From Candidatus Hadarchaeum sp. (GTDB lineage: Archaea; Hadarchaeota; Hadarchaeia; Hadarchaeales; Hadarchaeaceae): a stretch of DNA of 29,001 bases. The first letter of the stretch is position 1. Each line of letters opens with the position of its first letter. Location: positions 1-29,001 of the forward strand of contig NZ_JBMFOX010000015.1 of assembly GCF_049969415.1 (NCBI RefSeq), read 5' to 3'. Made by a program: the position numbers and the translations under genes. The notes under the pieces are model-generated. The model searched no databases and was not told the DNA's origin. It saw only the letters and a list, made by a program, of their open reading frames with translations. This document shows, piece by piece, positions 1 to 29,001 of this stretch.

Positions 1-50
1 CTTAGCTTTTGATGATAGGAATATTGGATTAAAATAGTAAAAGTGTTAAC

Positions 51-1796
51 TTGGAAACTTTACTTAACATCCGGCCAGAGGATTTGGCGACGAGGGAAAA
101 AGGCGAAGTCGCCCGGGCAGTTTACCAAAGGGTCAAGGAGAACATCACCAAAAGGATGAAGCGGGAAAGGGAGTACCAGTTGGCCCAAGAGCGAATAAAG
201 CGGGATCAAGAGCACTTTCAGCTGATGATTAATCGGATGCCAATTGGGATGATCCTCTGGGACAGGGATTTTAGGGTCAGGATGTGGAACCCGGCGGCGA
301 CAAGGATCCTAGGTTACACTGAGGAGGAGGCGATGGGCAAACATCCCTACGAGTTCATGGTGCCAAAAGAAGTCCAACCGCAAATAGACAAAGTATGGCG
401 CAGGCTGCTGGAGGGTGATTTGACCGCCCATAGCGTCAACGAGAACATAACTAAGGACGGTCGCGTCATCGTCTGTGAGTGGACGAACACGCCGTTGCGC
501 GGAGCCGACGGGACCGTAATCGGCGTTCTTTCCATGTTCCAGGACGTCACCGAGCGCAGGCGGGCTGAGGAGGAGCTGAAAATAAGCGAGGAGAGATACC
601 GCTCGCTGGTTGAGTACTCGACCGACTCCATCTACATGCTGGACAAGGAGCTGAGGTATCTTTCGGTGAACGAGGAGCTGCTGAGGCGGCTCGGCCTGCC
701 ACGGGAGAAGGTCGTGGGCAGGACCTTCGGGGAGCTTCACACCGCGGAGGAGACGCGGGAGTTCGCGGCCAAGGTGAGGGAGGTCTTCGAGACGGGCCGG
801 CCGGTGCAGCAGGAGCACTACAGTGAACGGCTGGGCAGGTTCTTCCTGAGGACCATCAGCCCGGTTAAGGATGCCAGAACCGGTGAGGTCAAGGCCGTCA
901 GCGTTGTGGGGAAGGACATCACCGAACTCAAGAACATCAAGGAGCGGCTGCAGATGTCCGAGCAACAGCTGCGGAAGATAATTGATTCTTCCCCCGATGT
1001 CATCGCGGCCACGGATTTGGAGGGGAACTTGATCGAATTTAATCAGACTTTGCTGCAGATAACCGGATTGCCCCGAGAGGACGTGATGGGCAGAAAAATT
1101 TGGGATTTCTTGGCACCCGCTGACAGGGAAAGGGCGGAGGAGTTTGCGAAAGCCCTGAAGCAAGGCGCCTTGAAAAACGTGGAGTTCACTCTTTTAACTC
1201 ATGACGGTCGCGCGATCCCGCTTGAAGTTTCTGTGAACGTTATCGCCGGTCCTGCCGAGGAGCCGGTTTCTTTATTGTTCTTGGCCAGAGATATCACCGA
1301 GCGGAAGAACCTTGAGAGGACGTTGCGGGAGTCGATTTACAGCATGTATGGCGTTAGTCGAGGTGAATGTTATCTCATTCAATCTTCAGATACGGCCAGC
1401 AGGCTCTTTTGCCAGCTGGTCCTTCACGGCGTTCCCGGGCTGTGCTTCATCCGAGAACGTCCGGAGAAGTTTCTCCAGTCCGGCATCCCCAAGGAATGTA
1501 TAGTCGTGATGTCTTCGGTGCCGGTAAAGGGGTTTGAGACCATCGACGACCTGCAGAGGGTGAGCCTGAGGATTTCGGAATTCGTCCGGGAGCATCGGGG
1601 TTCGGTGGTCCTCCTCAGCGGGCTGTCGTACTTGGTGAGCCGTGCGGGCTTTGAAAACGTTTTCAAGTTCCTCCAGGAAAAGCGCTTTCTCTTCATGGAG
1701 AACGAGGCGAACCTCCTGATACCGGTTGACCTGAGCACCCTGTCGGAAAAGGAAAGGGCCCTCTTGACCAGCGAGCTTAAGCTGCTGGGCCAATAG
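51..1796 (+). CDS. Multi-PAS/PAC sensor protein with C-terminal DUF835-like domain
   Basis: Three PAS/PAC repeats, each ending in D(I/V)TE (QDVTERR, KDITELK, RDITERK), with WNPAA..ILGY..EE..G-type PAS cores. The C-terminus (GLCFIRERPE...VVLLSGLSYLV...FENVFKFL) resembles archaeal DUF835. No kinase H-box. TTG start is uncertain. Confidence 0.8.
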   Translation: METLLNIRPEDLATREKGEVARAVYQRVKENITKRMKREREYQLAQERIKRDQEHFQLMINRMPIGMILWDRDFRVRMWNPAATRILGYTEEEAMGKHPYEFMVPKEVQPQIDKVWRRLLEGDLTAHSVNENITKDGRVIVCEWTNTPLRGADGTVIGVLSMFQDVTERRRAEEELKISEERYRSLVEYSTDSIYMLDKELRYLSVNEELLRRLGLPREKVVGRTFGELHTAEETREFAAKVREVFETGRPVQQEHYSERLGRFFLRTISPVKDARTGEVKAVSVVGKDITELKNIKERLQMSEQQLRKIIDSSPDVIAATDLEGNLIEFNQTLLQITGLPREDVMGRKIWDFLAPADRERAEEFAKALKQGALKNVEFTLLTHDGRAIPLEVSVNVIAGPAEEPVSLLFLARDITERKNLERTLRESIYSMYGVSRGECYLIQSSDTASRLFCQLVLHGVPGLCFIRERPEKFLQSGIPKECIVVMSSVPVKGFETIDDLQRVSLRISEFVREHRGSVVLLSGLSYLVSRAGFENVFKFLQEKRFLFMENEANLLIPVDLSTLSEKERALLTSELKLLGQ

Positions 1797-2010
1797 TTCG
1801 TCGGCATCATGATGTGCCCGTTTATTAACGGTTATTCGGGCGACTTTACCGCCTCCCCATTCTGCCTGCGCCTTAGCTATCCACGTGATGAGTTTACCCC
1901 TTTTAATGGCAGGTGCGGACCCTCCGTCTTGGTGAAGAGATTCGGCGTGGGGATGTAAGCGCTGCCGCACGTCCGGCCCTGCCAGCTTTTTCGTCATTTT
2001 TCGAAAATCC

Positions 2011-2018
2011 TATTTAAA
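2011..2018 (+). promoter_or_regulatory. TATA box (TATTTAAA), possibly bidirectional
   Basis: AT-rich box about 30 nt upstream of ATG 2047, preceded by a purine-rich GAAAAT. It reads TTTAAATA on the minus strand. Confidence 0.55.
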
Positions 2019-2046
2019 GAGCTCTCCAAGAGAACTCTGGGCCGAG

Positions 2047-2688
2047 ATGAGGAAAATCGACCGCGTTTACCGGGAGATCCTGCACCGCTTCTACTCCAAA
2101 GGTGAGCGGTTCTTCAACCAGAAGCAGCTCTCCGAGACCTGCCGCATCTCGCTGGGCACGATAAACCCCTTCATCAACAGGCTGGAGACGATCGGGGCGA
2201 TCGAGCGCAAGCCGCAGGGATTCCGGCTCATCGACCCCTGGCGCGCCCTGATCAGCTGGGCGGTCACCCGCGATCTCGCCAAGGACATCACCTACACCAC
2301 CTTCGTCCCGACCACCCACTGGGAGCTCGAGAGCAAGCTGCCGCGGGGATCGGTCCTCACCGCCTACTCCGGCTTCCGCGTCCGCCTAGGCTCGACCCCG
2401 GCGGAGTACAGCCAGGTCTTCGTCTATGCGGATGAGGAGGAGATGCGGCGGGCCTTCAGGCCCACGATGCGGGAGCGGCGCAACCTGATCGTGCTGCAGC
2501 CGGACGAGCACCTGAGGCGGCTGAGCGGCGATGGCGTGGCGCCCCTGGTCCAGATATACGTCGACCTCTGGCAGCTGGGGAGGCCGGCGAGCCGGTTCGT
2601 GGAGGCGCTGGAGAGGGAGCTTTCCCCTGCACCAACCCGCGCGCTTGGCGAGGTGGCAGCCGCGTTTCAGGGTAAAAAGCAGGTCTAG
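2047..2688 (+). CDS. Winged-helix transcriptional regulator, AbiEi-antitoxin-like C-terminal domain
   Basis: N-terminal wHTH (FNQKQLSETCRISLGTINPFINRLETIGAI). The C-terminal LTAYSG...VFVY...APLVQIYVDLW pattern resembles AbiEi-like archaeal regulators. Confidence 0.65.
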   Translation: MRKIDRVYREILHRFYSKGERFFNQKQLSETCRISLGTINPFINRLETIGAIERKPQGFRLIDPWRALISWAVTRDLAKDITYTTFVPTTHWELESKLPRGSVLTAYSGFRVRLGSTPAEYSQVFVYADEEEMRRAFRPTMRERRNLIVLQPDEHLRRLSGDGVAPLVQIYVDLWQLGRPASRFVEALERELSPAPTRALGEVAAAFQGKKQV

Positions 2689-2891
2689 CGTCAGTTACTG
2701 CCGTTGGAGTAGCTAAGCTTTATCTTTGAAAGCGCCTGTTTCCCGATCAAAGCCTTTCGCAGTAGTCTTGGAAGCCCGAACGCGTTTCGGAAATCTCCCA
2801 ATTGCTTTATGGGCGGGGTGTGGCTCATCGTCTGCCCGATTTCACTCGATGCCTGCTCGCGAGAATGGCTGCCGGAAAAAACTGCGGTAGA

Positions 2892-2899
2892 TTTAAATA
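2892..2899 (+). promoter_or_regulatory. TATA box TTTAAATA for the surface-protein gene
   Basis: Lies about 32 nt upstream of ATG 2931; GAGGAG RBS immediately precedes the start. Confidence 0.55.
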
Positions 2900-2930
2900 T
2901 CAACCATAATTAATCGAAATTCGAGGAGAC

Positions 2931-4262
2931 ATGATTTTTAGAAAAGTTGTCCGTTGTGTGCTGATTTTACTCAGCCTATCGATCTTACTGTCTCCGCTGG
3001 CTTCCGCGGGCTTGTTGAACCCAATCCAGCCGAAGCCGCCGAAGCTCCCGATTAAGCCTTTTCCTCCCTTGCCACCACTCCCCCCGGTTAACATCAATTT
3101 GGTTAATCCTGGTGAGGGGGCGGAAATCCACGACAACACGGTGGTCTTTGAGTGGGAGAACGCCGCCGATTTTTCTGCGGGTTTTGGAGGTTATGAAGTC
3201 GTGATAGATTCTTACGACGGCGGCAATTGGGTATCTATCGTCGTGGAAAACACGGGAGATTGTAAGACGACCACTGCCGAGCTCTCCGATGGTCTCTACA
3301 GGTGGGGAGTTCAGGTTTATCAGAATGGCAACGTAACCGGCTGGTCGGATGTCCGCTATTTCAGTATTGACACCGTTCCCGGGTTGGCCGGCGACATCAC
3401 CGTTTCGACGACCACCGATGCAGCGACGATATCTTGGAAGACGGACAAACCCGCGATCGGTTTGCTGGAGTACGGACCCCAGAGCGCGTTTGAATCAACC
3501 GTGGGAGAGGCGAGTTTTACAACCGACCATTCCATAACCATCACCGGGCTGTCTCCGGCCACCAGGTATTCCGTCAGAATCAGGTCTTTGGGGAAGAATG
3601 GAATTGAAAACATTTTATCGTTGGTTGAGTTTACAACCCGCCCCGAGGTCAGCCCTGCCTTGACCTATACCAAAATGCCGGGAGAAAAGGTGAGCCTGAT
3701 CAGGAACACCGAGGTCACGATAAACGTCTCCCATCCGGTGATCTCAAAGCTGGTGCTCGTTTCCGGCGAGAATCTGTACGATGTAAATTTTTATATCGAG
3801 GAGTCGGCCTTGCCTCTTGGACCCGATTACGTCCAGATTTCCCAGTATGACATAAGAATTAGATCCGGTGTAGCCGGATTTGTGGAGTTTAGGGTTGGCA
3901 CGGAATGGTTGGAGAGGCAAGACATTGAGGAGGTGTGCCTTATCCACTATGTCAACGGCTCTTGGGTGAGGTTGAACACAGATTTGGTCAAAGTCGATGG
4001 ACCCTATGTCTATTGCTCGGCCTACACCGAATCCTTTTCACCCTTTGCGATAGTGGGGACGGTGGTGGCCCCAAACAACGGGCCGACGCTGGGGGGAAAT
4101 GTTTCGGCATCTGTGGCATCCGTGGAATCCCCTAGGGACGAAACCGCCGCGATGCTGGTGACGATTGGTGGGTCAGGTGCAATAGTTATCTTGATCGTGG
4201 AGCTCTTGAGGCCGTATCTCATAAGGCCGAGGAGAAAAGAAAAACACCCGAAGACCGCTTAA
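2931..4262 (+). CDS. Secreted/surface protein: signal peptide, Pro-rich linker, Ig/FnIII-like domains, PGF-pre-PGF-like domain, C-terminal TM anchor
   Basis: Basic plus hydrophobic N-terminal signal, then PKPPKLPIKPFPPLPPLPP. FnIII motif (ATISWKTD...HSITITGLSPATRYSVRI). VEFRV..EW...W..L.T......Y.AYTESFSPFAI matches the PGF-pre-PGF pattern. Ends in a TM helix and basic tail. Confidence 0.7.
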   Translation: MIFRKVVRCVLILLSLSILLSPLASAGLLNPIQPKPPKLPIKPFPPLPPLPPVNINLVNPGEGAEIHDNTVVFEWENAADFSAGFGGYEVVIDSYDGGNWVSIVVENTGDCKTTTAELSDGLYRWGVQVYQNGNVTGWSDVRYFSIDTVPGLAGDITVSTTTDAATISWKTDKPAIGLLEYGPQSAFESTVGEASFTTDHSITITGLSPATRYSVRIRSLGKNGIENILSLVEFTTRPEVSPALTYTKMPGEKVSLIRNTEVTINVSHPVISKLVLVSGENLYDVNFYIEESALPLGPDYVQISQYDIRIRSGVAGFVEFRVGTEWLERQDIEEVCLIHYVNGSWVRLNTDLVKVDGPYVYCSAYTESFSPFAIVGTVVAPNNGPTLGGNVSASVASVESPRDETAAMLVTIGGSGAIVILIVELLRPYLIRPRRKEKHPKTA

Positions 4263-4332
4263 ATGTCAATCTGCCAGTGTAAAGGTACTTGATAAACTGT
4301 GATTGCCCCGGATCCACGACAGCCCAAGTAGA

Positions 4333-4938
4333 CTATTGTTTTTGCAGCCACCTCAAATCTTCAAAATAGGGCCATCTCCAAGGTGTTCGTTTTTCCGTTT
4401 TGGTCAGCGAATCTAAGACCGCATCGGCGAGCACTTTGGGCAGCTCTATCCGGTTTTCCTGGGTGACGGCGTAGATTTTGACATCGGCGCGGGACTTGAC
4501 TTCGCCGATGAAGCCCGTCGTGGTCCGCTGGTGGATCACCGCCAGCAGCGGCTTCGGCGAGTCCAGGGCGGAGAGGACCGCCCGCCGGAAGCCCATGCTG
4601 TGGAGTTCCATCGGGGCGATCTCATCGATGACCACGAGGTCGGCTTCCCGCAGGGCGCGCCCGATCGCCGCCTGGCTCAGCTCGTCCACGTTGCTCACGT
4701 TGACGCGGTACCTGCTGACCTGCGGGCCCACGGGCTGGTCCACGTGCGCTAGGATCCGCTCCTCACCCGTCATCAGGTCGATCATCTTGAAGCCGACGCG
4801 GATGCCACGTTCTCTGATCTCTGGGCAGTAGATACCGCCGGCCCTGAGGCCGCGCTCGCGCAGGAGGGCAACGGCGCGCTCGACGACCGTGGTCTTGCCG
4901 CTGCTGGGAGGGCCGGTGACGAGGAAGTTGTTGGGCAT
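4333..4938 (-). CDS. Nucleoside triphosphatase, THEP1/NTPase_1 family
   Basis: Walker A GPPSSGKTT, GGIYCPEIRERGIRVGF, and Walker B VVIDEIAPMEL. Confidence 0.9.
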   Translation of the reverse strand: MPNNFLVTGPPSSGKTTVVERAVALLRERGLRAGGIYCPEIRERGIRVGFKMIDLMTGEERILAHVDQPVGPQVSRYRVNVSNVDELSQAAIGRALREADLVVIDEIAPMELHSMGFRRAVLSALDSPKPLLAVIHQRTTTGFIGEVKSRADVKIYAVTQENRIELPKVLADAVLDSLTKTEKRTPWRWPYFEDLRWLQKQ

Positions 4939-4999
4939 GCGATATCAATTCTAGTTGGGGTGAAGCTTAATTAACGCGGTTGCGGTTCGGCTGCCCGCA

Positions 5000-5015
5000 G
5001 TGCACGGCCGTGAAC
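5000..5015. repeat. 16-bp near-palindrome GTGCACGGCCGTGAAC, copy 1
   Basis: Identical to 5325-5340 and 15/16 identical to 5263-5278. Confidence 0.9.
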
Positions 5016-5031
5016 ACCTGCAGAACAAAAC

Positions 5032-5247
5032 CTAACTTTCGATTTTGAACTCATACCAGGTGAATTCGCGTCCCTCGAATTCCTCCAGCAGTTCACTGAA
5101 TGCAAACGCGTGCCCCTGATCCACGAGATAGACAGAGCCGCCAACCTTGTTCCAACTTTTCTCCGGAAGACTGGTGAGAAGGCGCTTGAGTTTGACATAA
5201 AACCAGCGTTTTTTCCTCGACCTGTCCCAGATTTCCCAGGTGAACAA
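5032..5247 (-). CDS. Small hypothetical protein, Cas2/VapD/PaaX-middle-domain-like ferredoxin fold (start uncertain; may be a pseudogene)
   Basis: The pattern FTWEI...RKKRWFYVKLKRLL...KVGGSVYLV...FSELLEEF resembles Cas2-like YDI...R..K.L...Q.SVF. TTG start. An upstream in-frame GTG at 5280 is interrupted by TGA at 5256-5254. Confidence 0.5.
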   Translation of the reverse strand: MFTWEIWDRSRKKRWFYVKLKRLLTSLPEKSWNKVGGSVYLVDQGHAFAFSELLEEFEGREFTWYEFKIES

Positions 5248-5262
5248 AAGCCATCAGGACCT

Positions 5263-5278
5263 ATGCACGGCCGTGAAC
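5263..5278. repeat. 16-bp near-palindrome ATGCACGGCCGTGAAC, copy 2
   Basis: Shares the 18-mer TGCACGGCCGTGAACACC with copy 1. Confidence 0.9.
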
Positions 5279-5324
5279 ACCCCCCATGAAGCCGTTGAAC
5301 TTTTCCATCTTTTAAGAAGGCAGA

Positions 5325-5340
5325 GTGCACGGCCGTGAAC
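5325..5340. repeat. 16-bp near-palindrome GTGCACGGCCGTGAAC, copy 3
   Basis: Shares the 17-mer AGTGCACGGCCGTGAAC with copy 1. Confidence 0.9.
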
Positions 5341-5389
5341 TGTTCCCGCGCAGTCAGCCGTGAAGAGGTCGGGGGAGAACTCCGACCGG

Positions 5390-6505
5390 TTAGACCCGCG
5401 CCACCAGGATGACGTCCTTGATCGAGGTCTCCTGAAACTCGTACTCCGCGATCAGCCGCCCGATCTCGTCGGGGACCTCCACCACGTAGATCACCTGGAG
5501 CGGATAGTGGCCGAGGTTGGCCTCGAGGCCGCGCCGCACGACCTCAGCCCCGTAGCCCTCCCAGTCGACGTTCTCCGCCCCCTCGCCGCCCGCGGAGAGC
5601 GCCTTGATCGTCTCCCAAATGTCGGTGGAATACGAGTCCATATTCTCCCTTTCCGAGAGGACCCAGGCAATGCGGGCAACGTCTGTCTGCGAGTACACCA
5701 CGGCTCGAACCACCGCGTTGGACCACAGGTTCTCCATGACCCCGGTGACGAGGTCGTAGACGTAGATGTTGACCCTCGTCCCGGCCGTGAGCGTCGGCGT
5801 CCTCTGGAAGGTGTCCAGGACCGGCACCTCAACCGTGCCGTACCCCTCGAACTTCAGCTCCCGCAGCCCCTCCCAGCCCAGCCCGGCGATGTACCTCCGA
5901 GCTTCCTCCTTGGCCAGGTAGCCGCCGGAGTTCGCCCCGCCGTTGAGCATGGCCACGTTGTCGCCCAGTTTGCCCAGCTCCCCGGTGTGCAGGTTCCTCC
6001 AGATCACGGTCGCCCTTTCGTTGATCTCCGCCCGGCAGGCCTCAAGCTCGGCTAGGGTGGTCCGGGCGTTGACCTCGGCCAGCATCGTTTCTCTGAACTC
6101 GGCCAGCTCCGGCGCGGCCATCCTCCCGTCGCCTCCATCCGCCGAGTAGTAGCTGCCCTCAGCGGCAGCGGCCACCAGATCCAGCAGCTCCCTCCTCAGC
6201 TGCTCCACCCGGATCCCCGCGTTCACCTCAACTAGGATCGCCTGCACCTCGGCGACCGAGTTCGCCCCCTGGAGGCGGGAGGAGCAGTCGAGGGCCTTGC
6301 GGACGGCCGCCTCGGTCCCGAGCGACATCAGCGAGTTGATCCGGTCAAGAACCACCAGCCTGGAGGCCGCCAGCTCCTCGGCGGCGGGCTCGGCGACGAG
6401 AAAATAGTAGACCCCGAAGGCCACCAGCCCGATGACCAGGAACACGACTGCGCCCCCGACAATGGGCCGGGCATCAATCTTCCTCACGATGGGACCACCA
6501 ACCAA
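5390..6505 (-). CDS. Membrane-anchored DUF515-like protein (archaeal pilus-associated; CpaB/RcpC-like C-terminal part)
   Basis: N-terminal TM helix, long helical region, then VEVPV......L.AG.RVNIY. Family assigned from memory of the motif pattern. Start uncertain. Confidence 0.5.
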   Translation of the reverse strand: MVGGPIVRKIDARPIVGGAVVFLVIGLVAFGVYYFLVAEPAAEELAASRLVVLDRINSLMSLGTEAAVRKALDCSSRLQGANSVAEVQAILVEVNAGIRVEQLRRELLDLVAAAAEGSYYSADGGDGRMAAPELAEFRETMLAEVNARTTLAELEACRAEINERATVIWRNLHTGELGKLGDNVAMLNGGANSGGYLAKEEARRYIAGLGWEGLRELKFEGYGTVEVPVLDTFQRTPTLTAGTRVNIYVYDLVTGVMENLWSNAVVRAVVYSQTDVARIAWVLSERENMDSYSTDIWETIKALSAGGEGAENVDWEGYGAEVVRRGLEANLGHYPLQVIYVVEVPDEIGRLIAEYEFQETSIKDVILVARV

Positions 6506-6547
6506 AGGTAGTTGAATGATGAGGGATATTTAAAATCTGAGTTTCGG

Positions 6548-7261
6548 ATGGACAAACAATCCCTGCGGGAGAGGGTCTGGCGGGAGCTCGAGGCCAGCGG
6601 GGCAGCGGCTTTCCCCAAGCCGATCAGGGGCCGGATCCCCAGCTTCGTGGGCAGCCGGGAGGCGGCGCGACAGCTGGGTTCATTGCCAGAATATCTCTCG
6701 GCAGAGGTGATCTTCGTCAACCCCGACGCCGCGCAGCTGCCCGTCAGGGAGATGGCGCTGCGGGACGGAAAGCGGCTGCTGATGGCAACGCCCAAGCTGA
6801 GGCACGGCTTCCTCCTCATCGAACCGGCCGAGGTTGTTGATTTTGGGCAGGCGGCCACCATCCGCGGCGCCTTCGGGCAGGGCAAAATGGTGAGCCCTAA
6901 GGAGATTAAGGTGGACTTGATCGTGGAGGGCTCGGTGGCGGTGGATAGAAGAGGCGGCAGGCTGGGAAAGGGCGGCGGCTATGGGGACCTGGAGTTCGCC
7001 ATCCTGCGCGAGCTGGGCGCGGTCAGCGAGACGACGCCGATAGCGACCACGGTCCACCCGCTGCAGATCGTGGAAGAGGTCCCGATGACGGTGCACGATG
7101 TCCCCGTCGACTACATCTTGAACCCAGACCAGGTCATCAGAACGGCGCGCGGTTACCCCCGGCCCCAGGGAATAGACTGGGACCTCCTGCCCCCCGATGC
7201 CCTTAAGCGGATGCCGCTCCTTGCAGAATTGAGGCGAGAGCATGATCATGGGAGCCGATGA
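6548..7261 (+). CDS. 5-formyltetrahydrofolate cyclo-ligase family protein (MTHFSD-like)
   Basis: K..LRERVW, FPKPIRGRIPSF, VNPD..Q, GSVAVD..G.RLGKGGGYGDLE and HDVPVD. ATG 6548 follows the TATA-like ATTTAAA near 6528. Confidence 0.88.
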   Translation: MDKQSLRERVWRELEASGAAAFPKPIRGRIPSFVGSREAARQLGSLPEYLSAEVIFVNPDAAQLPVREMALRDGKRLLMATPKLRHGFLLIEPAEVVDFGQAATIRGAFGQGKMVSPKEIKVDLIVEGSVAVDRRGGRLGKGGGYGDLEFAILRELGAVSETTPIATTVHPLQIVEEVPMTVHDVPVDYILNPDQVIRTARGYPRPQGIDWDLLPPDALKRMPLLAELRREHDHGSR

Positions 7262-7889
7262 GGCGGGCCGGGGACCGGTGCTCGGCAACATGGTGCTCTG
7301 CGGCGCCCTCTTCGACCCCAGGACGCTGGAGGAGCTGAGGTCGATCGGCGTCCGGGACTCGAAGCAGCTCAGCCCCCGGCGGCGGGAGGAGCTGGCCAGG
7401 GTCATCGCCGCGAAGGCCCGCGGTCTGGTGATCGTCGAGTTAACCCCCGCAGAGATAGACGACTGCCGCCTGGTGAAAAAGGTCAACCTCAACGAGCTCG
7501 AGGCGAGGACATTTGCCGGGATGATCGACCGCCTCCGGCCCGAGGTCGTCTACCTGGACTCGCCCGACCCCAACCCGAAGCTCTTCGAGCAGCGGGTGAG
7601 AAAATACCTCAGCACCAGCCCGCGGATAGTTGTCGAGAACTTCGCCGACTGCAAATACCCCGCCGTGGCCGCGGCCTCGATCGTCGCCAAGGTGCGGCGG
7701 GACCAGTGCATAGCCGAGCTGCGCCGCCGCTACGGTGACCTGGGCTCGGGATATCCCGCCGACCCCGTCACCATCTCCTTCCTGAGGAACTGGGTCCGGG
7801 AGCACGGCCGCCTGCCCGACTTCGTCCGCAGGTCCTGGGAGACCGCGCGGAGAATAGAGGAGGAGCTGAGGCAGGGCCGGCTGGGCTAG
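7242..7889 (+). CDS. rnhB: Ribonuclease HII
   Basis: GADEAGRGPVLG, GVRDSKQL, AAASIVAKV.RD, GSGYPADP and VRRSW.T. Confidence 0.97.
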   Translation: MIMGADEAGRGPVLGNMVLCGALFDPRTLEELRSIGVRDSKQLSPRRREELARVIAAKARGLVIVELTPAEIDDCRLVKKVNLNELEARTFAGMIDRLRPEVVYLDSPDPNPKLFEQRVRKYLSTSPRIVVENFADCKYPAVAAASIVAKVRRDQCIAELRRRYGDLGSGYPADPVTISFLRNWVREHGRLPDFVRRSWETARRIEEELRQGRLG

Positions 7890-8428
7890 TACTCGATGCC
7901 CTTCCGCGCCGGGATCCCTTCCCGGGCGGGGTGCTTGACGTCCTCGATCACCGAGACGAAGTCCGCCCGGTCGATCAGCGCCCGGGGAGCCCTCCGCCCC
8001 GTGAGCATGACCACCGTGGACGGCGGCACCCTGTCCAGCAGCTTGAGCACATCTTTGACCTTGACCAGCCCGAAGGCGGCGGCCAGGTTGATCTCGTCCA
8101 GCACCAGCAGCTTCGGCCTCTTCCGCAGCGCCTTTTTCGCGAACTCCAGCCCCTCCTGCGCCAGCCGGTAGTCCTCCGGGGCCGGGTGCTTCGGGTCGAC
8201 GAATTCCTTGCGCCCGAACTGGTAGACCTCACACTCCGGGGCCAGCCGGCGGCAGGCCTTCACCTCGCCGATGTCCTCCCAACCCTTCATGAACTGGATG
8301 ATGATGACCTTGTAGCCGTGCCCGATGGCCCGGAGCGCAAACCCGAAGGCGTTGGTGGTCTTGCCGCCCCCCTCCCCGGTGTAGAGGTAGACCAGCCCCT
8401 GCTTCCTCTTAGTAGCCTTCCTCGCCAC
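7886..8428 (-). CDS. cobO: Cob(I)yrinic acid a,c-diamide / cob(I)alamin adenosyltransferase (CobA/CobO/BtuR type)
   Basis: YTGEGGGKTT, IIQFMKG, LVLDEIN, LTGR.AP and KHP...GI.ARKGIEY. Confidence 0.93.
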   Translation of the reverse strand: MARKATKRKQGLVYLYTGEGGGKTTNAFGFALRAIGHGYKVIIIQFMKGWEDIGEVKACRRLAPECEVYQFGRKEFVDPKHPAPEDYRLAQEGLEFAKKALRKRPKLLVLDEINLAAAFGLVKVKDVLKLLDRVPPSTVVMLTGRRAPRALIDRADFVSVIEDVKHPAREGIPARKGIEY

Positions 8429-10523
8429 CGGGATGCCCCCCTGAATAATTCGGCTCGGCCCGGATAAACTTCTCCTCGGGCGGCGTCAGCGCCGATTGCG
8501 GTGAGATCGATAGCACCTGCCTCGCCTTGCTCCCGTAGCGGTAGACGGTGATCCCCTTGCACCCCAGCTCGTGGGCCAGCAGGAAGGCCCGCCTCACCTC
8601 CTCGGGCGTGGCCTCGGGCGGCAGGTTGATCGTCTTCGAGACCGCGTTGTCCGTGTGCCGCTGAAAGGCCGCCTGCATCCTCACGTGCCACTCGGGCGAG
8701 ACATCGAAGGCGGTGACGAAGATCCTCCTGACATCCTCCGGGATCTCCTCCACCCCCTTGATCGAGGCCAGCCGGGACAGCTTCACCATGAGCTCGCGGC
8801 TGTAGAACCCCCGCCTGGTGGCAATTTTCTGAAACGTCTGGTTGACCTCGACCAGCTGGATGCCGCTCATGACGTTGCGGATGTAGGCCACGGCGAAGAG
8901 GGGCTCGATGCCGCTGGTGGTCCCAGCGATGATGCTGATGGTGCCCGTGGGAGCGATGGTCGTCACGGTGGCATTTCTCAGGCACCGGTAACCTCGCTTC
9001 TCCCAGAGGCTGCCCGGGAAGGCGGGGAAGGAACCCCGCTGCTCGGCCAGCTCGACGGACATCTGACGGCCCTCCTCGGAGATGAACTTCATCACCTCGT
9101 CCGCCTGCCGCAGCGCCTCCTCCGAGCTGTAGGGGATGCCCAGCTCGAGCAGCATCTCGGCGAAGCCCATCACGCCCAAGCCGATCTTCCGGGTCAGCTT
9201 GGTCATCCGCTCGATCTCCGGAATGGGATACCTGTTGACGTCAATGACGTTGTCGAGGAAATGCACCGCGTTCCTCACGGTCTCCCTCAGCTTCTCCCAG
9301 TCAACTTCCCCCTCCCTGATCATCCGGGAGAGGTTGATGGAGCCCAGGATGCAGGACTCGTAGGGTAAAAGAGGCACCTCACCGCATGGGTTGGTGGCCT
9401 CGATCTGGCCCAGCTGCGGCGTCGGGTTGTGCCGGTTGATCTCGTCCAGAAAGATCAGCCCGGGGTCACCGGTCTTCCAGGCCATGTTGACGATGAGGTC
9501 GAAGACTTCCTTCGCCCGCAGCCGCCTCTCAGCACTTCCCGTCCGCGGGTTGATCAGATCATATTCCTCATCATTTTTCACCGCCTCCATGAAGGCGTCC
9601 GTCACCCCGACCGAGATGTTGAAGTTGACCAGCGCGTCCTCCTTGACCTTGGCGGTGATGAACTCGAGGATGTCGGGGTGGTCGACCCGCAGCACCCCCA
9701 TGTTGGCGCCCCGGCGCTTGCCCCCCTGCTTGATCACGTCGGTGGCCACGTCGAAGACCCGCATGAAGGAGACCGGTCCGCTGGCCACCCCCTTGGTCGA
9801 CCTGACGATGTCGCCGGCGGGCCGCAGCCGGGAGAAGGAGAAGCCCGTGCCGCCCCCCGACTGGTGGATGAGCGCCATCGTCTTCAGGGCGTCGAAGATG
9901 CCGACCATGGAGTCCTCGACCGGGATGACGAAGCAGGCGGCCAGCTGCCCCAGCGGCGCCCCAGCGTTCATCAGCGTGGGGCTGTTGGGGAGGAACTCCA
10001 GGTTGGCCATCATCCGGTAAAACTTATCCTCAGTGCCGCTGAGGTCGGTCGCGCCGTGGAGCCCGTCGGCCGCGGCCACCGCCCTCGCCACCCGGCGGAA
10101 GAGCTGTGATGGGGTCTCGATGATCTTGCCCTGTTCATCGCGCAGCAGATAGCGGCGCTGGAGCACCCGGATGGCGTTGAGGTTGAGCTTCAGGTCGTCG
10201 CTCACGCCCAGCATCGCCTTGGCGGCCCTCAGCTCCGCCCGCTGCTGCCGGTAGAGGATGTAGGCCCGGGCGACGTTCGCGTAGCCGTTCTTGATCAGGA
10301 CCTCCTCCACCGTGTCCTGGATGTCCTCCACGCCCGGAATCCTCCCGGTAAACTTTTTCTCCAGGATCTCGGTCACCTGCGCGGTGAGCCGCCGAGCAAT
10401 TTCTCCGTCGCCGGTGCCGGTGGCGTTGAAGGCCTTGAGAATGGCGTTGGCTATTTTCTCGGCCTCAAAGGGAACCACCCGCCCATCCCGTTTCCTGATC
10501 CTCTCAATCGTCGCCATCGGCAC
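8409..10523 (-). CDS. nrdJ: Adenosylcobalamin-dependent (class II) ribonucleotide reductase with N-terminal ATP cone
   Basis: ATP cone (IRKRDGRVVPF...KI), FLPNSPTLMNAG, QLAACFV, GGGTGFSFS, KRRGANMG, TNPCGE, TIAPTGT and KGITVYR. Start is GTG 10523 or ATG 10517. Confidence 0.95.
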   Translation of the reverse strand: MPMATIERIRKRDGRVVPFEAEKIANAILKAFNATGTGDGEIARRLTAQVTEILEKKFTGRIPGVEDIQDTVEEVLIKNGYANVARAYILYRQQRAELRAAKAMLGVSDDLKLNLNAIRVLQRRYLLRDEQGKIIETPSQLFRRVARAVAAADGLHGATDLSGTEDKFYRMMANLEFLPNSPTLMNAGAPLGQLAACFVIPVEDSMVGIFDALKTMALIHQSGGGTGFSFSRLRPAGDIVRSTKGVASGPVSFMRVFDVATDVIKQGGKRRGANMGVLRVDHPDILEFITAKVKEDALVNFNISVGVTDAFMEAVKNDEEYDLINPRTGSAERRLRAKEVFDLIVNMAWKTGDPGLIFLDEINRHNPTPQLGQIEATNPCGEVPLLPYESCILGSINLSRMIREGEVDWEKLRETVRNAVHFLDNVIDVNRYPIPEIERMTKLTRKIGLGVMGFAEMLLELGIPYSSEEALRQADEVMKFISEEGRQMSVELAEQRGSFPAFPGSLWEKRGYRCLRNATVTTIAPTGTISIIAGTTSGIEPLFAVAYIRNVMSGIQLVEVNQTFQKIATRRGFYSRELMVKLSRLASIKGVEEIPEDVRRIFVTAFDVSPEWHVRMQAAFQRHTDNAVSKTINLPPEATPEEVRRAFLLAHELGCKGITVYRYGSKARQVLSISPQSALTPPEEKFIRAEPNYSGGHPGGEEGY

Positions 10524-10591
10524 AGCCCCAGAAGCCTCAACCCAATTTACTCCGCCCGGCTATTAAATCAGCACCGTTTCACCGTGAATTT

Positions 10592-10860
10592 GGCCCCCGA
10601 TGTCCCTGACACAACTAACCAGCGAGCTTCATCAACTGTCGTTCCGACAAGCTTCACTCGCCAACCCTCGATGGCAGGTTTTTCTCGGGGGCCGTGTCCA
10701 CCTGTCCCGCACCAGGGTTGGCTTCAGGATCATCGCCTTAGACGATCCCGCCAGTAACTCTCCGAAGGACCCAATTTGGCGCGTCTGTCGGTGGACCCGC
10801 TCGAGTGTCGCCGCGATGATGCACCGGCGATCACGGTCTCACGCCAGCTCTCGATTCCCG
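10592..10860 (-). ncRNA. Candidate large structured RNA (unknown family; cis-leader of nrdJ-cobO or independent ncRNA)
   Basis: At least eight helices plus a 9-bp crossing pairing, found by eye. G-U wobbles and purine-rich loops favour the minus strand. TATA-like ATTTAAT (minus) lies near 10881-10887. Confidence 0.5.
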
Positions 10861-10994
10861 CGGCCTGTCCCTTCATTGCAATTAAATGTGGATTCTCTCA
10901 GGACTAAAGATTTACGATGGCGGCCCGACCGCACATTTTTTGAAATAAGATGGGTTTTTATTCGGGCTGAAGTAGAGTTAAGGGAGGATGAAAC

Positions 10995-11660
10995 ATGGCG
11001 AAGAAGGCCCAGTATGTGATCATCGCCGGCGGGGGCAGGGTGGGCTCCCACCTGGCCAAGATACTTGAGCCCAGCGGCAGGGACATCGTGATCATCGAGA
11101 AGGATCCCGAGGTCTGCGAGAAGCTGTCCTCGGAGCTCAACGCCCTGATCATCTGCGGTGACGCCACCGACAAGAAGACCCTTGAGGATGCCAAGATCCA
11201 GATGGCCGATGTCTTCGTCGCCGCCACCGGGAACGACAACGAGAACATTGTCGCCAGCCAGCTGGCCAAGTACACCTACAAGGTTCCCCTAGTCATGGCG
11301 CGCGTGGAGGACATGGACCGGGCGAAGATGCTTCGGGGCATGGGGATAGACCTGATCGTGAGCCCCTCACACGTCGCCTCGCTGGTCTTTGAGAACGCGA
11401 TCGCTCTGCCCAACACCACCTCGATCCTGGTTTCGGAGACCATCACCCGGGCGGTTGAGGTAACCGTTCCCGGGGACTCCAAAGTCCTGGGCAAGAGGAT
11501 CAGGGACCTCAACCTGCCGCTGGAATGCGTTATCGCCGTCATCTACCGGGGCGGGAAGCTGATACTGCCTCACGGGGACACGGTGATCAAGCCCGGTGAC
11601 ATCGTCGCCCTGATCGGCAAGGAAGAGGCCATCAGAAAGACGGTAGAGATCCTGAAGTGA
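10995..11660 (+). CDS. trkA: Trk K+ uptake system NAD-binding subunit (RCK_N + RCK_C)
   Basis: IIAGGGRVG Rossmann motif, GDATD, AATGNDNEN, and a C-terminal IAVIYRGG..ILPHGDTVI..GD. GGGAGG RBS upstream. Confidence 0.93.
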   Translation: MAKKAQYVIIAGGGRVGSHLAKILEPSGRDIVIIEKDPEVCEKLSSELNALIICGDATDKKTLEDAKIQMADVFVAATGNDNENIVASQLAKYTYKVPLVMARVEDMDRAKMLRGMGIDLIVSPSHVASLVFENAIALPNTTSILVSETITRAVEVTVPGDSKVLGKRIRDLNLPLECVIAVIYRGGKLILPHGDTVIKPGDIVALIGKEEAIRKTVEILK

Positions 11661-11812
11661 TGATCGTGGGGCTGAGGGATTATAGCCTTCGAGAAGTCTT
11701 AAAAAAGAACTTTGATTTCATTACAGGGCTCCTCAGTGAGATCGGTTTAATCGTCCTGGTGCTACTGCTGTCCTTCGCCCTGAGCCTGCTCGCCTTTACC
11801 CTTTGGCCCTGA
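11660..11812 (+). CDS. Small 50-aa membrane protein in the trk operon (missed by the ORF track)
   Basis: Translates as MIVGLRDYSLREVLKKNFDFITGLLSEIGLIVLVLLLSFALSLLAFTLWP. Its ATG overlaps the trkA stop (TGATG) and it fills the trkA-trkH gap almost exactly. One hydrophobic helix. Confidence 0.7.
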   Translation: MIVGLRDYSLREVLKKNFDFITGLLSEIGLIVLVLLLSFALSLLAFTLWP

Positions 11813-11823
11813 GCCGAGGTGTG

Positions 11824-13338
11824 ATGGTGCTAACACCGCTGACGAAGGAGGACCTGCGGATCATCGGCTTCAACCTGAGCAAGATATGCTACATCACCGG
11901 CTTCATCCTCTTTCTGCCCACCATCGTGGCCGTCCTTTACAGCGAGTTTGACACCGTCCCCTACTTTCTCATCGGCTCGGCGGCATCCTTCATCCTAGGC
12001 AGCATCCTGTACCACTTCCTCTACACCAAGGAGGAGATGGAACTCAAGCACGCCCTGGTCATGGCGGCCCTAGCCTGGCTTCTCGCGCCGCTTCTGGCGA
12101 GCATCCCCATCTGGCTTTCCCACAGCATGGCCTCGCTGCTGGACGCCTGCTTTGAGGGCATCAGCGGTTTCACCGGGACCGGCCTCACCCTGGTGCCGGA
12201 CATCGACCACATGTCCCGCAGCATCAACTTCCTCAGGCATTTTCTCCAGTTCGTGGGCGACGGCATCGGGATCATCGTCATTTCGCTTTCGATTTTGGGC
12301 CGGACGGAGATGAGCTCGGTGCTCGCCTTCAGAGGTGAGGCCAAGGAGATCGGGATCAGGCCCAGCATCGTCCGCACCTCCAGGATAATCATCGGCATCG
12401 GGGTGATGTTCTTGGCCTTGGGCACGGTCCTGTTCACCGTTGCCGGCATTCAGGAGGGCCTGGACCCCGGGCAGGCCTTCTTCGACGGCCTCAACCACGC
12501 CATGACGGGCTACGCCACCGGCGGCTTCACCACCCACTCCCAGAGCCTGCTTTACTACCACAGCCTCTGGATTGAGCTGGCCGCGATGGTGACCATGATC
12601 ATCGGGGCGCTCAACTTCAACCTACATTACGCCGTGCTGGGAGGCAGGAGAAGCGAAATCCTGAGAAACCTGGAGGTCCGCGTTTTGGTCTTTGCGATGC
12701 TGGCCTTTGGTTTCCTTGTCTCGGCCAACCTGATGGCGGTAAAACTGTATCCCACAACTGAGGCCCTCTTCCGGAAGGGATTCTTCCAGGTGATCTCCGC
12801 CCAGACCACGACCGGTTTTCAGACGGTCCCGCCCGTGCACCTGATGCTGGTCTGGCCCGTCTTCTCCATACTGATCCTATCGGTGGCCATGCTGCTGGGT
12901 GGCTCAGCCAACTCCACTTCCGGAGGCGTCAAGATGCTCCGCGTGGGCGTACTGCTGAAGTCGCTGGTGAACGAGATCAAGCGCTCGCTCCTGCCGAGCA
13001 CGGCCGTGGTGGGCGGCTCATTTCACCACGTGGAGGAAACCCCACTCACGGATAAGATCATCCGCGGTGCCGCGGTTATCTCCCTGGGCTACCTGCTCCT
13101 CTTCTCCTTCGGGACGATGATCACGGTGCTCCACGGCTACGGCCTAGAGGACGCGATGTTCGAGACAGCCTCAGCGCTGGGAAATGTCGGGCTGAGTTCG
13201 GGGATAACCTCGCCCGCCATGCCCGCGCTGCTCAAGGTGACTTACATGTTCCTGATGTGGGCGGGGAAGCTTGAGGTCATCGCCGTCTTTGTCCTCATCG
13301 GCTTCATCCTGCTGGCGCTGAGGAGGGGAATCAAATGA
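11824..13338 (+). CDS. trkH: Trk K+ uptake system membrane subunit
   Basis: Pore-loop motifs SGFTGTG, TGYATGGF, SAQTTTGF and SALGNVG, plus STSGGVK. GAGGTG RBS precedes GTG 11821/ATG 11824. Confidence 0.93.
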   Translation: MVLTPLTKEDLRIIGFNLSKICYITGFILFLPTIVAVLYSEFDTVPYFLIGSAASFILGSILYHFLYTKEEMELKHALVMAALAWLLAPLLASIPIWLSHSMASLLDACFEGISGFTGTGLTLVPDIDHMSRSINFLRHFLQFVGDGIGIIVISLSILGRTEMSSVLAFRGEAKEIGIRPSIVRTSRIIIGIGVMFLALGTVLFTVAGIQEGLDPGQAFFDGLNHAMTGYATGGFTTHSQSLLYYHSLWIELAAMVTMIIGALNFNLHYAVLGGRRSEILRNLEVRVLVFAMLAFGFLVSANLMAVKLYPTTEALFRKGFFQVISAQTTTGFQTVPPVHLMLVWPVFSILILSVAMLLGGSANSTSGGVKMLRVGVLLKSLVNEIKRSLLPSTAVVGGSFHHVEETPLTDKIIRGAAVISLGYLLLFSFGTMITVLHGYGLEDAMFETASALGNVGLSSGITSPAMPALLKVTYMFLMWAGKLEVIAVFVLIGFILLALRRGIK

Positions 13339-13832
13339 AGAGGGCCCTTGCTTTAATTTTGCTGCTGTTGCTGCTGGTGCCCACCGCCCGAGCGGAGACG
13401 CTGAAAGAGCTCATCGATGACCCCATGGCCTTCGATGGAAAGCAGGTCTCGTTCCGGGGCGAGGTGATCGGCGTGATGGTCCGGGGGGAGCAGGCCTGGA
13501 TAAATATCTTCGACAACGGCCTCGCCATCGGGATCTGGTGCCGGGCTGAGGAGGCTAGGGAAATCTCCTACATCGGCGATTACACCCACCAGGGGGACAT
13601 CGTCGCGGGAGTCGGGATTTACCACCTGGCCTGCCCCGAACACGGTGGCGACACGGATATCCACGCCCTTTCCCTGAGCGTGGTGGAAAAGGGGCACACG
13701 GTAGAAAGGCCGCCAGACATGTTGCTGGTCCTGCTCAGCCTCGTGATTGCCTTGGCGGCCGTGATCCTCTCCTACTACCTGTGGCACATCCGGAAGGAGA
13801 TGGGGAAGAGAACGCCCTGGCCCTTTTATTAG
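13335..13832 (+). CDS. Exported OB-fold-like protein with C-terminal TM anchor
   Basis: Signal peptide (MKRALALILLLLLLVPTARA), DGKQVSFRGEVIG...GDIV...G OB pattern, CPEHGGDTDIHA motif and a C-terminal TM. ATGA overlap with trkH. Confidence 0.7.
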   Translation: MKRALALILLLLLLVPTARAETLKELIDDPMAFDGKQVSFRGEVIGVMVRGEQAWINIFDNGLAIGIWCRAEEAREISYIGDYTHQGDIVAGVGIYHLACPEHGGDTDIHALSLSVVEKGHTVERPPDMLLVLLSLVIALAAVILSYYLWHIRKEMGKRTPWPFY

Positions 13833-13862
13833 GCTTGAAAAATCTTGGTTTGGGGAGCCGGG

Positions 13863-15917
13863 TTGAAGACGTTGATAATCTGTGAAAAGCCGACCGCGGC
13901 GGCCAAGATAGCCGAGGCGCTGTCGCGGGGCAGGCCCAAGGCGGGCCAGCTCAACGGGGTCCCCTACTTTGAGTTTGAGCTCGACAGCAAGCAGATTACC
14001 GTAGTCCCGGCGCTGGGCCACCTCTTCCTCCTCAAGAACACCAGGCCGCTGCGTGATTACCCCTTTTATGATGTCGACTGGGTCCCCGCCTATCTCGCCG
14101 ACCGCGGGGCCAGGAGGGCCAAGAGCTTCATCGAGGCCATCAGGGAGCTGGCCCGGGATGCCGCGGAGTTCATCAGCGCCTGCGACTACGACATCGAGGG
14201 CAGCGTCATCGCGGCCAACATCCTGAGGTACCTCTGCGGCGAGGAGGCGCTGGGGCGGGCCCGGCGGATGAAGTTCTCCACGCTCACGGCCGAGGACCTG
14301 CGCCGGGCCTACGCGCAGCTCCTGCCGCGGCTGGACTATGAGCTGATCGAGGCGGGTATGGCCCGGCACATGCTCGACTGGTTCTGGGGGATGAACCTCT
14401 CGCTGGCGATGACTCTAGCGGTCAGGCTTGCCGGGCAGCGCTACGTCAAGCTTTCGGCCGGGCGCGTGCAGACACCGACGCTGAGGATGCTGGCCGACCG
14501 CGAGCGTGAGATCAGGGCCTTCAGACCCGAGACCTTCTGGACGGTCAGTCTCGTCATCAGCTTGGATGGTCTGGAAGCTGTCGCCGAGCACGTCAGCGGT
14601 CGTTTCTTCGACCGGTCGGAGGCCGAGCGGGTGCTGGCGGCCAGCCGCGGCCAGCCGGCGAGGGTTTCCTCCGTTCAGGTCCACCGCCACCGGCGTGGGC
14701 CACCGGTCCCGTTCAACCTGGGCGAACTGCAGCTGGAGGCCCACCGCTGTTTCGGCTTCCCCCCGTGGCGCACCCAGCAGCTGGCCCAGGAGCTGTACCT
14801 GGCTGCGCTGATAAGCTACCCCAGGACGGACAGCCAGAAGCTGCCCCCTTTGATAGATTACCGAAAGATAATGGAGCAGCTCGGTTCCATCTCGGAGGAC
14901 TACCGAAGGATGGCCGAGGAAATTTTTTCCCTGCCCGGGCTGAGGCCCAACGAGGGCAAAAAGACCGACCCCGCCCATCCGGCAATCTACCCCACCGGAC
15001 AGAGGCCCGAGGGGCTGACCGGGCCGCAGCGGAAGCTCTACGATTTGATCGTGCGCAGGTTTTTCTCCGTGTTCGGACGGACGGCGCTGCTGGAAAGCCT
15101 GAGGGTAGAGGTCGAGGCCGGAGGAGAAAAGTTCCTTCTCCACGGCCGCCGGATCCTCGACGAGGGATGGCTGAAGTTCTACGGTGATTACGGTGCCACC
15201 GAGGAGATAATCCTCCCGGAACTGCGGGAGGGCCAGCTCTTGGAGGTCAGGGAGGTGAGGCTGAAGGAGGGGCAGACGCAACCCCCGCCGAGATACAGCC
15301 CGGCCTCGATCGTGAAGAAAATGGAGGAGGTTGGGATCGGGACCAAGGGCACCCGCGCCCAGATCGTTCAGAGCCTCTACGAGCGCGGTTACATCACCGG
15401 CAGCCAGATCACCGTCACCGACCTCGGGATGCAGGTGGTGGCTTCCCTCACCGAATATTGCCCTGAGATCACCAGCGAGGAACTCACCGCGGAGTTCGAG
15501 CGCGAGATGGACGCCATCCAGGAGGGAAGGAGGACCAGGGAGGAAGTCCTGGAAAGGGCGCGCGCCGAGCTGGACCGGATACTCTCCAAGTTCCGGCAGC
15601 ATCAGCTCGAGATTGGGAAAAGGCTGGCGGAGTCCTACCGTGTCGCCCGTCTGAAGCAGCGGGTCCTGGGCAGGTGTCCCAGCTGCGGCGGCGATCTCAT
15701 GATGGTTGTTTCGCGCGCCACCCGCAAGCGGTTCGTCGGCTGCTCCAACTACCCTCACTGCACTCAATCATTTCCCCTGCCGCAGACTGGAACGATTATT
15801 CCTCTGAAAAAAGTCTGCAAGTTCTGCGGCGCCCCGAAGGTTCAAGTCAACCGCATCGGTGCCAGACCGTATCGCCTGTGCCTGAACCCAAAATGTCCCT
15901 CAAAAGAGAGCCGGTAG
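13863..15917 (+). CDS. topA: DNA topoisomerase I (type IA) with C-terminal zinc ribbons
   Basis: TOPRIM LIICEKP, ACDYDIEG, SAGRVQTPTL, catalytic ISYPRTDS, AHPAIYPT, GTKGTR, and C-terminal CxxC ribbons. TTG 13863 follows a GGGGAG RBS. Confidence 0.96.
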   Translation: MKTLIICEKPTAAAKIAEALSRGRPKAGQLNGVPYFEFELDSKQITVVPALGHLFLLKNTRPLRDYPFYDVDWVPAYLADRGARRAKSFIEAIRELARDAAEFISACDYDIEGSVIAANILRYLCGEEALGRARRMKFSTLTAEDLRRAYAQLLPRLDYELIEAGMARHMLDWFWGMNLSLAMTLAVRLAGQRYVKLSAGRVQTPTLRMLADREREIRAFRPETFWTVSLVISLDGLEAVAEHVSGRFFDRSEAERVLAASRGQPARVSSVQVHRHRRGPPVPFNLGELQLEAHRCFGFPPWRTQQLAQELYLAALISYPRTDSQKLPPLIDYRKIMEQLGSISEDYRRMAEEIFSLPGLRPNEGKKTDPAHPAIYPTGQRPEGLTGPQRKLYDLIVRRFFSVFGRTALLESLRVEVEAGGEKFLLHGRRILDEGWLKFYGDYGATEEIILPELREGQLLEVREVRLKEGQTQPPPRYSPASIVKKMEEVGIGTKGTRAQIVQSLYERGYITGSQITVTDLGMQVVASLTEYCPEITSEELTAEFEREMDAIQEGRRTREEVLERARAELDRILSKFRQHQLEIGKRLAESYRVARLKQRVLGRCPSCGGDLMMVVSRATRKRFVGCSNYPHCTQSFPLPQTGTIIPLKKVCKFCGAPKVQVNRIGARPYRLCLNPKCPSKESR

Positions 15918-15957
15918 TTGAACCGCCCCTTTCCGCGGCCTCGTCTCAGATAATTTT

Positions 15958-17355
15958 TTGAGAGATAAAGAAAACCTGTTTAGTATGGATGAAATTTCTC
16001 TGTGCATAAGTTCCCAGACACCCTTGGTAAGGTTCAGCGCCGATTGTGGGGAGATCTTAAGGAAGCGCGGGCTGGTCGGAAAAAGCTTGGATATTTCCAA
16101 CTTCGTCGAGGGTGAGGATTACACGTTCACCGCCGGCGGTGTAACCCGGATGGTTTTTCCCCTGCTCAAGCAGATGCCTGAGCGCGGTTTTCTTAAGAAT
16201 CCCCACTGGGTTTCCCTTAACCCTTTAGCTCCGGAAGAGCTAACCGTGGGAGGCATAACGCTGAACCACGTGAGAATTGATAGGGAGAGACTGGGAGGCT
16301 ACGGCTACACTAAAGAGGCCCTCTGGAGGACTCTGCACGGCATCCTGAAGGAGCCGCCGGAATCAATTTTCTGGCAGGAGGAGTTCGTCGATTACACCTA
16401 CTACAACCGGGTCTGCAGTGAACTCATCACTAAGCTGGATGAAGAAAATGATTTTGACCTGTTCTACATCCATGACTTTCAGCAGCTGCCGCTGGGCCAA
16501 ATGCTGCACACGCTGAAGCCGAAGATTTTCCGGTGGCACATTCCCTTTGATGAGTCCCTGATTCCCGAGGCTTGGAGGCCGGCGCTGGCATCCTATTTCA
16601 ACGAGTACGACGTGGTGGTCGTCAGCTGCAAAAAATATCTGGAGTCGTTGAGGAAGTTTGGTTACTCCGGGGAGGCTCACCATATTTATCCCTACCTTGA
16701 CCTCGGCGCCTACCGGAAGCCCGCCCCTGAAGAGATTGAGAACTTTAACAGAAAGTTTGGGTTAGATCAGGAGGACAGAATCTTGCTGGTGGTAGCCCGG
16801 ATGGACCCCATCAAGGGCCAGGACCGGGCGATAGCGGGGTTTGCCAAGGTGGCTGGGGATTTCCCCGATCTAAAACTGGTTTTGGCCGGGGATGGAAGCT
16901 TCTCCAGCTCCAAGCAGGGTCTCGGGCTTTCCAAGGCGGAGAGATGGCAGGCCGCGTTGAAGGAGTTGGTCCGGGACCTGAGTCTGGAGAAAAGGGTGAT
17001 CTTCACCGGGCATCTGACCCACGCCGAGCTTCAGGCAGCCTACGAGAGGTGTGAGCTGACCATTTTGCCCTCGGTTCTGGAGGGGTTTGGCCTGGTCGTC
17101 ATCGAGGGCTGGCTCTACAAGAAGCCCACGATTGTCAGCGCCAACGCAGGGATTTCCGAGCTGATAAAACACGGAGAAAATGGACTGCTTTTTGACCCCA
17201 ACGACCCCAACGATCTGGCAGATAAGCTTTTTCCCCTGCTGTCAGATCCGGCCCGGGGTGAAGTTCTGGGTGAAAATGGTTATATGGCTTCGGGACAATG
17301 TTCTCTTGAAGAAGGGGTAAAAGCAGAGTTTGAGCTGATGAAGAAATTGGTTTGA
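15958..17355 (+). CDS. GT-B glycosyltransferase (GT4/TreT-like, with OtsA-like N-terminal motifs)
   Basis: AGGV, IHDFQQL, WHIPF, RMDPIKG and EGFGLVVIE. Alternative start ATG 15985. Confidence 0.85.
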   Translation: MRDKENLFSMDEISLCISSQTPLVRFSADCGEILRKRGLVGKSLDISNFVEGEDYTFTAGGVTRMVFPLLKQMPERGFLKNPHWVSLNPLAPEELTVGGITLNHVRIDRERLGGYGYTKEALWRTLHGILKEPPESIFWQEEFVDYTYYNRVCSELITKLDEENDFDLFYIHDFQQLPLGQMLHTLKPKIFRWHIPFDESLIPEAWRPALASYFNEYDVVVVSCKKYLESLRKFGYSGEAHHIYPYLDLGAYRKPAPEEIENFNRKFGLDQEDRILLVVARMDPIKGQDRAIAGFAKVAGDFPDLKLVLAGDGSFSSSKQGLGLSKAERWQAALKELVRDLSLEKRVIFTGHLTHAELQAAYERCELTILPSVLEGFGLVVIEGWLYKKPTIVSANAGISELIKHGENGLLFDPNDPNDLADKLFPLLSDPARGEVLGENGYMASGQCSLEEGVKAEFELMKKLV

Positions 17356-17367
17356 TTTGAAGTTTAG

Positions 17368-18129
17368 GTGCAGGAGATGAACCTAAACGATCTGTTGCCA
17401 GAACTAGCAGTATTCGCTGCCACAGTATTGGTTACCTTTTTCGTCGTCAAAATTTTCAACTTGGTTGTCCGCGGAATGTTTAGGAACTGGGTGCCCGCGG
17501 TGAGGTCCCACATTCAAAAATTGGTCTCGATCACCATCTGGGCAATTGGCCTCATTTTTGCCTTTCAGCGGCTAGGGCTTCAGCTGAACTTTCTGCTCCT
17601 GATCTTAGGATTGATCGGGCTGGGCGTGTTGATAGCGCTCAAGGACACCCTTGAGAATATCGGTGCCAAATATTTTTCCGACGTTTACGTGCCGTTCAAG
17701 GTTGGGGACATCATCAAGGTTGCCGGCAGTACCGGCAAGGTGATTGAAATAAATCCGATAACGACCGTTCTGCTGACAAAAAATGAAGAGGTGGTTTCCA
17801 TCCCCAACTCACTGTTTCTCAGGGAAAAAATGAAGAACATCACGCCTCACGTTTGGCGGGAGATATTGGTCCCGATAACGATTGACAGCAAAATTGATTT
17901 ACCCGAATTTGAGAGCAAGGTGATGGCGGCGTGCAACAAGATCAAAAAATATCTCGATGAACGTTTCCCCCCGGTTTTAACGGTGAAGGGCCGAAACCGA
18001 AGATCGGTGAACTTGGTTTTGACCCTGATGGTGAAGGATCCCGATAAGAAGAGCGAGATCATCGATGAGGTGAACCGAAAGATTTCCGAAATAGAGCATA
18101 AGATGATCCGAAGGACTCGCCAAGAGTAG
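17368..18129 (+). CDS. Small-conductance mechanosensitive channel (MscS family)
   Basis: Three TM segments, then PFKVGDII.V....GKV.EI....T......V.IPNS. Confidence 0.88.
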   Translation: MQEMNLNDLLPELAVFAATVLVTFFVVKIFNLVVRGMFRNWVPAVRSHIQKLVSITIWAIGLIFAFQRLGLQLNFLLLILGLIGLGVLIALKDTLENIGAKYFSDVYVPFKVGDIIKVAGSTGKVIEINPITTVLLTKNEEVVSIPNSLFLREKMKNITPHVWREILVPITIDSKIDLPEFESKVMAACNKIKKYLDERFPPVLTVKGRNRRSVNLVLTLMVKDPDKKSEIIDEVNRKISEIEHKMIRRTRQE

Positions 18130-18158
18130 TCGAAACTTGAACATCGTTTGGCAAAAGA

Positions 18159-19199
18159 TCAGGCCTGAGATGTTTCCTTCAAGTAAACTGTCCTTATCGG
18201 GAAGGGGATCACGATTCCCTCTTCCTTGTATCTCTTATGCAGGGCCTTGATGAACTCATGGATTACCAGGTACCGGTCCACGTATTCCTTTACCCGCAGG
18301 ATTACGGTGAAGTTGATGCTGAAGTCGCCGAAGGTATGGTACCGGATAAAGGGTTCGAATTCGGGCACGCCGCCCTTCACTTTTTTCAGGATCTCCTTGG
18401 CCACTTCAATGGTCACCCGCTCCACCTTTTCCAGGTCGCTGTCATAACTTACTCCGACCTGAACCAGCACGGACATTTCAGGTTGCGGCATGTGGTAATC
18501 GACGACGATAGACCCGGCCATCTTGGAGTTGGGCACGGTGATGATGTTGTTGGAGAGTTCTCTGATCCTGGTGCTTCTCCAGCCGATGTCGACTACATAA
18601 CCCTCCTGTCCCGTGTCCAGTTTGATGTAATCCCCAATTCTGATCGGTTTGTCCGTCATCAGGTACATGCCGGCAAAAAACTGGGAGAGCGTCTCCTGCA
18701 GGGCAAAGGCAATGGCAATGCCTCCGATGCCCAGCCCGGCGACGAGGGCGGTGACGTCGATGCCCAGTCCGTGGAGGATGAGGACGAAGGCAATAAAGTA
18801 GATGATGATATTTAAAGCCCTCATCAAAATCGGAGTCAGACCCTTGGTGCTGGGATGGATGACCTCATAATGCCTCAGCAGCCCGGTGATGACCCTGACC
18901 AGGGCAACGGTCGCGATAAGGACGATGATGACATAGCTGATGGTGGGGAGGTACTGTCCGATGATGTCCTGGGGCAGGGGGGCATGGGCTAAGGCATAAT
19001 TTGCCCCAATCACCAGGAATATCAGGACAATGGGGGTTTTGATGGCCCCCAAGATGATGTCGTCCAGCTTGGTCTTCGTCCTCCGGGTCAACTTGGTTAG
19101 ATAGACGCCCAGAATTACTCTGATCAGATATCCACCCAAGAGAAAACCGGCGAAGATCAGGATGGGGACCAGAATTTGCCAGATTTCCTCGATCGTCAT
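18159..19199 (-). CDS. Mechanosensitive channel, MscS family (five TM)
   Basis: LVAGLGIGGIAIAFALQETLS, DKPIRIGD, DIGWRST, VPNS, VGVSYDSD and GIVIPFP. Confidence 0.93.
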   Translation of the reverse strand: MTIEEIWQILVPILIFAGFLLGGYLIRVILGVYLTKLTRRTKTKLDDIILGAIKTPIVLIFLVIGANYALAHAPLPQDIIGQYLPTISYVIIVLIATVALVRVITGLLRHYEVIHPSTKGLTPILMRALNIIIYFIAFVLILHGLGIDVTALVAGLGIGGIAIAFALQETLSQFFAGMYLMTDKPIRIGDYIKLDTGQEGYVVDIGWRSTRIRELSNNIITVPNSKMAGSIVVDYHMPQPEMSVLVQVGVSYDSDLEKVERVTIEVAKEILKKVKGGVPEFEPFIRYHTFGDFSINFTVILRVKEYVDRYLVIHEFIKALHKRYKEEGIVIPFPIRTVYLKETSQA

Positions 19200-19255
19200 C
19201 TTAGCACCGCTTCTTTTCAGATAAATTATATCCTCAAAAATATAACAATGACTGT

Positions 19256-20050
19256 GTGCGGCTCATGCAATCCCTGTTCAATCTCTTAAGTTACCCTTCC
19301 AAGTTGAAAAATCTGTTCTGGTTCTTTGACTACGACGGAACGCTAACCCCAATTGTCAGTGAACCGGAGCGGGCGACACTGGGCCCCGAGATGAAGAGGT
19401 TGCTGGATCTCCTGTCGGGAAGATTCAAGGTGGCGGTGATAAGCGGCAGGCCGCTGGCGGAGATGGAAAGGCTGGTCCCGCTGAAAGAAATCTACTATGC
19501 GGGCAATCATGGCTTTGAGATAAAGGGACCGGGAATAAATTTCGTTTTGCCCGAGGCGGAACTAGCGCGCCCGCTCATCTCCAGGATATGCGCCGAGCTC
19601 CAGGAGAGGCTGGGCCAGTTCTCCGGCTTGATTGTGGAGGGGAAGGGATTGACCGCAAGCCTCCACTATCGGTGTGTGGCTCCCGAGGAGGTCGACCGGT
19701 TGGCAAAAATTTTTTATCGTATCGTTCGCCCCCATGTCGCCTCCGGTTTGGTCCGGATAACCGGAGGGAAGAAGGTCTGGGAAATAAGGCCGAACGTCAG
19801 CTGGGACAAGGGAAAGGCGGTGAGATGGATGCTCGACGTCGCGGATCCCCGAAAAAGGCTATTGCCGATCTACTTCGGTGACGACACAACCGACGAGGAT
19901 GCTTTTCTCGCGCTGAGAGATTTGGGGATAACGGTTCTGGTGGCCAGGGGTCGGAGGAGGACAAACGCGGAATTCTTTTTGAGGGATGTCGACGAGGTCA
20001 AAAGTTTCCTTGAAATCTTTTTGAAGAGCCGCGCAACGCCGCGGCGGTAA
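19256..20050 (+). CDS. otsB: Trehalose-6-phosphate phosphatase (HAD IIB)
   Basis: FDYDGTLTPIV, VAVISGR, YAGNHG.EI, SLHYR, GKKVWEIRP...WDKGKAV and YFGDDTTDEDAF. Alternative start ATG 19265. Confidence 0.92.
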   Translation: MRLMQSLFNLLSYPSKLKNLFWFFDYDGTLTPIVSEPERATLGPEMKRLLDLLSGRFKVAVISGRPLAEMERLVPLKEIYYAGNHGFEIKGPGINFVLPEAELARPLISRICAELQERLGQFSGLIVEGKGLTASLHYRCVAPEEVDRLAKIFYRIVRPHVASGLVRITGGKKVWEIRPNVSWDKGKAVRWMLDVADPRKRLLPIYFGDDTTDEDAFLALRDLGITVLVARGRRRTNAEFFLRDVDEVKSFLEIFLKSRATPRR

Positions 20051-20114
20051 GCGACGGGCCCAAGTCGCAGGAAGAGAGTCCGCCATGGTCGAATGTTTTG
20101 ACGAGGCCGCTTGA

Positions 20115-21083
20115 TCATTTCAGTTTAGCGCCGATGAGGCCGAAGTGCGCCAGCATGGCCTCGAGCTGGATCCTCTCGTTGGCGCCCTGGACCAGCCTGA
20201 AGGAGAACTCCCCGATTTTGTCCAGAATTTCCACCTTGACATTCTCCGGCAGTTTGAGGTTGAAGATTTCCCGGTGGACCTGCTCGATGATGTCCTCGCC
20301 GGCCAGCCCCCTGTCGATGAGGAGCTCTTGCAGCTTCTTTCTCGCCTCCTCGAATTTTCCGGAGAGGGCGAGCTCCAGCATTTGCCGGACCTCCTCGGGC
20401 TTCGCCGCCGCGCTGACCTCATAGACGGTCTTCTCGGTTATCCTCTTGCTCAGCGCCGCCGCGGCCTGGAGGATGTTTATCGCCTTCCTCAGGTCGCCCT
20501 CGCTCAGGTAGGCTATCGCCTGCACCGCCTCGGGCGTCACCGTCAGCTTCTCCTCCTTGGCGATTCTCTTGAACATCTGCTCGATGTCCTTGTCGGTGAG
20601 GCGCCGGAACCTGAAGACGGCGCAGCGCGATTGAATGGGCTCGATGATGCGGCTGGAGTAGTTGCAGTCAAGGATGAAGCGCGTCGTCTGGGTGAACATC
20701 TCCATCGTCCGGCGCAGGGCATTCTGGGCGTCGGCCGTGAGGGCATCGCTTTCGTCCAGCAGGATGATCTTGTAGGGGAAGTCCCCGATGGGCCTGGTCC
20801 TGGCGTAATCCTTCACCTTGGTCCGGATTGTGTCGATTCCGCGCTCATCGCTCGCGTTGAGCTCGAGCATGTTCTGGCGCCAGCTCTCCCCGAACAGCTC
20901 CCGCGCGATGCAGAGCGCGGCCGTGGTTTTTCCGGTTCCCGCGGGCCCGGCAAAGAGCAGGTTGGGCAGCGACTTCTTCTCCACAAAGCTCTTCAACCTG
21001 GTGACGATTTCCTCCTGTCCCACCATTTCATCGAGCTTCTTGGGACGGTACTTTTCCACCCAGATTTCGTCCACTTCAGCCAT
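20115..21083 (-). CDS. rfcS: Replication factor C small subunit
   Basis: WVEKYRP, GPAGTGKTT, LELNASDERGID, LDESDALT and IQSRC. No intein. Confidence 0.96.
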   Translation of the reverse strand: MAEVDEIWVEKYRPKKLDEMVGQEEIVTRLKSFVEKKSLPNLLFAGPAGTGKTTAALCIARELFGESWRQNMLELNASDERGIDTIRTKVKDYARTRPIGDFPYKIILLDESDALTADAQNALRRTMEMFTQTTRFILDCNYSSRIIEPIQSRCAVFRFRRLTDKDIEQMFKRIAKEEKLTVTPEAVQAIAYLSEGDLRKAINILQAAAALSKRITEKTVYEVSAAAKPEEVRQMLELALSGKFEEARKKLQELLIDRGLAGEDIIEQVHREIFNLKLPENVKVEILDKIGEFSFRLVQGANERIQLEAMLAHFGLIGAKLK

Positions 21084-21218
21084 GAAAATCTCCCAGTGGA
21101 GCATTTTCGTCTTCCCCGTTAAATCACTTTGGGAGCCGGCCGGCAGGGGTTATCACCGGCACGGAAACCTGCAGCGAGATTTTTAGGAACCAATCACAAT
21201 TACTTTCGGGTTGATGGC

Positions 21219-24200
21219 ATGATCCAACCGGCAGCCAAGGTCTACGACGCCAAGAAGGCCGAGCGCGAGGTGCAGGAGTGGTGGCTTTCCGCCGGGATCT
21301 ATGAAAAGGTGAAGCGGTCGCGGGAGGGTGGCAGAGTGTGGTATTTCCTCGACGGCCCTCCCTACGCCAGCGGCAGCATTCACTTGGGCACGGCCTGGAA
21401 CAAGATAATCAAGGATGCGGTCCTCAGATACCAGACCATGCGCGGGCTGAACGTCCGGCGCCAGCCCGGTTGGGATTGCCACGGCCTGCCCATTGAGGTC
21501 AAGGTCGAGGAGCTGCTCGGGATCAGGTCCAAGAAGGACATCGAGCAGAGGATAGGGGTCGAGGCCTTCGTCGAGCAGTGCAAAAAATGGGCCACCGATC
21601 ACGTCAGGATCATGACCGAGCAATTCAAGGAGCTCGGGGTCTGGATGGACTGGGATGACCCCTACATCACCTTCGCCAGGGATTACATCGAGTCCGCCTG
21701 GTGGACCCTCAAGAAGGCCCACGAGCAGGGGCTGGTCAGGAAGGACCTGAGGGTGATTCACTGGTGCCCCCGCTGCGAGACGGCGCTGGCCGAGCATGAG
21801 GTCCGGGGCGAGTACCAGAACGTCAGCGACCCCTCACTCTACGTCAGGTTCCGGCTTCGCGATCGCCCCAATGAATATCTGCTGGTCTGGACGACGACCC
21901 CCTGGACCCTCCCCGCCGACCTCGCCGTCTGCGTCAACCCGGACTACGATTATTCTGAGGTCGAGATCGGCGGTGATATCTACATCCTGGCCACGGCGCT
22001 TGTGGAGAAGGTGATGAAGGACTTGGGCATCAGCGACTATCGAGAGGTGGGTTCGGTCAAGGGGGCCACCCTGGAGGGGATGTGGTACGAGCACCCCCTG
22101 CTGGACGAGGTCCCCAAGCAGCGGGAGTTCGTGGACCACCATCGCGTCATCCTCGGCAGCCATGTGACGCTGGACGAAGGTACCGGCTGCGTTCACACCG
22201 CCCCCGGTCACGGTGAGGAGGACTTTGAGGTGGGGTTGAGGTACGGGCTGCCGGTGTTCAGCCCGGTGGGTCCTGACGGCAGGTTCACCGAGGAGGCAGG
22301 AAAATATGCCGGGATGTTCGTGAAAGAGGCGGACCGCGTCATCTTGGAAGACCTTCAGAGAAAAGGTCTGCTCGTGAAGGCGGGGACGCTGGTGCACCAG
22401 TATCCCCACTGCTGGAGGTGCCAGTCGCCGCTCCTCTTCAGGGCCACCGAGCAGTGGTTCTTGAAGGTGGGGGAGATAAAGTCGAGCATCATCCAGAAGA
22501 ACGCGGAGAGGGTGAAGTGGGTCCCGGACTGGGCGACAATTCGTTACGCGAACGGCGTGGAGTCAGTGGGTGACTGGTGTATCTCCCGCCAGCGCTACTG
22601 GGGCATCCCCCTGCCCATCTGGATTTGCGGGCAGTGCCAGCACTTAGTGGTGGTGGGGAGCCTAGAGGAGCTCTCTGCCCTCTCGCCGCAACCGTTGGGC
22701 GAGATCGACCTCCACCGCCCCCACGTTGATCGCGTAGAGATCAGGTGTCCCAAATGTGGCGGGACTTCACGGCGGGTCCCCGATGTTCTCGATGTCTGGT
22801 TCGACTCCGGCATCGCCTCCTGGGCCAGCCTGGGCTATCCGAAGAGGAAGGAACCGTTCAGCCAGATCTGGCCCAGCGACTTTGTCACCGAGGGCGAGGA
22901 CCAGGTGACCAAGTGGTTCTACAGCCAGCAGGTGGTTTCCATCGCGGCCTTTGGCGACGTTCCCTACAAGAGGGTGCTGATGCACGGCTTTGCCCTTGAT
23001 GAAAAGGGCCGGAAAATGTCGAAGTCGCTGGGGAACGTGGTTACTCCTGAGGACGTTACTAGGAAAAACGGGGTCGACGTTCTCCGCCTCTACATCCTCG
23101 GGGCCAACCCGCCATGGGAGGACCTGAAGTTCAGCTGGAAGGGCCTCGAGGTGGTCCAGAAGATGATCGGGGTGCTCTGGAACGTTCACGTCTTTGCCAC
23201 GACCTACATGTCTCTGGATGAGTTTGACCCTAGGAAAGTGGACTGGGAGAAGGTCAGCGCCAGCTTGTTGCCCGAGGATCGGTGGATGATTTCCAGGATC
23301 AACAGCGTCGTCCGGGAGGTGACCCGGGCGATGGAGGACCTCAACCTGCACATCGCGGTCAGGTCCCTTTCCAACTTCGTCCTCGAGGACCTCAGCCGGT
23401 GGTACGTCCGCTCGGTCAGAGAAAGGGTCTGGATTGAGAAGGAGGATCCAAAGAAGCTCGCCGCCTACGTGGTGCTCTACCAGGCCCTGCATGTCTTGAT
23501 CAGGCTGCTGGCCCCGTTCGCCCCCCACCTCTGCGAGGTCATCTACCGCGATCTGGTCAAGTCCGTGGACTCTAATAGCCCGGAGAGCGTCCACATGCTA
23601 CCCTGGCCGTCGGCGGATGAAGGCGCGATAGACGTCAGGCTCGAACAGGGCATGAGGGCGGTCCGGGCCTTCGTGGAAGCCGGGGCCTCAGCCAGACAGC
23701 AGTTCCGGCTCAAGCTCAGGTGGCCGGTGAAGCGGGTCTCCATCAAGGCCGCCTCGGCGGAAGTTCTCGAGATGATTAAAGATCTTAGCGAGCTGCTGCA
23801 GGATCAGCTGAACTGCAAGGAGCTGGTGCTCCTGGGCCCTGATGAGGAGCTTGGTGAGCTGAGGCTGAAGATCAGGCTGGCGGAGGAGCAGTTCCGGCAG
23901 AGGTTTGGCGAGATCGCGGAGAAGGTGATGGAGCTGGTCAAGGGCATGGACGCCTGGAGGCTTTTCGAGCAGCTGAACCGACACGGCTTCGTCGGCCTGC
24001 AGTTCGACGGTTTTAAGCTCAGCATTCCCAAGGACTTCATCTCGTTCGAAGAGGAGCCGGCGGAGGGGTTTGCCCTGGTGCAGACCGAGTTCGGGAAGCT
24101 GCTCTTGGACACCAGGATGACCCCGGAGCTGGAGGCGGAGTCGCTGGCCCGGGAGCTGGTCCGAAGGCTGCAGATGATGCGGAAGGAGATGGAGCTGGGG

Positions 24201-24410
24201 ATGGAGGAAAGGGTCGATGTCGTTATCGGATTTCCCAGCCAGGCTGATCTGGAGAGTTTGAGCGCCCAGCAGGAATACATCTCCCGGGAGGTCCGCGTGA
24301 GAAATCTGCGCCTCCGCCTGCTGAATGACGTGGCCGGCGAGGGTTATCTCAAGGACTGGAACATCGACGGGGAGAGCTTCAGGTTGCTGGTGAAGAAGGT
24401 CGTTTCTTAG
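21219..24410 (+). CDS. ileS: Isoleucyl-tRNA synthetase
   Basis: DGPPYASG.IHLGT (HIGH), GWDCHGLPIE, WTTTPWT editing motif, GTGCVHTAPGHG, DWCISRQRYWG and KMSKS. ATG 21219 is more plausible than 21129. Confidence 0.97.
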   Translation: MIQPAAKVYDAKKAEREVQEWWLSAGIYEKVKRSREGGRVWYFLDGPPYASGSIHLGTAWNKIIKDAVLRYQTMRGLNVRRQPGWDCHGLPIEVKVEELLGIRSKKDIEQRIGVEAFVEQCKKWATDHVRIMTEQFKELGVWMDWDDPYITFARDYIESAWWTLKKAHEQGLVRKDLRVIHWCPRCETALAEHEVRGEYQNVSDPSLYVRFRLRDRPNEYLLVWTTTPWTLPADLAVCVNPDYDYSEVEIGGDIYILATALVEKVMKDLGISDYREVGSVKGATLEGMWYEHPLLDEVPKQREFVDHHRVILGSHVTLDEGTGCVHTAPGHGEEDFEVGLRYGLPVFSPVGPDGRFTEEAGKYAGMFVKEADRVILEDLQRKGLLVKAGTLVHQYPHCWRCQSPLLFRATEQWFLKVGEIKSSIIQKNAERVKWVPDWATIRYANGVESVGDWCISRQRYWGIPLPIWICGQCQHLVVVGSLEELSALSPQPLGEIDLHRPHVDRVEIRCPKCGGTSRRVPDVLDVWFDSGIASWASLGYPKRKEPFSQIWPSDFVTEGEDQVTKWFYSQQVVSIAAFGDVPYKRVLMHGFALDEKGRKMSKSLGNVVTPEDVTRKNGVDVLRLYILGANPPWEDLKFSWKGLEVVQKMIGVLWNVHVFATTYMSLDEFDPRKVDWEKVSASLLPEDRWMISRINSVVREVTRAMEDLNLHIAVRSLSNFVLEDLSRWYVRSVRERVWIEKEDPKKLAAYVVLYQALHVLIRLLAPFAPHLCEVIYRDLVKSVDSNSPESVHMLPWPSADEGAIDVRLEQGMRAVRAFVEAGASARQQFRLKLRWPVKRVSIKAASAEVLEMIKDLSELLQDQLNCKELVLLGPDEELGELRLKIRLAEEQFRQRFGEIAEKVMELVKGMDAWRLFEQLNRHGFVGLQFDGFKLSIPKDFISFEEEPAEGFALVQTEFGKLLLDTRMTPELEAESLARELVRRLQMMRKEMELGMEERVDVVIGFPSQADLESLSAQQEYISREVRVRNLRLRLLNDVAGEGYLKDWNIDGESFRLLVKKVVS

Positions 24411-24448
24411 CCCATTGGTTCACTGATATAAGTGAGTAGCTGCCAAGT

Positions 24449-25738
24449 TTGATGGGGATACGGTTGCCGAGATCTGATATCTCCGGGTTCTACCGGTTGA
24501 GCCCCAAGGAAAGGCTGAAGCTGGTTAAGGAGTTTGCCGGGCTGGACGATGCCGAGGCGGAGCTACTGCAAAGGGCCGGGGCCTTAACCTTGGAGCAGGC
24601 CGACCGCATGATTGAAAATGTAATTGGAGTAACCTCTTTCCCGCTGGGGATAGCCGCCAATTTTCTCATCAACGGCAGGGATTATCTCATCCCGATGGTC
24701 CTCGAGGAGCCCTCGGTGGTGGCGGCCGCTTCTAATGCAGCCAAGATGGCCCGTGTGAGGGGCGGCTTTCAGACCGAGAGCACCCCGCCGGTGATGATCG
24801 GCCAGATCCAGCTCGTCGATGTCGCGGACCCCAAGGTCGCTAGGGAAAAAATCCTTCGGGAGACGGGCCGGATCTTAGCCAAGGCCAACGATCAGGACCC
24901 GGTGCTGGTGAAGCTGGGCGGAGGAGCGGTGGGTCTTGAGGTCAGAGTTCTCAGCACCGCAGTCGGACCAATGGTGATAGTTCATCTTTTGGTGGACGTC
25001 AGGGATGCCATGGGGGCTAATGTCGTCAACACGATGTGCGAGGCGGTGGCTCCGGTGATCGAGGAGATCACCGGCGGCCGGGTCTTCCTGAGGATAGTTT
25101 CCAACCTCGCCGTTCACCGCTTGGCCCGGGCCAGGGCGGTTTTCGCCAAGGAGGCGCTGGGCGGCGACGAGGTGGTCGATGGAATTCTGAAGGCCTATGA
25201 GTTTGCCGTGGCCGATCCTTTTCGGTGTGCGACCCACAATAAGGGGATAATGAACGGTGTCATCGCGGTTGCCTTGGCCACATTGAACGACACCCGAGCG
25301 CTTGAGGCCGGGGCCCACGCCTACGCCGCGCTCGGCGGCGGCTACCGCCCGCTGAGCCACTGGTGCCGGACCCCTGAAGGGGATCTCGCCGGCAGCATCG
25401 AGCTTCCGGTGGCCGTGGGCGTCATCGGCGGAGCCACGGCAGTCCATCCCGTCGCTAAGATCTGCCGCAAGATCCTCGGGATGCCTTCGGCCCGACAGCT
25501 GGGGGAGATAATGGCCGCGGTGGGTCTGGCGAACAACCTGGCGGCGATGCGGGCGCTGGCGACCGAGGGCATTCAGGCCGGCCACCTTAAGCTGCATGCC
25601 AGAAATATCGCGGTGACGGCCGGGGCCGAGGGAGAACTGGTCGATATCGTGGCCCGGCGAATGATTGAGGAGAAGAAGATCAGTTATGACCGGGCCCTGG
25701 CCATCCTCAAGGAGATCAAGGGCTCGCGGCAGCAATAG
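24449..25738 (+). CDS. mvaA: HMG-CoA reductase, class II (bacterial MvaA type)
   Basis: MIENVIG, EEPSVVAAAS, DAMGAN, THNKGIMNG and EGIQAGHLKLHARN. Confidence 0.92.
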   Translation: MMGIRLPRSDISGFYRLSPKERLKLVKEFAGLDDAEAELLQRAGALTLEQADRMIENVIGVTSFPLGIAANFLINGRDYLIPMVLEEPSVVAAASNAAKMARVRGGFQTESTPPVMIGQIQLVDVADPKVAREKILRETGRILAKANDQDPVLVKLGGGAVGLEVRVLSTAVGPMVIVHLLVDVRDAMGANVVNTMCEAVAPVIEEITGGRVFLRIVSNLAVHRLARARAVFAKEALGGDEVVDGILKAYEFAVADPFRCATHNKGIMNGVIAVALATLNDTRALEAGAHAYAALGGGYRPLSHWCRTPEGDLAGSIELPVAVGVIGGATAVHPVAKICRKILGMPSARQLGEIMAAVGLANNLAAMRALATEGIQAGHLKLHARNIAVTAGAEGELVDIVARRMIEEKKISYDRALAILKEIKGSRQQ

Positions 25739-25864
25739 CACGGCAGAAAAAATTTTTAGGAGTCACTTAAATCAAAATACCCCTTCGATTGGTGGTTAGA
25801 GGTTGAGCCCTAAGTTTTCAAAAATCTCTATAAGTTTGAAGGCGCAGTTCTTTCGGGGCTGGAC

Positions 25865-27922
25865 GTGGAGATGACTTTTGAGCAGATGGTGCAGAGCATC
25901 CTGGAGATCACCGGGCTGAGCCGCGACGAGGTGATGTCCCGGATCCGGGCCAAGCAGGAGGAGCTCGGCGGCTTCGTGACGCTTGAGGGAGCGGCGAACA
26001 TAGTCGCCCGGGAGTTCGGTGTGGTCTTTGAGCGCAAAGAACCCGAGGTCAGGCCCCTCCGCATTGAAGATTTACTGCCCGGGATGTCCAAGGTCGACAT
26101 CATTGCCCGCGTGGTCAGAATCCAAGAGCCGAGGGAGTTTCAGAGGCCCGGTGGCCGTCCGGGGCAGGTGGGCAGCCTGGTCCTGCAGGATGCCACCGGT
26201 GAGATAAGGCTCGTGCTCTGGGATGAGAAGACCTCGATTCTGCGGCAGGGCGGCTTAAAGAAGGGGGACATCATCAGGGTGCAGGGAGCCTATGTCCGGG
26301 AGGGATTGGACAAGCGGCCGGAGTTAAGCCTTGGCGCCCGGGGCACGATATCGCTGTGTCCGGATCATCCGCTGGCCAAGGAACTGCCGCCTCTTTCCAG
26401 ATCCCGGGTGAAAATTGCAGATTTGGCGCCCCATCTGGTTGAGGTGGATGTGGTGGGGCGGGTGGTCACGTCCAGCGAGGTCAGGGCCTTCGATCGCCCC
26501 GATGGAACCACTGGAAAGGTGGCCACGCTGATCCTGATGGACGACACCGGGCAGGTGCGGGTTTCCCTTTGGGACGATTGGGCTGAGATGGCGAAGGAGA
26601 TTGGACGCGGCGAGGTGGTGATGCTGGAAAATGCCGCGGTCAGAACCGGGCCCGGCGGTCGCGTCGAGCTGAGCCTCGGCGCGGGCGGGCGGCTGGTGAG
26701 GAACCCCACCGGGATTTCCGAAGTTCCGGAGCTGGCGGAGAGGCCGCTGAAGCTGGGCGAGGTCGATCCCGACATGCGCTCGCTTGATGTAGCGGCGGTC
26801 GTGAAGAGCAAGCTGCCCCCGCGGGAGTTCAAGCGCGGTGATGGCTCCACTGGCCGAGTCCTGAGCCTGATCTTGGCCGATGACACCGGGACCATGCGAG
26901 CATCCTTCTGGGACCAAGCGGCGGACTTGGCCCAGAAGCTGCAGGTCGGCGACATCGTGCTGTTGAGAAATGCTTACACCCGAACGGGCTTGGGCAGCAG
27001 ACCCGAAATTCATGCGGGCAGGAATACACAGATTGAGATAAATCCGCCAGGGGTCCTCGTTGCTAGGCCCAGGTCGCAGGCCATCAAGATAGGCGAGCTG
27101 GAGCCCAACCTGGACGCGGTGGAGGTGGTCGGCAGGGTGGTGGAAGTTTCCGAGGCGCGCGAGTTCACCCGCCCTGACGGTAGCCGGGGCAAGGTGGCCA
27201 CTTTGGTTCTGGGTGACGATTCAGGGACGGTCAGGGTTTCCCTCTGGCAGGAGCATGCGGAGAAAGCGGTGGGCCTCAGGGTCGGCGACGCGGTGCGCTT
27301 GATTGATGCTTACACCACGCTGGGGATTCAGGGCCAAGTGGAGCTTCATCTGGGCAGCCAGGGCACCCTGGAGCTGAACCCGGCTGGCGAGGTTCCGCGG
27401 GCGATCGCCGGCGAGGTGGCCGCGCCGGGACCGGAGCGGCTGGAGATCTCTCAAGTTGACCGCGAGGGCATGAGGGTGGAGGTTCGGGGAACGGTGGTCC
27501 AAGTATTTCACCGCCGCCCGTTCTTCGACGTCTGTCCCAACTGCGGTCGGAGCATCAGCGGCGCCGAGACCAGCCTGACCTGTGAGGAGTGCGGGAAGGT
27601 GGTCACGCCGGAGCACCGGGCGGTGGTCAGCCTGCTGCTGGACGACGGCACCGGCAGCATTCGCGTGGCCCTTTTCGGAAAGGTGGCGGAGAGGTTGTTG
27701 GGGATGGGTGCCAAGCAGGTCATTGATCGCCTCAAATTCAATCCTGATTTAGCTGCATTTTACGGTGAGCTGGGTCTGGTCGGAAGGGAGCTGGTGGTTT
27801 CCGGGGTAACCCGGCGTGACAGATATCTCGATCAGCTGGAGATCCGGGCCCAGGACTTCAGAGCAGCTGACCCGCGGGAGGAGGCGCAGCTGCTTCTCAA
27901 AAGGCTAAAAGAAATGAAGTGA
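25865..27922 (+). CDS. rpa: Replication protein A (four tandem OB folds plus a Zn-finger OB fold)
   Basis: Four repeats of R(E/A)FxRx(D/G)G..GxV..LxLxDx(T/S)G.(I/V/M)R..(L/F)W, then CPNC...CEEC and DDGTGSIR. Sits upstream of radA. Confidence 0.9.
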   Translation: MEMTFEQMVQSILEITGLSRDEVMSRIRAKQEELGGFVTLEGAANIVAREFGVVFERKEPEVRPLRIEDLLPGMSKVDIIARVVRIQEPREFQRPGGRPGQVGSLVLQDATGEIRLVLWDEKTSILRQGGLKKGDIIRVQGAYVREGLDKRPELSLGARGTISLCPDHPLAKELPPLSRSRVKIADLAPHLVEVDVVGRVVTSSEVRAFDRPDGTTGKVATLILMDDTGQVRVSLWDDWAEMAKEIGRGEVVMLENAAVRTGPGGRVELSLGAGGRLVRNPTGISEVPELAERPLKLGEVDPDMRSLDVAAVVKSKLPPREFKRGDGSTGRVLSLILADDTGTMRASFWDQAADLAQKLQVGDIVLLRNAYTRTGLGSRPEIHAGRNTQIEINPPGVLVARPRSQAIKIGELEPNLDAVEVVGRVVEVSEAREFTRPDGSRGKVATLVLGDDSGTVRVSLWQEHAEKAVGLRVGDAVRLIDAYTTLGIQGQVELHLGSQGTLELNPAGEVPRAIAGEVAAPGPERLEISQVDREGMRVEVRGTVVQVFHRRPFFDVCPNCGRSISGAETSLTCEECGKVVTPEHRAVVSLLLDDGTGSIRVALFGKVAERLLGMGAKQVIDRLKFNPDLAAFYGELGLVGRELVVSGVTRRDRYLDQLEIRAQDFRAADPREEAQLLLKRLKEMK

Positions 27923-27943
27923 GAGTATAAAGGGGAGAGGGTA

Positions 27944-28894
27944 TTGTCCGAGGTCAGCAAAAAAACGATAGAGAACCTTCCCGGGGTCGGCGAAGCCACG
28001 GCGGAGAAGCTTCGTGAGGCCGGCTACCGGACGATTGAGTCGATAGCGGCCGCGACCGTCGCCGAGCTGCGGGAGGCCGCCGAGCTGGGTGAGGCGCAGG
28101 CCAAGAAGATCATCGCTGCAGCCAGGGAGGCCGCCGATTTTTGCTCCTTCGTGACCGCGGACAAGGTGCTGGAGAAGCGGGAAAAGGTGGGCCTGATCAC
28201 GACGGGCAGCACCGCTCTCGACGACCTGCTGGGCGGCGGGGTGGAGACGCAGGCGGTCACCGAGGCCTTCGGGGAGTTCGGCTCGGGCAAGACGCAGCTG
28301 GCCCACCAGCTCTGCGTTAACGTTCAGCTGCCCAGGGAGCAGAAGGGGCTGGAGGCCAAGGCGATTTTCATCGACACCGAGAACACCTTCAGGCCGGAGC
28401 GGATCCGGGACATGTCGCTCGGCGTGGGGCTCGATCCCGTCAGGGCGCTGCAGAACATCTACTATGTGAGGTCCTACAACACCGACCAGCAGATCCTGAT
28501 AGCCGAGAAGGCGGAGGAGATAGTGGAACGGGAGAACATCCGGCTTATTGTGGTCGACTCAGTGACCGCTCATTTCCGGGCTGAGTTCACCGGACGGGAG
28601 ACCCTGGCGCTGAGACAGCAGAAGCTGAACCGGCACCTGATGACGCTGCACCGGATTGCGGACCTGCACGACTTGGCGGTCTTCGTGACCAACCAGGTGC
28701 AGGCGCGGCCGGACGTTTTCTTCGGCGACCCCACCAAGCCCATCGGCGGACACATCCTGGCCCATTCTGCGACGACCCGCATCTACCTCCGTAAGTCTAA
28801 GGAGCAGCGGAGGATTGCTCGGATATTTGACAGCCCCAACCTCCCCGAGCGTGAGGCGGTTTTCCGCATCACCGAGCAGGGGATAAAGGATTGA
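27944..28894 (+). CDS. radA: DNA repair and recombination protein RadA
   Basis: N-terminal HhH ([12 protein letters not shown]), [28 protein letters not shown] and GGHILAH. Confidence 0.97.
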
Positions 28895-28904
28895 AGGTGT
28901 CTTT

Positions 28905-29001
28905 TTGATCCGGCTTCTGGCCGTTGACATCGACGGCACCATGACCTATCGGAACCGGCGGCTGGACCTGGCGGCGGTCGAGGCCATCCGGAGGGCGGAG
29001 G
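28905..29001 (+). CDS. HAD phosphatase, probably phosphoglycolate phosphatase (SPP-like); runs off the window end
   Basis: TTG start after GAAGGTG. Translates as MIRLLAVDIDGTMTYRNRRLDLAAVEAIRRAE, containing DxDGT motif I. Confidence 0.8.
   Translation, partial: MIRLLAVDIDGTMTYRNRRLDLAAVEAIRRAE

Follow-up and report, generated by a model that had tools for sequence, protein, structure and literature searches.

Pab40, Pf7, Pho40 and Afu4 represent a widely conserved family of archaeal pseudouridylation guides, and each carries three H/ACA motifs according to the part of PMC2377435 that treats them. In that account, motif 1 guides position 2588 of the P. abyssi 23S rRNA and motif 3 guides position 2016 in stem-loop 69, with 2678 given as the expected true target of motif 2 in Pf7 and Afu4. 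A further predicted motif 2 site, 278 (Pf 302) in domain I, is described there as unmodified in P. abyssi and inactive in vitro. Halobacteria retain homologues of stems II and III, as outlined in the relevant section of PMC2584109. The H/ACA rules, as summarized in portions of PMC4652768 and PMC2377435, call for a lower stem of 7-9 bp and for a spacing of 14-16 nt between the pocket's closing pair and the ACA (14-15 nt in productive P. abyssi guides), and the relevant part of PMC4652768 counts 10 layers from the pocket closing pair to the second G.A.

The window analyzed here is the whole stretch of 29,001 nt from Candidatus Hadarchaeum sp. (contig NZ_JBMFOX010000015.1, positions 1 to 29,001). 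On its minus strand, at ~10591-10881, comparative sequence analysis points to an RNA that is very probably an independently transcribed three-module box H/ACA guide sRNA of ~290 nt, the Hadarchaeia orthologue of Pab40/Pf7/Afu4 (Rfam HgcG). We draw this homology from the architecture of the RNA, from sub-threshold matches to Rfam HgcG and from its predicted targets, set against the three-motif family as far as it is covered in PMC2377435 and PMC2584109. The original prediction had proposed either a riboswitch or leader for the nrdJ-cobO operon or an undescribed ncRNA. The RNA upstream of nrdJ is instead a divergent member of a known, widely conserved archaeal pseudouridylation-guide family, neither a riboswitch nor a new class. 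This reading builds on conservation, an architecture backed by covariation, guide strands complementary to rRNA, contigs of the RNA in RNA libraries and the RNP protein genes of the host.

Architecture and covariation of the three modules

From base to tip, each module consists of a basal helix, an internal loop with an ACA on its 3' strand, a lower stem, a large internal loop of invariant sequence, and an upper stem with tandem G.A at its end, leading into a K-loop or K-turn. The tip of module 1 is a K-loop, and modules 2 and 3 are tipped by a K-turn and a short C-stem hairpin. The parts of the RNA and its immediate surroundings, in the direction of transcription, are as follows.

10901..10915, minus strand: BRE/TATA-like box GTAAATCTTTAGTCC, conserved, ~24-36 nt upstream of the GCNAUGA motif
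10870..10881, minus strand: 5' strand of Kt-1, a putative box C/D-like K-turn (C-stem UUGC, bulge AAU, GA, then AGG)
10806..10864, minus strand: module 1, with lower stem 10858-64/10810-16, upper stem 10842-48/10823-29 and K-loop 10830-41
10849-57, 10817-22 and 10806-08, minus strand: 5' guide, 3' guide and ACA of module 1
10797..10805, minus strand: 3' strand of Kt-1 (C U C GA GC GG), box D-like, in the linker after the ACA
10697..10795, minus strand: module 2, with basal helix 10790-95/10697-702, lower stem 10778-83/10708-13 and C-stem hairpin 10735-58
10759-67/10722-34, minus strand: upper (GA) stem of module 2, with one bulged U, and K-turn
10768-77, 10714-21 and 10703-05, minus strand: 5' guide, 3' guide and ACA of module 2
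10592..10693, minus strand: module 3 (helices 11-14 for the whole module), with basal helix 10685-93/10592-600, lower stem 10671-78/10605-12 (one mismatch) and C-stem hairpin 10634-52
10653-61/10621-33, minus strand: upper (GA) stem of module 3 and K-turn
10662-70, 10613-20 and 10601-03, minus strand: 5' guide, 3' guide and ACA of module 3
10586..10591, minus strand: 3' tail, U-rich in many homologues; conservation stops here
8409..10517, minus strand: nrdJ, a neighboring gene outside the RNA (TIGR02504 of NCBIfam, 756.6 bits against a cut-off of 400; Pfam RNR domains)

Homologues and covariation, to which the original prediction had looked for a check, both exist. We aligned 28 homologues, omitting L011 and L019 because they are cut by contig ends. 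RNAalifold predicted 60 pairs from this alignment, 33 of them with compensatory changes. Our hand-drawn structure has 14 helices comprising 79 pairs; 89.0% of its cells are paired, 44 of the 79 pairs show compensatory changes on both sides, and the covariation score is 0.325. None of 500 shuffles equaled it on any measure, and sliding the 3' partners by 1-3 columns left 36-44% of cells paired and 14-21 compensatory pairs. Since the hand-drawn structure was derived from the same alignment it leans towards it; the margin over the controls is nevertheless large. Folding of the single sequence was also compared with dinucleotide shuffles, a test suggested along with the original prediction: the minus strand folds to -128 kcal/mol (z = -1.71, 4 of 100 shuffles folding as well) and the plus strand gives z = +0.26 (58 of 100), which is weak evidence, single-sequence MFE being a weak discriminator.

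All complementary segments that had been listed for this region, on what was correctly taken to be the minus (nrdJ) strand, are present in the sequence, and the alignment sorts them into two groups. The 9-bp helix 10592-10600/10685-10693 is helix 11 of our structure (90.5% of cells paired, 4 compensatory pairs among the 28 homologues). Hairpin 10622-10626/10657-10661 is helix 13 and hairpin 10637-10641/10645-10649 the apical part of helix 14, each backed by conservation and covariation, and 10696-10702/10790-10796 is helix 5, in which all 6 pairs are compensatory. The remaining four pairings either occur only in the host genus or compete with helices that have better support. That at 10727-34/10741-48 gives way to the K-turn arm (helices 7-9), and 10749-53/10777-81 yields to the lower stem 10778-83/10708-13, which is 99.4% paired. 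In the proposed third domain, 10801-05/10850-54 and 10808-13/10825-30 are displaced by the two stems of module 1, lower and upper, in which 96-97% of cells are paired.

In all three modules covariation backs a hairpin with a lower stem, a pocket and an upper stem. The helices concerned (3-4, 6-7 and 12-13) are mostly 84-99% paired and include compensatory pairs; helix 12, the lower stem of module 3, is only 66% paired in the 28-sequence alignment. The K-turn-like UGA/GAU element noticed at the outset is real, and the tandem GA positions of the modules are invariant or nearly so. Module 1 (helices 3 and 4, 96-97% paired, with 8 compensatory pairs) aligns to motif 1 of HgcG; 27 of the 28 sequences keep its ACA, the spacing between closing pair and ACA is 14 nt, and 10 layers lead to the second G.A. 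In module 2, helices 5-9 carry 19 compensatory pairs, the ACA is invariant (28/28) at 16 nt from the closing pair, and the GA stem has 9 layers plus a bulged U. Its 3' guide, lower stem and ACA align to HgcG motif 2. The ACA of module 3 lies 16 nt from the closing pair, 17 in the host genus, and the more distant families (L021, L022 and L025-L029, from f2 and others) lack this box. The GA stem of this module has 10 layers if pair 268:310 forms, as it can in 14 of 28 sequences, and otherwise 9, and its 2n position in the host genus is A rather than G. We note that an ACA distance of 16-17 nt falls outside the 14-15 nt of productive P. abyssi guides.

The lower stems of the three modules measure 6-8 bp. 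In each module a further helix closes off the internal loop that holds the ACA, whereas the canonical model has no such helix and places the ACA in a free 3' tail or hinge. At module 1 the closure may take the form of Kt-1: GCNAUGA, taken together with the invariant GAGC that follows the ACA of module 1, is consistent with a box C/D-type K-turn, and helices 1-2 support this. Its make-up would be a GC/GC C-stem, a 3-nt bulge, tandem G.A and then G-C/G-U pairs. In the 5' strand, the G, C, AUGA and G are invariant in all 28 sequences; in the 3' strand, GAGC is invariant or nearly so, with CUGA in several relatives. Standard pairing reaches 100% at 35:123, 36:122, 43:118 and 44:117, with covariation in the outer two.

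Guide strands and predicted 23S targets

In the mechanism that we propose, L7Ae would sit at the K-turn or K-loop of each module and Cbf5-Nop10-Gar1 would bind its lower stem and ACA. The strands of the internal loop would pair with 23S rRNA flanking a target uridine, which Cbf5 would turn into pseudouridine. The genome encodes Cbf5 (DKCLD domain), Nop10, Gar1 and L7Ae-family proteins, and thus genes for four RNP partners. The binding of these proteins to the RNA, catalysis and the exact targets are predictions from sequence.

Candidate targets were sought in rRNAs as 5'-X-UN-Y-3' sites, in which X pairs with the 3' guide and Y with the 5' guide. A genome-wide scan yielded 1165, 1237 and 12027 sites at the threshold used, so that equal or better complementarity is common by chance and complementarity alone proves little. 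Because chance sites swamp the genome-wide scan, we restricted the search to rRNAs and scanned four genomes (G001, G014, G016 and G025), each with its own guides against its own rRNAs. Target calls rest on this restriction, on recurrence across genomes and on agreement with the published family, taken together.

The helix-69 loop, UAAC-UA-UAACCCUC, is the predicted target of module 3, whose invariant guides CGAGGGUU and GUUAGU pair with it. It ranked first among rRNA sites in each of the four genomes, though with a tie in G001, at 4+8 to 4+10 bp, and on host contig C19 the best module 3 site lies at LSU 2031, UAAC-UA-UAACCCUCGA (4+10 bp). For module 2 the predicted target is GGGUU-UA-GACC in domain V (5+4 bp), which ranked first in G001 and second in both G014 and G016 and was not found in the rRNA scan of G025. 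This module has three candidate sites, and one in domain I near 300 has more pairs (7+6 bp) than the favored site; on C19 it is the best, at LSU 300, GGGGUUG-UA-GGACUC. Module 1 is predicted to target UUUGC-UA-CCUCGAU in the peptidyl-transferase region. UUUGC-UA-CCUCG was the top site in G016 only (5+5 bp), and the best module 1 sites on C19 have at most 11 pairs. In the host genus, a C.A mismatch precedes the 6 bp between AUCGAG and CUCGAU, and only 3 bp come from the 3' guide; an alternative, GAUGC-UA-UCUU (5+4 bp), scores as well as the target predicted by homology. The host-genus guide is one nucleotide shorter than in relatives such as L018, which weakens pairing to the expected target, and five loci (L017, L018, L020, L023 and L024) carry UCGAGG, with full pairing to CCUCGA.

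Positions 2602, 2692 and 2031 of the G001 LSU compare with P. abyssi 2588, 2678 and 2016 at offsets of 14, 14 and 15. From these offsets, rather than from an alignment with P. abyssi, we infer that the three G001 sites are the published targets of Pab40/Pf7/Afu4 motifs 1, 2 and 3. The labels given to target sites (helix 69, A loop, E. coli numbers) are in part provisional.

The guides also bear on the 9-bp pairing of 10660-68 with 10714-22, originally read as a pseudoknot or kissing interaction between two domains. The complementarity is present, but it is best read as that of two guide strands that are complementary through their rRNA targets: module 2 has GCCAACCCU (10714-22) as its 3' guide, module 3 has AGGGUUGGC (10660-68) as its 5' guide, and they match because one pairs with rRNA GGGUU and the other with rRNA AACCC. 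The pairing is perfect only in the host genus. Six of its nine pairs (AACCCU/AGGGUU, helix 10) are kept in 26-28 of the 28 sequences, and since five of these six never vary, covariation is uninformative about it. AACCC/GGGUU complementarity is also visible in the Pyrococcus consensus.

The same features raise the question of whether the RNA still acts as a guide. It might derive from an H/ACA RNA whose guide role was lost or changed, serving as an rRNA-folding chaperone or as an L7Ae scaffold on 23S, perhaps closed by guide-guide pairing. We consider this improbable. Such an RNA would accommodate basal helices that enclose the ACA boxes, an extra K-turn, families without the module 3 ACA, ACA distances (16-17 nt) beyond the productive range and the persistence of AACCCU/AGGGUU complementarity in 26-28 of 28 sequences, and the domain-I site of motif 2 is, in the part of PMC2377435 concerned with it, unmodified in P. 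abyssi and inactive in vitro. Yet the ACA is kept in module 1 (27/28) and module 2 (28/28), GA-stem lengths fit the productive rule and the RNP protein genes are present. The inter-module complementarity, for its part, follows from the two target sequences and recurs in the Pyrococcus consensus.

Within the reading as a pseudouridylation guide, we tentatively raise a more specific idea that we think doubtful, namely that Hadarchaeia carry a "clamped" H/ACA variant in which the ACAs sit in loops closed by basal helices, a K-turn clamps module 1 and two guides lock each other. The 5'-terminal box C/D-like K-turn on module 1 would then be a fourth L7Ae site, and pairing of the module 2 3' guide with the module 3 5' guide (6 near-invariant bp across the homologues, 9 in the host genus) would lock both pockets until substrate arrives. 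If this were true, Cbf5 must recognize an ACA in a context outside the current structural model, and the basal helix could replace the box in families that lack the module 3 ACA.

Conservation, neighboring genes and transcription

A BLAST search with a 421-nt query from the region found matches in 30 of the 41 related genomes, the host included, and in 18 of the 23 of high quality, at 68-91% identity over ~290 nt and extending to other families of the order. Phylum-wide, BLAST matched the RNA in 47 of 66 genomes. By family, with G000 excluded, matches were found in 36/45 genomes of f1, 6/6 of f2, 1/1 of f3, 2/9 of f4, 1/3 of f5 and 0/1 of f6. Many of the non-matching genomes of the phylum are incomplete. 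When one genome per prokaryote species was scanned for the exact three-motif pattern, 46 loci were found, 41 of them titled Hadarchaeota, Hadesarchaea, Hadarchaeum, Hadarchaeales or Hadarchaeia. Two of the others are titled "uncultured archaeon" and one "Hodarchaeaceae"; the last two come from bacterial MAGs, have no 5' motif and are probably chance matches.

The position of the RNA had suggested a cis-acting leader or riboswitch, for cobalamin or another ligand, that would control the nrdJ-cobO operon. In the host genus and one other genus the RNA does lie directly upstream of nrdJ on the same strand, and the nrdJ product is a class II reductase that depends on B12; the next gene encodes a CobA/CobO/BtuR adenosyltransferase (Pfam); the divergent neighbor is trkA-trkH (Pfam). 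We compared the host neighbor proteins by tblastn with the 1.5-kb flanks of 29 other loci. nrdJ adjoins the RNA in only 5 of these, namely L002-L004 of the host genus, L010 and, in a different arrangement, L007. cobO falls within the flanks in L006 and L007, so that cobO or nrdJ is within 1.5 kb in these further loci, and trkA is near the RNA only in three loci of the same genus. In the 24 loci with no nrdJ within 1.5 kb the RNA is conserved all the same, which argues against a leader of nrdJ.

Other observations point the same way. An AT-rich box, ATTTAATAG (~10560-10568), separates the last helix and 3' end of the RNA from the nrdJ ATG at 10517, and together with the lack of nrdJ synteny at most loci it indicates that the RNA is a gene of its own. 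No riboswitch family in Rfam matches, either at E <= 10 or at the gathering score; the fragments said to recall cobalamin riboswitches find no Rfam cobalamin match at E <= 10 in 10400-11100. RNA-library contigs stop at 10591-10595, short of nrdJ, and complementarity to rRNA accounts for the invariant loop sequences. Synteny largely refutes the leader or riboswitch, which we now regard as very improbable.

The guide RNA appears to have its own promoter. Across ~65 homologous loci aligned on GCNAUGA, the upstream box has the consensus AAAnCTTTTAnCC, with 82-98% A/T at five consecutive positions, and a second A/T-rich box occupies -10 to -3 (10880-10887). Archaeal TATA boxes are usually centered near -26/-27, a spacing that would put the start at ~10879-10882 and GCNAUGA at the 5' end of the transcript. 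The extent first proposed, a structured ncRNA of about 270 nt, is borne out in kind and approximate size (~270-290 nt), but the conserved RNA runs ~20 nt past 10860, to ~10881.

Transcripts were sought in RNA libraries, as had been suggested, and contigs that cover the RNA only are present. One Logan metatranscriptome contig of 278 nt (depth 219) covers 10591-10866 with 12 differences, and a second of 234 nt (depth 82) covers 10595-10828. Both come from sediment metatranscriptome runs of one study, and they show neither strand nor ends; neither contig covers the flanks within 10420-11020. In two hot-spring metatranscriptomes (X12 and X13), the ~12% of each run that was searched gave no reads from this RNA, a sample too small to carry weight. 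The longer contig runs two bases past 10866 and stops shortly before the lower stem of module 1 begins. The stop at 10866-10868 may be a true 5' end, of the kind reported for Pab40 in the pertinent part of PMC4652768, or an assembly break at a variable position. The stop makes the presence of the Kt-1 5' strand in the mature RNA putative. The 3' end is likely at ~10591, where the end of conservation, the last helix and the U-rich tail of many homologues agree; the RNA-library contigs also end there, at 10591 and 10595.

A protein gene in the plus-strand ORF 10600-11019 (139 aa) can be dismissed as practically impossible: the frame is open in the window and in 3 of 4 same-genus sequences, but the ORF is not conserved, stops interrupt all six frames across the core in 14 of 28 homologues and in 19 of 28 the length difference is not divisible by 3, which refutes the coding reading, and in addition there are zero Pfam matches, helix substitutions are compensatory and the ORF overlaps the trkA start.

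Relation to described RNAs

At gathering thresholds, Rfam has zero matches in the whole window. At E <= 10 over 10400-11100, HgcG is the only structured match (17.1 bits, E = 0.017, minus strand, 10741-10915). The Rfam search proposed with the original prediction therefore left cobalamin, c-di-AMP, RNase P and SRP unmatched at E <= 10 and returned HgcG as a weak rather than a strong match. RNase P RNA and SRP RNA would match in size, but the genome has above-threshold copies of each at other places, so the RNA here is neither of them. HgcG also matches 11 of 13 relatives' loci at 17.1-24.1 bits, with no match at L008 and L030, and it is the only Rfam family to recur at the homologous place; its gathering score of 77 bits (RF00064) is reached neither by the window nor by the relatives' loci. 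In motif 2 the alignment to HgcG spans CAACCCU GGUGCGG C ACA (3' guide, lower stem and ACA), and the motif 3 consensus GGGUUAG ... GUGUUAC resembles CGAGGGUUAG ... GUUAGU here. Homologues are thus missed by more than 50 bits, which shows the Rfam HgcG model to be too narrow, and our 28-sequence alignment and structure could broaden it.

The result removes a false lead, since neither a B12 riboswitch nor a novel regulatory RNA lies upstream of nrdJ, and it brings an uncultured phylum into the distribution of an archaeal H/ACA guide that ranks among the most widely conserved. Our literature search found no paper on H/ACA RNAs in the phylum Hadarchaeota. The helix 69 pseudouridine targeted by this guide family is common to eukaryotes too. 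What is new is limited to the phylum of occurrence, the failure of the current Rfam model, and the basal helices, possible 5' K-turn and loss of the module 3 ACA. The ACA-enclosing basal helices and the ACA loss are modest, testable variations on H/ACA rules that were derived from Pyrococcus and Pyrobaculum.

Among described RNAs, the cobalamin riboswitch shares with this one a place upstream of a B12-dependent gene in the host genus and a few short fragments that look similar. The Hadarchaeia RNA differs in having three K-turn hairpins and no cobalamin aptamer, and its position relative to nrdJ is not conserved. Closer in kind is Pab21, a composite H/ACA and C/D sRNA that, in the parts of PMC2377435 and PMC4652768 that describe it, likewise joins an H/ACA motif to a C/D-type K-turn. 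Unlike Pab21, the Hadarchaeia RNA has only a putative C/D-like K-turn clamp around module 1 (GCNAUGA ... GAGC), and we recognized no C'/D' boxes or methylation guide in it. The halobacterial HP1 and HP2, homologues of Pf7 stems II and III, have two conserved proposed targets in common with it. In the section of PMC2584109 devoted to them, these are the pseudouridines of helix 69 and, in domain V, the counterpart of H. marismortui 2621. The Hadarchaeia RNA differs from them in that its three modules are adjacent in one RNA.

The closest relatives are Pab40, Pf7, Pho40 and Afu4 (RF00064) of Thermococcales and Archaeoglobus. The Hadarchaeia RNA departs from them in reaching only 17-24 bits against the Rfam model, in an ACA-following strand that pairs back (giving modules 2 and 3 basal helices of 6 and 9 bp, respectively), in a module 1 closed by a K-turn, and in lower stems that are short or interrupted. 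Module 3 has no ACA in some of its families, and the module 1 guide of the host genus is shorter by one nucleotide than in relatives of the L018 type. With the Pab40 family it shares three consecutive H/ACA motifs, in an order that agrees by position offset; motif 1 bears a K-loop in both, and the loop of motif 2 is large (>10 nt). The guides are similar as well, with AACCCU in the 3' strand of motif 2 and GGGUUAG and GUUA in motif 3, and the predicted targets fall, by offset, at the P. abyssi 23S positions 2588, 2678 and 2016 that PMC2377435 gives in its treatment of these motifs.

An insertion in 23S rRNA beside the predicted module 3 target

The 23S rRNA gene of the window's own genome (G000:C19:15670-20342, locus L033) spans 4673 nt, against 2987 nt for the model. 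Sequence comparison with the intron-less 23S of G001, a genome of the same genus, places the point of departure immediately past the 3' strand of helix 69, whose loop is the predicted target of module 3 of the probable H/ACA guide RNA: UAACCCUC runs into GAACAAGG... in our own genome and into UUAAGGUAGCG in G001. At the same junction, the 23S gene of the related genome G025 (G025:C3:22038-25606, L049) also carries a similar insertion. The insertion is presumably an rRNA intron. Where it is present, the module 3 5' guide can extend its pairing beyond what the intron-less sequence allows, by 2 nt of inserted sequence in our own genome and by 1 nt in G025.

The rRNA on C19 agrees with that of G001 across the regions compared. 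As a whole, the assembly yielded 22 LSU and 5 SSU rRNA matches spread over many short contigs (C19, C41, C62, C68, C69, C73, C74, C80, C84, C85 and C87), and the G+C content of these rRNA-bearing contigs ranges from 0.375 to 0.626. The majority of the matches are probably fragments from other organisms that were binned into this MAG.

Complementarity between the linker and the module 1 guide

Within the window's own genus, UCGAG in the module 1 5' guide has its complement in CUCGAG, the linker on the 3' side of that module's ACA:

10797-10805, minus strand: linker
10849-10857, minus strand: module 1 5' guide

The original prediction had drawn a helix here (10801-10805/10850-10854). The complementarity behind it is present in the genus, but the pairing is not maintained in relatives, because column 119 of the alignment varies without compensation. 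In sequence, the linker is also similar to CCUCGAU, the rRNA target predicted for module 1.

Double matches, labels and possible neighbors in related genomes

Three related genomes each have two matches to the RNA, on separate contigs:

G017: contigs C5 and C19
G021: contigs C30 and C77
G054: contigs C46 and C57

Both matches in G017 are near full length (83% and 79% identity), reflecting either a gene duplication or a mixture of strains in the MAG. Those in G021 and G054 span different halves of the RNA, and each pair may be a single gene divided across contig ends.

The record of one homologous locus (L059, JASEGJ010000002.1) bears the title 'Candidatus Hodarchaeaceae archaeon'. Over the stretch compared, this locus is identical to L008 from G009 both upstream of the RNA and at its start, and G009 is assigned to the same family as the window's genome. 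The title may be a label slip for Hadarchaeaceae.

In the related genome G012, the region upstream of the RNA contains, at a distance of about 100 nt, a match to snoZ267, a box C/D snoRNA model (L005:1306-1376, minus strand). It scores 31.3 bits (E = 0.028), below the model's gathering score of 43. The segment has clear UGAUG and UGAG boxes and may be an adjoining C/D sRNA gene.
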